Under the pieces are notes generated by a model. The model saw nothing but the letters and a program-made list of their open reading frames with translations, made no database searches and was not told where the DNA came from. The position numbers and the translations under genes were made by a program. DNA of 64,000 nucleotides from an uncultured Pelagibacteraceae bacterium (GTDB lineage: Bacteria; Pseudomonadota; Alphaproteobacteria; Pelagibacterales; Pelagibacteraceae): NCBI GenBank assembly GCA_902568465.1, contig CACFQR010000001.1, positions 100,525 through 164,524 on the forward strand, read 5' to 3'. Below, one piece after another: positions 1-64,000 of this stretch (the stretch's first letter is position 1; the number at the start of each line of letters is the position of its first letter).

Positions 1-214
1 CCATTGCTGCAACAAATGTATCATCTAATTTATTTGAGGTTTTATTTGCTATTTTTTTTAAACGATTAATTATAATTTTACTAATTAATCCTCTAAATAA
101 TAAAAATATTAAAAATATACCTAGGCCAATTAATATTTGAAAAATATCTACGCCGAGTATTCCTTTGTTCCATACTTCAACAAACAAACCTGAAAAATTA
201 CTAAAAATTTCCAT
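1..214 (-). CDS. Partial CDS (N-terminal 71 codons; the rest lies beyond the window start): membrane protein, possibly an MscS-family mechanosensitive channel
   Basis: The reverse complement reads ATG at 214-212 and is open to position 1. My translation is MEIFSNFSGLFVEVWNKGILGVDIFQILIGLGIFLIFLLFRGLISKIIINRLKKIANKTSNKLDDTFVAAM, with one clear TM helix. The functional guess rests only on N-terminal resemblance. Confidence 0.4.
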   Translation of the reverse strand, partial: MEIFSNFSGLFVEVWNKGILGVDIFQILIGLGIFLIFLLFRGLISKIIINRLKKIANKTSNKLDDTFVAAM

Positions 215-217
215 AAT

Positions 218-919
218 CTATTTTATTTTATCTATTAAAAATTCCTCTTCTCCTGGGGTAAAAACAAATACGTTTTTCCATTTTATTTGCTTTAATACTA
301 ATAATACTTTCTCGCTTATACACATAAGATTAGATTGAGTCACTACGTTTAAAAGTGAATATTTATTTATCAGATTAAATAAATTTTTTGCACTCTTTGA
401 TGAATAAACAAAAAATACATCTGGTACTTTTTTATGCAAAAAATCAACTGTATTCTTGTGAATTTCTTGAACCGGCAAAGTAGTATAATTTGATATTCTA
501 TCAACCATAAAACCGGCATTAATAAGATCAACATCTAAATCTTTAGAAATAAATTCACTACTTAGGTATAAAAGTTTTTTTGACTTATTTTCAAATGATT
601 GAATTATTAATTCTACCAATGAATTTACTGTTCCCTCTGAAGTATGAGTATTTATAAAACCTACACGCTTAGCAGTTAGTTCTGTTGCTTTTCCAACGCA
701 GTAGCATTTAATTTTTGCTTCAAATTTTTCCACATTTAAAAATTTAATTGCGTTTGAACTTGTAAAAATTATTCCACCGTAATCTTCTAAATTTATTTTT
801 TTTGTTTTTAACCCCTCAATTTTTATAACAGGTAGATGAGTTACCATGTGCCCCATTTTTTTTAGCCTTTCAATTAAAAATATTGAATCTTCTACAGGTC
901 TTGTAATTACAATATGCAA
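218..919 (-). CDS. hemD: Uroporphyrinogen-III synthase
   Basis: HemD-like sequence (HIVITRPVEDS...) directly downstream of hemC. The ORF-track start at 976 is a TTG that overlaps hemC by 56 nt. An in-frame TTG at 919-917 sits one nt after the hemC stop and gives the typical MHIVITRP N-terminus, so I prefer 919. Confidence 0.75.
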   Translation of the reverse strand: MHIVITRPVEDSIFLIERLKKMGHMVTHLPVIKIEGLKTKKINLEDYGGIIFTSSNAIKFLNVEKFEAKIKCYCVGKATELTAKRVGFINTHTSEGTVNSLVELIIQSFENKSKKLLYLSSEFISKDLDVDLINAGFMVDRISNYTTLPVQEIHKNTVDFLHKKVPDVFFVYSSKSAKNLFNLINKYSLLNVVTQSNLMCISEKVLLVLKQIKWKNVFVFTPGEEEFLIDKIK

Positions 920-920
920 T

Positions 921-1856
921 TTAAATCCTATTGATTTTAAAATTAGAGCCAGCTTTTTTAAGTAGCTCTTTTCCAACTTTATAACCTATTTGCTGAGCTT
1001 CTTTAATGTCGCCAGAACTTTCTGCGATAAACTTTTTACTTCCATCATTTGAAAATAATTCGCTTTTTAAAAAAATTTTATTATTTGATAATTTTGCTAA
1101 AGCTCCAACTGCTGTATCACAATCTCCATCGATCGCCTCAAGTAAAGCTCGTTCTGCTTGGATACAAATATAAGATTCTTTGTCATTAATCATATTTAGG
1201 ATACCTAATATTTTTTGATCTATTGCTCTACACTGTAAAGCTATAGCACCTTGACCTACTGCAGGTAACAATTGTTTATCAGAAAAAACTTCTTTAACTT
1301 CATTTTCTAAATTAAGCATTTTAAGTCCAGCTAAAGATAAAACTATCGCATCATATTCCTTATTCTTTAATTTATTAATTCTAGTATCAATATTTCCACG
1401 CATATAGACAACGTTAATATCTTTTCTTAAAACATTTAATTGAGCTTTTCTTCTAAAAGAACTTGTCCCAATTTTTGATTGAGGTTTTAAATCAAAAAAA
1501 GAATTACTAGTATAGCTAAGAAAAGCATCTCTTGGATCATTTCTCTTAACAACAGCATTAACGCAAAGTCCTTTGGTCATTTTGGATGGCAAATCTTTTA
1601 ATGAGTGTACAGCCAAATCTATTTTTGATTCTAACAATTCATCTTCTATTTGTTTAGAAAAAACACCCTTTCCACCTATGTCTGAAATTTTTTTCTCTTT
1701 ATGAATATCTCCTGCAGTTTTTATAATTTTTATTTTTACAGATTCGTCATTAAATTTTGGATTAGATTTTATCAATAAATCTTTTACATGGTTCGAATAT
1801 GCTAGCGATAGCTTACTTCCACGTGACCCGATTATAATATTTTTTCTATCTAACAT
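921..1856 (-). CDS. hemC: Porphobilinogen deaminase (hydroxymethylbilane synthase)
   Basis: Full-length HemC-like protein (IGSRGSKLSL, GNIDTRINKL, AVGQGAIALQCR motifs). Confidence 0.95.
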   Translation of the reverse strand: MLDRKNIIIGSRGSKLSLAYSNHVKDLLIKSNPKFNDESVKIKIIKTAGDIHKEKKISDIGGKGVFSKQIEDELLESKIDLAVHSLKDLPSKMTKGLCVNAVVKRNDPRDAFLSYTSNSFFDLKPQSKIGTSSFRRKAQLNVLRKDINVVYMRGNIDTRINKLKNKEYDAIVLSLAGLKMLNLENEVKEVFSDKQLLPAVGQGAIALQCRAIDQKILGILNMINDKESYICIQAERALLEAIDGDCDTAVGALAKLSNNKIFLKSELFSNDGSKKFIAESSGDIKEAQQIGYKVGKELLKKAGSNFKINRI

Positions 1857-1916
1857 TATTATTAAAACTTCCTTATGTTATATTATTATTTTATATTTAT
1901 AGACAGGTAATCAAAG

Positions 1917-2990
1917 ATGGGACAAAAGCTCGCTTTTTTAGGAATAGAGACAAGTTGTGATGAAACTGCAGCATCTATAGTACAAGAAAAAAATGATGGA
2001 ACTGGAGAGATCTTATCTAATGTTGTCTCTAGTCAAATTGAAGAACATAAAGCATTTGGGGGAGTGGTGCCTGAAGTTGCTGCGAGAGCGCATGTAGAAA
2101 AAATTGAATCAATAATTAAAAAAGCAGTAAAAGATAGTAAATTAAAAATTAAAGATATAGATGGAATAGCAGCAACCGCAGGTCCAGGTTTAATAGTTTG
2201 CCTGACAGTAGGTTTTAACGCTGGGAAAGCAATAGCTGGGGTTTTGAAAAAACCTTTTGTTGCAGTTAATCATTTGGAGGGACATGCTTTAAGTCCAAAA
2301 ATTATTCAGAAAATAAAATTTCCTTACTTATTATTATTAATTTCGGGGGGTCATACTCAATTTTTAGAAGTTGGTGGAGTCAACAATTACAAAAGGCTGG
2401 GAACAACTATTGATGATGCGCTAGGTGAAGCTTTTGACAAGACAGCAAAACTTATGGGAATAGAATTTCCAGGAGGGCCAAAAGTCGAGGAGTGGGCAAA
2501 AAAAGGTGATGAAAATTATTTTAAATTGCCCAAACCTATTTTTAAAAAGGGAGGTTGTAATTTATCTTTTGCAGGACTAAAAACTGCTGTACTAAGAATA
2601 TCTAAAGAATTAAAAAATGAAAAAGAAAAATATCATTTAGCCGCATCTTTTCAAAAAACTGTTGTGGATATTCTTAATGAAAAAACTAAAGTAGCAATGA
2701 AAGAGTTCTTAAAAAATAAAGAAAAAGAAAAAAACACTTTTGTAATTGCGGGGGGTGTAGCAGCAAATTTAAAAATAAGAGAAAATTTAATTAAATTAGC
2801 AAAGGAAAAAAATTTTTCTCCTGTTTTTCCACCAGTTAATCTTTGCAGCGATAATGCAGCGATGATTGCTTGGGCAGGTATTGAAAGATATAAAATGAAA
2901 TTGGTCGATAATTTAGAATTTCCGTCTAAAGCTAGATGGCCACTAGATGCTTCAGCCCCATTTTTAAAAGGCCCGGGACTTAAAATTTAA
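1917..2990 (+). CDS. tsaD: tRNA N6-adenosine threonylcarbamoyltransferase
   Basis: Kae1/Gcp/TsaD family (GIETSCDETAASIV, NHLEGHAL, SGGHTQ motifs). Confidence 0.95.
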   Translation: MGQKLAFLGIETSCDETAASIVQEKNDGTGEILSNVVSSQIEEHKAFGGVVPEVAARAHVEKIESIIKKAVKDSKLKIKDIDGIAATAGPGLIVCLTVGFNAGKAIAGVLKKPFVAVNHLEGHALSPKIIQKIKFPYLLLLISGGHTQFLEVGGVNNYKRLGTTIDDALGEAFDKTAKLMGIEFPGGPKVEEWAKKGDENYFKLPKPIFKKGGCNLSFAGLKTAVLRISKELKNEKEKYHLAASFQKTVVDILNEKTKVAMKEFLKNKEKEKNTFVIAGGVAANLKIRENLIKLAKEKNFSPVFPPVNLCSDNAAMIAWAGIERYKMKLVDNLEFPSKARWPLDASAPFLKGPGLKI

Positions 2991-4160
2991 ATGAATAAAA
3001 ACTTATCGATATTAACTTTGAGTCAAGTTTTTGGATTCACAGCTAACATAATTACAGTTTTTTTAAGTGGAATTGTCGGATCGCAAATAACTACTATTAA
3101 ATCTTTATCTACATTACCTACATCTTTGTCAGTTCTTGGTACAGCAATGTTTACTATTCTAGCTGCAAAAATCATGGGAAAAATAGGCCGAAAATTAGGT
3201 TTTATTTTTGGAGCTTTAGTTAGTTCAGCAACTTGTGTGTTTGCTGTTTTTGCTATAATTGAACAAAACTTTATTTTATTTTGTATCTCACATTTAATTT
3301 TAGGTCTAGGAATAGCTTTCGCTCACCAATATCGTTTTGCAGCAGCTGAAAGTGTAGATAAGGAAAAAATACCTAAAGCTATCTCTATTTTAATGCTAGC
3401 TGGAATCGTTTCATCCTTTTTAGGAATAACTTTAGCAAATTTTTCAAAAAATCTTATTCCAGATCATTTATATGTCGGTTCTTATATTTTGCTGGCTTTA
3501 TTTACTTTTATGCCAGCAGTGTTTTTTATTTTTTATAAAAATAATGAAAGTAAAAAAATAGATTTTAATAATGATTACAGTGGTCGCAGATTATCTAAAA
3601 TAGTTTTTCAACCAAAGTTTTTGCAAGCAATAATTGCTGCAGCATTTGCTTATGCTGTAATGTCATTTTTAATGACTGCCACACCGCTAAGTATGCATGT
3701 GATGGAAAAGATGAGTTTGGAAAAAACAGGAATTGTCCTTCAATTTCATCTGGTAGCTATGTTTCTTCCATCATTAATTACAGGACATTTAATTAAAAAG
3801 CTTGGGCATAGTAACATAATTTATATAGGAGTATTATTTTATACCATTACAATAGTCTTAAGTTTATTTGAACAAACATTTTCAAATTATATGGCGGCTC
3901 TTATTTTCTTGGGGCTAGGATGGAATTTCTTATTTATCTCTGGAACAAGTTTAGTTGTCCTAACTTATAATGATGAAGAAAAATTTAGAGTACAAGGAAT
4001 TAATGACTTAATTGTTTTCACTACAATGGCGTTAGCAAGTTTGTCTGCAGGTATATTGCTAAGTTTGACTAGTTGGAAAATTATGAACTTGATATGTATA
4101 CCATTTTTAATTTTAATTATTCTTTCAACTTTTAGAGCTGATAATTTAAATAAAAAATGA
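2991..4160 (+). CDS. MFS transporter
   Basis: About 12 predicted TM segments and an MFS-like GKIGRK loop after TM2. Tightly coupled to tsaD (no gap) and to the next gene (ATGA overlap). Confidence 0.8.
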   Translation: MNKNLSILTLSQVFGFTANIITVFLSGIVGSQITTIKSLSTLPTSLSVLGTAMFTILAAKIMGKIGRKLGFIFGALVSSATCVFAVFAIIEQNFILFCISHLILGLGIAFAHQYRFAAAESVDKEKIPKAISILMLAGIVSSFLGITLANFSKNLIPDHLYVGSYILLALFTFMPAVFFIFYKNNESKKIDFNNDYSGRRLSKIVFQPKFLQAIIAAAFAYAVMSFLMTATPLSMHVMEKMSLEKTGIVLQFHLVAMFLPSLITGHLIKKLGHSNIIYIGVLFYTITIVLSLFEQTFSNYMAALIFLGLGWNFLFISGTSLVVLTYNDEEKFRVQGINDLIVFTTMALASLSAGILLSLTSWKIMNLICIPFLILIILSTFRADNLNKK

Positions 4161-4576
4161 AAAAATCCTATTGGTTATTAAAAACTGAGCCTGATGAATG
4201 GTCGTGGACTGATCAAATTAGAGAAGGTAGTAAAGGTGCTGAATGGAATGGTGTTAGAAATTTTCAAGCAGCAAAAAATTTAAGAAATATGAAAATGGGT
4301 GAAAGGTGTTTTTTTTACCATACAGGAAAACAAAAATGTATTGTTGGCATTGTGCAAGTTACAAAAGAAGCGTTTTTAGACAGTACAGACAAAACAAAAA
4401 AATTTGTAGCAATAAAAGTAAGAGCACTTTATCCACTTAAAAGAGAGGTGGGGTTGCAAGAAATCAAAAAAGATAAGGATTTTAGAGATTTTTCTTTAGT
4501 TAGACAAAGCAGACTGTCAGTTATGAAGGTTGACTTAAAATACTGGAAAAAAATATGTAAGATAGGTAAAGTTTAA
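4157..4576 (+). CDS. EVE (PUA-like) domain protein
   Basis: YWLLKTEPDEWSW...WNGVRNFQAAKNLRNMKMGERCFFYHTG is the typical EVE/DUF55 signature. Confidence 0.8.
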   Translation: MKKSYWLLKTEPDEWSWTDQIREGSKGAEWNGVRNFQAAKNLRNMKMGERCFFYHTGKQKCIVGIVQVTKEAFLDSTDKTKKFVAIKVRALYPLKREVGLQEIKKDKDFRDFSLVRQSRLSVMKVDLKYWKKICKIGKV

Positions 4577-4590
4577 CCAAGTAGGTAATT

Positions 4591-6618
4591 ATGGCAAAAA
4601 GAAGTAAGAAGAAAAATCTTAAAAAAAAAAGAAAAAAACTTAAGAAGAAAAAAAAAATTTTAAAAAAAAAAATCTCTTCGTCAAACGATCAAATATTTAA
4701 AGTTTCTGCTAAATGGTCTAAGAGGGCCTATGCTGATAAAAAATTTTATGAAAAAAAATATAAATTATCAATTAAGGATAATGAGGGATTTTGGAAAAAA
4801 GAGGGAAAAAGAATAGATTGGATAAAACCATATACAAAAATAAAAGATGTTAAATACAGCAAAACAGACGTAAAAATTAAATGGTTTTATGACGGAACCC
4901 TTAACGCATCAGCAAATTGTATTGATAGACATTTAAAGAAAAATAAAAATAAAACTGCAATAATTTGGGTCGGCGACGATCCAAAAGACTCAAAGCAAAT
5001 TTCATATAAGGAGCTTCATAAAAATGTTTGTAAAGCTGCAAATGGTCTAAAAGAAATTGGTATTAAAAAAGGAGATAGAGTGACAATCTACCTTACTATG
5101 ATCCCAGAGTTAGCATATGTGATGTTAGCTTGCGCTAGAATAGGGGCAATACATTCAATAATCTTTGGTGGATTTTCTCCAGACTCAATCGCTGGAAGAA
5201 TTAATGATTGTCAATCTGATTATATAATTACTGCAGATGAAGGCGTAAGAGGTGGAAAAATCATACCATTAAAAAAAATAGCAGATGAAGCTCTTCAACA
5301 GTGCCCTAATGTAAAAAAATGTGTTGTAGTAAAGAGAACAGGAAATGAGGTCAACTGGGTTGACGGAAGAGATATTTCTTATGATGAAATAACAAAAAAT
5401 GTACCAGACAAATGTGAGCCAGAAGAAATGAATGCGGAAGATCCTTTATTTATACTTTACACTTCAGGATCTACAGGAAAGCCTAAAGGAGTATTACATA
5501 CGACTGGGGGTTATATGGTTTACGCTTCAATGACACATCAATATATATTTGATTATAAAAAAAACGATATTTACTGGTGCTCGGCTGATATTGGTTGGGT
5601 TACAGGTCATAGTTATATTATTTATGGTCCTCTCTCAAATGCTGCAACAACAATAATGTTCGAAGGTATTCCAAATTATCCAAACGTTTCTAGATGGTGG
5701 CAAATTATAGATAAGTATAAAGTAAATATTTTTTATACTGCACCTACAGCTTTAAGAGCTTTAATGAAAGAGGGTGCTGGACCAGTAAAGAAAACTAGCA
5801 GAAAATCACTTAAGCTTTTAGGTACTGTTGGTGAACCAATAAATCCTGAAGCGTGGCTTTGGTACTATAAAGTTGTTGGAGATTCTAGGTGTCCTATTGT
5901 TGATACATGGTGGCAAACAGAAACAGGAGGAATATTAATTTCGCCACAGCCGGGCGCGATTGATTTAAAACCTGGTTCAGCTACTAAACCCTTCTATGGG
6001 ATAAAACCAGTTATTGTAGATGAAGGGGGAAAAACCTTAAAAGGAGCATGTAGAGGAAGATTGTGCATAGCTCAATCTTGGCCTGGACAAATGCGAACTG
6101 TTTATGGAGATCACCAAAGATTTATTGATACTTATTTTTCCCAGTTTGATGGAAAATATTTTACTGGCGACGGATGTAGAAGAGATGAAGATGGATATTA
6201 TTGGATAACTGGAAGAGTAGATGACGTAATTATAGTATCTGGTCATAATCTTGGCACCGCTGAACTTGAAAGTGCGTTTGTTGCTCACCCAAAAGTTGCT
6301 GAAGCTGCTGTAGTTGGTTATCCTCATGATATAAAAGGAAATGGACTTTATTGCTACGTAACTTTAAATGCTGGAGAAAATACTTCAGGTGAGTTGGAAA
6401 GAGATTTAAAACTTTGGGTTAGAAAACAGATTGGTCCAATTGCAACACCAGATTTGATACAATTTGCCCCTGGTTTACCTAAAACAAGATCTGGTAAAAT
6501 TATGAGAAGAATACTTAGAAAAATTGCTGCTAATGAACACGATCAATTAGGTGATACAACGACACTAGCTGATCCAAGCGTGGTTCAAAGTTTAGTGGAA
6601 AATAGAAAAAATAAGTAA
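4591..6618 (+). CDS. acs: Acetyl-CoA synthetase with a lysine-rich N-terminal extension
   Basis: Canonical AMP-forming Acs ([20 protein letters not shown]-terminal [11 protein letters not shown]). The only in-frame ATG is at 4591, preceded by AGGT about 6 nt upstream. Confidence 0.95.
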
Positions 6619-6624
6619 ATAAAA

Positions 6625-7122
6625 ATGAACGGTTTATTAAAAACACTAGTCAAACCTGACTGGGATGATAGTCCAAAAAGATCTGAAATTTTACATGCAG
6701 CAAATCTACTTCAGGTCGGAGAATTCCAATTAATACAACTTGCTTATAAAGTTTGGTACAATAAAGAACTGCCAGAAGAAAGGATAAATAAAATTTTCAA
6801 AGAATATATGATTTCAGGAATAATTCCGATTTGGGTAACCTATTATGCAAGAGATATAATAAAAATGGACGATGCCAAAGTTCTTGATAGCTTTAACGAA
6901 AGATATCACGTTTATGATCATGAATTTGGAAAACATATAGATAATGAAAACCAAAGAAGAAGACGTGGAATATTTTATTCAATGATCATTGGGTTTGTGT
7001 TTATAGCAAGTCATTATATGGCTGCTAACTATGTTAGTATAGATGAGCCCGCAGGTTTTTATCCACCATATGTTGAAAGAAAAGTAGTTTATCCTGAGCT
7101 TTATAAAAAAGAAAATAAGTAA
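6625..7122 (+). CDS. Hypothetical protein with one C-terminal TM segment
   Basis: 165-aa ORF 6 nt after acs, with an RRRRG plus hydrophobic helix. I do not recognise a family. Confidence 0.5.
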   Translation: MNGLLKTLVKPDWDDSPKRSEILHAANLLQVGEFQLIQLAYKVWYNKELPEERINKIFKEYMISGIIPIWVTYYARDIIKMDDAKVLDSFNERYHVYDHEFGKHIDNENQRRRRGIFYSMIIGFVFIASHYMAANYVSIDEPAGFYPPYVERKVVYPELYKKENK

Positions 7123-7325
7123 TGTTTGATTTTATTCCACAGGAATATGAAAAAATTGTAAATATTATTTTTTTAGTTATTACAGCTTTAATTGCAAAAC
7201 ATGGGATAACATATAGAAAAGAAGATGGTGAAAGAGATTTTGTAAGATTATTATTTGGATGTATTGCTGCTACTTATTTTTTTTTGGTACTTTTCAAAGA
7301 TGTTCTCGGACTTATAAGTTTTTAA
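7122..7325 (+). CDS. Small hypothetical membrane protein (2 TM)
   Basis: 67-aa ORF coupled to the upstream gene (TAATG junction), with two hydrophobic helices. Confidence 0.4.
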   Translation: MFDFIPQEYEKIVNIIFLVITALIAKHGITYRKEDGERDFVRLLFGCIAATYFFLVLFKDVLGLISF

Positions 7326-7948
7326 AGTTTACCAGGTTTGTGCATAACTTGACCTTCGTCTAATTCTTTTATACTCAAAACTCTTTCACTTTCAGGGAGT
7401 TGAAGTTGTTCATTTAAATATAAAGCTCTTTCTTTTACAGAAGAAGATTTAAATTTATAATTAAGTATAATTGTTCCAAGGCCAGGACCAGCAACAGCTT
7501 CATGATCTATTCCGAGAGCTCTTACATAATCTTTCAATGCCTCCTCATATTTTTTATTTCTATCTTTAATAATACCCCTATTAGCATATGCTGCCGCTAA
7601 AGTTCCTATTCCAGTTTTGTCATCTTCTTCAAGATTTTTTTCTAGAAAAACTATTAAATTACTCAACACTAAATCTGCTTCAATATATTTTTTTTGAGAA
7701 ATAAATACCAACGCCTTACACATCATAGCTCCACGGTGATTGGGAGTTTTTTTTAAAGCTTCATTTGCTGCTTCTAAAGCCTGATTATATTTTTTATCTT
7801 TCAAACGAATATCACAAACTTCTGTTTCGTAATCGCCTGGTGGCCTATCCATAAAAGATCTAACAAACCCCCATACTGTAAACATAACAAAAGTTAGTAT
7901 TGCCATGTATATGACAAATCTTTTAAGAACTTTTACATTTGTATCCAT
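7322..7948 (-). CDS. Membrane-anchored TPR-repeat protein
   Basis: N-terminal TM helix followed by TPR-like repeats (YNQALEAANEALKKTPNH..., YEEALKDYVRALGID). Confidence 0.65.
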   Translation of the reverse strand: MDTNVKVLKRFVIYMAILTFVMFTVWGFVRSFMDRPPGDYETEVCDIRLKDKKYNQALEAANEALKKTPNHRGAMMCKALVFISQKKYIEADLVLSNLIVFLEKNLEEDDKTGIGTLAAAYANRGIIKDRNKKYEEALKDYVRALGIDHEAVAGPGLGTIILNYKFKSSSVKERALYLNEQLQLPESERVLSIKELDEGQVMHKPGKL

Positions 7949-8187
7949 TAATTAAACACCTGAATTACATATAGGTAACTGAAAACAACACACAATAGTA
8001 ATGAAGTGAATGTTGCCCTTTTTTTAAGTACTTTTTTTTCATCATCAGAAACTGTTGTTTGAGCTTTTTGTTTTTTTCTGACGTACAAAACCCAAATCAA
8101 TTGACGAACCGGAAAAAACAAAGCCGTGGTTAAAACGGCAACCCATATTGGGTCATGAAATGCGATATAAAAAGATTCAAAATTCAT
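7948..8187 (-). CDS. Small hypothetical membrane protein (2 TM)
   Basis: 79-aa ORF whose stop overlaps the start of the TPR gene; two hydrophobic helices separated by a basic loop. Confidence 0.4.
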   Translation of the reverse strand: MNFESFYIAFHDPIWVAVLTTALFFPVRQLIWVLYVRKKQKAQTTVSDDEKKVLKKRATFTSLLLCVVFSYLYVIQVFN

Positions 8188-8290
8188 ATAAACTTAGTTA
8201 TATACTTAAAATAACACCCATATAACAATAATTTCAATTAATAGTTGTACATATTTTGATTGATAAATTTGTTGATTTGAACAGCTAATT

Positions 8291-8346
8291 ATGCTGAACT
8301 TTACTTATAGTGCTCGGGACTATGGTTCTGAGCATTTTGTGTTTTA
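8291..8346 (+). promoter_or_regulatory. Leader hairpin plus U-tract (terminator-like) with an alternative upstream pairing, in the 5' leader of the symporter gene
   Basis: Positions 8310-8320 pair with 8325-8335: 11 bp including 3 G-U pairs, with loop TATG. TTTGTGTTTT follows. Positions 8291-8299 (ATGCTGAAC) can instead pair with 8325-8335. Confidence 0.35.
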
Positions 8347-8382
8347 TAAAACAAGTAAAAAAAACAAAAGGGGGAAACCTTT

Positions 8383-10326
8383 ATGTCAGCAAAAGTAACG
8401 TGGCTGATAGTGTTCGTATTACTCTACTGGGCTTATTGCATATACTGGGGAGTAAGAGGTGCACAGATGGCGAAGACAGCATCTGACTACTTCATTTCGG
8501 GAAGAAAACTTCCTATGTGGGTATTCGTTCTGGCCGCCACAGCTACATCATTTTCTGGTTGGACCTTTATGGGTCACCCAGGATTAATTTATAGAGACGG
8601 TTTTCAGTACGCTTATGCCTCTTTTTATGTCATCACAATTCCTTTTACAGGTGTGATGTTCCTAAAAAGACAATGGATACTTGGAAAACGTTTTGGTTAT
8701 GTAACTCCAGGAGAAATGCTAGCAGATTACTTCAAAGGTGATATGATTCGTATTTTAACTGTAGTCGTAGCTTTATGCTTTTCGGTTCCATACTTAGGTT
8801 TACAATTAGCAGCATCTGGAAAATTGTTTAACGTTTTATCAGATGGATTATGGGGAGTAACAACTGGTACATGGGTACTTGCACTTATTGTTGCCCTTTA
8901 CGTAGGATTAGGCGGATTAAGAGCCGTAGCTTATGTAGATACACTGCAGTGTATACTTTTATGGTTTGGAATAATCGCGATTGGTTTTATAGCATACGAT
9001 CTCGTTGGAGGTTGGACTTCACTAAACGAAGGACTAGCTAAAGTTGCTTTGGTAGAAGGCACTAAATGGGGAAGAACTCCAGGTGATAACTACTCAGCTT
9101 ACTTTGCGATTCCCGGTGTCATACAGTTTACAGCTGGACTAGGAAAAGAAACTCCAGTTGGTGGATTGTGGACAGGAGTGATGGTGTTAACATATATGTT
9201 TGCTCTAATGGGCATTCATTCTTCACCAGCATTCTCTATGTGGGCATTCTCTAACAAAGATCCAGAACCATTTGCACCACAACAAGTTTGGGCTTCATCA
9301 TTTGGAATAGGCTTTGCTCTATTCATATTTACTGCAGCTCAAGGTATGGGGGCACACATATTAGGTGCCGATCCAGTTGTGAATGCAGCAGGAGTAAACA
9401 TATCGAATGTACTTCCAGAGTCTATTGGTAAGGGTGGTCAAGGAAATCTTGTTCCATACTTTATTAATACGGTTGGAGATGCAGCTCCATGGTTTGTTGG
9501 TCTTCTTGCAGTATGTGCACTGGCTGCTATGCAGTCTACAGGTGCAGCATACATGTCAACATGTGGATCAATGTTAACTAGAGATATCTACAAAAAATTC
9601 TTCAGACCTAAATTATCTCACGCTGAACAAAAAATGTTTGGACGTATTTGTGTGGTATTAGTAGTTGGGGGAGCTTTATTAGTAGCAACTTTCTCTAGAG
9701 ACGCATTGGTACTACTTGGTGGATTAGCAGTAGCGTTTGGTTTCCAAATGTGGGTACCATTAGCTGCAGTTTGCTACTTCCCATGGTTGACGAGAGAAGG
9801 AGTGTCTTGGGGACTTTTAGCAGGAATTATTGCTGTAATGATGACTGAAAGTATTGGTCAAACATTATTTGGCGACAGTATACCTTGGGGAAGATGGCCT
9901 TGGACAATGCACTCAGCATTCTGGGGTATGTTCTTCCAGTTATTGGTATGCTTACCAATTTCTGCAATGACTCAAAACTCAAGAGATCGTGCTCATAGAC
10001 AAAAATACCATGACTTCTTAGCTGATCACGCTGGTCTTCCAGCAAGCAAGCAGAGTCTTAAACCTGCTGCTTGGATTATAACAATAGCTTGGTTATTCTT
10101 CGGAATTGGACCAGGTGCTGTTATTGGAAATGATATCTTTGGATCTCCAAATGATATCAGCACATGGACGTTTGGCATACCTTCAATTTGGGCTTGGCAA
10201 ATATTATTCTGGATATTAGGTACTGGAATGATGTGGTTCTTAGCTTACAAAATGGAAATGTCGACTATTCCTAAGAAAGCAGTGAGTTCTCTAATAGATG
10301 ATATTGGAGATACAGCAAGAGGCTAA
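8383..10326 (+). CDS. Sodium:solute symporter (SSS) family transporter
   Basis: 647 aa with about 13-14 TM segments and an SSS-type N-terminus (DYFISGRKLPMWVFVLAATATSFSGWTFMG). Strong GGGGGA Shine-Dalgarno sequence. Visibly higher G+C and more C-ending codons than its neighbours. Confidence 0.9.
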   Translation: MSAKVTWLIVFVLLYWAYCIYWGVRGAQMAKTASDYFISGRKLPMWVFVLAATATSFSGWTFMGHPGLIYRDGFQYAYASFYVITIPFTGVMFLKRQWILGKRFGYVTPGEMLADYFKGDMIRILTVVVALCFSVPYLGLQLAASGKLFNVLSDGLWGVTTGTWVLALIVALYVGLGGLRAVAYVDTLQCILLWFGIIAIGFIAYDLVGGWTSLNEGLAKVALVEGTKWGRTPGDNYSAYFAIPGVIQFTAGLGKETPVGGLWTGVMVLTYMFALMGIHSSPAFSMWAFSNKDPEPFAPQQVWASSFGIGFALFIFTAAQGMGAHILGADPVVNAAGVNISNVLPESIGKGGQGNLVPYFINTVGDAAPWFVGLLAVCALAAMQSTGAAYMSTCGSMLTRDIYKKFFRPKLSHAEQKMFGRICVVLVVGGALLVATFSRDALVLLGGLAVAFGFQMWVPLAAVCYFPWLTREGVSWGLLAGIIAVMMTESIGQTLFGDSIPWGRWPWTMHSAFWGMFFQLLVCLPISAMTQNSRDRAHRQKYHDFLADHAGLPASKQSLKPAAWIITIAWLFFGIGPGAVIGNDIFGSPNDISTWTFGIPSIWAWQILFWILGTGMMWFLAYKMEMSTIPKKAVSSLIDDIGDTARG

Positions 10327-10353
10327 ATATTAAATTTACCTTGCGTAAAATTC

Positions 10354-10390
10354 AAGAAGGGCGGGAATTCTCGCCCTTCTTTTTTTTTTT
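10354..10390 (+). terminator. Rho-independent terminator
   Basis: GAAGGGCG (10356-10363) pairs with CGCCCTTC (10372-10379) and is followed by a run of 11 T. Confidence 0.85.
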
Positions 10391-10424
10391 GACTTAGTGT
10401 TGATATAAAAATATAAATTTTAAT

Positions 10425-11084
10425 ATGCGATCTATAAAAATTTCTCCTTCTATCTTATCAGCGGATTTTAGTAGATTAGGTGATGAAATTCAGAATTTAG
10501 AAAAGGCACAAGCTGATTTGATTCATATAGACGTAATGGATGGTCATTTCGTTCCTAATTTAACTATTGGACCAGTAGTGATAAAAAAATTAAGAAAATA
10601 TACTAATCTGCCATTTGATGTTCATTTAATGATTTCGCCAGTTCACAAATACATTAAAAATTATGCTGAGGCTGGTGCTAACATTATTACAATACATCCT
10701 GAAGCAACAGAAAATTTAGAAAGTTCAATAAAAGAAATTAAGTCTTATAATAAAAAAGCAGGAGTTTCACTTAATCCCGAAACATCGGTAGATAAAGTTT
10801 TGCCAGTGCTACATCTAATTGATCTTGTGTTAATAATGAGTGTTAATCCAGGATTTGGTGGCCAAAAATTCATGGAAAAAACTTTAGAAAAAGTAAAAAT
10901 ATTAAGAAAAGAAATTGATAAAAAAAAACTTAAAGCAGAAATAGAAATAGATGGTGGTATAAATTTTGAAAATGCCAAAAAAGCAAAAGATGCAGGTGTA
11001 GATATATTGGTTTCAGGTACAACAATTTTTCAAGAAAATGAGGGAGACTTAAAAAGAAATATTCAACTGTTAAAAACAGGTTAA
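10425..11084 (+). CDS. rpe: Ribulose-phosphate 3-epimerase
   Basis: Rpe signature (ISPSILSADF, HIDVMDGHFVPNLT, MSVNPGFGGQKF). Confidence 0.95.
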   Translation: MRSIKISPSILSADFSRLGDEIQNLEKAQADLIHIDVMDGHFVPNLTIGPVVIKKLRKYTNLPFDVHLMISPVHKYIKNYAEAGANIITIHPEATENLESSIKEIKSYNKKAGVSLNPETSVDKVLPVLHLIDLVLIMSVNPGFGGQKFMEKTLEKVKILRKEIDKKKLKAEIEIDGGINFENAKKAKDAGVDILVSGTTIFQENEGDLKRNIQLLKTG

Positions 11085-11089
11085 ATAAA

Positions 11090-12745
11090 ATGTATAGGTT
11101 TAAAAGTATCAAACTATACTTTTTTTCAATTATAAAATTATTTTTCTTAAGTATAAGAAATTTTTACTTCAAAAGTAAATTTTACAACAAAAAATTAATT
11201 GGTGATGTGCCAAGCAGAATTTTTTACAATCCTAGTACCTATTTAAGTGCTTCACTAACTTCAACCAATAAAGATTTCTATAAAGTAGAGAATAGTTCGC
11301 CAGAGCTACTGTGGAGAACAAGTATTAAAGAGAAACTAAAATTTGAAAATTTGCATAGTTTTCTCTGGTTAGCAAGACTAGATAGAAAAAATAGTAAAAA
11401 CATCACTAAACTTATAATTAAAAGTTGGAACAATAATTTTTTTAATTATGAAAGTAATACCTGGGAAATGGAAATTACCGCCAAAAGAGTTATAGCATGG
11501 ATCTCTAACACTGATATAACTTTAGAGGGATCAGATAAAGTTTATAGAGAAGAATTTTTCTTAAGTTTAATTAAACAATCCAATTTCCTTTTAAAAAATT
11601 TAAAAAATTTATTTTATAATCCTACTAAAATTATTTGCTGTGCTGCAATAATATTATCAGGAATAGCTTTTAAAGAAAATGACCTAAACTATAAAATAGG
11701 TACCAAAGAATTAGAAAAAATTATAAAAAATTTTTTTGACGAAAATGGATTTCCAAAATCAAGAAATCCCGAAGAAGTTTTCGTTAGTTTAAAATATTTA
11801 ATTTTAATCAGAGAATGGTTTAAAGAGGCGCAAAAACCAATACCAGATTTTTTAAATGAAATTATTATTAAATGTGGAAATTGCTATGCAATATTGTCAA
11901 GTAATAACAATCAATTTCCTTTATTTAACGGCGCAACAGAAATTGATAATAAAAATTACGATCACTTTTTAAAAACATTAAAGTATAAATTTGATAGCAA
12001 AAAAAACGTTGTGGGAGATTTAATTTTAATAAAGAAAAAAAAATTTCAATTATCAATGGACTGTGGTAATCCCCCACCAAGTATATTTTCTAAAAATTAT
12101 CAGGCAGGTTGTTTATCTTTTGAACTTACTGCTAATAAGCAAAAAATAATTTGTAATTCTGGGTATGGAAAGTATCTTTCACCTAAATTAAAATCATTAA
12201 GCAGATCTACAGCAGCACATTCAACCTTATACCTTAACGATACTTCATCTTGTACTTTTCAAAAAAATGAATCTATAAACAAAATATATGGAAATTTATT
12301 ACTCCAAAAACATAAAATTATTAGGAAAGATCTTGTTGAGGATAAAGAATTTTACTACATTTCAGCCTCACATAATGGGTATGAAAAAAGATTTGGATAT
12401 ATTCACCGTAGATCAATAAAAATTTCAAAAAAAGAAGATAAAATTTTTGGTATAGACGAGCTAAAAAAAACAAAAAACAACTCAAATTCTTTAATTTACT
12501 TTGTAAGATTTCACATATACCCGGACACTAAAATTGTTAAAACGAAAGCTGGAAACTCGGTAATAATTAGTTTATCAAATGGTGACGGATGGATATTAGA
12601 GAGTAAGACTAATAATCTTGAAATCGAAAAAAATATTTATCTTGGTAATAAGAACAAAATTTCAAATAATGAGTCAATTTCAATCTCTGGTAAAATAAAT
12701 GATGAAACAGTCTCAATAAATTGGGAAATTAAAAAAAGTAATTAA
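11090..12745 (+). CDS. Heparinase II/III-like family protein
   Basis: About 550 aa directly upstream of purH, the position held by a heparinase II/III-like gene in many alphaproteobacteria. The C-terminal part (STAAHSTL...) fits the family. The call comes from memory of family and synteny. Confidence 0.55.
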   Translation: MYRFKSIKLYFFSIIKLFFLSIRNFYFKSKFYNKKLIGDVPSRIFYNPSTYLSASLTSTNKDFYKVENSSPELLWRTSIKEKLKFENLHSFLWLARLDRKNSKNITKLIIKSWNNNFFNYESNTWEMEITAKRVIAWISNTDITLEGSDKVYREEFFLSLIKQSNFLLKNLKNLFYNPTKIICCAAIILSGIAFKENDLNYKIGTKELEKIIKNFFDENGFPKSRNPEEVFVSLKYLILIREWFKEAQKPIPDFLNEIIIKCGNCYAILSSNNNQFPLFNGATEIDNKNYDHFLKTLKYKFDSKKNVVGDLILIKKKKFQLSMDCGNPPPSIFSKNYQAGCLSFELTANKQKIICNSGYGKYLSPKLKSLSRSTAAHSTLYLNDTSSCTFQKNESINKIYGNLLLQKHKIIRKDLVEDKEFYYISASHNGYEKRFGYIHRRSIKISKKEDKIFGIDELKKTKNNSNSLIYFVRFHIYPDTKIVKTKAGNSVIISLSNGDGWILESKTNNLEIEKNIYLGNKNKISNNESISISGKINDETVSINWEIKKSN

Positions 12746-12748
12746 ATT

Positions 12749-14290
12749 ATGAAATTAAAAAAAATTAAAAGGGCAATTATATCTGTCGCAAATAAAGAAA
12801 ATCTAAAATTGATTTTGCCAACTTTAAAAAAATTTAATATTGAAATTATAAGTTCTGGCGGTTCATTTAAAAAAATTAAAAATATGAAATATAAATGTAT
12901 AGAAGTATCTAACTACACTAAATTTTCTGAAATGCTAGATGGAAGAGTAAAAACCTTACATCCTAAAATTCATGCTGGAATTCTTAATATAAGAAATAAT
13001 ACAAAACATAAAAAAGAGTTAAAAAAAGGAAATATACCGAATATAGATTTAGTTATTGTAGACCTCTATCCTTTTGAAAAAGAAATCCAAAAAAAAAATA
13101 GTGAAAAAAAAATCATTGATTATATAGATATTGGAGGAACAGCTTTGATCAGAGCAGCTGCAAAAAACTTCAATGATGTTACTGTAATTTCTGATATTTC
13201 AGATTATATAAACCTTAAAAAGGAGCTTGAAATATTTAAAGGCTCAACCTCTTTAAATTTTAGAAAAATTATGTCTGCTAAGGCATTTGGATCTACAGCG
13301 TACAATGACTCGGTAATATCTAACTGGTTCAATAATAAATTAAATATAAAATTTCCTGAAAAAAAAACTATATATGGGAAATTAATTGATAATCTTCGTT
13401 ATGGTGAAAATCCGCACCAGCAAAGTAGCTTATATAAAACAGGATTAAATTTAGGTTTAAAACAGTTGAGCGGAAAAAAGCTCAGCTATAATAATTATAA
13501 TGATATTTATTCAGCGCTAAATATTTTAAATTCTTTTAAAAAAAATGAAGGTATAGCAATAATTAAGCATGCTACTCCATGTGGTGTGTCTATAGAAAAA
13601 AACAGCATTAGATGTTTTCAGAATGCGCTTGCATGCGATCCTATAAGCTCATTTGGAGGTGTTATTGCTGTTAATACTATTATTACAAAAAGTTTAGCAT
13701 ATGAAATAAATAAAATTTTTTTCGAAATAGTAATATCACGAGGTTTTAAAAAAGATGCTTTAAAAATATTAAAAAAGAAAAAAAATATAAGGTTAATAGA
13801 TTGTAATAAATTAAATTTAATTAATGAACATAATTTTCTTTTTTTAGGAAATGCCTTTTTAGCACAAGATAAGGATAGAGACCTATTTGATAAAAAATTA
13901 AAAATAGTAACGAGAAAAAAACCAACATTAAATCAGCTTAAAAGTTTAAAATTTGCATTTAATGTTTGTAAATTTGTAAAATCAAACTCCATTGTTTTAG
14001 TAAGTGGAAAATCTACTATAGGTATCGGGGGTGGCCAACCAAGTAGATTAGATAGTTGCAAAATAGCTTCAAAAAAAGCTCTAGAATTCGTCCCCGAAAA
14101 AATTCAAAACTCTGTTGCAGCTTCTGACGCATTCTTTCCATTTCCTGATGGCATTGAAGAATTAGCTGAAGCTGGAGTAGAAGCTATTATCCAGCCAGGT
14201 GGATCAATAAATGATAAAAAAGTTATAGAAGCAGCAAATAATGCAGGCTTGGTTATGGCTTTTACCAAGATTAGACATTTTTTACATTAG
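12749..14290 (+). CDS. purH: Bifunctional AICAR transformylase / IMP cyclohydrolase
   Basis: Full-length PurH (RALISV-like N-terminus, GRVKTLHPKIHAGIL, C-terminal IQPGGSINDK...FTKIRHF). Confidence 0.95.
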   Translation: MKLKKIKRAIISVANKENLKLILPTLKKFNIEIISSGGSFKKIKNMKYKCIEVSNYTKFSEMLDGRVKTLHPKIHAGILNIRNNTKHKKELKKGNIPNIDLVIVDLYPFEKEIQKKNSEKKIIDYIDIGGTALIRAAAKNFNDVTVISDISDYINLKKELEIFKGSTSLNFRKIMSAKAFGSTAYNDSVISNWFNNKLNIKFPEKKTIYGKLIDNLRYGENPHQQSSLYKTGLNLGLKQLSGKKLSYNNYNDIYSALNILNSFKKNEGIAIIKHATPCGVSIEKNSIRCFQNALACDPISSFGGVIAVNTIITKSLAYEINKIFFEIVISRGFKKDALKILKKKKNIRLIDCNKLNLINEHNFLFLGNAFLAQDKDRDLFDKKLKIVTRKKPTLNQLKSLKFAFNVCKFVKSNSIVLVSGKSTIGIGGGQPSRLDSCKIASKKALEFVPEKIQNSVAASDAFFPFPDGIEELAEAGVEAIIQPGGSINDKKVIEAANNAGLVMAFTKIRHFLH

Positions 14291-14293
14291 CTA

Positions 14294-14629
14294 TTAAATT
14301 TTATTTATTTTAGCTGCTAAAATAAAATCGCTTTCAACAAGACCGTTTATTTTGTGAGTAAAAATTTGAACTTTTGCATAACCCCATCCAAAAATTATAT
14401 CAGGGTGATGACCTTCTGCTTCAGCAATTTTACCAACTTCATTTACAAATTTTTGGCTTTCTAAAAAATTTTTAAAAGTAAAATTTCTTTCAAGAAAATA
14501 AACTTCATTTTCCTTTTTTTTTACATCCCATCCATCAACTTTTTTTAAATATTTGTGTATTTCTGAAATATCAAATGGAGGAATTCCGCCTCGGCAAGGA
14601 ATACAATTTTTTTCATGTAAATCACTCAT
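14294..14629 (-). CDS. phhB: Pterin-4-alpha-carbinolamine dehydratase
   Basis: PCD/DCoH family, EGHHPD motif, about 110 aa. Confidence 0.9.
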   Translation of the reverse strand: MSDLHEKNCIPCRGGIPPFDISEIHKYLKKVDGWDVKKKENEVYFLERNFTFKNFLESQKFVNEVGKIAEAEGHHPDIIFGWGYAKVQIFTHKINGLVESDFILAAKINKI

Positions 14630-14729
14630 TAAATTTATTGTATTTTAACATCAATTTTTAGTCAAATACGCATAATTACACACCAAATGAGTCGTGAGTG
14701 TATCGAGAATAACTGAACGTCGAAATTTT

Positions 14730-14804
14730 TGGAGCGGGAGAAGGGAATTGAACCCTCGACCTAAACGTTGGCAACGTTTCGCTCTACCACTGAGCTACTC
14801 CCGC
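14730..14804 (-). tRNA. tRNA-Gly (anticodon GCC), CCA encoded
   Basis: The reverse complement GCGGGAGTAGCTCAGTGGTAGAGCGAAACGTTGCCAACGTTTAGGTCGAGGGTTCAATTCCCTTCTCCCGCTCCA folds by hand into a cloverleaf: 7-bp acceptor stem, anticodon loop TTGCCAA, T-loop TTCAATT. Confidence 0.95.
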
Positions 14805-14852
14805 TTTTATAAATTCATTATAAGGTAATGTTTTTTTATAGGCAAGAAATAA

Positions 14853-16031
14853 TTAAAATTTAAATTTATTATTGGCTAAATTAAAAAGAAATTTTTTTGC
14901 ATAAGGATTTTTACTAATAATTGATAATGTTTGATTTCTAATATTTTGATATGGTTTATTTTTTATAGAAAAACTTTTTTTTAATATATCTAAACCCATT
15001 GAATATATAAAATTTCTTGGCTTAGCCTCATTAGAAAATTCTGACAAAATTTCATTACTGCCAATATCTATACCTAGATTAATTTTATTTCTTAGTTTTT
15101 TTTCAAGATCCTCAAGATCTCTTATAATCATATTAAACCCTTGCCCAGCAAATGGATGGACTGTATGTAATGCATCTCCAAATAGTAATATTCTATCTTT
15201 GTAATAATTTTGACTGATAAATAAATTTAAATCATTAATCTCCAGATTAGAAAAAAACTTTATTTTTTTATAAAAACTTGTTGCACTTAAATAAATTTTT
15301 TTTTTAATTAAAAAATTGCGTCTATTTTTATATTTTTCTATAACTTTCTTTTTGACAGACCAAACCACTGAAGTTTCTGTATTGGATATTGGTAGAAAAG
15401 CCATGATACCACTATCTAAAAAAATTTGGTGTGCACTATTATTATTTAAAAATTCATGTTTTAAAATAGTAGTAATGGATACCTCTCTATAGCCATGATT
15501 AATATTATTAGATGAGGCAATATTTTTTGTTAGATCAGAATTTTTACCAGTACAAAAAATCAATAGATTATATTTAGATTGGTAGTCCTTATTAAATTTT
15601 ATACTTTTTAAAAAACCAGAAGTTATCATTTTAAAATTTAATTTCTTTTTTTTAATTTTTACTATTTTTTTTCTAATAATATAATCGTTGATATTTTGAA
15701 TAATTTGGGAATTCCGTGTCATATACAAAATTTTCTTTTTACTACTTTCAAATTCATTTATTTCAAATATTTTATTTAATTTAGAAGTCTTAGAAACTGT
15801 ATATAATTTCATTTTCGAGCATGGCCAAAATAATTTTTTATCAACACTAAGTATTTTATTTTTTTTTAAAAAATTGACATTATCTTGTGAAATTGCGGTT
15901 GTTCTATTATTAATTTTTTTATTAACACTTCCTGCTATTAGATCGATTTTTACATTAAGCCTAGATAGTATTGCAGCTGTCAATAATCCCGTTAAACCGC
16001 TGCCAATGATGCAAATTTTTTGCTGTTTCAT
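14853..16031 (-). CDS. FAD-dependent monooxygenase, UbiH/UbiF/COQ6 family (ubiquinone biosynthesis hydroxylase)
   Basis: N-terminal GxGxxG (ICIIGSGLTGLL) and C-terminal LFGDALHTVHPFAGQGFN motif. Confidence 0.8.
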   Translation of the reverse strand: MKQQKICIIGSGLTGLLTAAILSRLNVKIDLIAGSVNKKINNRTTAISQDNVNFLKKNKILSVDKKLFWPCSKMKLYTVSKTSKLNKIFEINEFESSKKKILYMTRNSQIIQNINDYIIRKKIVKIKKKKLNFKMITSGFLKSIKFNKDYQSKYNLLIFCTGKNSDLTKNIASSNNINHGYREVSITTILKHEFLNNNSAHQIFLDSGIMAFLPISNTETSVVWSVKKKVIEKYKNRRNFLIKKKIYLSATSFYKKIKFFSNLEINDLNLFISQNYYKDRILLFGDALHTVHPFAGQGFNMIIRDLEDLEKKLRNKINLGIDIGSNEILSEFSNEAKPRNFIYSMGLDILKKSFSIKNKPYQNIRNQTLSIISKNPYAKKFLFNLANNKFKF

Positions 16032-16108
16032 ATTTTAAATCTATTTACAAAATAATTTTAACAATTATTAATAAATGATACAAAGTTAATTATATATTTA
16101 AAATTAAT

Positions 16109-18253
16109 ATGAAATCTGAAATCTTATCAAAAATTAATAACTTCATTAGGTACAGAATAATTGAATTGGTGGGAATTTTTTTGATATTAAGTAGTTTTTT
16201 CCTACTATTGTCGATAATCACCTATTCACCTGGAGATCCCAATTTTATTTATAGACCTGAAAATACTGATATTGAAAATTTAGGAGGATTTTATGGAAGC
16301 GTAGTTTCTGATTTTTTCTTTCAATCAATTGGACTTATTTCATTTTTAATAGTTATTAACTTGTTTTTATTTGGTTACAAAACTATTTTATTAAAAAAAA
16401 ATATAATTAGTAAAGTAAAATCAAATGAGATTCTAAGCCTAAAGCTGTTCTATATATTATTATATATTATTTTTGGGACAACCTTTTTGCATTTGTCTTA
16501 TAATAATTCTTTTTGGCTTATAGATAATGGTAACGGAGGTTTTGTTGGTCGTATAATTAAGGAAACTATATACAACATAACTCCATTGATTGAAAATATA
16601 TATGTAGCTTATGGCGCAGCTTTGCTTACTATTACATTTTTTATATTAAGCTTAAGCATGCAAGGAAAAGAAATTTCTAAAATTATTTTTTTTCCTGTTT
16701 TATTACTTAAAACTGTAAAAAATATATTTAAGTCAAAAAAAGGGAAAGAAGATATAGTTGTAGATAATATAAATATTCAACCTGAACCAAAAATTTCAGA
16801 ACAAGATGTCTTAAAAGAAAAACAGCCTATTTTACCTTTTTCAAAGAATAAAGTAACAAAAAATATAACTAATAATTTTCAATTACCTTCTTTATCTTTT
16901 TTAGAAAAAAACGCAGATTTAAAAAATAAAAAAAATATTGACTCTTCTGAACTTTCAAAAAATTCTGAATTCTTGGAAAAAATATTACTTGATTTTGGTG
17001 TAGAAGGAAAAATAAAAAGAGTTAGCTCAGGTCCTGTAGTTACATTAAATGAATTTGAACCTGCATCAGGAATAAAAGTTTCTAAAATAGTTAATCTAGC
17101 AGATGACATAGCGCGAAATACTAGTTCTATCTCCACAAGAGTCGCCACTATACCGGGAAAAAACACCATTGGAATTGAAATTCCAAACACAAAAAGAGAA
17201 AATGTATTTCTAAGTGAAATTATTACTGATGAAAAATTTAAAAGAAGAGATGTTAAACTACCAATTGCTCTAGGAAAAAGTATCTCTGGCACAGCTATAG
17301 TTGGTGATCTTTTTGCAATGCCACATTTATTAATAGCAGGCACTACAGGATCAGGAAAATCAGTTTGTATTAATACTATAATATTGTCTTTGCTCTATAA
17401 ATATACTGCTGAAAAATGTAATTTAATTTTGATTGATCCAAAAATGCTAGAGTTATCAGCTTACGAAGGAATTCCTCATTTGCTTTGTCCAGTAATCACT
17501 GAAGCAAAAAAAGCTACCGCAGCACTAGGATGGGCTGTTAAAGAGATGGAAAGTAGATACAAATTAATGACGAGTGTTGGAGTGAAAAATATTGATGGAT
17601 ACAATTCTAAGCATAAAAAACATATGCCTTATATAGTAGTAATAGTTGATGAGATGTCTGACTTGATGTTAATAGCAGGAAAAGAAATAGAAAATTATAT
17701 CCAGAGATTGTCACAAATGGCTAGAGCAGCTGGTATTCATATAATTATGGCAACTCAAAGACCTAGTGTAGATGTAATTACCGGAACAATTAAAGCAAAT
17801 TTTCCTACAAGAATTTCATTCCAAGTTAGTTCCAAAATCGACAGTAGAACAATCCTTGGGGAGCAAGGCGCCGAACAGTTATTAGGTAAAGGGGATATGT
17901 TATTTATGTCTTCGGCAAACAGAATAATTAGAATACACGGCCCATACGTTTCAGAGTCAGAAATTGAGAAAGTTAATAGCTTTTTAAGATCCCAAGGTGA
18001 GCCAGATTACATTGAAGAAATTACAATAGTAAAAGATAAAAACACGGATGAAGATGAGAATGAAACAGAAGAAAAGGATGAGCTATATCATAAAGCTGTA
18101 GAAATCATTAAAACAGAAGGAAAGGCTTCCACTAGTTTTTTGCAAAGAAAATTACAGATTGGATATAATAGAGCAGCACGAATTATGGAAACAATGGAAA
18201 AAAATGGCATTGTAGGACCAGCTAATCACGTAGGAAAAAGAGAAATTTTATAG
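16109..18253 (+). CDS. ftsK: DNA translocase FtsK
   Basis: N-terminal TM domain, Walker A (GTTGSGKS), ATQRPSVDVITG, and a C-terminal gamma winged-helix domain (LQRKLQIGYNRAARIME). Confidence 0.95.
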   Translation: MKSEILSKINNFIRYRIIELVGIFLILSSFFLLLSIITYSPGDPNFIYRPENTDIENLGGFYGSVVSDFFFQSIGLISFLIVINLFLFGYKTILLKKNIISKVKSNEILSLKLFYILLYIIFGTTFLHLSYNNSFWLIDNGNGGFVGRIIKETIYNITPLIENIYVAYGAALLTITFFILSLSMQGKEISKIIFFPVLLLKTVKNIFKSKKGKEDIVVDNINIQPEPKISEQDVLKEKQPILPFSKNKVTKNITNNFQLPSLSFLEKNADLKNKKNIDSSELSKNSEFLEKILLDFGVEGKIKRVSSGPVVTLNEFEPASGIKVSKIVNLADDIARNTSSISTRVATIPGKNTIGIEIPNTKRENVFLSEIITDEKFKRRDVKLPIALGKSISGTAIVGDLFAMPHLLIAGTTGSGKSVCINTIILSLLYKYTAEKCNLILIDPKMLELSAYEGIPHLLCPVITEAKKATAALGWAVKEMESRYKLMTSVGVKNIDGYNSKHKKHMPYIVVIVDEMSDLMLIAGKEIENYIQRLSQMARAAGIHIIMATQRPSVDVITGTIKANFPTRISFQVSSKIDSRTILGEQGAEQLLGKGDMLFMSSANRIIRIHGPYVSESEIEKVNSFLRSQGEPDYIEEITIVKDKNTDEDENETEEKDELYHKAVEIIKTEGKASTSFLQRKLQIGYNRAARIMETMEKNGIVGPANHVGKREIL

Positions 18254-18260
18254 GATTTCA

Positions 18261-18839
18261 TTGAATAAAAAATTAAACATATTTTTTTTAGTAATATTTT
18301 TCTTTTTAGTTTTAGTCAGCAATTCCCAGGCAAATTTACAAGAAGATATTTTTAAAAAATTTGAGTCTACCAAAACTCTTTCTTTTGATTTTATACAAAA
18401 AATTGAGAATAAAAAAGAAATAGGAAATTGTTTTATAAAGTACCCTTTACTTATGAAATGTAATTATGATAATTTGAAAAAAAAAATTATAATTTCAAAT
18501 GGTAAAACTGTAGCTGTAATTAAAAAAAAATATAAAAAAATTTATTATTATCCATTAAAATCAACACCACTTTTTATAATATTAAAAAAGGAAAAAATTT
18601 TAAAACTTATAAAAGAAAACAAACCAACTGAAATTACTTCGGAGATTGTTACATTTGAATTTATAGACAAAAAATCTAATAAATTAAAAATACTCTTTGA
18701 TAAAAAAACATTGGACTTTAAGGGTTGGAAAACTAAAGATTCTTATGCAAATAATGTAAGTTTTATAATTAGTAATTTAAAAATAAATAATCAAATTATA
18801 GACGCATTCTTTAAAATTCCAAGAGAAGAGGATCTTTAA
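18261..18839 (+). CDS. lolA: Outer-membrane lipoprotein carrier protein LolA
   Basis: Signal peptide, LolA-like FxQ motif (LSFDFIQK), and the conserved position after ftsK. TTG start. Confidence 0.7.
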   Translation: MNKKLNIFFLVIFFFLVLVSNSQANLQEDIFKKFESTKTLSFDFIQKIENKKEIGNCFIKYPLLMKCNYDNLKKKIIISNGKTVAVIKKKYKKIYYYPLKSTPLFIILKKEKILKLIKENKPTEITSEIVTFEFIDKKSNKLKILFDKKTLDFKGWKTKDSYANNVSFIISNLKINNQIIDAFFKIPREEDL

Positions 18840-19204
18840 GAAACCATTTTACCTATTTTTTCGCCGCCAAAAATATGAAAGTGTAAATGAGGAACTTCTT
18901 GACCTCCATTTTCTCCAACATTTACTAAAGATCTATACCCTTTTCCGTTTACTACTTCAGAGACTCCTAATTTTTTAGCAACTATTCCTATTCCTTTTAT
19001 CAAACCAACAATTTCCTTTTCTGAGCCTTTTGATGAAAAATCGTCTAAATTTACATATTCTCCCTTTGGGATTACCAAAGCATGTACCTTTTTTTGTGGA
19101 TTTACATCATGAAAAGCTAATACAAATTCATCTTCATAAATTTTTTTACAAGGAATTTCACCTCTAAGAATTTTAGCAAAAATATTATTTTTATCGTATT
19201 TCAT
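18836..19204 (-). CDS. HIT-family (histidine triad) nucleotide hydrolase
   Basis: HLHFHIFGG histidine triad. Confidence 0.9.
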   Translation of the reverse strand: MKYDKNNIFAKILRGEIPCKKIYEDEFVLAFHDVNPQKKVHALVIPKGEYVNLDDFSSKGSEKEIVGLIKGIGIVAKKLGVSEVVNGKGYRSLVNVGENGGQEVPHLHFHIFGGEKIGKMVS

Positions 19205-19473
19205 TTTTGTCTTTTCTTTAACTCATCCATGACATCTTCAATTTTAATACCATTTGCTTCTAAAAGCACCATCAAATGATAGAGAACATCTGCCGATTCA
19301 TGAACTTTATTTGAATTTTTTTCGATAGCATCAATAAGTTCTGCTATTTCTTCTTTTACCTTTTCAATACTTAACTTTTTATTTTTCAATAATTTTTTTG
19401 TGTAAGAATCTTCAGCGGAAGAATCTTTTCGTTGACGAATAGTAGCAATTAATTCTTCTAAAGTTTTAAACAT
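19201..19473 (-). CDS. hisE: Phosphoribosyl-ATP pyrophosphatase
   Basis: 90-aa HisE-like protein (SYTKKLL...EEIAELIDA...ADVLYHLMVLL) downstream of hisF. Confidence 0.9.
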   Translation of the reverse strand: MFKTLEELIATIRQRKDSSAEDSYTKKLLKNKKLSIEKVKEEIAELIDAIEKNSNKVHESADVLYHLMVLLEANGIKIEDVMDELKKRQK

Positions 19474-19476
19474 ATA

Positions 19477-20235
19477 TTAAATTCTTACAGGAATTCCTTT
19501 GGAGTCTAAATATTTTTTTGCATCTTGTATTGAAAATTTACCAAAGTGGAAAATTGATGCTGCCAATACCGCGCTTGCTTTACCGATTTTAAACCCCTCG
19601 TGTAAGTGTTCTAAATTACCAACTCCGCCTGACGCAATAACAGGTATTTTAACCAAATTAGAAACCTTTTTTGTAAGATCCAGGTCATATCCTTTTTTTG
19701 TTCCATCTCTATCCATTGATGTGAGTAGTATTTCGCCTGCACCTAATGACTCCATTTTAGAAACAAATTTTAAAACATCTTTTCCTGTACCTTTTCTACC
19801 ACCATGAGTGAAAACTTCCCATTTATTGTTATTTACTTTCTTTGCATCTACAGCAACAACGATACACTGTGATCCAAATTTTTCAGCACCTTCGCTGATT
19901 AATTTTTCATTTGTAACTGCTGCAGTATTGATTGAAACTTTATCTGCACCCGCTAGTAGCAATTTTTTAATATCATCTAAACTACGCACCCCTCCTCCTA
20001 CTGTTAGAGGAACAAAACATTTTTCTGTAGTCTTTTTAACAACTTCTAAAATTGTATTCCTATCCTCATGGGTCGCTGTAATATCCAAAAAACAAATTTC
20101 ATCAGCACCACCATCATTATATATTTTTGCCTGTTCAGCTGGGTCACCAGCATCAATAAGGTTTACAAAATTTATCCCTTTTACTACTCTACCTTTATTA
20201 ATATCAAGACATGGGATGATTCTTTTTTTTAACAT
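19477..20235 (-). CDS. hisF: Imidazole glycerol phosphate synthase, cyclase subunit
   Basis: RIIPCLDI..., [22 protein letters not shown] motifs. Confidence 0.95.
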
Positions 20236-20955
20236 TTAAATTAGCTCACTAAGTTCTTTAACTTTAATGTTACCATCATAAATTGCTCTTCCTATAATAA
20301 CACCTTCTATATTCGGAAATTTACTTTTTTTAATACTTATAACATCTGCTAATGAAGAAATACCGCCAGAAATTACTATTGGTATTTTTGTAACCTTGGA
20401 TAAATTTAAAGTTTCTTTTATATTTGGTCCAAGTTTAGTTCCATCTCGGTCAATATCAGTATAAATTATTCTAGAAACACCAATATTATTTATTTTTTTT
20501 ACAAAGTCTGAAGCTAAGATAGTTGTTTGCTTTTTCCATCCATTCAAAGCTATGTAACCTTTTCTTGCATCCAAAGATAAAATAATTTTATTTTGAAATT
20601 TTTGGCACGCATTTTTCAAAAATTCTATACTTTCTATCGCAGCTGTTCCTAATATAACTTTGTTAGCACCCGCATCTAATAATTTTTTTATATGTTCTAA
20701 AGATCTAATCCCGCCGCCAACTTGAATTTTAATTTTGTGTATTAAACTTATTTCTTTAATGATATTTTCGTTTATGGTTCTGTTGTCTAAAGCGCCATCT
20801 AAATCAACTATGTGAATGTTATTAAGGCCTAAGGCTAAAAATTCTTTAGCTTGATCAACTGGGGATTTTTCGTATTGAGTAATCTTATTAAAGTCTCCTT
20901 TTAAAAGTCTCACACACTTTCCCCCTTTAATGTCGATTGCAGGGAATATTATCAT
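20236..20955 (-). CDS. hisA: ProFAR isomerase
   Basis: IIFPAIDIKGGKCVRL, VGGGIRS, and DIDRDGT motifs. Confidence 0.95.
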   Translation of the reverse strand: MIIFPAIDIKGGKCVRLLKGDFNKITQYEKSPVDQAKEFLALGLNNIHIVDLDGALDNRTINENIIKEISLIHKIKIQVGGGIRSLEHIKKLLDAGANKVILGTAAIESIEFLKNACQKFQNKIILSLDARKGYIALNGWKKQTTILASDFVKKINNIGVSRIIYTDIDRDGTKLGPNIKETLNLSKVTKIPIVISGGISSLADVISIKKSKFPNIEGVIIGRAIYDGNIKVKELSELI

Positions 20956-20962
20956 TTTTAAC

Positions 20963-21553
20963 TTATAAGGTTCCTTTTGTTGAAGGAATTCTATTTTTAA
21001 TTCTTTTGTCGATTTCCAATGCCTGTCTTAAAGAACGAGCAAGGCCTTTGTAACACGACTCGATTATATGATGACTATTATCTCCATAAATATTTTCTAC
21101 ATGCAAAGTAATTCCTGCAGCTTGAGAGAAGGCCTGGAACCATTCTTTAAAAAGTTCAGTATCCATTTCTCCCAATTTTTCTACTTTTAATTTTACTTTC
21201 CAAATTAAATAAGGCCTATTTGAAACATCAATAGAAACCCTAGTTAATGTTTCATCCATAGGAATTACTGAATGGGCAAATCTTTTTATTCCTTTTGATG
21301 AGCGAATAGCTTTCTTTATGCATTCACCGATAGCTATACCAGTATCCTCAGTGGTGTGATGAAGATCTATGTGCGTATCTCCCTTGGCTTGGATTTTTAA
21401 ATCAATTAATGAATGTTTCGAAAGTTGTTCTAACATATGGTTTAGAAAACCTATTTTAGTATCTATTTTATATGAGCCTTTACCATCTATATTCGCTTCA
21501 ACGAGTATATTGGTTTCTTTCGTTTTTCTGTTTATTTTAGCTTTTCTAGGCAT
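20963..21553 (-). CDS. hisB: Imidazoleglycerol-phosphate dehydratase
   Basis: RKTKETNI..., [10 protein letters not shown], and the SHHIIES motif. I use the internal ATG at 21553 ([14 protein letters not shown]). The 54-codon upstream extension in the ORF track has no HisB similarity and would overlap hslV. Confidence 0.9.
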
Positions 21554-21659
21554 ATAGCGCCTCTGTAATAACAGGGTATATAAAGATTTCAAGAATATAT
21601 CAATAAAATGAATTTTTGGCCTTGAAGATATCAAATAAATCTCCACATAACCTATCACT

Positions 21660-22199
21660 ATGAGCAATAATTCAAATTGGCACGGAACGACAATTGTTCT
21701 TATTAGAAAGGACAATAATGTTGTTGTTGCTGGGGATGGCCAGGTAAGCCTAGGAAATACAGTTATAAAAAGTACTGCAAAAAAAGTAAGAAAAATTGAA
21801 AAAAGAAATGTAATTGCAGGGTTCGCGGGATCAACAGCAGATGCTTTGACTCTTTTTGAAAGGCTAGAAGCTAAATTAGAAAAACATGCTGGGAATCTTA
21901 CTAGAGCTGCTGTTGAATTAGCAAAAGATTGGAGAACAGATAAATACTTAAGAAGGTTGGAAGCGCTAATGGCAATCGCTGATAAAGAAAAAAGTTTTAT
22001 AATTTCTGGAACGGGAGATGTGTTGGAGCCTGAAGAAGGTATTATAGGTATAGGCTCAGGTGGGAATTATGCGTTGGCTGCAGCTAAAGTCTTAATGGAC
22101 TCTAAAATGTCAGCAGAAGATATTGCAAAAAAATCAATTCAAGTTGCGTCGGAAATATGCGTTTTCACAAATAATAATATAACTTTAGAAAAAATATAA
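21660..22199 (+). CDS. hslV: ATP-dependent protease subunit HslV
   Basis: WHGTTIV N-terminal Thr nucleophile context and GSGGNYAL motif. Confidence 0.95.
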
Positions 22200-22203
22200 T
22201 TAT

Positions 22204-23577
22204 ATGAAACAAAAAACAAATGTAACTTCTTTACCTTCGAGAGATCAAATTAAAGACAAAAATGATAAATCTGTAGTTTCGTCTCTTTCTCCTAGAGAAA
22301 TAGTTTCTGAACTAGATCGTTATGTTATAGGGCAGAACGCTGCAAAAAGAGCTGTTGCAATAGCACTTAGAAATAGATGGAGAAGACAAGCTTTGAAAGG
22401 TGATATGAAAGATGAAGTATTGCCAAAAAATATTTTAATGATAGGACCAACTGGAGTTGGAAAAACAGAAATATCAAGAAGACTTTCTAAATTAGCAGAA
22501 GCTCCATTTATAAAAGTTGAGGCTACAAGATTTACTGAAGTTGGGTATGTGGGTAGAGATGTAGAACAAATTATAAGAGATTTACTAGAGATAGCAATAG
22601 CTATCGAAAAAGAAAGAATGAGAAAAGAGGTATATGCGAAAGCTCAACAAGCTGCAGAGGAAAGAGTTCTAAATACACTTGTTGGTAATAAAGCTAGTGT
22701 AGCAACTAGAGAAAGCTTTAGAAAAAGATTAAGAAGCGGTGATCTCGACAATAATGAAATTGAAATTGAAGTTAATGAAGCACCTAATATGCCAAGTTTT
22801 GAAATACCTGGTATGCCAGGAGCAAATGTTGGCATGATTAATATTTCTGAAATGTTGGGAAAAAATATGAAAAAGGGCAAAAAGAAAAAAATGACTGTAA
22901 AAGAGTCTCATGAAATTTTAATTGCTGAGGAATCAGATAAAATGATTGAACAAGATACCATTATAAAAACTGCAAAAATTTCAACTGAAAATAATGGAAT
23001 AGTTTTCTTAGATGAAATAGATAAAGTATCAGCAAGAGGAGATAGAATTGGCGGAGATGTGTCTCGTGAAGGAGTTCAAAGAGATTTACTGCCATTAATA
23101 GAAGGCACAACGGTAAGTACTAAACATGGTCCTATAAAAACCGATCACATATTATTTATAGCTTCAGGTGCTTTCCAATTAGCTAAACCATCAGATCTTC
23201 TGCCAGAGCTACAGGGTAGATTGCCAATTAGAGTAGAACTTAATGCTTTAACAAGTAATGATTTTAAAAGAATTTTAGAAGAACCTGACAATAGCTTAAT
23301 TAAACAATATAGGGCTCTTTTAGAAACAGAAAAAGTAACTTTAGAATTTTCAAAAGATGGTATTGAAACTATTGCTAAGCTAGCAACAGAAATTAATTCT
23401 AGTATAGAAAATATTGGTGCAAGAAGACTACATACAATTATTGAAAAGGTTTTAGATGAAATCAGTTTTACTGCCACTGACCGAGGTGGTGAAAAAATTA
23501 TAATTGATAAAGATTATATAGTTAAAAATATAGGAGAGCTTGCAAAAGATACAGATTTATCAAAATTTATTTTGTAA
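22204..23577 (+). CDS. hslU: ATP-dependent protease ATPase subunit HslU
   Basis: [15 protein letters not shown], Walker [21 protein letters not shown]. Confidence 0.95.
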
Positions 23578-23580
23578 GTA

Positions 23581-24003
23581 TTATTTTTTTTTTAAAAAAA
23601 CATTTATTGCGCCAGCCCCTCCATCTTCAATAGAAGCAGGCACTATTTTGCTTATTTTAGTAGCTAAATTTTTATCTTTGTAAATATAATCTGGGACAGC
23701 ATTTTTTAATATACTAAATTTTTCTGAAACGTAGGGATTATCATAAGATTTGGAGTGCAATCCTTTGCCTGTTACAATTAAAATTTTTTTAATACCTTTT
23801 TTAAAAGATTTTAATATAAATTTTTCAACTTCTTTATTTGCTTCTGATAAAGACAAACCATGTAAATCAAGTTTTGGTACAATGTTGGACTCATGGCCTT
23901 GTTTAGGTAAATCTGATACCTTTACACTGATATCACCCATACTTTTTGTAAAAGCTTCCCAATCTTGTTTATCTTTTAGAGAAGCAATAATTTTTTTTTT
24001 CAC
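23581..24003 (-). CDS. Smr-domain protein
   Basis: LDLHGLSLSEA...ILIVTGKG Smr signature. Confidence 0.8.
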   Translation of the reverse strand: MKKKIIASLKDKQDWEAFTKSMGDISVKVSDLPKQGHESNIVPKLDLHGLSLSEANKEVEKFILKSFKKGIKKILIVTGKGLHSKSYDNPYVSEKFSILKNAVPDYIYKDKNLATKISKIVPASIEDGGAGAINVFLKKK

Positions 24004-24605
24004 TATTTATTTGAGGTTTCAACTAAATACCAGGTAGGATCTTGGCTCCACATATTTTTTGAAAACTTCCAAACATCATTTGCAGTCTTAATTGTGTCTG
24101 GATTTCCCTCAATTATTTGATTATTTTTATCCTTAACACAAGTAATGATTTCACTAACAAAATTTACTGTAACTTTGTAAATATTTTCTATTTTCTTAAA
24201 CTCTAATATTTTTGATGACTTAATTCCTATAAAAGTCGTTTCATATTTTAGTTCTTTTTTCTTTCTGTTGTCTATAACTTCAGAAAAACTATTAAATAAG
24301 TCTTTACCCAATAAACTTTTTAAAGATTTTTTATCTCCATTAGCAAAAGAAGTAATTATTTGTTCGTAAGCAATGTCTGCACCTTTTAGAAACTGTTTCT
24401 TTGCCTCTTCGTCAACATTTCCGGTTCGTATAGCTTCATTATTTTCAATGTCTTTAAGAACCTCTATACCTTTAGGAAAATATCTATTTGTTGGCTTGCC
24501 CTGGAATCCAGTCTTTCTACCTAAAATATTTCTCAGACGCAAAACTATAAAACCAGCGAACATGGCTAGTAATATTATATCTATAAATCCAAACTGACTG
24601 CTCAT
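24003..24605 (-). CDS. Tim44-like domain membrane protein
   Basis: N-terminal TM helix and a C-terminal Tim44-like domain (WKFSKNMWSQDPTWYLV). The position next to fxsA-secB is conserved in alphaproteobacteria. I prefer the internal ATG at 24605. Confidence 0.75.
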   Translation of the reverse strand: MSSQFGFIDIILLAMFAGFIVLRLRNILGRKTGFQGKPTNRYFPKGIEVLKDIENNEAIRTGNVDEEAKKQFLKGADIAYEQIITSFANGDKKSLKSLLGKDLFNSFSEVIDNRKKKELKYETTFIGIKSSKILEFKKIENIYKVTVNFVSEIITCVKDKNNQIIEGNPDTIKTANDVWKFSKNMWSQDPTWYLVETSNK

Positions 24606-24662
24606 ACTTTTTTGATTATAATACCTATATGATATAGTATGCAAATAAAAATAAGCTGACAA

Positions 24663-25088
24663 ATGAACGCTGTATTCCTTTTTATAATTGGTATTCCCGC
24701 AATTGAAATTTATTTAATGATTAAAGTTGGCGGAGTTATTGGGGCATTAAATACAGTTTTACTGATTTTCTTTACAGCTATTACAGGAGTATTTTTTGCA
24801 AGAATTGAGGGTTTGAAGGCAATAGGGTCTGGTTTCAATCAATTAATAAAAAACGAAATACCAATTTATGAATTAATATCTGGCGCAGCTTTGGCATTTG
24901 CTGCTTTACTGCTCATAATCCCAGGCTTCTTAACGGATGTAATTGGTTTTTTATTAATAATACCTTTTACAAGAAAAATTTTTATTAATTCTATATCATC
25001 AAAATTTAACAAAAAAAAAATGAAAACAAATGTTATTGAAGGTGAATTTGAAGAAACAAAAGAAAAAGAAGAGAAGGATAAACAGTGA
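24663..25088 (+). CDS. fxsA: FxsA family membrane protein
   Basis: Typical FxsA N-terminus (EIYLMIKVGGVIG), IPGFLTD motif. Confidence 0.8.
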   Translation: MNAVFLFIIGIPAIEIYLMIKVGGVIGALNTVLLIFFTAITGVFFARIEGLKAIGSGFNQLIKNEIPIYELISGAALAFAALLLIIPGFLTDVIGFLLIIPFTRKIFINSISSKFNKKKMKTNVIEGEFEETKEKEEKDKQ

Positions 25089-25504
25089 GTTATAAAATTG
25101 TATCAAAATTTATAAAGGATATTTCATTTGAAATACCGGACGCAGAAACTTTTGTTACAATTGAAAAAGAGATTTCAAAATATACTCTAAATTTTGATAT
25201 AAAAAGTAAACCCTTTAAAGAAAAAATAGTTGAAGTAAATACTATATTAAAAATTTTACCACCAACTGAAATAAAAAATAAAATGTTGGCAGAAATAAAT
25301 CTCACTGCCTTAATATCAATTGAAAATCCCTCATTAGATAAACAGGCTTTAGAAAAAATAATTTTAGTTGAGGTTCCTAAAGAAGTATACCCAACGCTTT
25401 ATGAGGTTTTTGTTTATTTGTTTAATAAAGCTGGTGTGAAAAATATTACGATAGCAAAAGAAGTAGATTTTCAAAAAATGTATAATGAGAAAACAAAATC
25501 TTAA
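25085..25504 (+). CDS. secB: Protein-export chaperone SecB
   Basis: 139 aa, YIKDISFE-type N-terminus, GTG start in a GTGA overlap with fxsA, conserved position. Confidence 0.8.
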   Translation: MSYKIVSKFIKDISFEIPDAETFVTIEKEISKYTLNFDIKSKPFKEKIVEVNTILKILPPTEIKNKMLAEINLTALISIENPSLDKQALEKIILVEVPKEVYPTLYEVFVYLFNKAGVKNITIAKEVDFQKMYNEKTKS

Positions 25505-26169
25505 TTATAAAAATTTTTAGGAAGATTTTTTTTTAAATATTCTTTATGCATTTTTATTTCTTCATTACTTGGTAAAACTATTTTTTTTGGTTTGTTGCTT
25601 TTTGTGTTGGAAAAATTGACCGTGGAAATTGTCATATTTTTAAAATCTAGTTTAGGTTCCTTTTGATCAACTAAATTTATATAAACCTCTCGCAAAAGTT
25701 TACAATCTAATAGCGCGTTATGTTTTTCTCTTCTTGAATTATCAACATTAAATCTTTTGCAAAGAGCATCTAAAGAATTTTGAGAGCCAGGAAATTTTTG
25801 ACGCGCTATTTCTAATGTATCAATTACAACACTCTTGCTTATTTCATTTTCATTTATTAGTTTTAATTCATAATTCAAAAAAGATAAATCAAACGGAGCA
25901 TTGTGAATTATTAATTTTTTATTTTTAATAAAATCTAAAAAACTTTTCGCTATTTCTTTAAAAGTTTTTTTGCTTGACAGAAATTCTTCTGTATAGCCAT
26001 GTACTTTGAAAGCGTCATCTGAAATTTTTCTTTCAGGATTTATATATTCATGAAAAACTTTATTCGTTGGAATTTGATTATTTAATTCAATACATCCAAT
26101 TTCAACAATTCTGTGTTTTTCCTTTGTTGATAATCCCGTAGTTTCAGTATCGAGTATTACTTCGAGCAT
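25501..26169 (-). CDS. dnaQ: DNA polymerase III epsilon subunit (3'-5' exonuclease)
   Basis: DTETTGL, HNAPFDLSFL and HNALLDC Exo I-III motifs. Confidence 0.9.
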   Translation of the reverse strand: MLEVILDTETTGLSTKEKHRIVEIGCIELNNQIPTNKVFHEYINPERKISDDAFKVHGYTEEFLSSKKTFKEIAKSFLDFIKNKKLIIHNAPFDLSFLNYELKLINENEISKSVVIDTLEIARQKFPGSQNSLDALCKRFNVDNSRREKHNALLDCKLLREVYINLVDQKEPKLDFKNMTISTVNFSNTKSNKPKKIVLPSNEEIKMHKEYLKKNLPKNFYN

Positions 26170-26740
26170 TTAATTTAATTTTTTGCAAAACTCTTTTAAC
26201 ATGTTTTCTGGTTGTATCGTGCTTAAAATTATTTCTAATTATAAAGTCACATTTACTTATTTTTTTATCCACAGAAAATTGAGATTTTCTTAATTTTTTT
26301 AAAATTTTAGAATTAAAATTGGGTCTTTTTTTTAGTTTTTTGCTTATTAGTTTTCTATTGGCGCTAACATACACCAAAATATCACCTTTTTTATTAATTT
26401 TATTTTCAATTAGGAGAGGAATATCCAGCACTACAAAAAAAAAATTTTTATTTTTTCTAAGAAATTTTTTCATTTTTAAACGAATTTCTGGATGTATAAT
26501 CTTATTAATTTTTTTAAGATTTTTTTTATTTTTTAAAATGGCTTTGGTAAGCTCTGTTTTTTTTATAGGAAATGAAGATATGTAATCGGGTAGAATTTTT
26601 TTTATTTTATAATAGCATTTCCTGCTTTTCTTATATAATTTTCTAACTTCTAAATCAGCATCAAAGACTGGATAACCAAATTGTCTTGCAACAAAACTTT
26701 TGCCTGAACCGATATCTCCAACAACCGCAATTCTAATCAT
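26144..26740 (-). CDS. coaE: Dephospho-CoA kinase
   Basis: P-loop (GDIGSGKS) and DIPLL motif. Overlaps dnaQ by 26 nt. Confidence 0.85.
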   Translation of the reverse strand: MIRIAVVGDIGSGKSFVARQFGYPVFDADLEVRKLYKKSRKCYYKIKKILPDYISSFPIKKTELTKAILKNKKNLKKINKIIHPEIRLKMKKFLRKNKNFFFVVLDIPLLIENKINKKGDILVYVSANRKLISKKLKKRPNFNSKILKKLRKSQFSVDKKISKCDFIIRNNFKHDTTRKHVKRVLQKIKLNARSNTRY

Positions 26741-26745
26741 ATGCC

Positions 26746-27600
26746 TTAAAATTTAGTGCCAAGAAATTGTAAATCATCACTTTGGTCTCCTAGTAGTTTA
26801 ACCGCTTCATTATCAATTTTTGGTAAAATATTATGCCAAATTTTAAATGCTAATTGAGCCTGACATATGAACATTATTTTACCGTTTGTAATCTCATTTC
26901 CTAATTCTTTTCCTTTTAAAAGAAAATTTGTTTTGCTGGGATTATAAATAACATCATAAAATAGTTTTTTTTTACCAAAAAATTTTGGCTTATGTTTTTT
27001 ATAATCTAATTGTATTTTATCATCATTTTTTAATCCTAAGCTTGTTGCATTAATAATTATGTCAAAATCAGGACTCTCTCCCCAGTCCAAAGTTTCTAAA
27101 CCTAGAGATGTTTTATAATTACTTTCTAAATCCTGAGCTTTTTTCTTCGTTCTATTGCTGATATAAACCTTGGCTACTCCTAATTTTTCTAAAGCCTTAA
27201 GTATGGAAGGAACAACCCCTCCTGCTCCCAAAATAAATATTTTTTTATTTTTTATATTATAATTTAAATATTCCAAGCTTTGAGCAAAGCCCTCAACATC
27301 AGTGTTATCGCCGATAACTTTATTATCTTTTTTAAAGATAGTATTTACTGATTCAGTCTCTTTGGCCAGCGGGGTTAGTTCATCAAGAAAAGAAATTACT
27401 GTTTTTTTGAATGGTGTAGTTACATTAATCCCATCTATTTTTCCTGTTTTAATTTCCGAAATTATTTCCTTAATTTCATTTTCTTTTAATTTTTTTTTAT
27501 CATAAATAGCATTTATATTATTCTTTTTTATCCAATGATTATGTAATTTGGGGGACAAAGAATGTTCTATTGGATTTCCTATAACTAAAAATTTTTTCAT
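26746..27600 (-). CDS. aroE: Shikimate dehydrogenase
   Basis: GNPIEHSLSP, NVTTPFK, GDNTDVEGF, and GAGG motifs. Confidence 0.9.
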   Translation of the reverse strand: MKKFLVIGNPIEHSLSPKLHNHWIKKNNINAIYDKKKLKENEIKEIISEIKTGKIDGINVTTPFKKTVISFLDELTPLAKETESVNTIFKKDNKVIGDNTDVEGFAQSLEYLNYNIKNKKIFILGAGGVVPSILKALEKLGVAKVYISNRTKKKAQDLESNYKTSLGLETLDWGESPDFDIIINATSLGLKNDDKIQLDYKKHKPKFFGKKKLFYDVIYNPSKTNFLLKGKELGNEITNGKIMFICQAQLAFKIWHNILPKIDNEAVKLLGDQSDDLQFLGTKF

Positions 27601-28166
27601 AAATTTAATGCAGTTTTTTTAACGTCCTCTAAATATTTTTCTCTTTTTTTATCAGTAACAAATGGTACTGCAAAATATCTTCTATAATTTATATTATAAA
27701 TTCCACAAATATGAAAAACACCACGTTTTAATCTTCTAATAGGTAAATTTAAAAAAAAGGTAGTTATTGCAAGTCTTGGAGAACCATAAGTACAAAATAT
27801 TATTGCTTTTTTATTTTTCAATTTACCAAGAGGATATCCATAATTGCCTACCAGCTTTTTAAAAGTAAAAGCCCAAGGTGGCGCCAACACTTTATCGATC
27901 CAGCCTTCCACGATTGCGGGCATTCTAAAATTCCAAATTGGTGCTACTAATGCAATTATATCGCAATTTTCAATTCTTTTACGGTGATCTAAAACTATTT
28001 CATCGGGTTCTTCGCCAGCAAATACTGGGTTAAATTTTTCTTTATAAAGATCTACACAGTCAACGGTGTGTCCAATTCCCTCTGCGGTTTGAATAAAAGT
28101 ATTTTTTATTGCAGCATTGAAAGACTTGTCCTCGTAGTGACCATAAATCATAAAAATTTTTTTCAT
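27597..28166 (-). CDS. Flavodoxin-like NAD(P)H dehydrogenase (quinone) family protein
   Basis: Flavodoxin_2-type pattern (SFNAAI..., DLY..KFNP, PIWNFRMPAIVEGWIDKV). Confidence 0.75.
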   Translation of the reverse strand: MKKIFMIYGHYEDKSFNAAIKNTFIQTAEGIGHTVDCVDLYKEKFNPVFAGEEPDEIVLDHRKRIENCDIIALVAPIWNFRMPAIVEGWIDKVLAPPWAFTFKKLVGNYGYPLGKLKNKKAIIFCTYGSPRLAITTFFLNLPIRRLKRGVFHICGIYNINYRRYFAVPFVTDKKREKYLEDVKKTALNL

Positions 28167-28750
28167 TTTAAATTTTTTAAATACTCCTTTATCTGTTTTA
28201 CTGGCAATCCCATAATAGTATTTTCGTCTCCCTCGATTTTAGAAAATAAAGATCTTCCATCTGATTCTATTTGATAAACTCCATATGCAAATAATTCTTT
28301 GTCCTTTATCTTTTTTAAATATAATTTAATTTCGTCCAAATTAAGTTGCTTCATTATTAAATTGGAGGAGTCAGTAAAATTCCAAATCATTGAGCCATTT
28401 TTTGATATACAGACAGAACTTATTAATTGGTGCTTTTGGCCATTTAATTTTTTAAGAATATTTAATGCTTCTTCTCTAGTTTTGGGCTTAGAAATTAATT
28501 CGCCATTTAAATCAATAACACTATCGGCTCCTAATACTATTTTTTCAGGTAATTTATTACTAATTTTGGTGGACTTTAATTCAGCAAGGTTTTTAGAAAT
28601 TGTAAGTGGACTACACTTTTCTTTAAGCAGTGATTTTTTTACCTCATCCTCGTCAACATTAGGAGCGAAAACTTCACAATCAATATCATTTTTTTCCAGA
28701 ATTTCTTTTCTAACCCCGCTACTTGATGCGAGGATAATTTTTATTTTCAT
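28163..28750 (-). CDS. maf: Maf-family nucleoside triphosphate pyrophosphatase
   Basis: ILASSSGVRKEIL, GADSV, GKP, and YGVYQIE motifs. Confidence 0.9.
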   Translation of the reverse strand: MKIKIILASSSGVRKEILEKNDIDCEVFAPNVDEDEVKKSLLKEKCSPLTISKNLAELKSTKISNKLPEKIVLGADSVIDLNGELISKPKTREEALNILKKLNGQKHQLISSVCISKNGSMIWNFTDSSNLIMKQLNLDEIKLYLKKIKDKELFAYGVYQIESDGRSLFSKIEGDENTIMGLPVKQIKEYLKNLK

Positions 28751-29568
28751 TTAGTTTTCATTATATCAGAAATCTTTATAATCGCAGCAGCAGTTTCTTC
28801 AACAGATTTTCTTGTAACATCTATTATTGGCCAATTATTTTTTCTAAATAAATTTTTAGAATTTTCTAATTCAATTTTAATTTTGCTTTCATTTGTATAT
28901 GTAACTGGTCGATCTTCATGCATCGATTGAATTCTATTTTTTCTAACATCAGAAAGTCTAGCTGGATCACAAATCAAACCAACTGTACAAGTTTTTTTTG
29001 AGCTATTAATTACTTCTTTAGGTAGATTTTTTCCTGGAATAATAGGGATATTGGCAGTTCTATAACCTCTGTTGGCTAAGTATATTGATGTTGGGGTTTT
29101 ACTAGTTCGACTTACTCCAACAAGTATAATGTCAGACTTATCCAAATCTTTTATAATCTTTCCATCGTCGTGTGACATTGTAAATTGTACGGCTTCAATA
29201 CGATTATAATATTCTTCATCAAGTGCGTGCTGCCCGCTGGGTTTGTGGCTTGCTCTTTGTTTTAGTAGTTTTGCAAAATCTGAAATTAAATTTCCCAAAA
29301 CTTCAAAACATGGAATTTTATTATTTTTACACCCTGTCTCCAAATATTTGGCGAGAGGTTCGTCTACTATTGTATATAAAATAATAATATTTTTTTCTTT
29401 TTTACATTTTTCAATAATTTTATCTATTTGATTTTCTGTTCTTGTAAATGAGTAATGTATAGTACTACACTCAAAATTAGAAAATTGAGCTTTGATTGCT
29501 AAAAATATTCTATCTAATGTCTCTCCAGTTGAATCTGAAACTTGATAAACTTGGTAAATCTTATTCAT
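28747..29568 (-). CDS. Pyruvate,phosphate dikinase / PEP synthase regulatory protein family (DUF299 kinase/pyrophosphorylase)
   Basis: VSDSTGETL and GVSRTSKTPTSIYLANRG motifs. Homolog of the origin-flanking DUF299 gene (Rickettsia RP001). Confidence 0.9.
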   Translation of the reverse strand: MNKIYQVYQVSDSTGETLDRIFLAIKAQFSNFECSTIHYSFTRTENQIDKIIEKCKKEKNIIILYTIVDEPLAKYLETGCKNNKIPCFEVLGNLISDFAKLLKQRASHKPSGQHALDEEYYNRIEAVQFTMSHDDGKIIKDLDKSDIILVGVSRTSKTPTSIYLANRGYRTANIPIIPGKNLPKEVINSSKKTCTVGLICDPARLSDVRKNRIQSMHEDRPVTYTNESKIKIELENSKNLFRKNNWPIIDVTRKSVEETAAAIIKISDIMKTK

Positions 29569-29845
29569 AAAGCTGTTAATAAATTCTTAGTAAAGCTCCA
29601 TATACATAATTTTTTTATTATTTTTAAATATATTAAATAATCCAAACAACAAATTAACAAAGTTATATACGTTAATAAAATATAAACAAATTGTTATAAT
29701 TTATACAAAAAGTAGCATTTTTAATAAAATCAATAAGTTATAATGTATTTTAATAACAAACTGGAATAATAAACTGTATACAACTAATAAATAACATTAT
29801 TAACAAACTATATTACTAATACTATTAAATATTAATTATATATGT
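29569..29845. other. Candidate chromosomal replication origin (hemE-linked, alphaproteobacterial type) that also holds divergent promoters
   Basis: Longest non-coding stretch in the window, about 14% G+C by hand count. It lies between DUF299 and hemE, which is the conserved origin position in Caulobacter and Rickettsia. It contains repeated TAACAAA(C/G)T motifs and only degenerate DnaA-box-like 9-mers. Confidence 0.5.
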
Positions 29846-30856
29846 ATGGAAGCTAAACTTTATAAATGTATTAAGGACGGAAAGACTGATTATACACCTA
29901 TCTGGTTTATGAGACAGGCTGGAAGATATCTTCCTGAGTTTATGGAAATAAGAAAAAAAAATCCAGATTTCATTAAATTGTGTTTAAACGATAGATTGTC
30001 AGCCGAAATATCTCTTCAACCTATAAGAAGATTTGATTTAGATGCTGTTATAATATTTTCTGATATTTTGATGATCCCCTATGGTCTCGGACAAAAAGTT
30101 GAATTTAAAAAAGGAATTGGACCTATTCTAGGAGATTTAAATTTTAATGTTATTCTTAATACAAAAACAAAAGATTTTATTGAAAAATTATCTCCAATTT
30201 ATAAAGCAATAACAATAGTTAAAAAAAACCTTAAAAACAAAAATCTTATTGGTTTTGCTGGAGCGCCCTGGACACTTTTATTGTACATGTTAAATAAACA
30301 ATCTCCAAAAAATAATTTTGATATAAACAAAATAATAAAAAGTAAGAGTTTAATGAGAGATTTAATTTTAAAATTAGAAGATATTATTTTTCTGCACACA
30401 AAAGAACAAGTTAATGCCGGAGCAGATGTTATTCAAATATTCGATTCTTGGGCTGGACTATTGCCAAAAGATAAGCTTTCTGAATATTGCTATATTCCCA
30501 CTTCCAAAATAGTAAAAAATATAAAATCATTAGAAGTCCCTGTAATTTGTTTTCCGAGAGGAATAGGTGATAATTATTCTGATTTTTGTTCAGCAGTTAA
30601 ACCAAGCTGTATTAGTATAGATTATGAAATTGATCCAAAACAGATAAAAGAAAAGCTACATGGAACACCAATACAAGGAGGATTAGATCCAAAAATATTA
30701 TTAGGACCAAAAGAAGAGATTAAAAAAAATGTTGAAAAATATCTTGATGCATTCAAAGATTACCCTTACATTTTTAATTTAGGACACGGTGTATTGCCAG
30801 AAACTAAACCAGAGACAATCGAATATATAATTCAGATAGTAAGAAATAAAAAATAA
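29846..30856 (+). CDS. hemE: Uroporphyrinogen decarboxylase
   Basis: PIWFMRQAGRYLPEF signature, full length. Confidence 0.95.
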   Translation: MEAKLYKCIKDGKTDYTPIWFMRQAGRYLPEFMEIRKKNPDFIKLCLNDRLSAEISLQPIRRFDLDAVIIFSDILMIPYGLGQKVEFKKGIGPILGDLNFNVILNTKTKDFIEKLSPIYKAITIVKKNLKNKNLIGFAGAPWTLLLYMLNKQSPKNNFDINKIIKSKSLMRDLILKLEDIIFLHTKEQVNAGADVIQIFDSWAGLLPKDKLSEYCYIPTSKIVKNIKSLEVPVICFPRGIGDNYSDFCSAVKPSCISIDYEIDPKQIKEKLHGTPIQGGLDPKILLGPKEEIKKNVEKYLDAFKDYPYIFNLGHGVLPETKPETIEYIIQIVRNKK

Positions 30857-30857
30857 A

Positions 30858-31877
30858 ATGAGAAAAGCGGTTATTCTATTTAATTTAGGAGGGCCAGATA
30901 AATTAGAAAGCGTTGAGCCATTTCTTTTTAATTTATTTAACGATCCTGCGATAATAAGCATACCATCAATTATAAGATATCCTTTGGCAAAATTTATTTC
31001 AAAAAAAAGAGCCCCGATAGCCAAAAATATTTATAGGGAAATTGGAAACAAATCTCCAATACTTGAACTTACCCAAAACCAAGCAAAAAGTTTAGAAAAT
31101 AGTTTATTAAGAAAGGGAGAATATAAATGTTTTATTATTATGCGCTGCTGGCACCCACGTGCCACAGAAGTAATAAAGAAGGTCAAAGAATATAATCCAA
31201 ATGAAATAATTCTTTTACCTCTTTATCCTCAATTCTCTGCCTCTACTTCAGGTTCATCTATTAAAGAATGGAATGATTTGTGTAAAAAAGAAAATTTGAA
31301 TATAGAAACAAAAACTATTTGTTGTTACCCAACAGAAAATAACTTTTTAGAGTCACACGCCGAACTTATAAAAAAAACAATAAACAATTTAGATAAAAAT
31401 TTTAAGTTGCTCTTCTCTGCCCACGGTTTGCCAGAAAATAAAATAAAAAAAGGCGATCCTTATCAATGGCAAGTAGAGCAGACTGTTCAAGGGATAATGT
31501 CCAAATTAAAAGATAGAAACTTGGATTATACAATAAGTTACCAAAGTCGCGTAGGACCCCTAAAATGGATAGGGCCATCCACTGATGAAGTAATTATTAA
31601 ATATTCCAAAGAAAAAAAAGGCATCGTTATAGTCCCTGTGGCTTTTGTGTCAGAACATTCTGAAACCTTAGTAGAGTTAGATATTGAATATAAAAAATTA
31701 GCAGAAAAAAATGGTTGCAGTTTTTACAAAAGAGTACCAGCACTAGGGATTGAGGAAAATTTTATTAATGGTCTAACAAAACTAGTTTTACAAAAAGAGA
31801 CAAGAGGAAATTTTGTTTCATCCGTGATGTGTCCTGATAAATATAAAAAATGCCCATGCTTAGCAACAAAGAGCTAA
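30858..31877 (+). CDS. hemH: Ferrochelatase
   Basis: ILFNLGGPD, LPLYPQFS, FSAHGLP, and FVSEHSETL motifs. Confidence 0.95.
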   Translation: MRKAVILFNLGGPDKLESVEPFLFNLFNDPAIISIPSIIRYPLAKFISKKRAPIAKNIYREIGNKSPILELTQNQAKSLENSLLRKGEYKCFIIMRCWHPRATEVIKKVKEYNPNEIILLPLYPQFSASTSGSSIKEWNDLCKKENLNIETKTICCYPTENNFLESHAELIKKTINNLDKNFKLLFSAHGLPENKIKKGDPYQWQVEQTVQGIMSKLKDRNLDYTISYQSRVGPLKWIGPSTDEVIIKYSKEKKGIVIVPVAFVSEHSETLVELDIEYKKLAEKNGCSFYKRVPALGIEENFINGLTKLVLQKETRGNFVSSVMCPDKYKKCPCLATKS

Positions 31878-32677
31878 AAGATTATAAAGATAATGGATTT
31901 ATAGCCCCTATAGATGTTTTGTCTTTAGAAGAAGCGGAGGAAATAAAAAAAGAAATCGAAAATATTGAAAAAAAATGGCCAGATCAATTAGTTGGGCTGG
32001 GCAGAAATAATGTTCATTACATATCGCCTATCTTCGATCAAGTTTGTCATAATTCAAAAATTTTAGACGCTGTAGAAAGTATTATTGGCAAAGATATTTT
32101 AGTTGGTGGCACCACGTTATTTATAAAAGACCCAGATAAAAAAGGTTTTGTAAGTTGGCATCAGGATGCAAAATATATTGGTTTTGAACCTTATAATTGG
32201 GTAACCGCATGGTTAGCCATTACAGATGCTAATGAAGAAAATGGTTGTATGAGAATGTGGTCGGGATCTCATAAAGAAAAAATTAAAGATCATAAAGATA
32301 CATATGATCAAAATAATTTATTAACACGCGGTCAAACTGTTCAAAATGTTCCAATTGAAAAAACTAAACTTAACATACTTAAAGCTGGTCAATTATCCCT
32401 TCACCATCCAATGATTGTTCATGGATCCGGGCCGAATAAAAGCAATCAAAGAAGAATTGGATTTGTTATACAAAGCTATATAGGAACCAATGTTGATCAA
32501 GTATTAGGCAAGGTCTTTGTGCAACAAGCAAGAGGAAAAGATACATTTAGATACCACGAACATGCAAAAAGGCCTGTTGAATTAATGAGTAAAAAAGACA
32601 TAGAATTAAAAAATAAAGCAAACGAGGAATTGTCAAAAATCTTTTATAAAGATGCTAAAAAAATAGGAAAATTTTAA
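31850..32677 (+). CDS. Phytanoyl-CoA dioxygenase (PhyH) family Fe(II)/2-oxoglutarate oxygenase
   Basis: WHQD iron-binding motif, a distal HGSGPN...R motif, and a typical PhyH N-terminus (YKDNGFI). Confidence 0.8.
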   Translation: MPMLSNKELKDYKDNGFIAPIDVLSLEEAEEIKKEIENIEKKWPDQLVGLGRNNVHYISPIFDQVCHNSKILDAVESIIGKDILVGGTTLFIKDPDKKGFVSWHQDAKYIGFEPYNWVTAWLAITDANEENGCMRMWSGSHKEKIKDHKDTYDQNNLLTRGQTVQNVPIEKTKLNILKAGQLSLHHPMIVHGSGPNKSNQRRIGFVIQSYIGTNVDQVLGKVFVQQARGKDTFRYHEHAKRPVELMSKKDIELKNKANEELSKIFYKDAKKIGKF

Positions 32678-34039
32678 ATGAAAAAACTTTTAGGGATCGT
32701 GGTTCTGGGTTTGTTGTTAGCTTCAAGCAATCTATTTGCTGAGAGTTCTAAACTAAATAAGTTTAATCAGTGGCTTTTTGAAAATGGATATCATCAATAT
32801 GTAAACTTGGAACAAAACCCAGTATGCAAAGAAGAACCAAAATATAGTCAAGCTTGGTATTTACAAAATTGTGATAAATTTCAAGGATCTAACAATCTAA
32901 ATATCAAAATAAAAAATAAAGAATTATCAGGTACTAATATTGCCTATCATTCAAACCCAAATAGAGACTCGCTGATTTATTATTTATGGAAATACTCGTA
33001 TAGAGACAGAAGTTCACATTTAAAAGAGTTTAAACCTACAAATAATTCATACGATTTTAAATTTAACTTAATTGAAGATAAATTTTTAAAAAAGCAAATG
33101 AAAACTAAAGGCATCTTAAGCTATTTATATTACCAAGATGGCGAAGTATTGATTGATGAATTTTCTCCGAAAGAAAGACTGGGAGAGTTTTTAAATAATG
33201 AGACAAAATTTTACTCAATGTCAATGGGTAAGTCAGTAACTTCTTATTTATTAGGTCATGCCATATGTGATGGCTACATTGATGGAGTTGATGCAAGAGT
33301 AAACGACTGGCCTGTAATAAAAGATTCACTTTATCATGATCAAAAATTAATTAATTTTTTAAATATGAATACTGGTGATCAAAAATACATTGATGAATTT
33401 GAAGATGGTACGAGTGCATTAGGTGCATATGAAGATAGAGATATTGAATCAACTATGCGTTTACACTTTAGAAACAAAAATACAAAAAAATCTAAGGATA
33501 TATACAATTACAATGGATTTGTTACTCAGTTAATTTTGAACTATATGAAATTTAAAATCGGTGAAGATTATGACAAATTTTATAGCAAAGTTTTCAATGG
33601 TAAAGTAAAGATCAAAAATAGCATTCGTTATGGTTTTACTAGTCTTCAAGAAAAAAATGGAAATGGACATCCCAACATAATGGCAACTAGATTTGACTAT
33701 CTTAGAATAGCAAAAGCTATAATGGATGATTATCAGAATGATACTTGTGTTGGAAAATATTTAAAAGAAATTTATAAAAGAAGAATACCAAAATTAAATC
33801 AAGAAAATAACGAGCCTGCATTTAATCGTACAAAATCATATGGGGGTCAATTTCATATGGATTTTCCAGGATTAAAAGACAAAATTATATTTGGTATGGG
33901 TGGCTATGGTGGGAATGTTATTTTAATTGATGTGGAAAATTCAAGAATACTGGTTCTAAATTCACTTCATTATAATAATAAAAAATATAAATATAATCAC
34001 AAAAAACTAATATTAGATCCATTTAAAAAAGGTAAATGA
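32678..34039 (+). CDS. Secreted serine hydrolase, beta-lactamase/transpeptidase-like fold
   Basis: Signal peptide, SxxK (SMGK) in an FYSMSMGKSVTSYLLG context, and a C-terminal GMGGYGGNVILID...ILVLNS pattern typical of the family. Confidence 0.55.
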   Translation: MKKLLGIVVLGLLLASSNLFAESSKLNKFNQWLFENGYHQYVNLEQNPVCKEEPKYSQAWYLQNCDKFQGSNNLNIKIKNKELSGTNIAYHSNPNRDSLIYYLWKYSYRDRSSHLKEFKPTNNSYDFKFNLIEDKFLKKQMKTKGILSYLYYQDGEVLIDEFSPKERLGEFLNNETKFYSMSMGKSVTSYLLGHAICDGYIDGVDARVNDWPVIKDSLYHDQKLINFLNMNTGDQKYIDEFEDGTSALGAYEDRDIESTMRLHFRNKNTKKSKDIYNYNGFVTQLILNYMKFKIGEDYDKFYSKVFNGKVKIKNSIRYGFTSLQEKNGNGHPNIMATRFDYLRIAKAIMDDYQNDTCVGKYLKEIYKRRIPKLNQENNEPAFNRTKSYGGQFHMDFPGLKDKIIFGMGGYGGNVILIDVENSRILVLNSLHYNNKKYKYNHKKLILDPFKKGK

Positions 34040-34785
34040 AAAAACTTTTTATAATTGCAAGTTTTATTTTTTTATCATCTAGCTTTGCTTTTTCTGAAGA
34101 TTGGAAAATTAAAAATAAATGGAAAGTTTCCTGTGGAATAGCCGATAAAGAATCTCTAGTTGTAAATGGCAAACCAAAAAAAAGTTACAATAAAAAAGAG
34201 TTTAAATTAGAAAGTGTTGTATTTAAGCTTGATAAAGGAGATGTTGGAAGCTGTCCTGCGGACAAAAAATCAGGTACTCACGGTGGTTATCCTTATGCAG
34301 GTCGACAAGAAATTACTCACAAATTACCTATAGGCCACACCATATTTGAAACAGATATATTTGTTGAAGGGGCGCCACAACATCGTTCTACAGTTTTCCA
34401 AATTCATGATGGAAGAAATAAAGGCGCACCACCATCTTGGATAGGCGTAGGAATGGATTGGAAAATAAAATATAAATTTCCAAAAGGAGAATGTTCACCA
34501 GAAAACTGTAAAGAATTTAAAAAATCTTTTTTAAAACCTGGGAAAAAATATAGATTTAAAGCAGATATCAACTACCAAAGAAAAGCAAAAAATCTATCCG
34601 TTAAATACTATTTGAATGATGAGTTAATTGCGCAGCATTTAAATGTGCCTTTGTCAAAAAAGAAAACGGATGGTCCGTATGGCCCCAGCAAGCCCTATAT
34701 AAAAATAGGAATTTATAGAATTGGAGAGACGGGAACTACTAGTTTTGCTTATAATAATTTAATTATAAAAAATAAGAAAAAATGA
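34036..34785 (+). CDS. Secreted protein with polysaccharide-lyase-like (jelly-roll) motifs; paralog of the next gene
   Basis: Signal peptide. Colinear motifs are shared with the next ORF: GRQEI / RERVEL, FQIHDG..PP / GQFHNDGDNPP, and KIGIYR / HLGIYR. The family assignment is from memory of the Pfam Polysacc_lyase pattern. Confidence 0.45.
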   Translation: MKKLFIIASFIFLSSSFAFSEDWKIKNKWKVSCGIADKESLVVNGKPKKSYNKKEFKLESVVFKLDKGDVGSCPADKKSGTHGGYPYAGRQEITHKLPIGHTIFETDIFVEGAPQHRSTVFQIHDGRNKGAPPSWIGVGMDWKIKYKFPKGECSPENCKEFKKSFLKPGKKYRFKADINYQRKAKNLSVKYYLNDELIAQHLNVPLSKKKTDGPYGPSKPYIKIGIYRIGETGTTSFAYNNLIIKNKKK

Positions 34786-35870
34786 AAAAAATTTTAATAA
34801 TTTTTGTTTTAGGTTTACTATTTTGCAGCAATGGTTTTGCTGATGTTAAAGATGTTAAAAATGTTCTTAAAAAAATAAAATACAATGAAGATATATCAAC
34901 AGGGTTTAAAAAATTTAGAGATTCAGGGGAAGATGGAAAAACTAATAATTGGCGAGTTACGCCTTCGGCAATGCTTAAATCTAAACCAGGACCTGGTAAA
35001 CATGTTTTACAAATAGTTAAAAAATCTGATGGTCATCCTGTTAGACTTGGAAAAGAGTCAATTAGAATTGAGGTTAGAAATGGAGATGCATGGGGTTGGG
35101 ATGTAAAAAATGATAGGGAAAGAGTTGAGTTAATTATTTGTTGTGCAAGTAAAACAACATGGAATGCATGGTCAATATATTATCCTAATGACTTTAACGT
35201 TATATTCCCAGTAAAAGCTGCTATGGGACAATTTCATAATGATGGTGATAATCCACCGCAATTTATGTTTCAAAATCAAGGAAGTCCGCGAGGAAAAGAA
35301 GGAGGAGGATATTGGATAGAAACCGATGAATCAATAGGAGGTGATAATATACCTATTAAACTCTTGGATAAAAATGAAGTACTTGGAACATGGAATGATA
35401 TTTTAGTTAATGCTAAGTGGACACATAATGAAGATGGTTTTTTTAAAGTTTGGATTAACGGAAAACTTTCATATTATTATAAAGGAATGACCCAAATCAA
35501 AGGTGATCGTATTGAACATCATCTTGGTATTTATAGATCTTACCTATCAAGACGACCTGGTCCAGAACCTACGCAAATAGTATATTACGACGAAATGCGT
35601 TATGCGAAATCTTGCAAAAAACTTAAATTAGAAAATCTAGGTTATTCTTGTGAGAAATTAGAAAATCAAACAGCAAAAAAAATTGATACTCCTGAAGAAT
35701 TTTCTAACAATTTTATAGCAGTTATAAAAAGTAAAGATGATACAAGCTATATGGTTAAAGTCATTGGCGCATCAAAGAAACTTGCAGAGAAAAAAGGCCT
35801 TAAGAAATGCAAGGAAACTGGAAATACAGTGTGCTATGTTCATTATTCAGGACTAAAACCAGAGTATTAA
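34782..35870 (+). CDS. Secreted protein with polysaccharide-lyase-like motifs and a C-terminal extension
   Basis: Signal peptide, the same three motifs as the previous ORF, and an extra Cys-containing domain of about 70 aa at the C-terminus. Confidence 0.45.
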   Translation: MKKILIIFVLGLLFCSNGFADVKDVKNVLKKIKYNEDISTGFKKFRDSGEDGKTNNWRVTPSAMLKSKPGPGKHVLQIVKKSDGHPVRLGKESIRIEVRNGDAWGWDVKNDRERVELIICCASKTTWNAWSIYYPNDFNVIFPVKAAMGQFHNDGDNPPQFMFQNQGSPRGKEGGGYWIETDESIGGDNIPIKLLDKNEVLGTWNDILVNAKWTHNEDGFFKVWINGKLSYYYKGMTQIKGDRIEHHLGIYRSYLSRRPGPEPTQIVYYDEMRYAKSCKKLKLENLGYSCEKLENQTAKKIDTPEEFSNNFIAVIKSKDDTSYMVKVIGASKKLAEKKGLKKCKETGNTVCYVHYSGLKPEY

Positions 35871-35871
35871 A

Positions 35872-36315
35872 ATGAATACATATTTATTATTTAAATCAAT
35901 TCATCTAATAGCCGTGATTTCTTGGATGGCGGGGCTTTTGTATTTACCTAGAATATTTGTTTATCATAGCGAGGCCATTAGAGATAATAAATCTGAAGAT
36001 ATGATGTCTACCTTTAAGGTTATGGAAAGAAGACTTTTCATTTATATTATGAATCCTGCGATGATCATATCTTGGATATTTGGAATGTTGTTAATTCATA
36101 CGATTGGTATGGATAATTTTGGTTCTCTCTGGCTTCAGTTAAAATTCATTTTTGTGATTATATTAACCATTTACCATTTCTTTTTGTTTCAATGTCTAAG
36201 AAAATTTGCTGAAAATAATAGCTCCTATTCACCCAAATTTTATAGAATTATCAACGAAATACCTACTGTTTTGCTAATAGCTATCGTGCTTGTTGTAGTA
36301 TTTAAACCATTATGA
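35872..36315 (+). CDS. hemJ: Protoporphyrinogen IX oxidase HemJ (UPF0093 family)
   Basis: KSIHLIAVISWMAGLLYLPRIFVYH signature, 4 TM, and the position upstream of rho typical for alphaproteobacteria. Confidence 0.8.
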   Translation: MNTYLLFKSIHLIAVISWMAGLLYLPRIFVYHSEAIRDNKSEDMMSTFKVMERRLFIYIMNPAMIISWIFGMLLIHTIGMDNFGSLWLQLKFIFVIILTIYHFFLFQCLRKFAENNSSYSPKFYRIINEIPTVLLIAIVLVVVFKPL

Positions 36316-36380
36316 GACTTGTAATTTTATAAAAAGGCATTATATTTATAACACGTTTTCCATTAATAAAAATCCCACAT

Positions 36381-37655
36381 ATGAATTTAGAAGAATTAAA
36401 AAAGAAGACACCCGCGGAGCTTATAACCCAAGCTGAAAAGCTTGAGATAGAGAACCCTAGTACACTAAGAAAACAGGAAATTCTTTTTGCTATATTAAAA
36501 AAACTTGCTCAAAAAAATGAACAAATTACTGGCGGCGGAGTTTTAGACGTATTGCAAGATGGATTTGGTTTTTTGAGAGCTATAGAATCTAATTATTTAC
36601 CTGGCCCTGACGATATTTATGTTAGTCCAAGTCAAATAAGAAGATTTGGTTTAAGAACAGGAGATTCCGTTGAAGGTGAGATTAGAGCTCCTAAAGATGG
36701 TGAAAGATATTTTGCTTTACTTAAAGTTGATAAAATTAATTTTGACAATCCAGAAAAAGCAAGAAACAAAATTGCTTTTGACAATTTAACCCCTCTTTAT
36801 CCAGACAAACAGTTAAAAATGGAAATTGAAAAAGTAAAAACTGAAAAAAAACCCGATCTAACTGCAAGATTAATCGATTTAGTAAGTCCCATCGGTAAAG
36901 GACAAAGATCCTTAATAATTTCTCCTCCTAAAGCTGGTAAAACTATAATTTTACAAAATATTGCGCATTCGTTGGCTGAAAATCATCCTGAGTGTTATCT
37001 TATGGTCTTATTAATAGATGAAAGACCTGAAGAAGTTACAGACATGCAAAGGTCTGTCAAAGGCGAAGTTATAAGCTCAACTTTTGATGAACCGGCTTCT
37101 AGGCACGTTGCTGTTGCTGAAATGGTCATTGAGAAAGCAAAAAGATTAACAGAGCATAAAAAAGATGTAGTAATTTTGTTAGATTCTATAACCCGTCTTG
37201 GCCGTGCCTATAATGCTGTTGTGCCAAGCTCAGGTAAAGTTTTAACTGGTGGTGTTGATGCTAATGCACTTCAAAGACCTAAAAGATTTTTTGGTGCGGC
37301 AAGAAATATAGAACAAGGAGGATCTTTAACCATTATATCAACCGCATTAGTAGATACTGGAAGTAGAATGGATGAAGTAATTTTTGAAGAATTTAAAGGT
37401 ACAGGTAATAGTGAGCTAATTTTAGATAGAAAAATTTCTGATAAAAGAATTTTTCCTGCAATAGATATCACAAGATCAGGAACAAGAAGAGAAGAGCTCT
37501 TATTTAAAAATGACGATTTGCTTAAAATGAACGTTTTAAGAAAAATATTAAGTTCTATGGGAACAATGGATGCTATAGAATTTCTTTTATCAAAATTAAA
37601 AAATACAAAAAATAATGCTGATTTTTTTATTTCAATGAATAAACCAGCAAAATAA
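36381..37655 (+). CDS. rho: Transcription termination factor Rho
   Basis: N-terminal domain ([14 protein letters not shown]), Walker A (PPKAGKT), and [12 protein letters not shown]. Confidence 0.97.
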
Positions 37656-37658
37656 TAA

Positions 37659-38387
37659 TCAAATACCTAAAATTTCTTTTTTAAATTTCGAGTAAAGAAT
37701 ACTTGAATATTCATTCATCTGATTCATATTTAATTTAGCGTCTTTATCAAATTTTTCTAGTGCGTTGTTACCAAGCTCTTTTTCTAAAGCCGTTTTATAT
37801 TCGGGCACACAACCCCATTCGTGAACTGTAGTATTTTTAACTTCGATATGAAATTGAATACCATAAGCATGATTTTTATATTTGAAAATTTGATATTTAG
37901 TATTTGGAGAAGAGGCTAAAAGTGTTACATCTTTATTATTTTCAAGATTAACAACCTCATAAGAGTGCCATTGCAGAGCTTTTATTTTCTCAGGAAATGT
38001 TGAGAAAATAATATCATTTTCTTTTTTTTTTAAAAAATTTATTTCTAACATTCCAATTTCAGATTTTTTTGATTTAATAACTTTTCCTCCAATTACCTCA
38101 CCTAAAAGTTGGCAGCCTAGGCAAAAACCTAAAAAAGGTTTTTTTAAGTCAATTACAAATTCCTTTATTTTTTTTTTCTCTTCTACAAGCCATGGATATT
38201 TTTTTTCCATCCAAGTGTCCATGGGGCCTCCCATACAGAACATTCCATCAAATTTATTTAAATCTTTAGGAATTTTTTCATTTTTGTCTAATTCTATAGT
38301 TGTTAAATTGAAGCCATCTTTAATCATTAGATCTTTTATGTACCCAGGATCTTCCACTTTTATGTGTTGTAAGACAATTATCTCCAT
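37659..38387 (-). CDS. Class I glutamine amidotransferase (GuaA-type GATase domain protein)
   Basis: Nucleophile elbow (GFCLGCQLL) and a GIQFHIE histidine motif. Confidence 0.8.
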   Translation of the reverse strand: MEIIVLQHIKVEDPGYIKDLMIKDGFNLTTIELDKNEKIPKDLNKFDGMFCMGGPMDTWMEKKYPWLVEEKKKIKEFVIDLKKPFLGFCLGCQLLGEVIGGKVIKSKKSEIGMLEINFLKKKENDIIFSTFPEKIKALQWHSYEVVNLENNKDVTLLASSPNTKYQIFKYKNHAYGIQFHIEVKNTTVHEWGCVPEYKTALEKELGNNALEKFDKDAKLNMNQMNEYSSILYSKFKKEILGI

Positions 38388-38830
38388 AAAGTTTCCATCT
38401 TTAATAACTCTTTTTTTAACTTTAAACCACCCGATGAGGAAAACCCACCTAATGAACCGTCTGATCTAATAACTCTATGACATGGTACTAATAAAAGTAA
38501 ATTATTTTGACCGCATATTTTACCAACATAACGTGGTGATAAATTATGTTTTTTTGCTATTTCACCGTAGCTTTTGGTTTTGCCAATCTTAATTTTTTTT
38601 AATTCTCTCCATACCTTTTTTTGAATTTTGTTACCTTTTAAAATATAAGGTGCTTTAATTTTTTTGGTTTCAAGATTTGAAAATTTTTGTAAATTTCTTA
38701 AAAGTTTAACCAAAACTTTACTATTTGTTTGCTTTTTCTCTTTCCCAAACTTTATTTTGAATATTTTACCCTCACTTTCAAAGGCAGTAATCCAGCCAAA
38801 TTTGGTTTTTATAGATTTTTTTTTTATCAT
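38378..38830 (-). CDS. ogt: Methylated-DNA--protein-cysteine methyltransferase
   Basis: PCHRVI active-site motif and SYGEIA helix-turn-helix. Confidence 0.85.
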   Translation of the reverse strand: MIKKKSIKTKFGWITAFESEGKIFKIKFGKEKKQTNSKVLVKLLRNLQKFSNLETKKIKAPYILKGNKIQKKVWRELKKIKIGKTKSYGEIAKKHNLSPRYVGKICGQNNLLLLVPCHRVIRSDGSLGGFSSSGGLKLKKELLKMETLWR

Positions 38831-38870
38831 TTTTTAATTAATTATATCAGGTTATGATAGAAAGAAAAAA

Positions 38871-40541
38871 ATGAACAAACAAGATCTAGAAATTAAGCAA
38901 ATTATTACTTTGGCCTATGAAAATCATAGGAAAAATAATTTACGACTTGCAGAAAGCCTTTATAAAAAAATATTGAAAATAGATACTAAATATTTTGATG
39001 CAATTTTTTTGTTAGGAACTTTACTTCTACAAAAAAAAAATTATGAAGAATCTATTAAACTTTTTCATCAAGCTTTAGAAATCAGACCTAACGATGCTAA
39101 TACTAACAATAATTTAGGCCATGCTTATGTGCAAACTGCGGAAGCGCAAAAAGCTAAATTATTATTTAAAAAAGCAATCGAGATCCAGCCTGAACACGCA
39201 GATGCTTATTATAATTTAGCGAATGTACACAAACACTTTGGTGAATTTATAGAAGCTGAAAAATACTATAAACAATCAATTGCGGTTAAGCCTAATAACC
39301 CAAAAGCTCATAACAATCTGGGAAATATTTTAAAAGAACTGGGTAAATTTGATGAAGCTATTTCCTCTTATAATAAAGCAATAGAAATTCAATTTAATCA
39401 TGCCAACGCCTATCATAATCTTGGGCATACTTATAAGCAGTTAGGTAAATTTGAAGATGCTAAGAAATATTACAAAATTTCGTTACAACATAATCCCACA
39501 AATTTAGAAACATTTTCAGTTCTTTCGGATCTAAACAAAGAAGTAATAAGTGTTGATACAGTTAATAAAGTTAAAAAAATTATGGAAATCAAAAATATTT
39601 CAAAAAAAGACATAGCATATGGAAATTTTGTATTAGCAAAGCACGAATTTCAACAAGGCAATTTTGAAAAGGAATTAGAATTTTTACAAAAAGGGCATTC
39701 TAATTATTTTAGTTATAAAAATAAACTTTTCCAAAAAGGGTTAAATTACTGGCTGAAAGAAGTCCCCGAAAATAATGAGCTATTAAATTTAGGTAAAAAT
39801 AATAAAACTTTAAAAAATGAAAAAATAAAACCAATATTTATAGTTGGCGTCCCTAGATGTGGTTCAACAATGATAGAAAAAGTTTTAGCTTCAGGACCTA
39901 AAAAAATTCCAATTGGTGAAGAGACAGCCATTATAAGTTTTGAAGTTGGAGAGCATATCAGCCAAAAAAAATCAATCAGTAATAATATTCAAGATTTTGC
40001 AAACAGAGTAATAAAAAGATACGAACAAAAAAAATTACTAGGAATTCAGAAAGAAAATATTTTTACTGACAAATCGCTTGATAATTTCTTTTTTATCGGT
40101 CTCATTCGCGAAATTTTTCCAGATGCAAAAATTATAAATTGCGAAAGAAATAGCTTGTCTTCTATAGTTTCTATATTAAAAAATAACTTAGGTGACGTTG
40201 CGTGGGCCCATGATGTAAAAAATATTTTTAATTTTTTTGACATTTACCATAAGAAGATCGAATATTTTAAGAAAAAATTTCCAAATTATATCTATGAGCT
40301 AAAGCTTGAAGAATTTGTTAAAGAGCCAGAAGCTGAGTCTAAAAAACTAATGGAATTTTGTGATTTACCCTGGAGCAAGGAGTGTTTAGAGTTTTATAAA
40401 AGAAAAGATCTCACATCTAGAACTGCAAGTAATGTGCAAATTAGGCAGCCAATCTTTAGAGATACTCAATCACGTCAAATTCCATATGAACAATTACTTA
40501 GTAAATATGGAAATAAGTTTAGTTGGTTTAATAAAAAATGA
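38871..40541 (+). CDS. TPR-repeat protein fused to a sulfotransferase domain
   Basis: Six or more TPR units (A..Y.KA(I/L)EI.P...A..NLG) in residues about 1-215. The C-terminal half has a PAPS 5'-phosphosulfate-binding-loop-like VGVPRCGSTM motif. Confidence 0.75.
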   Translation: MNKQDLEIKQIITLAYENHRKNNLRLAESLYKKILKIDTKYFDAIFLLGTLLLQKKNYEESIKLFHQALEIRPNDANTNNNLGHAYVQTAEAQKAKLLFKKAIEIQPEHADAYYNLANVHKHFGEFIEAEKYYKQSIAVKPNNPKAHNNLGNILKELGKFDEAISSYNKAIEIQFNHANAYHNLGHTYKQLGKFEDAKKYYKISLQHNPTNLETFSVLSDLNKEVISVDTVNKVKKIMEIKNISKKDIAYGNFVLAKHEFQQGNFEKELEFLQKGHSNYFSYKNKLFQKGLNYWLKEVPENNELLNLGKNNKTLKNEKIKPIFIVGVPRCGSTMIEKVLASGPKKIPIGEETAIISFEVGEHISQKKSISNNIQDFANRVIKRYEQKKLLGIQKENIFTDKSLDNFFFIGLIREIFPDAKIINCERNSLSSIVSILKNNLGDVAWAHDVKNIFNFFDIYHKKIEYFKKKFPNYIYELKLEEFVKEPEAESKKLMEFCDLPWSKECLEFYKRKDLTSRTASNVQIRQPIFRDTQSRQIPYEQLLSKYGNKFSWFNKK

Positions 40542-41869
40542 CAATTTACGCTTTATCAAGTGGACCAGGCGCCTCAGGAATTGCAGTAATAAGAGTTTCA
40601 GGTAAAGATACAGCAAAAGTTATTAAAAAATTAACAAGATCAAAATTACCACGACCTAGAGTAGCCACACTCAAAAAGTTCAATAAAAATGGGGGAAAAG
40701 AGCTGATTGATGAAGGGGTAATTATATGGTTTCCTGGCCCAAATAGCTACACAGGTGAAGATTTAGCGGAATTCCATGTCCATGGTAGCCGTGCAGTTAT
40801 CAAAGCAATGCATAAAGCTATATCCGGAACAAAAAATTGTCGATTAGCTGAACCTGGAGAGTTTACTAAACTCGCATTTCAAAATGGAAGAATAAATTTA
40901 TTAAAAGCAGAAAGTATTGGAGATTTAATTTCAGCTGAAACGGAAATTCAGAGAAAACAAGCTCTCAAAATTATGAGTGGAAAATCATCCGAGAAATTTG
41001 AATTATGGAGAAAGAAACTTTTAAAAATTTTATCTCATGTAGAGGCAAAAATTGATTTTCCTGATGAGGATTTGCCTAAAAATATTATAAAAGAAATACA
41101 AGCTACATCGAACACTATATTAAAGGAAATTAAAAAAACCTTAGATGATCAAAAAGTAGGTGAAAGAATTAGAGAGGGCTTTAAAATAGCGATTGTTGGT
41201 CCACCAAATTCGGGCAAATCTAGTTTATTAAATTACCTTTCAAAACGTGATGTTGCCATTGTCTCTGAAACAGCTGGAACAACAAGAGATGTTATAGAAA
41301 CCCACTTAAATCTTGATGGGTACCCTGTAATAGTATCTGACACTGCAGGAATTAGAAGTTCAAAAAATGAAATTGAAAAAAAAGGAATTAAAATAGCTTT
41401 AAAAAGGGCAGAGGATGCAGATTTAAACCTAGTTATAGTATCTGCAAAAAACGTTGTTTTTACAAGTGTTTTGAAGAATTTACTAGCAAAAAATGCTATT
41501 TTAGTCATTAATAAATCAGATTTATTAAAAAGAAAGTTAAATAGTAAATTTAAAAAATATAAGCATGTTTTAATATCTATTAAAAAAGACGTAAATTTAA
41601 ATAAATTAATCACAAAAATAAAAAGTAAATTAAAAAATAAATTTACAACAACTGAAGATATTTTAATTACCAGGGAAAGACATAGACAAAGTTTAATTAA
41701 CTGTGTTGGACATTTAGAAAAATTTCAAAAGAAAAAATTAGCTCAAGATTTCGATAAAGCAGCCGAAGATTTAAGGTTGGCAACAAGACATCTTGGAATG
41801 ATCGTTGGAAAAGTAGATGTAGAGGAGCTATTAGGTAGCATTTTCAACGATTTTTGCATTGGCAAATAA
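40538..41869 (+). CDS. mnmE: tRNA modification GTPase MnmE
   Basis: G1 motif (GPPNSGKSS), DTAGIR, and the C-terminal FCIGK motif. Confidence 0.95.
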   Translation: MTIYALSSGPGASGIAVIRVSGKDTAKVIKKLTRSKLPRPRVATLKKFNKNGGKELIDEGVIIWFPGPNSYTGEDLAEFHVHGSRAVIKAMHKAISGTKNCRLAEPGEFTKLAFQNGRINLLKAESIGDLISAETEIQRKQALKIMSGKSSEKFELWRKKLLKILSHVEAKIDFPDEDLPKNIIKEIQATSNTILKEIKKTLDDQKVGERIREGFKIAIVGPPNSGKSSLLNYLSKRDVAIVSETAGTTRDVIETHLNLDGYPVIVSDTAGIRSSKNEIEKKGIKIALKRAEDADLNLVIVSAKNVVFTSVLKNLLAKNAILVINKSDLLKRKLNSKFKKYKHVLISIKKDVNLNKLITKIKSKLKNKFTTTEDILITRERHRQSLINCVGHLEKFQKKKLAQDFDKAAEDLRLATRHLGMIVGKVDVEELLGSIFNDFCIGK

Positions 41870-41916
41870 TACAGTAATCAGCTTGTAAATCCATATATCA
41901 TCTATAAATTCAAGCT

Positions 41917-43791
41917 ATGAAAGATGATTTATCATTTGATATAGTAGTTATAGGTGGTGGGCATGCAGGGTGTGAAGCTGCTGCTGCCTCAGCTCGAATG
42001 GGAGTTACCACAGGTCTTTTTACTCACAAAATAGAAACGATAGGAGAGATGTCTTGTAACCCTGCTATTGGCGGTCTAGGTAAAGGACACCTTGTGAAAG
42101 AGATTGATGCTTTAGATGGAGTCATGGGTGTTGTGGCTGACAAATCAGGAATTCAATTTAGATTATTAAATAGAAGTAGAGGCCCTGCTGTGCGAGGTCC
42201 AAGAACCCAATCAGACCGCGCATTATATAAGAAATATATGCAAGAAACACTCCTAAGTTATTGTAATTTAAGGGTATTTTCGGATCCTGTAATTCAGTTC
42301 ATTTTTAATAAAAATCAAGTAATTGGCTTCCAGACAAAGTCCGGAAAAAAAATAAATTGTAAAAAAATGATTTTAACAACAGGAACTTTTCTAAATGGTC
42401 TCATTCATATAGGTGACGAAAGAACCCCAGCGGGACGCCATAATGAAAAGCCTTCGACAGGATTAAGCGAACAGTTAGAAAAATTCAAAATGAAATTAGG
42501 AAGATTAAAAACAGGAACTCCTCCACGATTAGATGGTTCTACAATTGACTATAAAAATTTAGAAAAACAAGATGCTGATACGCAACCTGAATTTTTTTCT
42601 TTTTTAACAACAAAAATATACAACAAACAAATTGCTTGTAGTGTTACTTATACAAATAAAAAAGTTCACGAGATAATAAAAAAAAATATTAAAAAAAGCG
42701 CAATGTACTCAGGAAGCATTAAGGGAGTAGGACCTAGATATTGTCCTTCTATTGAAGATAAGATAGTAAAATTTTCTGATAAGACGCGCCACCAAATTTT
42801 TTTAGAACCCGAAGGGTTAGATGACAAAACAGTTTATCCAAATGGTATTTCTACTTCTTTACCAGCTGATGTGCAGGCTGAAATATTGAGTAAAATCAGT
42901 GGGTTAGAGCGTACTCGTATAATCAGACCAGGATATGCTATCGAGTACGACTATGTTGACCCAAGAGAGCTATTTTCTACTTTAGAAACAAAAAAAATTA
43001 AATCTCTTTATCTTGCTGGACAAATTAATGGAACAACAGGATATGAAGAAGCAGCTGCACAGGGTTTAATGGCAGGAATTAATGCAGCACTTGCAATTAA
43101 AAAGCAGGAGCCTCTAATTTTAGATCGCGCACAAGCTTACATTGGAGTTATGATAGATGATCTGGTTACAAAAGGTGTTGCTGAACCCTATCGAATGTTT
43201 ACATCCCGAGCTGAATACAGACTTAGTCTAAGAGCTGACAATGCGGATGTAAGACTAACTCAATTAGGAATTAATATAGGGTTAGTTCAAAGTAAAAGAG
43301 CGCAAATTTTTACTAAAAAAGTTAATAAAATCAACGAGTTAAGTAATATTTTAAAAAGCCTTAAAATATCACCTAATGAGGCAGAGAAATTCAATATTAA
43401 AATTGCAAAAGACGGTGTCAAAAGATCTGCCTTTGAAATTTTATCAAGAGATGGTGTATCTTTTGATAAACTAAGGTCAATCTGGAATAAAATTCCTAAA
43501 GCATCAAGAGATGAGGAAGAACAAATAGAAATAAGTGCTCATTATTCCGGATATCTTGATAAACAGGAGGCTGATATTATTGCATTTAGAAGAGATGAAA
43601 ATTTAACAATACCAAATGATATAAATTATTCTAAGTTAAGCGGTTTATCTAATGAAGTTAAAAGCAAATTTAAGCAAATAAGGCCAAAAACATTAGGACA
43701 AGCGCTAAGAATAGATGGAATCACCCCGGCAGCAGCCTATATTCTGCTTTCTCACGTAAAAAAAGGCCAAAAAAAGCTTAAAAGAGCTTAA
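41917..43791 (+). CDS. mnmG: tRNA uridine 5-carboxymethylaminomethyl modification enzyme MnmG (GidA)
   Basis: [20 protein letters not shown], and [11 protein letters not shown] motifs. Confidence 0.97.
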
Positions 43792-44427
43792 ATGGTTAGA
43801 GAAACCCAGATTGACACATTCAGTAGATTCACTCAAGTTTCACGTGAAACAATCATAAGTTTAAAGATATATGAAAATAAGCTTATTAATAGTAATAAAA
43901 AGCTAAATTTAATAGGTAAATCTACCATAGACAATATATGGATTAGACATTTTTTAGATAGTGCACAAGTCATTGATTTTATTGATAAAAAAAATAAAAC
44001 CTTGATAGACATAGGTTCTGGAGCAGGTTTTCCAGGTTTAATATTAGGAATTTTATTAAAGGATCGAAAAATTCCATTTAAAGTAAAATTATTAGAGAAA
44101 AGTCCAAAGAAAGCAAAATTTTTAAATGATGTTATTAGTGAGCTTAGCCTAGATGCTGAGGTAATAGAAAAAAATATTTTTGAATATTCAAAACAATTAT
44201 CAGAAGATGTCTTTGTCGCTAGGGCGTTTAAGCCATTAAACATAATTTTAAAACTTATTCACAATCAACCTATAAATTTCAAAAAATTTTTTATTTTTCT
44301 CGGAAAAACAGGAAAAAAAGAATTAATAGAAGCTTCTAAATTTTGGGATATTGAGTATAAGCAAAGGGTAAGTGTTACTAATAGTGATTCGATTGTTATA
44401 GAAATTGATAGGATTAAAAAAAAGTAA
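43792..44427 (+). CDS. rsmG: 16S rRNA (guanine527-N7)-methyltransferase RsmG (GidB)
   Basis: IWIRHFLDS and a SAM-binding motif (DIGSGAGFPG). Confidence 0.9.
   Translation: MVRETQIDTFSRFTQVSRETIISLKIYENKLINSNKKLNLIGKSTIDNIWIRHFLDSAQVIDFIDKKNKTLIDIGSGAGFPGLILGILLKDRKIPFKVKLLEKSPKKAKFLNDVISELSLDAEVIEKNIFEYSKQLSEDVFVARAFKPLNIILKLIHNQPINFKKFFIFLGKTGKKELIEASKFWDIEYKQRVSVTNSDSIVIEIDRIKKK
43836..43851. promoter_or_regulatory. parS centromere-like site
   Basis: AGTTTCACGTGAAACA matches the canonical TGTTTCACGTGAAACA at 15 of 16 positions, with a perfect 14-bp palindromic core. It lies inside the 5' end of rsmG, about 0.6 kb upstream of parA. Confidence 0.8.
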
Positions 44428-45229
44428 ATTGAAAAATACTCAAATTATTTCGGTAATAAATCAAAAAGGTGGAGTAGGAAAAACCACTACAGTTATAAAC
44501 CTAGCTACCTCACTCTCTCTTCAAAATAAAAAAATTTTGGTAATTGATCTTGATCCACAAGGAAATGCTACAACGGGATTTGGTTTATCAAATACAGATA
44601 ATGACAAAACTATCTATGATGTTCTGAATGGCAATTCAGCATTTGAAGATGCAATTAGAGACACTAAAATTAATAATTTAAAACTTGTCTCATCCAACGT
44701 AGATCTTTCAGGTTTGGAAGTTGAAACAGCAAGTGAAAATAGAAGAGCCTTTTTATTAAAAGATAAAATTGAAAATTATATTAATAGTCCCAAAAATGAA
44801 TTTTCATATGTTTTTATTGACTGTCCTCCCTCATTAAGTTTGCTTACGGTTATGTCGCTCGTTGTAGCAAAATCTCTCATAGTGCCACTCCAGGCCGAAT
44901 TTTTTGCACTGGAAGGTTTAAGTCAACTAGTTAAAACTATAGACAGAGTTAAAATTAAACTGAACCCTGAGTTAGTAATCAGAGGAGTACTTTTAACAAT
45001 GTTTGACAAAAGAAATAAGCTTTCATCACAAGTTGATTCTGAAGCTAGAAAATTTTTTAATGAAAAAGTTTACCAAACTCAAATACCCCGGAATGTAAGG
45101 CTTTCAGAGGCCCCCTCACATGGAATTCCCGTTGTAATTTATGATAAATTATGTGCAGGTAGTAAAGCTTACTCTAGTTTTGCTGAAGAATTTTTAAAAC
45201 AAGAAAACATTATGGAAAGCGCTGCTTAA
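44405..45229 (+). CDS. parA: Chromosome partitioning ATPase ParA (Soj)
   Basis: Deviant Walker A (NQKGGVGKTT). The start is either TTG at 44405, which overlaps rsmG, or the in-frame TTG at 44429, one nt after the rsmG stop. Confidence 0.92.
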   Translation: MIGLKKSKLKNTQIISVINQKGGVGKTTTVINLATSLSLQNKKILVIDLDPQGNATTGFGLSNTDNDKTIYDVLNGNSAFEDAIRDTKINNLKLVSSNVDLSGLEVETASENRRAFLLKDKIENYINSPKNEFSYVFIDCPPSLSLLTVMSLVVAKSLIVPLQAEFFALEGLSQLVKTIDRVKIKLNPELVIRGVLLTMFDKRNKLSSQVDSEARKFFNEKVYQTQIPRNVRLSEAPSHGIPVVIYDKLCAGSKAYSSFAEEFLKQENIMESAA

Positions 45230-46077
45230 TGATTGAAAATCGTCTTAAAAAAGGTCTTGGTCGTGGACTTTCTTCTTTGCTGGGTGACTCATCTAAAAAA
45301 ATACAAACTAATAAGGTCGCTATTAAAGATTTAGTCAGAAATCAATATCAACCAAGAAAACACTTTAGTAAAGAAAGTTTAGAAGAACTAAGTTTATCAA
45401 TAAAAGAACAGGGTGTGATCCAGCCAATTATTGTTCGTCCAGATAAATCTTCCGAGGGGAAATATGAGATAATAGCTGGAGAACGTAGATGGTTAGCATC
45501 TCAAAATGCCGGCTTACATGAAGTTCCAGTTGTTGTTTTAGATGTTGATGATGTTAAATCTCTTGAGTTTGCAATAGTTGAAAATGTTCAAAGACAGGAT
45601 TTAAATCCTATTGAAGAATCTAGAGGCTATCAAAAATTAATAGATGATTTTAATTATAACCAAGAAAAATTATCAAAGTTTATTGGTAAAAGTAGAAGCT
45701 ACATAGCAAATTCATTAAGATTATTAGCACTTCCAGAAGAAGTTTTAGTTATGGTTGAAAAAGGAGAAATATCAGCAGGACACGCAAGGTCTTTGATCGG
45801 TTTAAATAATGTTATTGAAATAGCAAAGAAAATTATAAGCAAAAAACTTTCTGTAAGACAAACAGAAATATTGTCTAGACAATTTAGAAACAAAAAATTG
45901 AAAATTATTCACAAAAAGGACTCAAATTTATTAGATTTACAAAAATCAATAGAAGAAAAAACTGGTTTAAATGTAAATATAAGCAATAAAAAAGATAATT
46001 CAGGTACAATAACTTTTGAATATAAAGATCTAGATCAGCTAGATAAAATTATAAAAATTATAAAGAATAACTACTAG
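45229..46077 (+). CDS. parB: Chromosome partitioning protein ParB (Spo0J)
   Basis: GLGRGLSSLL, QPRK, GERRWLAS, and an HTH region. Confidence 0.95.
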   Translation: MIENRLKKGLGRGLSSLLGDSSKKIQTNKVAIKDLVRNQYQPRKHFSKESLEELSLSIKEQGVIQPIIVRPDKSSEGKYEIIAGERRWLASQNAGLHEVPVVVLDVDDVKSLEFAIVENVQRQDLNPIEESRGYQKLIDDFNYNQEKLSKFIGKSRSYIANSLRLLALPEEVLVMVEKGEISAGHARSLIGLNNVIEIAKKIISKKLSVRQTEILSRQFRNKKLKIIHKKDSNLLDLQKSIEEKTGLNVNISNKKDNSGTITFEYKDLDQLDKIIKIIKNNY

Positions 46078-47068
46078 CTTTTTTACATATTCTTGTAAAA
46101 AAATTGAAGAAAACAATTTTTGAAACTTGCGGATTTTTTTTACAAAGAAGTTCAGCTTTATTAATTTCGGATATAATATTTTTTAGATCACTCGTTTTCC
46201 AGATATTGAGCTGTTTTTTTACAATAGGTTTTTCTTTCCAAAAAATCGGAGGTTTTAATGCATTAAGTAAACCATCTAAATCATTATATTTTTTTTCAGT
46301 TTTTTTAATATTGAGTAGTCTATTTATTTTATTACTCATAATTCTAAAGAAAAAAGTTTGATTTAAAGTATTTTCATATAATTCCGATAAAATTTTTTTG
46401 TATTCTAAAACATTTCCACTTAAGCATTCATTAACAAAGCTATCAGATTTGTATTCTCCGGAAAAATTTATTAGCGATTTAATATTATCTATTTCTAAAT
46501 TTTTATTATTCATTGAAAATGCTTTAATTTTATCTATTTCATTTTTTAAGTTGTTACGATCACTATTAGATTTTTCAATTAATAAATTAACAGATTCTTG
46601 TGACAAACTAATATTATTTTTCCTCAGTTCATTTCTTGCAATTATTTCTAGATCTCTGTTGTTATCTAAATAGCATGGAACACAAAGTGTTTGTTTTTCC
46701 TTTTCAAAAAAATTTCTTAACTTAGATTTTTTATCTAGTATATTTGAAATAATAATCATACAAACACCCACTGGAAACTTTTCGGAAATTTCTTCTATTT
46801 CGTTAAATATTTTATCAGACGCACCATTTATTATTATAATTTTTTCTTTTGTAAATAGTGATGCTGAATATATGGTATTATAAAATTTTTCTTTATCACT
46901 TATTATATTGTTTTCGTAAAAAGATAAAAGTTCGGCATCCTGCTTATTTTTTGCAATTAGAAATTTAATTTCTTTTTTTAAGCCTTCATTTTCACCATAT
47001 AATAAAAATAAATTATATTTAAAATAAAAACTTGGCTTCTTCGATATTTCATAACTTTTAGCTATCAT
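46058..47068 (-). CDS. holA: DNA polymerase III delta subunit
   Basis: About 335 aa, a HolA-like N-terminus (LLYGENEGL), and the conserved leuS-lptE-holA order. Confidence 0.8.
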   Translation of the reverse strand: MIAKSYEISKKPSFYFKYNLFLLYGENEGLKKEIKFLIAKNKQDAELLSFYENNIISDKEKFYNTIYSASLFTKEKIIIINGASDKIFNEIEEISEKFPVGVCMIIISNILDKKSKLRNFFEKEKQTLCVPCYLDNNRDLEIIARNELRKNNISLSQESVNLLIEKSNSDRNNLKNEIDKIKAFSMNNKNLEIDNIKSLINFSGEYKSDSFVNECLSGNVLEYKKILSELYENTLNQTFFFRIMSNKINRLLNIKKTEKKYNDLDGLLNALKPPIFWKEKPIVKKQLNIWKTSDLKNIISEINKAELLCKKNPQVSKIVFFNFFTRICKKASSYSL

Positions 47069-47071
47069 TTT

Positions 47072-47557
47072 CTAAATTCTTTGTGAAAGTTTTATAAGTA
47101 ATTCTTGATATATGTTGTCTATTAAATTTTTAATAATTTTGTTTTCTTGAATTATAGTATCAGAATATTGGTCCTGTATTTTATAGCTCGATGAATGAGT
47201 AAAGTTTTGATCTAATATTTTTTCATTATTCTGATTATTTTCTACCTCAATTTTACTGGTAATTGTAATTTTGTATTCTAAAATTTTTCCAGTAGAACTT
47301 GTTGCAGTTGCACTTTTATCTTTTACAATATCTATTTTAACACTGAGCATTTTTGCATCTGGATTATTTTTTTGAGCTCTAGACATATTTTCCATTTTTA
47401 AATAAAGTTGTTTTCCTAACTTTTGGTCGCCAGTAATGGAACTTTTTGTAATTTTAAATTTCATATCTTGGGAGTTAAATATTGGTTTATAACCAGTACA
47501 TCCAGTGAGGAAAATTAGCAAAATTATTGATGTGGCCAATAAAGTTATTTTTTTCAT
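47072..47557 (-). CDS. lptE: LPS-assembly lipoprotein LptE
   Basis: Lipobox (LTGCTGYKP), size, and position between leuS and holA. Confidence 0.65.
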
Positions 47558-50100
47558 TTTTCGGTTATAAAATTTATTAATTTATTTTTTAAATATATAT
47601 TTTTTATTACTTTTACATTTTCTACATGTTTGGAAACATTATCAATAGTTTTTGCCTTTTCTATTACTAAATTTTCCTTAGAGTTTATTGGCATACTAAA
47701 TATACCTCTCTTTTTTCCATTTACTTGAACAACTATTTTACACTCCTCTTCTTCTAATAGAGCCGGATTGTAAATAGGCCAATAAAATTTTTTATTTATT
47801 GTTTCGCAACACTCGTGTGCTAAATGAGGAATAAGTGGCATTAGTAGCATTATTATTTTTTCCCATTCTGCTTTTAAGATTTTTCCAGAGATTTTATTAT
47901 TTGTTACATATTCGTTAATTAAATTATAAATTTCATGTAAATTTGCTACGACAACGTTATATTGAAAATTTTCTAGATTTTTAGTTACATTATAAATAGT
48001 TTTATTAACCGCTTTTTTCATATTAATATCTTCAGGTTTTTTAGTTTCATCTTTTTTATTTAATATTTCATTATGTAATCTCCAAAGTTTTTGAATAAAT
48101 TTGTGTGACGCAGAAACTCCCTCAACCGACCATTGCACATCTCTTTCTGGCGGACTATCCGATAACATAAACCATCTAATTGAATCTGCTCCATAAATAC
48201 TTACCATTTCACCAGGATCTACAATATTTTTTTTTGATTTAGACATTGATTCAGAAGGTCCGACATAAACTTTTTTCTTATTTTTTTTTGCTATATAAGT
48301 ACTATCTGGTTTTTTTTCTACTTCAAAAGGATATAGCCATTTATTATCTTCACTCTTATAAGTTTCGTGGCACACCATTCCCTGAGTAAATAAATTTTCA
48401 AATGGTTCGGTGTAAGTAAATTCTTTGTTATTATGTGATAAAGCCTTCATAAAAAATCTTGAATACAGTAAATGTAAAATAGCATGTTCCACTCCCCCAA
48501 TATATTGATCAACTGGCATCCAGTATTTAATATCATCTATTTCATAACCGTACTTTTTGCTTTTAGGAGAACAAAATCTTAAAAAATACCAAGAAGAATC
48601 CACAAATGTATCAAGTGTGTCTGTCTCTCTTATAAGTGTTTCGCCATCAGTGCTTTTGGTATATTTCCAATTAGGATGTTTATCTAGTGGATTTCCTCTT
48701 GCATTTAAGTCCACATCATCAGGAAGTAATACAGGTAAATTTTCTTTTTTTTCTGGAAATGCTTCACCTTTTTTGTTGTACAAAATAGGAATGGGACATC
48801 CCCAGTACCTCTGTCGTGACACCCCCCAGTCCTTTAAACGAAAAGTTATTTTTTTTTCACCTAATTTTTTTTCACTAATTACTTCTATAATCTTCTTAAT
48901 ACCTTCATTTACATTGAGACCATTCAAAAAATCTGAATTAAATAGAACTCCATCTTCTGTAAATGCAGTCTTATCAATAATAAATTTTTCAGTATTAAAG
49001 TTTTCTGGCTTAACAACTGGTAAAACTTCTAGCTTATACTTATTGGCAAAATCTAAATCCCGCTGATCATGTGCTGGGCATCCAAATATCGCACCTGTTC
49101 CATAATCCATTAACACAAAATTAGCGATATAAATTGGAAGTTTTTTACTTTTTTTAAAGGGATGTAAAGCAAATAAATCTGTATTGAAGCCAAGCTTTTC
49201 TGCATTGGCAAGAGCTTCTTCTGTGGTTCCTATTTTTGAACATTCAGATTTAAAAGAAATAAAATTTTTATCTTTTTCAAATTGTTTTGCAATAGGATGG
49301 TCTACAGAAATTGCAATAAAGGAAGCTCCAAATATTGTGTCAGGTCTGGTTGTAAAAACTTTTATTTTATTTAATATATTTTTATTATCTATTTCAAAAT
49401 TAATCTCACAACCAAAAGATTTACCTATCCAGTTTTTTTGCATTAATTTAACTTTTTCTGGCCAATTTTTCAAATTATCGAGTTCATCTAATAAATCTTG
49501 GGAAAATTTTTTAATGTTAAAAAACCATTGAGAAAGTTTTTTTCTTTCTACAGGAACACCAGAACGCCATCCTTTTCCATTAATTACCTGCTCGTTTGCT
49601 AAAACTGTTTGCTCCTCTGGGTCCCAATTGACATAATTATCTTTTTTATAAACTAAGTCTTTTTTAAACAGTTCTAAAAAAAATTCTTGTTGGTGTTTGT
49701 AATATTCTGGTTCACAAGTGGATATTTCACGATCCCAATCTAAAGAAAATCCGAGCTGCTTTAATTGTACTTTCATATTTTTTATATTTTCTTTTGTCCA
49801 TTCTTTAGGATGAAGGTTATTTTCTCTCGCAGCGTTCTCTGCTGGCAAACCGAAGGAGTCCCATCCCATAGGATGTAGGACATTGAAACCTTGAAGTTTT
49901 TTATACCGTGCTAGAACATCGCCAATTGTATAATTTCTGACATGTCCCATATGGATTTTTCCAGAAGGGTAAGGAAACATTTCTAGACAATAAAACTTTT
50001 TTTTACTTTTATCTTTTTCTGCTTTATGAGTATTATTTTTTGACCAGAAATTTTGCCATTTTTTTTCAACTGCTTTTATATTATACCTTTCCATAAGCAA
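47554..50100 (-). CDS. leuS: Leucyl-tRNA synthetase
   Basis: HMGH (HIGH-type) and KMSKS (SMSKSKKN) motifs, full length. Confidence 0.97.
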
Positions 50101-50134
50101 GAAACTTAAATTTTCATAATTTTAGAAAAGTTTT

Positions 50135-50689
50135 CTAATCCTTTAATTTAGGTCTTTTTTTTCTATTTTTATTAACCATTTCTTTTTCATAGATTATTGC
50201 TTTTCTAAGAATGGCAACTTGAAGCTCACTTTCAATAGCTGAAGTAATTTTTTTGACCGTACATGTTTGTTGTATGTTACATTTTTTTTTATGAATAATA
50301 ATTTTTAATCCATCTGCTCTTACTTCGTTAGTTAAAAATCTTATAGTAATTTTAATTGATTCATCTGCTGCTGTTCCTTCATTGTACCAATCGGTACTTA
50401 TAATTCCTCCTGAGTAATCAACATTTGATAAAGGCAAAAAGTCAAGTATTTCTAGACTTGCCCTCCACATAGGGTTTGAACTTGCAAATTGATAATTTGT
50501 ATTTTTATTTGATCCTCCACCCATTAACGTGAAACCTTTACCTTCTTCCAAATTTTTCTTAACTCTTTCGTCGGCATTTGGTGAAACTTTTCTTGCATCA
50601 ACAGGCTTGTATATGCCACAAGAACTTAAAAAAATTAAAATACTAATCCCACATAGAATTTCGAAAGTTTTAAATTTTGAAAAGTACAT
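50135..50689 (-). CDS. Lipoprotein, DUF3576-like
   Basis: Lipobox (LSSCG). Size and position next to leuS match a conserved alphaproteobacterial DUF3576 gene. Assigned from memory. Confidence 0.55.
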   Translation of the reverse strand: MYFSKFKTFEILCGISILIFLSSCGIYKPVDARKVSPNADERVKKNLEEGKGFTLMGGGSNKNTNYQFASSNPMWRASLEILDFLPLSNVDYSGGIISTDWYNEGTAADESIKITIRFLTNEVRADGLKIIIHKKKCNIQQTCTVKKITSAIESELQVAILRKAIIYEKEMVNKNRKKRPKLKD

Positions 50690-50766
50690 AAATATATATA
50701 TATACGTTTATCACATAAATTTTTGCATTAAATTCACAAATGAAAAGATGTAAAAAAATGCCTAAA

Positions 50767-50796
50767 TTGCTAGCTTTTTTGCTATATGCTTATAAT
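50767..50796 (+). promoter_or_regulatory. Sigma70-like promoter candidate for the porin pair
   Basis: TTGCTA (50767-50772), an 18-nt spacer, then TATAAT (50791-50796). An 18-bp palindrome (TTTACAACAATTTGTAAA, 50806-50823) follows immediately. Confidence 0.4.
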
Positions 50797-50922
50797 TGTG
50801 ATAAATTTACAACAATTTGTAAAAATATTGATATAACAACGCTTTTTAAGTTTTTTTGAAGGTATTACGTGATATTTTTGCACTAATTCATATGAATAAT
50901 AACAATAAAGAAGGAGTTAACT

Positions 50923-51933
50923 ATGAATAAATTAACAAAAGTCGGACTTTCCGCATTGTGCGGATCTCTGGCGGCCGTTGCGTCTGCGCAAGCAGGTGCA
51001 CTGAATGTTTCAGGTGGCGCAAACGCTACATGGTCATCTAATGAGGGTGAAACTACAGGTAACCCAATTGGTATGGCTTCTGGAGTTACATTCACAGGCA
51101 CAGGCGAACTTGATAATGGAACAACGTTTACGTTGACTATTACAGGCGCCGACCAAGCTGGATTCTCAGCGTCACAAATTGCGTTGACGACACCTAGCAT
51201 GGGAACGTTTACAATTGACAACTCAGGTGGTGGTATTGATCGTTTTGACGATATGATGCCTACAGCTTGGGAAGAAGTAGATGGTACATCACTAGGTATG
51301 GGAATGGTTACTGTAACTGGTGTTAAAGGCCATGGTCACGTTGAATGGAGTCTTCCTGCAGACATGCTTCCAGAAGGAATGGCAGCACATATAGCTTATT
51401 CACCAAGAGTAGCTGGTGGTAAAGTTAATGACAAAGCTGTTGGTGGTGACTCAGGAAAAATGGGTTCAGGTTATGATATAGCTGTTTCTCACAATGCCCT
51501 TATGGATGGGTTAAATGTGTTTGCTGGTTACTCAGCAATTGAACAAGCTAATGATAACACTGATGGTGACAAAACAAGTAAAGTTATCGGTGCAACATAT
51601 GCAATGGGTGGTTTTACAGTTGGTTACCAACAATCATTAGAAGCAAACCAAACAGTTGGTTCTGCGACGAACAGTTATTATGAAAACACAGCTTATGGTA
51701 TTTCATTTAGCGTAAATGATAATTTATCACTAAGTTATGGTCGTCATGAATCTGACTCAGCGCAAACTGATGGTACATCTGACAATCTTGAAGGTGAATC
51801 GTTCCAAATGGCTTATTCTATGGGCGGAGCAACTATTAAGATAGCTGAATCAAGTGTTGATAACGGTGCTTACACGACTGGTACATCTGCAGACAAAGAT
51901 GCCACAACTGTAATGCTGTCATTAGCATTTTAA
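50923..51933 (+). CDS. Outer-membrane beta-barrel porin (paralog 1)
   Basis: Signal peptide ending AQA, a G/T/S/A-rich sequence with alternating beta-strand pattern, a C-terminal Phe (LSLAF), and a strong AAGGAG Shine-Dalgarno sequence. Confidence 0.75.
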   Translation: MNKLTKVGLSALCGSLAAVASAQAGALNVSGGANATWSSNEGETTGNPIGMASGVTFTGTGELDNGTTFTLTITGADQAGFSASQIALTTPSMGTFTIDNSGGGIDRFDDMMPTAWEEVDGTSLGMGMVTVTGVKGHGHVEWSLPADMLPEGMAAHIAYSPRVAGGKVNDKAVGGDSGKMGSGYDIAVSHNALMDGLNVFAGYSAIEQANDNTDGDKTSKVIGATYAMGGFTVGYQQSLEANQTVGSATNSYYENTAYGISFSVNDNLSLSYGRHESDSAQTDGTSDNLEGESFQMAYSMGGATIKIAESSVDNGAYTTGTSADKDATTVMLSLAF

Positions 51934-51952
51934 TTAGGGAGAAATAAAAAGT

Positions 51953-52990
51953 ATGAATAAATTAACAAAAGTTGGTTTATCAGCACTTTGTGGATCCCTA
52001 GCAACCGTTGCTTCTGCGCAAGCAGGATCATTGGGTGTAAAAGGTGGTGCAACTGCTACGTGGTCATCTAACCAAGGGGATACTACAGGTAACCCTATTG
52101 GGATGAACTCTGCAGTTACGTTCACAGGATCAGGAGAGCTTGATAATGGAACTACTTTTACTGTAACTTTTACTGGAGCTGACCAAGCTGGATACACATC
52201 TGGCGGAATAGCTATAACTACACCTAGTTTAGGTAGTTTTAGTATTAATGGTGCTACAGGAGGAAACGGTATTGGTGGTTATGATGATAAAATGCCAACG
52301 GCATGGGAAGAAACTTGGGGTACTTCATTAGGTACCGGTATCGACCTAGCTAAAGGTAGCGGATCATCAATGAACGTTCAATACACTACGCCAGCAATAG
52401 CAGGTGCAACTATAAAACTTGCTCATTCTCCAAGAAATACTGGAGGACTTGTTAATGACAAGTCGATTGGTGGAGACAAAGCATCTAGAAAAGGTGCTTC
52501 TGTTGACGGTGTGCTTGACATCTCTGCTTTTGGTCAAAATATTTTTGCTGGTTATTCTTGGAGCGGAGGTACTGAAGGTGCCGACTCTTCTGGAACTAAC
52601 AAAGACAAAAATAGTGATCATGAGGAAGGTGTATTAGGAGCAATACTTTCATTAGGTCCAGTTCAAGCTGGATATCAAGTTACTGGAGAGTTTCTTGGTA
52701 ATGAAAAAACAACAAGCGATGTTTTCGGATACAAAAACACTATGTGGGGTGTCGCATTTAACGTAAATGACAATCTGTCATTAAGTTATGGCGAAATGAC
52801 TTCACGTAAAGGTTACGTATCAGGTGAAACAGTAGCTGTTGAAATGGAAGTTACTTCTATGCAAGTTGCTTACACAATGGGTGGAGCTACAATCAAAATA
52901 GCTGAAACAGAAGGTGATAATCTTAAATACAGTACTGGTACTGCGAATAGCAAAGATGCTACTACTGTAGCGTTATCACTAGCGTTCTAA
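51953..52990 (+). CDS. Outer-membrane beta-barrel porin (paralog 2)
   Basis: Starts 19 nt after paralog 1. The first ~95 aa are closely similar (signal peptide nearly identical) and the C-terminal ~40 aa are similar; the middle is divergent. C-terminal LSLAF. Confidence 0.75.
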   Translation: MNKLTKVGLSALCGSLATVASAQAGSLGVKGGATATWSSNQGDTTGNPIGMNSAVTFTGSGELDNGTTFTVTFTGADQAGYTSGGIAITTPSLGSFSINGATGGNGIGGYDDKMPTAWEETWGTSLGTGIDLAKGSGSSMNVQYTTPAIAGATIKLAHSPRNTGGLVNDKSIGGDKASRKGASVDGVLDISAFGQNIFAGYSWSGGTEGADSSGTNKDKNSDHEEGVLGAILSLGPVQAGYQVTGEFLGNEKTTSDVFGYKNTMWGVAFNVNDNLSLSYGEMTSRKGYVSGETVAVEMEVTSMQVAYTMGGATIKIAETEGDNLKYSTGTANSKDATTVALSLAF

Positions 52991-53003
52991 ATATTTAAAA
53001 GAT

Positions 53004-53573
53004 TTAATTCTTTAGAAAAACCGGCCTTTTATAGGCCGGTTTTTTTTTGAACAAACTAATGCCCCCAAAACCCTGAGCTTTTAGCAAATTTAATTTCCTT
53101 ATATTATTTTTGTTTATGCCTCCAAGAGCAAATATCTTTGTTTTATTGTACTGAGATAAAAAATTAAATTTATGTAATCCTAAATTTTTTTTGGATTTCT
53201 TTACATTAAATACTGGAGATAGAAATATAGCTTCACATTTTTGAGAAATTTTTTTTTGGATTTCTTTTTGATTGTGAGCTGATCCAATAATTGAAAAATT
53301 TTTTTTTTCCAAATTTAAAAAATATTTCGATTTATTGAATGATGGAATATATATTCCATCTGCTTTAACTTTTAATGCTAATCTAACATTATTTGATACA
53401 AATAGTTGATACCTTTTTTTTTTACAAATAGAGGCTATTTTAATCAATTCTCTTTCTCTTTTTGGGTCTTTATAATTTCTATAAATAATACCAATATTTA
53501 TGTTATTATTTTTAAATATTTGATTGCTATATTGATCTAAAAAAATATACAAATTAGGTAAATTTTTATGCAT
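53004..53573 (-). CDS. Thiamine-phosphate synthase family (ThiE/TenI-like) protein
   Basis: TMP-TENI pattern (LYIFLD..., ADGIYIP, GSAHN, FLSPVF, ALGGI). Confidence 0.7.
   Translation of the reverse strand: MHKNLPNLYIFLDQYSNQIFKNNNINIGIIYRNYKDPKRERELIKIASICKKKRYQLFVSNNVRLALKVKADGIYIPSFNKSKYFLNLEKKNFSIIGSAHNQKEIQKKISQKCEAIFLSPVFNVKKSKKNLGLHKFNFLSQYNKTKIFALGGINKNNIRKLNLLKAQGFGGISLFKKKPAYKRPVFLKN
53016..53048. terminator. Bidirectional rho-independent terminator
   Basis: CCGGCC (53021-53026) pairs with GGCCGG (53034-53039) across loop TTTTATA. It is flanked by an A5 run upstream and a T9 run downstream. It lies inside the last 15 codons of the convergent thiE-like gene. Confidence 0.85.
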
Positions 53574-54236
53574 AAAAATGTGGAAAGACTAAATTTAATT
53601 AAAAATAAAATTAAAGAAATTATAGAAAAAAAACAACTAAAAAATGAACCTGAAATAATAGCAGTTTCTAAAACTTTTCAACCTAATCAAATTTTACCTT
53701 TATTAGATGCTGGACATATTCATTTTGGTGAAAACAAGATTCAAGAAGCTGAAAATAAATGGGTTGAAATGAAAAAAAACAACTTAAAAATACAACTGCA
53801 TATGGTTGGAAAATTGCAATCTAACAAAGCCAAAAAGGCTATCCAATTATTTGATTATATCCATTCACTTGATAACGAGAAACTTGCTTTAAAGTTAAAT
53901 CAATATGAAAAGGAGTTAAATAAAAAGGTCAGGTTTTTTATTCAAGTTAATGTCGATAACGAAAAACAGAAATCAGGGATATCATTAAGTGAGCTTAATA
54001 GTTTTTATAATTATTGTACTAAAGAATTGTCTTTAAATATTATTGGATTGATGTGTTTACCCCCAATCAATTTAGACCCAAGCAAATTTTTTAAAATAAT
54101 CAAAGAAAATTCGGATAATCTTAATTTAAGATACACAAGTATGGGCATGAGTACAGATTATGAAGAAGCGTTATTGAATGGCTCGACCCATTTACGGCTA
54201 GGGGCATCTATTTTTGGTGAGAGAAAAATTAACTAA
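53568..54236 (+). CDS. yggS: YggS-family pyridoxal-phosphate homeostasis protein
   Basis: IIAVSKT (PLP lysine), HFGENKIQE, HMVGKLQSNK, and GMSTDYEEA motifs. Confidence 0.9.
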   Translation: MHKNVERLNLIKNKIKEIIEKKQLKNEPEIIAVSKTFQPNQILPLLDAGHIHFGENKIQEAENKWVEMKKNNLKIQLHMVGKLQSNKAKKAIQLFDYIHSLDNEKLALKLNQYEKELNKKVRFFIQVNVDNEKQKSGISLSELNSFYNYCTKELSLNIIGLMCLPPINLDPSKFFKIIKENSDNLNLRYTSMGMSTDYEEALLNGSTHLRLGASIFGERKIN

Positions 54237-54720
54237 TTAAAATTTTAGTATTACTACTAATTAAAGGTAACAATTTTAAAAAATTTTTTTTAGATATAGC
54301 AATGCATCCTTTAGTAGGTCTATATTTTTTATTAGTCATATGTAAAAAAATTGCGCTACCTTTATTTTTTATAATAGGATTTATGTTATATTTAATGTTT
54401 ATTAAACCATCATAAATATTGTCTTGCCTATAAAGTCTTTCTGCACTGTATTTAAAAGGAAATTTTATTTCTTTATTATATTTTTTACTTTTAGGGTCAT
54501 CGCACCACCCCATGTTTTTTTTTAGAATTTTCTTTTTTAGCTTACATTTTGGCAGCCTGATTCTGTCTTTTCTATAGTAAAGAAGTCCTAATTTGAAGTT
54601 ACCCCTTGGTGTTGCTAAATCGCCCTCTTTTTTAATATTTGTAATACCGGATTTACCAACACTACATTTTATTTTATAACCATTATATAAGAGTGAATTT
54701 TTTTTAATTTTTATATTCAT
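54229..54720 (-). CDS. L,D-transpeptidase (YkuD) catalytic-domain protein
   Basis: The H...TKGCIA active-site pattern (IFLHMTNKKYRPTKGCIAIS). I use the internal ATG at 54720 because the 30-codon upstream extension would overlap the divergent gene. Confidence 0.65.
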   Translation of the reverse strand: MNIKIKKNSLLYNGYKIKCSVGKSGITNIKKEGDLATPRGNFKLGLLYYRKDRIRLPKCKLKKKILKKNMGWCDDPKSKKYNKEIKFPFKYSAERLYRQDNIYDGLINIKYNINPIIKNKGSAIFLHMTNKKYRPTKGCIAISKKNFLKLLPLISSNTKILIS

Positions 54721-54721
54721 A

Positions 54722-55360
54722 ATGAATAATTTAACTATATCAATATTCAAAAACAAAATCTTGCTAGAAATTATTAAAGAAATAAAGTTATTTTCAAGAT
54801 TTAAAATCAAATATTATGAAGACCTAGATTTGTGTATTAAAGAATCTAAAAATAATTCACAAATACTTATTATTTTTTTTGATAAGGGTGACCAAAAAAA
54901 TTATAAAAAATTAAAGGAAGTGAATTTTCCAATTATTATAGTGAACAAAGTTTCTAATCCAAAAAATATTTTTTCAGAGGATTTAGTAGAATATACAAAT
55001 ATACCATTTAAAATTTTTGATTTGCATAAAAAAATCATATTACTTTTTGCAAGGTATGAGTTTAAAAAAAGTTCATTAATTAATTTAAATGGATATACAG
55101 TAGATAAAAATGAACGCAAAATTAAAAAAAATAAAATTGAACTTCAGCTTACAGAAAAAGAAATTAACTTCCTTATTTTATTTAGCGAAAATAAAAAACC
55201 TTTAACCAGAGATTTTTTCCTTAAAACAGTGTGGAATTATTCTGCACAAACAGACACTCATACAATTGAGACACACATTCATCGATTAAGAAAAAAAATT
55301 TTTGAAAAATTTAATGACAATAATTTTATAAAAAATAATGAAAAAGGTTATTACATTTGA
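54722..55360 (+). CDS. OmpR/PhoB-type winged-helix transcription regulator with a degenerate receiver-like N-terminal domain
   Basis: The C-terminal trans_reg_C pattern (LTEKEINFLILF...PLTRDFFLKTVWN......THTIETHIHRLRKKI). The N-terminal ~110 aa are receiver-sized but lack the acidic DD pocket. Confidence 0.7.
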   Translation: MNNLTISIFKNKILLEIIKEIKLFSRFKIKYYEDLDLCIKESKNNSQILIIFFDKGDQKNYKKLKEVNFPIIIVNKVSNPKNIFSEDLVEYTNIPFKIFDLHKKIILLFARYEFKKSSLINLNGYTVDKNERKIKKNKIELQLTEKEINFLILFSENKKPLTRDFFLKTVWNYSAQTDTHTIETHIHRLRKKIFEKFNDNNFIKNNEKGYYI

Positions 55361-55482
55361 AAAAGAAAACTAGAAATTATATAGCAAGAGATTTATTTTC
55401 TACAAAGTATAAAAAAAGAATAGTAAAACCCAAAAAGGGGAAAGGAAGTTTCAAAAGAAGAAAGAAAGTTAGTTTAATCTAG
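55357..55482 (+). CDS. Candidate small ORF (41 aa) with an ArfA-like KKGKGS motif (possible alternative ribosome-rescue factor)
   Basis: Hand translation gives M(TTG)KKKTRNYIARDLFSTKYKKRIVKPKKGKGSFKRRKKVSLI*. The TTG start overlaps the upstream stop (TTGA). The ORF fills the only long (108 nt) gap between convergent genes in this window. It is not in the ORF track, presumably because it is below the track's size cutoff. Confidence 0.35.
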   Translation: MKKKTRNYIARDLFSTKYKKRIVKPKKGKGSFKRRKKVSLI

Positions 55483-56398
55483 CCCCAATTTTTTGAATTA
55501 TTTTCGAGGACATTTCTGTTCCTTTTTCTAAACTTTCTCTTAATGAAAGTTTATTAACATAACCGTGTAAAAAACCTGCAGCAAAGAGGTCACCAGCGCC
55601 CGTTAAATCTACAATTTTTAAATTTTTTTTACTTTCACACTCTACAATTTCATTTTTTAGAATTGCAATACTTCCTTTTTCACCGCGCGTAATAACGATT
55701 AGCTTTTCTAATTGCTTACCAAATGTAATTACTTCATCAAAAGTTTTAGCATTTATTAATGATAAAATTTCTTGTTCATTGGCAAAAGTAATATTTAAAT
55801 TATTTTTGACCAAATTAAGAAAGTGAGGTTTATGTCTCTCTACACAAAATAAATCTGAAAGAGACATTGCGGCTTTATTTGAGTTTTTAATTGCTTTATC
55901 AAAAGCTTTTTTAGGATCTCCCTCATCCCACAAATAACCTTCTAAAAAAATCATTTCACTATTTTTGACCGAATTAATATCAACATCATTCTCATTTATT
56001 TTTCCTGCCGTTCCTAAAAAGGTGCACATAGTTCTTTCAGAGTCAGGTGTAATTAATATTAAGCAAGTCCCAGTAGGTAGCTTTTCTTTTTTTTTTGAGT
56101 AAAAATATTCCACTTTTTCTTTTTTTAATCCATCCTCATACTTTTGGCCAAGATCGTCATCATTGACTTTTCCAATAAATCCAACTTTATTTCCAAGCTG
56201 AGAGAGGCCAGCAATAGAATTAGCAACTGATCCACCTGAAATTGTTTCCTCAATCTTTAAGCTTGATAATAATTTTTTAAATTCTGTCTCATCAACAAGT
56301 TTCATAGTGCTTTTGGTTAGTCCGTTTTCTTTTATAAAGCCGTCTTCTACTTTACAAATAACATCTACTATTGCATTGCCAATTCCTAGAATTTTCAT
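55469..56398 (-). CDS. PfkB-family carbohydrate/nucleoside kinase (adenosine-kinase-like)
   Basis: GGSVANS and DLTGAGDLFAAGFL motifs. Confidence 0.85.
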   Translation of the reverse strand: MKILGIGNAIVDVICKVEDGFIKENGLTKSTMKLVDETEFKKLLSSLKIEETISGGSVANSIAGLSQLGNKVGFIGKVNDDDLGQKYEDGLKKEKVEYFYSKKKEKLPTGTCLILITPDSERTMCTFLGTAGKINENDVDINSVKNSEMIFLEGYLWDEGDPKKAFDKAIKNSNKAAMSLSDLFCVERHKPHFLNLVKNNLNITFANEQEILSLINAKTFDEVITFGKQLEKLIVITRGEKGSIAILKNEIVECESKKNLKIVDLTGAGDLFAAGFLHGYVNKLSLRESLEKGTEMSSKIIQKIGARLN

Positions 56399-56400
56399 AA

Positions 56401-57054
56401 TTAAGCTTTCTTTGTTTTTATAGGTGATTTTCTACTAGGATAACAAGTGGTACAAATTTTACAAGTTAAACCGTAGCACTCTCTAGCCTTACAATATTCT
56501 CTGCCATAATAAATTATTTGCAGATGTAGCTTATTCCAATATTTTTTAGGAAATAACCTCTTTAAATCTTTTTCCGTTTGAATAACATTCTTCCCGTTAG
56601 TTAACCCCCATCTTTGGGCTAATCGATGAATGTGTGTATCTACTGGAAAAGCTGGTTTACTAAATCCTTGAGACATAACTACACTAGCAGTCTTATGTCC
56701 AACTCCTGGAAGTTTTTCAAGTTCTTCAAAAGTTTGTGGGACTTTCCCTTTATGTTTTGCAATCAGTTGTTTTGAGAGTAAAAAAACACTTTTTGCCTTA
56801 ACTCTAAAAATGCCTATACTTTTAATTAATTCTTCAATTTTTTTTCTTCCTAATCTCACAAAGTGTTCAGGTTTATTATATTTTGGATAAATATTTTTCG
56901 TCACATTATTAACATTAACATCTGTGGTTTGGGCAGATAACAACACAGAAATTAACAATGTAAATTTATTTCTGTGTTTTAAAGGAATTGGCGTTTTTGG
57001 ATAAATCTTATTTAGAATTTTTAATATTTTTCTAGATCTTTCAATTTCATTCAT
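56401..57054 (-). CDS. nth: Endonuclease III
   Basis: HhH-GPD (LPGVGHKTASVV), DTHIHRL, and a C-terminal Cys cluster. Confidence 0.93.
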   Translation of the reverse strand: MNEIERSRKILKILNKIYPKTPIPLKHRNKFTLLISVLLSAQTTDVNVNNVTKNIYPKYNKPEHFVRLGRKKIEELIKSIGIFRVKAKSVFLLSKQLIAKHKGKVPQTFEELEKLPGVGHKTASVVMSQGFSKPAFPVDTHIHRLAQRWGLTNGKNVIQTEKDLKRLFPKKYWNKLHLQIIYYGREYCKARECYGLTCKICTTCYPSRKSPIKTKKA

Positions 57055-57827
57055 TTGAAATTAAGAACGTCTCTCATAGAGTAAAGTCCGGGTTTTTTAT
57101 TCATTAACCATTTAGCTGCAGTAAAGGCACCTTCTGAATAAAGTGCTCTGTCAAAGGCTTCATGATTTAATGTAATTATTTCTTTACCACTGGAGAAGGT
57201 TACTTCATGTTTACCGACAATCTCACCTTTTCTCAATGAATTAAAATTAATTTTTTTTCCATAAGGAAAAGTTTTTTTATTTAAATATTTTTTTCCAATC
57301 AATTTATAAAATTCTTTATTTTTTCCAACCGCTATACCCTTTCCAAGCATTAAAGCAGTTCCTGATGGATGATCTTTTTTGTGTTTATGATGGATTTCAA
57401 AAATTTTACTTAAGAAGTTATTTCCTAGCGATTTTGATGCAATTTCAGTTAAATACATCAACAAGTTTATACCCAAACTCATATTTCCAGCTCTAAGAAT
57501 TGGTATTTTTTTTGAATATTTTTTAATTAATTTTTCTTCTTTTTTCGAAAATCCGGTTGTTCCAATAACTACTCTTTTTTTCAGTTTTGATGCAATTTTT
57601 AAAACTTCAAAAGTACATTTTGGTGTTGTAAAATCTATTATTAAATTTACTTTTTTGAACGCTTGCTCTGTATTTAAACTAGGTTTAATTCCGCTAATTT
57701 TTCTATTAATTATTCTATTTTCTGTAAGGGCTATTAGTTTAAAATTTTTATCAGCTTTAGTGGATTTAATAAGTTGTTGGCCCATTCTTCCCATGCATCC
57801 AGTAATTGCAAGATTAATTCTTTTCAT
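57051..57827 (-). CDS. dapB: 4-hydroxy-tetrahydrodipicolinate reductase
   Basis: GCMGRMG NAD(P)-binding motif and EIHHKHKKDHPSGTA signature. Confidence 0.9.
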   Translation of the reverse strand: MKRINLAITGCMGRMGQQLIKSTKADKNFKLIALTENRIINRKISGIKPSLNTEQAFKKVNLIIDFTTPKCTFEVLKIASKLKKRVVIGTTGFSKKEEKLIKKYSKKIPILRAGNMSLGINLLMYLTEIASKSLGNNFLSKIFEIHHKHKKDHPSGTALMLGKGIAVGKNKEFYKLIGKKYLNKKTFPYGKKINFNSLRKGEIVGKHEVTFSSGKEIITLNHEAFDRALYSEGAFTAAKWLMNKKPGLYSMRDVLNFK

Positions 57828-58970
57828 TTAATTTTTCCAAAATCTTTTTGCTTTATTAAAAAAATCTTTAACAATTGGAGTTGATTTTTCATCTTCCAGC
57901 TTTTTAAATTGTTCTAACAGATTTTTTTGATCTTTAGTTAAAGATACAGGGACTTCAGTTAGTGTTTGAATATATAAGTCGCCATAATTTTTATTTCGCA
58001 TCATTGGCATACCTTTTCCTTTAAGTCTAAATTGTTTACCATTTTGTGTGCCAGCTGGTATTTTTACTTTTGCTTTTCCTCCATCAATAGTTGGTACTTC
58101 AATAGTGGCACCCAGAGCAGCATCAGCCAGGGAAATAGGAAATTCAAAAAAAAGATTTTCATCTGATCTTTTAAATATATTGTGATTTTCAACATTTATA
58201 AAAATATACAAATCTCCATTTCCACCACCCTTTATACCCGCTTCTCCTTTTCCTGATAATCTAATTCTCGTACCATCATCCACACCTTTGGGTATATTAG
58301 CAAATATCTTTTTCTTTGTTTGTTTTTTTCCTATGCCCCTACATTCTTTACATGGATTAGAAATTTGTTCACCTGATCCAGCACATTCAGGGCAAGTTTG
58401 TTGAATTGTAAAGAAACCCTGGCTTGATCTTACTTGTCCGTGTCCTCCACATGTTGAGCAGGAAATAGGTTTCGAGCCAGGTTCAGCACCAGACCCGCTG
58501 CATGTTTCACACTTATCTGAGGAAGAAAAATTAATTTCTTGTTTTTTTCCATTATATGCGTCTTCCAATGAGATAGATAAATCATATCGTAAATCTGACC
58601 CCCTGAAATCAGAATATCTTCTTCTTCCTCGTCTTCTCGTTTCTCCAAAACCATCAAAAAAATTATCAAAAATATCTGAACCAAATATGTCAGAGAAAGC
58701 ATTTGAAAAATCAAAATTTGAAAATCCTCCTCTACCACCAGCACCTTCGAAAGCAGCATGTCCAAATTGATCATAGTTTTTTCTACGACTATTATCAGAA
58801 AGAACATGGTAAGCTTCACTAGCTTCTTTAAACTTAGCTTCTGCAGTTTTGTCGTTTTTATTTCTATCGGGGTGATATTTTAAGGCTAGTTTTCTATACG
58901 CTTTTTTAATTTCATCAGCAGAAGATGTTTTCCCAACACCCAAGACTTCATAATAATCTCTTTTTGCCAT
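57828..58970 (-). CDS. dnaJ: Chaperone DnaJ
   Basis: J-domain HPD motif, a G/F region, and four CxxCxGxG zinc-finger repeats. Confidence 0.97.
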
Positions 58971-59001
58971 ATTTTACCGACATCGGTTTATGTCTTAAGC
59001 C

Positions 59002-60942
59002 TTAGGCTCTTTTTTGTTTATCTTTATCTTTATCTTCTTTTACTTCTTCAAAATCTGCATCTACGACATTCTCTTTATTTTGATCTTTATCTTTAGCACT
59101 TTGACTTTGTTGAGCGCCTTTTGGGTCAGTATTTTTTTGTTGGCTTTTATATATAGCTTCTCCTAATTTCATAGAAACTTGTATTAAAGTTTGAGTTTTT
59201 TTCTTTACGTCCTCTATATCTGTGCCTTTAAGAGAGTTTCTTAGGTCAGAGATTGCGGATTCTATAGCTTTTTTATCTCCTTCAGAAATTTTACTTCCAT
59301 GTTCCTTTAAATTTTTTTCAGTAGTATGAATTATAGTATCAGCTTGATTTCTAGCATCTACTGTATCTCTTTTTTTCTTATCAGCTTCTTTATTTGCTTC
59401 AGCATCTTTTACCATATTTTTAATTTCTTCATCACTTAACCCTCCGGAAGCCTGAATTTGAATTTTTTGCTCCTTACCAGTGCCTTTATCTTTTGCAGAT
59501 ACGCTTACTATTCCATTTGCATCAATATCAAAAGTTACCTCTATTTGAGGTATTCCTCTTGGAGCATTTGGAATTCCTACCAATTCAAAGTTACCTAACA
59601 ACTTATTGTCAGCAGCCATTTCTCTTTCACCCTGCAAAACTCTAATAGAAACTGCGGGCTGATTGTCCTCTGCTGTTGAAAAGACCTGGCTTTTTTTGGT
59701 TGGTATTGTGGTATTTTTTTCTATAAGTTTCGTAGAAACTCCACCCAATGTTTCGATTCCTAGAGATAAAGGCGTTACATCTAAAAGAAGCACATCTTTA
59801 ACATCTCCCTGCAAAACTCCACCTTGTATTGCAGCTCCCATAGCTACTACCTCATCAGGGTTTACACTTTTGTTAGGCTCTTTTCCAAAGAAGGTTTTAA
59901 CAGTCTCCACTATTTTTGGCATTCTAGTCATGCCACCCACTAGCACTATCTCGTTTATCTCTGCTGCGCTAAATCCTGAGTCTTTTAAGGCTATCTCACA
60001 AGGTTTAAGAGTCCTTTTAATTAAATCTTCTACAAGAGCTTCCAACTTAGCTCTAGTTAATTTTATGTTTATGTGTTTAGGTCCTGTTTTATCGGCAGTA
60101 ATAAAGGGTAAGTTTATTTCAGTTTGAACAGCAGAAGAAAGTTCTATTTTTGCTTTTTCAGCAGCTTCCTTAAGCCTTTGAAGAGCTAATTTATCTGTTC
60201 TTAAGTCTATACCATTATCTTTTTTAAATTCATCTGCTAAGTAATTTACAATTTTATCATCAAAATCTTCACCGCCTAAAAACGTATCTCCATTTGTAGA
60301 TTTTACTTCAAATACACCGTCGCCGATTTCTAAAATGGAAACATCAAAAGTTCCACCACCTAAATCATAAACAGCTATTTTTTTTCCACCTTTTTTATCT
60401 AGGCCATATGCTAGAGAAGCTGCCGTTGGTTCATTTATAATTCTTAGTACTTCTAGGCCAGCAATTTTTCCTGCATCTTTAGTAGCTTGTCTTTGTGAAT
60501 CATTAAAGTATGCAGGTACCGTTATAACAGCTTGTTTTACTTCTTGGCCTAAATATTTTTCGGCAGTTTCTTTCATTTTTTGTAATATAAAAGCTGATAT
60601 TTGTGATGGTGAATATTTCTTGCCTCTTGATTCTAACCAAGCATCATTATTTTCAGACTTAATTATTTTATAAGGAGCTTTTTGAACATCTTTTTTGACA
60701 GTCTCATCATTAAAATTTCTACCAATTAATCTTTTAACTGCAAATAAAGTATTAGTCGGATTCGTTACAGCTTGTCTTTTTGCAGCTTGCCCAACTAATT
60801 TTTCATTATTATCACCAAATGCTACTACAGAAGGTGTTGTTCTAGCCCCCTCTGCATTTTCCAAAACTTTTGCTTGTGTACCTTCCATTACAGCTACACA
60901 TGAATTTGTTGTTCCTAAATCTATACCAATTACTCTACTCAT
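59002..60942 (-). CDS. dnaK: Chaperone DnaK (Hsp70)
   Basis: [18 protein letters not shown], and [10 protein letters not shown] motifs, full length. Confidence 0.98.
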
Positions 60943-60963
60943 AAAATTTTTTCCTCGCTTTTC

Positions 60964-60992
60964 TATATGGGTGTTTTTTTAAATTGTACAAG
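60964..60992 (-). promoter_or_regulatory. Sigma32 (RpoH)-type heat-shock promoter candidate for dnaK-dnaJ
   Basis: The minus strand reads CTTGTA (60992-60987), a 14-nt spacer, then ACCCATATA (60972-60964). The E. coli consensus is CTTGAA-N13-15-CCCCATNTA. A GAGGA Shine-Dalgarno sequence and the ATG follow. Confidence 0.5.
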
Positions 60993-61004
60993 TTAAAAAA
61001 ACCT

Positions 61005-61580
61005 TTATTTTTCAGTATTTTTATCATTATCAGGTGTTTTTTTTACTTTTTCCTCAATTTTTTTAGTTACTCCTACAAAAGATGGTCTTAATAAACGGTC
61101 TTTCATCATGTAACCTTTCTGAATTTCTTGAACAACCGTTCCTGGTTCTTTTGCATTATTTTCCACTTCTAACATTGCCTGGTGAAAATTTGGATCAAAT
61201 TTTTTGTCAATACATTCTATTACTTCAATTCCATTTTTTTTAAAAATAGAAACTAAATCTTTTTTAACAATTTCAATTCCATCTATAATTTTATTTAAGT
61301 CTTTATTATTTTTTAAGCTTTCATCATTTTTAAAAGAATCTAAAGCACGATCTATATTATCTAAAAGGCCGAGAGACTCTCTTGCAAAATTAAATCCACC
61401 AAATTCAAAGGCCTCCTCTCTTTCTTTTTCAAATCTTCTTCTCTGATTTTCCATTTCGGCCATTGTTCTTAGTAATTTTTCTTCAGCGGTTTTAAGCTTG
61501 TCCTCAATTTTTTCTTCTTTTATTTCAGGATCTTTTTCTTCTTTTTGTAAATTTTTTTCTTTTTTATCTGATTTTGTCAT
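61005..61580 (-). CDS. grpE: Nucleotide exchange factor GrpE
   Basis: Coiled-coil N-terminus (R..AE.EN.RRR) and a C-terminal beta domain (KGY...DRLLRPSFVGV). Confidence 0.92.
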   Translation of the reverse strand: MTKSDKKEKNLQKEEKDPEIKEEKIEDKLKTAEEKLLRTMAEMENQRRRFEKEREEAFEFGGFNFARESLGLLDNIDRALDSFKNDESLKNNKDLNKIIDGIEIVKKDLVSIFKKNGIEVIECIDKKFDPNFHQAMLEVENNAKEPGTVVQEIQKGYMMKDRLLRPSFVGVTKKIEEKVKKTPDNDKNTEK

Positions 61581-61623
61581 TAGATTGATATATGGTTACT
61601 TAAAATAAAAATACTAGAGAAAA

Positions 61624-62220
61624 ATGAAGAAAATTAGAAAAATTTTAGTTGGAACTAATAATAGAGGAAAATACAAGGAAATATGCGGTTTACTTCCAAA
61701 AAAAATAAAGAAATATTCACCTAAAAAATTTAAAATTAAAAGTCCTAAAGAAGATGGAGCTAGTTTTAAAGAAAATTCTCTTATTAAAGCATCATATTTT
61801 TCAAAAAAAACAAACTTAATTTGTTTATCAGATGATTCTGGTTTGGAGATAGATGCTTTGCAAGGAAAACCTGGAATATACTCTTCTAGATGGGGAGGAA
61901 AAAAAAATAATTTCAATCTGGCAATTAAAAAGGTTTATTCAAAAATTAAAAAAATTGATAAAAAGTGGGAAAATAAAGATAAAGCAAAATTTATCTGTTG
62001 TTTAACAATTTTTTGGCCAGGTGGTAAAATTTATTCAGGCACGGGTATAATTAAGGGAAGAATATCTAAATCAAAAAAAGGAAAAAAAGGTTTTGGTTAT
62101 GATCCAATATTTATACCCAATGGATTTAAACAAACTTTCGGTCAAATGAACCAAAAATTAAAAATGTCAATAGACCATAGATATAAAGCTTATACTAAAA
62201 TAAAAAGTTTTTTTAATTAA
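61624..62220 (+). CDS. rdgB: Non-canonical purine NTP pyrophosphatase (dITP/XTP), RdgB/HAM1 family
   Basis: LVGTNNRGKYKE, SDDSGLEIDAL, FGYDPIF, and the SIDHRYKA motif. Confidence 0.9.
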   Translation: MKKIRKILVGTNNRGKYKEICGLLPKKIKKYSPKKFKIKSPKEDGASFKENSLIKASYFSKKTNLICLSDDSGLEIDALQGKPGIYSSRWGGKKNNFNLAIKKVYSKIKKIDKKWENKDKAKFICCLTIFWPGGKIYSGTGIIKGRISKSKKGKKGFGYDPIFIPNGFKQTFGQMNQKLKMSIDHRYKAYTKIKSFFN

Positions 62221-63388
62221 AAACCTTTTTAAATTTTTTCTTCGATATTTTATAAATTTTAAGTTTTTGTTTACTAAGATTTTCCTTAATTATAAACTCT
62301 GCATGCAGACCTTTAAAACCATTTTTGTTAAAAAGTTGGTTTTTTTGAAATTGTGAATTATTGTTGATCCAACAATAATATATTAATCCCAGCGCGTCAT
62401 AAGCTAATATAGAAACTTTGTTAGGTTTTTCACTGTATGTTTCAAAATATTTTTCATTAAATTTTTTTAAATTATTTAAATCAATAGATGGAAAGTGTAG
62501 ATTTTGCATAGCGCTTTCATTAAAAAAAGTTTCATCAAACCATTGATTTATAGTAAAAAAATCTACTTCATCGTTTGGTACATCTGAAAACATAAAAGAG
62601 GATAAAACACTTTTTAATCTTTCCCCAAAATCTATAATTACTACTGAATCAAAATTTACTTTACCCAAAGTATGCATTTGTTCTAATTTTTTTAACTCTT
62701 GTTGATCTTTATATTCATCTGATTTTTCAAGTTTTTTAATTCTTATTTTTAATTCTTGTTTCCTTTCTCGATACTTTGTTATTTTTTCTATATCACCAGT
62801 TATTTTTTTAGGGTTGGCATCGTATTTATAAACTCTATAAAATTTTAATAAATCCTTTTTAGCAATATTTTCTGATTGTTTAACAAATTCTGAATTAGGC
62901 GATAAAAGTAACGTTTTAGAAATTTTTATTTCTCTAAAATATTTTTCTAAGGCATCAATTTGTGACTCAATATTAATTCCAAAAGCTATTGTATTTTTTG
63001 GAATATTATCGGTTCGATTTGTTAAGGAGATAAAAGTAACATTATTTATTTCATTTAATCTTTCTAAACTTTCATAAAAAATAGGACCTATAACAATTTT
63101 AATACCTTCTTCTTCAAATTCTTTAGCTGATAAGTAAGTATCTAAAGAATTTGCTTTACTATCTTTGGGGTAGATTTTTATATTTTTATTTGAAATATCG
63201 TAAAGAGCAAGCTGAATAGCTTTCAAAAATGATTTTCCAGTATCTTGGAATTTTCCTGACAACGGAAGTAGAACACCTACTTTTAGCGTATTTTTATTTT
63301 CTATTATTCTTTCATCTTCAGCAGCTAAGGTGCTATTTATTGTAAATGATAAATAAGCTATTATTAAAAATGTAATCAATTTTTTCAT
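62213..63388 (-). CDS. Periplasmic-binding-fold lipoprotein, LppC/LpoA-like (penicillin-binding protein activator family)
   Basis: Signal peptide and a type-1 PBP-like start (LKVGVLLPLSGKFQDTGKSFLKAIQLAL). Divergent from rsmI, as in many proteobacteria. Confidence 0.55.
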   Translation of the reverse strand: MKKLITFLIIAYLSFTINSTLAAEDERIIENKNTLKVGVLLPLSGKFQDTGKSFLKAIQLALYDISNKNIKIYPKDSKANSLDTYLSAKEFEEEGIKIVIGPIFYESLERLNEINNVTFISLTNRTDNIPKNTIAFGINIESQIDALEKYFREIKISKTLLLSPNSEFVKQSENIAKKDLLKFYRVYKYDANPKKITGDIEKITKYRERKQELKIRIKKLEKSDEYKDQQELKKLEQMHTLGKVNFDSVVIIDFGERLKSVLSSFMFSDVPNDEVDFFTINQWFDETFFNESAMQNLHFPSIDLNNLKKFNEKYFETYSEKPNKVSILAYDALGLIYYCWINNNSQFQKNQLFNKNGFKGLHAEFIIKENLSKQKLKIYKISKKKFKKVFN

Positions 63389-63432
63389 AATTTAAATTAG
63401 CTTAATAACATAGTTTATAATTTAGGCATCAA

Positions 63433-64000
63433 ATGGACAAAAATAAACAACAAACATTTAGCACTGGGCTTTACTTGGTTTCTACCCCAATAGGAAATAT
63501 GGAAGATATAACGTATAGGGCACTTAGAGCGTTAAAAAATTCTGATATTATTTTATGTGAGGATACAAGAAGATCAATAAAACTTCTTACTCATTTTAAA
63601 ATTAAAAAAAAACTTTTGTCTTATCATAAATTTAATGAGGAAAAGGTCAGTGAAAAAGTTATTGATTATATAAAAAAAAACATGGTGGTTTCATTAATTT
63701 CTGATGCAGGCACACCAGGTATTTCAGATCCTGGCAAGGTACTATTAAATAAATGTATTGAAGAAAAAATAACAGTTTGTCCTATTCCTGGAGTGTCTGC
63801 TGTAACATCTGCTGTTAGCATTTCAGGCTTTAGTGATCAATATTTATTTTATGGATTTTTAACGAAAAAAGAAAAAGAACTAGAGAATTTATTTAAAAAT
63901 TTATGTAATATTGATTATTCATTAGTTTTTTTTATTCCTGCCAAAAATATTAATTTTTATTTATCAAAGTTTAAAAAATATTTTTTTGGTAGAAAAATTC
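63433..64000 (+). CDS. rsmI: 16S rRNA (cytidine1402-2'-O)-methyltransferase RsmI (partial; runs off the window end)
   Basis: Hand translation gives MDKNKQQTFSTGLYLVSTPIGNMEDITYRALRALKNSDIILCEDTRRSIKLL..., and the frame is open to position 64000. Confidence 0.85.
   Translation, partial: MDKNKQQTFSTGLYLVSTPIGNMEDITYRALRALKNSDIILCEDTRRSIKLLTHFKIKKKLLSYHKFNEEKVSEKVIDYIKKNMVVSLISDAGTPGISDPGKVLLNKCIEEKITVCPIPGVSAVTSAVSISGFSDQYLFYGFLTKKEKELENLFKNLCNIDYSLVFFIPAKNINFYLSKFKKYFFGRKI

Follow-up and report, generated by a model that had tools for sequence, protein, structure and literature searches.

The short gap between two genes that converge in the genome of an uncultured Pelagibacteraceae (SAR11) bacterium raises the question of whether it is an empty spacer or holds a gene of its own and, in the latter case, what the product of that gene might do. 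The window (i.e. the whole 64,000-nucleotide stretch of DNA that was analyzed) has a G+C content of 29.6%. The gene upstream of the gap (positions 54722-55360, forward strand) encodes a 212-aa winged-helix regulator of the OmpR/PhoB family, as judged by the Pfam model Trans_reg_C and by matches to response regulators in the PDB, with a divergent, receiver-like N-terminus. The gene downstream (55469-56398, reverse strand) encodes a kinase of the PfkB family (Pfam PfkB); it is a neighbour placed outside the system considered here, and it served as the anchor for finding syntenic loci. These two genes are separated by 108 nt, and this gap is spanned by an open reading frame (ORF) at 55357-55482 (forward strand), consisting of 41 codons followed by TAG, the product of which is MKKKTRNYIARDLFSTKYKKRIVKPKKGKGSFKRRKKVSLI. 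Its TTG start codon (55357-55359) overlaps the TGA of the regulator gene, forming the tetranucleotide TTGA (55357-55360), and its last 14 nt, including the TAG (55480-55482), also belong to the 3' end of the kinase gene. This geometry, as well as the remark that the frame offers no ATG, had been described in an earlier reading of the DNA made from the letters alone (hereafter the sequence-only reading), and both are accurate, TTG being the sole possible start codon in this frame. The ORF was recorded as an arfA-like coding sequence on the basis of the ORF listing, a Pfam ArfA score above the gathering score, its relatives and its dN/dS ratio.

The compactness of the surrounding genome, on which the sequence-only reading had based its interest in this gap, was also evident in our analysis. 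According to a crude ORF caller, 9 of the 11 convergent junctions in the window overlap or are at most 13 nt apart, and the one other open junction (7122/7322) holds a 67-aa ORF that runs 4 nt into its neighbour. The regulator/kinase junction is thus the sole convergent junction in the window left open by large ORFs. The size of the ORF filling it is not significant by itself, since 650 stop-to-stop segments of 30-90 aa were counted in the window, and ORFs of this kind are common in DNA of 30% G+C. It might therefore have arisen by chance within an A-rich spacer and be Lys-rich by accident, with the spacer itself being non-coding (a terminator or a regulatory RNA). A TTG start, a Shine-Dalgarno-like element that is weak at best and the failure of an NCBIfam scan to find a model matching the peptide would all suit such an origin. 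The combined Lys and Arg fraction of the product (0.43) is the highest among the 650 segments, and the string KGKG was found only once more in the six-frame translation of the window, within a long ORF.

The resemblance of the peptide to the ribosome-rescue factor ArfA of Escherichia coli, pointed out in the sequence-only reading, was borne out by profile comparisons. The Pfam family PF03889 (ArfA) matched the peptide with 27.9 bits (E = 1.6e-6), above the gathering cut-off of 25.5 bits, and no other Pfam family matched it at E-values up to 10. The composition controls were clean: ArfA matches in Pfam were given neither by 8 composition-preserving shuffles of the peptide, nor by the reversed peptide, nor by 2 other Lys-rich ORFs of the window. 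The only PDB entries matched in a phmmer search were ArfA chains from ribosome complexes. When a profile of 22 SAR11-type sequences was compared by hhalign with E. coli ArfA (taken from the annotated MG1655 record), residues 6-37 of the window peptide were aligned without gaps to E. coli residues 13-44 (probability 89%, E = 2.2e-6). This conserved core (55372-55467, forward strand), delimited with hhalign, phmmer against the PDB and a residue table, includes the KKGKGSF motif (residues 26-32; 55432-55452, forward strand), equivalent to E. coli K33-Y39. In the 69 host and 80 viral-contig sequences compared, KKGKGS(F/Y)KRKK was invariant or nearly so. The core is followed by a variable C-terminal tail, VSLI and the TAG codon (55468-55482, forward strand), which overlaps the last 14 nt of the kinase gene.

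The match to PF03889 spans only the C-terminal two-thirds of the model. E. coli ArfA (89.5 bits) covers profile positions 2-43, whereas the SAR11 forms start only from position 12, 17 or 20 and extend to 42; none of the orthologues tested matched positions 1-11, and for the window peptide the unmatched part extends over positions 1-19. The orthologues scored 22.9-33.3 bits, some of them (22.9 and 25.0 bits) below the gathering score, i.e. the subfamily straddles the cut-off. These comparisons show that the ORF encodes a true ArfA homologue, and a reduced variant of the ArfA homology family.

The kinase gene was used to fetch 80 species-level Pelagibacteraceae loci, and the nearest of the fetched genomes were SAR11 single-cell genomes, with up to 92% identity in the flanking kinase. 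The arfA-like frame was intact in 69 of these loci. In 58 of the 69, the start codon is situated 23 to 25 codons upstream of KKGKGS, and six further loci have a likely ATG 27 to 29 codons upstream of it; the start codon itself differs between clades: most have ATG, some have GTG, and the clade of the window has TTG. The method of Nei and Gojobori, applied to the 31-codon ungapped core, gave a dN/dS of 0.13 with no stops in the arfA-like frame, versus 1.40 and 1.18 (with 269 and 109 stops) in the other two frames. The motif codons had served to pick the loci and were left out of a retest, limited to unsaturated pairs, in which the ratio was 0.135 in frame versus 2.36 and 0.73 off frame. Overall, dN/dS ranged from 0.13 to 0.21 in frame and from 0.7 to 2.4 off frame. 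An intact frame in relatives and a Ka/Ks below 1 are what the sequence-only reading had expected of a real gene, and both were observed.

Database searches gave a similar picture. Among 5.8 billion proteins, 185 relatives of 31-55 aa were found (nearly all with PF03889), and 469 clusters were retrieved when 1.84 billion cluster representatives were searched exhaustively with a profile; the exact window peptide was not found in the protein collection. On metagenome contigs with the same gene order, an arfA-like gene of 36 aa was predicted independently by gene callers. The tail following KRKKK comprises 0 to 13 residues and is not conserved across the loci; many orthologues end directly after KRKKK, at 35 aa, one of them being MKKKNLIAKDLRSPKYRSRIVKPKKGKGSFKRKKR. 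In 11 of the 80 loci the arfA-like gene was absent from the position beside the kinase, and so it may not be universal in Pelagibacteraceae. The substitution pattern and the persistence of the frame indicate that the ORF is a conserved gene, under purifying selection across this family. The reading of the ORF as a product of chance was rejected on the dN/dS ratios, the conserved start, the intact frames and the independent gene calls, and we regard it as extremely improbable: codon-level purifying selection is seen in the arfA-like frame alone, the start position is conserved, the shuffled controls lack an ArfA match, and the spacer does not look like a terminator or a regulatory RNA. Indeed, a terminator scan revealed no terminator-like site within the ORF or beyond it, Rfam recognized only one tRNA in the entire window and no family at the ORF, and no excess folding was detected there (see below).

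The gene order of the relatives links the arfA-like gene to the regulator rather than to the kinase. The regulator and arfA-like genes overlap by 4 nt (NTGA, i.e. ATGA, GTGA or TTGA) in 39 of the 69 loci and by 1 nt in 13, and they abut in 4. In nine loci the arfA-like gene is located away from the kinase, and there too the regulator ends exactly at the arfA start. The 11 loci without an arfA-like gene at the kinase position are also without the regulator; one of them is a contig end, and the other 10 have, beside the 3' end of the kinase gene, a coding-like sequence that is conserved among them. Since the regulator is always directly upstream of arfA and is missing wherever arfA is missing, the two constitute a conserved two-gene unit. 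Start/stop overlaps of the TTGA kind are typical of translational coupling, and we propose that the arfA-like gene would be translated at a low level, coupled to the regulator gene through the TTGA overlap. The caveat of the sequence-only reading that no Shine-Dalgarno sequence is visible was roughly correct, the exception being a weak element, AAGG (55344-55347, forward strand), which is situated 9 nt upstream of the TTG and may, from its sequence, be of the Shine-Dalgarno type. The same AAGG belongs to conserved Lys-Gly codons of the regulator gene. As GG from the conserved Gly-Tyr codons of the regulator sits at the Shine-Dalgarno distance in nearly all loci, this element is inseparable from coding constraint.

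In E. coli, a stem-loop in the 3' coding region of arfA causes transcription termination or RNase III cleavage and thereby yields a non-stop mRNA, and the ArfA protein accumulates only when tmRNA is overwhelmed. The sequence-only reading had suggested looking for regulation of this kind in the SAR11 gene, and no support for it was found in the sequence. The E. coli arfA region, used as a positive control, gave a clear signal (z = -3.99, with a hairpin of about 20 bp). Single-sequence folds of the 3' region of the window gene showed no excess folding (z = -0.6 and -1.26), and in a shuffle test of 67 loci no conserved hairpin was detected (mean z = -0.07, with only one locus below -2). The conserved residues reach the stop codon, which leaves no room for a hairpin. 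Classic control by tmRNA through a non-stop mRNA thus appears to be absent, and we infer that the ArfA-like protein is made from an ordinary, stop-terminated message. Its output is probably kept low by the coupling to the regulator and, in the clade of the window, by the TTG start, and its specificity would come from the substrate alone.

A canonical, tmRNA-controlled arfA would have to obtain its non-stop mRNA by another route, e.g. by RNase III acting on a duplex with the kinase transcript or by trimming with a 3' exonuclease. In 68 of the 69 loci the arfA stop and that of a convergent gene are -36 to +10 nt apart, which means that the convergent transcripts must overlap, and in E. coli the overlap between the 3' coding sequence of arfA and the 3' UTR of mscL has a demonstrated antisense role. 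However, almost every convergent pair in the window overlaps or abuts, and so closely spaced convergent stops are the norm of this genome and not specific to arfA; antisense control by the kinase transcript as a special feature of the locus was therefore judged unspecific. Moreover, no structure is conserved, and in the 35-aa forms, in which conserved residues extend to the stop, an upstream cut would remove tunnel-binding residues. Such control thus seems improbable, and a stop-terminated message is the reading retained here.

If the gene is real and homologous to arfA, the next question is how much of ArfA has been retained in its product. On the ribosome, the basic C-terminal region of E. 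coli ArfA occupies the empty mRNA tunnel, in which K33-Y39 are located, and residues 21-30 lie in the A site (PMC5378476). Its N-terminal minidomain folds upon the opening of RF2, and a hydrophobic patch of Leu19, Leu24 and Phe25 contacts Trp319 of RF2; Ala18 packs on Ile11, and ArfA carrying A18T is inactive (PMC5378476). The 69 host and 80 viral-contig sequences were mapped on E. coli ArfA numbering. In both sets, little or no variation is seen at N14, L20, K33-S38 and R41; conservation extends to I16, R28, V29 and K31, and position 25 is occupied by Tyr or Phe. The position of Y39 is conserved as Phe in the 69 host sequences, and Pro23 is retained in most phage forms and in few host forms.

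The N-terminal half is a different matter. Position 19 is Asp or Glu and position 24 an invariant Lys, i.e. two of the three residues of the RF2-contact patch are charged, and the position of Ala18 is taken by Lys or Arg. Since the peptides begin just 4 to 7 residues ahead of the N14 equivalent, Ile11, Thr7 and Lys8 have no counterparts, like most of the E. coli minidomain (residues 2-12). With respect to the minidomain and the RF2 patch, only F25 (as Tyr) and L20 have been kept. At the other end of the peptide, the 35-aa orthologues stop where E. coli ArfA has K44. The shortest E. coli truncation reported active extends three residues further: ArfA cut at Asn47 is active and shorter versions are not (PMC5378476). 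The comparison suggests that the tunnel-binding half is fully ArfA-like, and that the half activating the release factor is reduced and partly changed. By this sequence comparison, the missing minidomain, the charged patch, the end at K44 and the partial Pfam match weigh against an ArfA-type mode of action. The length of the SAR11 peptide is nonetheless plausible, given that E. coli ArfA is active when truncated at N47 and that only 46-48 of its residues are ordered on the ribosome.

These substitutions could also mean that the peptide is an ArfA-derived tunnel binder with a different partner or partners, such as RF1 and RF2 together, as for ArfT of Francisella, or one acting without release-factor activation. 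The loss of most of the minidomain and the charged residues, invariant in sequence, at two-thirds of the RF2 hydrophobic patch speak for such a change. So do the size, the normal stop codon and the missing hairpin, all of which recall ArfT (40 aa, no control by truncation, use of RF1 or RF2), and the phage homologues, in which the same core bears unrelated N- and C-terminal extensions. On the other hand, the sequence falls with ArfA rather than with the KGG-type family of ArfT, with no other Pfam match at E-values up to 10, and the decoding-centre positions N14, I16, L20, aromatic 25, R28 and V29 are conserved with ArfA (Pro23 in most phage and few host forms). Membership of the ArfT family proper was rejected, the motif being KKGKGSF rather than KKGGSTNKK and the Pfam match being to ArfA only. 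A change of partner is therefore considered unlikely, though it is the most credible of the alternatives to ArfA-type rescue.

We consider it likely that the ORF encodes a minimal alternative ribosome-rescue factor of the ArfA family, acting through the empty tunnel and a release factor. Under this model, the basic C-terminal half, KPKKGKGSFKRRKK, would bind the empty mRNA tunnel in the manner of E. coli ArfA residues 31-44, and the short N-terminal half (N-x-I-A-x-D-L ... K-Y-x-x-R-I-V) would lie in the decoding centre and recruit a class I release factor, which would then hydrolyse the peptidyl-tRNA. This factor is assumed, by homology, to be RF2. As 16 of the 67 long ORFs in the window end with TGA, the organism should have RF2; a search for the GGQ motif found no release-factor or ArfB genes in the window. 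The activity of the predicted, constitutively expressed protein would be limited by its substrate, i.e. ribosomes with an empty tunnel, rather than by the tagging of its product by tmRNA. In a 2024 survey (Table S1), 'Candidatus Pelagibacter ubique' HTCC1040 was listed as positive for smpB and ssrA and negative for arfB, arfA and rqcH, and the smpB+ ssrA+ arfB- profile is consistent with a backup role for the arfA-like gene.

A broader reading, which we put forward only tentatively and hold to be less probable than not, joins all of these features. According to it, a separate, minimal ArfA subfamily, about 35 aa in size, is common to SAR11 and its phages and activates a release factor without the minidomain, using a charged surface in place of the RF2 patch. 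The host protein would be made constitutively from a stop-terminated message coupled to the regulator and would be the sole backup of tmRNA in the most abundant bacteria of the ocean, while the phage copies might keep ribosomes free during the degradation of host and phage mRNA.

According to the sequence-only reading, an ArfA in this group would be new, and this needs to be divided. Reviews confine ArfA to some of the Beta- and Gammaproteobacteria, and in the 2024 survey of 15,259 genomes, made with nhmmer at the nucleotide level, arfA was found in none of 2,376 Alphaproteobacteria; ArfA was reported there only from Gammaproteobacteria, from certain Betaproteobacteria and from 10 species of the Bacillus subtilis group. 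In the published record, ArfA is thus absent from Alphaproteobacteria. Close Pelagibacteraceae relatives, however, are already labelled ArfA by automatic annotation in GenBank (HIO51621.1 and MDC0205234.1) and in IMG. Our literature search found no paper discussing a host SAR11 ArfA. Hence, SAR11 ArfA is not new as a database label, and it contradicts the published distribution of ArfA. As some orthologues score below the Pfam cut-off, searches applying this cut-off, in addition to that nucleotide-level survey, would also under-count the SAR11 forms.

If the protein is active, ribosome rescue in SAR11 would have a backup route, and ArfA would be distributed more widely than has been published. 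The peptide would then be a natural minimal ArfA, devoid of the parts held to be important for RF2 opening and of the non-stop-mRNA circuit. Since a peptide of 35 residues can be synthesised, it offers a simple test case for which residues ArfA needs. The relatives in pelagiphages suggest, in addition, that ribosome rescue may be a point of interaction between phage and host in the ocean.

These phage homologues were reached via the literature, the record MN698241 and IMG/VR; a tblastn search of the window peptide against a GenBank phage collection gave no match, the Lys-rich query being probably masked by the low-complexity filter. In a 2025 transcriptome paper, gp30 of pelagiphage HTVC027P was reported to have an ArfA domain and to be expressed during infection of SAR11 strain HTCC1062. 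HTVC027P gp30 and the genes of the viral contigs share the core NPxAK(E/D)(V/L)RTPKYKPR(V/I)VKPKKGKGSFKR, which is closer to the SAR11 host form than E. coli ArfA is. Many of the phage forms are extended, by some 25 residues at the N-terminus (PGKWDGKSR..ND.Y...FDRIF) or by a tail at the C-terminus (...DGWSGIV). An OmpR-family regulator adjoined the arfA-like gene in none of the 80 viral loci.

Among the characterized systems, E. coli ArfA (YhdL) is homologous to the SAR11 peptide at residues 13-44, has the same KKGKGS motif and basic tail, and shares the decoding-centre positions N14, I16, L20, aromatic 25, R28 and V29. Its gene likewise overlaps a convergent gene tail to tail and likewise follows a regulator gene, which in E. 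coli is zntR. The differences concern (i) size, 35-41 aa in SAR11 versus 72 aa encoded and about 55 aa mature in E. coli, the SAR11 form being without some 6-9 N-terminal residues and without the hydrophobic C-terminal extension, (ii) the patch, in which L19 is replaced by Asp or Glu and L24 by Lys, (iii) the SAR11 gene's lack of the RNase III/terminator hairpin (z of -0.07 versus -3.99) and its normal stop, and (iv) the SAR11 start codon, which overlaps the stop of the upstream gene. BrfA of B. subtilis is another rescue factor of small size that depends on RF2 and binds in the empty tunnel, but it has no detectable sequence relationship with the SAR11 peptide and, like E. coli ArfA, is the product of a non-stop mRNA; it was set apart on the basis of its description. 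ArfT of Francisella tularensis differs in its motif (KKGGSTNKK, of a KGG-repeat family), whereas the motif of the SAR11 peptide is that of ArfA and its only match is to PF03889; the use of RF1 has been demonstrated for ArfT. In other respects the two are alike: ArfT has about 40 aa, a normal stop and a basic C-terminal segment that presumably binds the tunnel, it is not regulated by mRNA truncation, and it was missed by annotation in a small genome without ArfB, where it backs up tmRNA. By this analogy, Francisella ArfT would be the closest functional parallel of the SAR11 protein.

The winged-helix regulator of the OmpR/PhoB family and the 41-codon ArfA-like ORF downstream of it (referred to here as arfA) make up a fixed pair in which the stop codon of the first gene overlaps the start codon of the second; this unit is located at positions 54722-55482 of the window and is found likewise among the 80 species-level Pelagibacteraceae loci retrieved via the convergent PfkB-family kinase gene. 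In 9 of these loci the unit is placed beside other neighbours, and it is missing as a whole from 11, one of which is a contig end. No Pfam model matched the receiver-like N-terminus of the regulator. An A+U-rich hairpin of 9 bp (AAACUUUCU...AGAAAGUUU-like) was found in the predicted folds of the plus strand at 55529-55553, approximately 50 nt 3' of the arfA stop codon and within the kinase coding region; no U-run follows it, and it is not statistically notable.

ArfA-like relatives of the window peptide, sharing its core, are encoded on 169 viral contigs of IMG/VR, of which the best 80 were examined. In eighteen of these 80 the N-terminus is extended by about 25 residues (PGKWDGKSR..ND.Y...FDRIF), a recurring C-terminal tail (...(D/E)(D/E)GWSGIV) is seen in several of the rest, and an OmpR-family regulator was found near the arfA-like gene in none of the 80. 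Some of the short contigs could be host fragments. A further relative is gp30 of Pelagibacter phage HTVC027P (L161:15768-15944, minus strand), which GenBank lists as a "hypothetical protein" and whose gene adjoins that of the small terminase subunit.

Longer forms were also observed. On a 78-kb IMG/VR contig (L119, from position 3974 onward), an ORF of about 170 aa begins with the ArfA-like core and continues into an unrelated C-terminal region, and in several database proteins (P0171, P0157 and P0174) the end of the regulator and arfA are joined in one frame. It is possible that these are real fusions; probably, they arose through frameshift errors, misassembly or faulty gene calling.

The Pfam ArfA scores of SAR11-type sequences (22.9, 25.0, 27.7, 27.9 and 33.3 bits) straddle the gathering score of 25.5, and ArfA of this type will be overlooked or under-counted in surveys that rely on this cut-off or on DNA-level searches. 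This is probably why a 2024 survey, based on a nucleotide-level search, reported arfA in 0 of 2,376 Alphaproteobacteria.

The sole other convergent gap in the window is occupied by a hydrophobic 67-aa ORF with an ATG start (MFDFIPQEYEKIVNIIFLVITALIAKHG...; 7122-7325, plus strand), whose first base is the last base of the upstream gene's stop codon and which shares 4 nt with the convergent gene. It probably encodes a small membrane protein.

The layout of the arfA locus resembles that of E. coli K-12 (L162:1932-2631; NC_000913 3438431-3439130), and this likeness may be a coincidence. In both cases a transcription-factor gene lies upstream on the same strand (zntR in E. coli, the regulator in SAR11), and E. 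coli arfA overlaps the convergent mscL by 4 nt; the matching local arrangement is made up of unrelated neighbouring genes.
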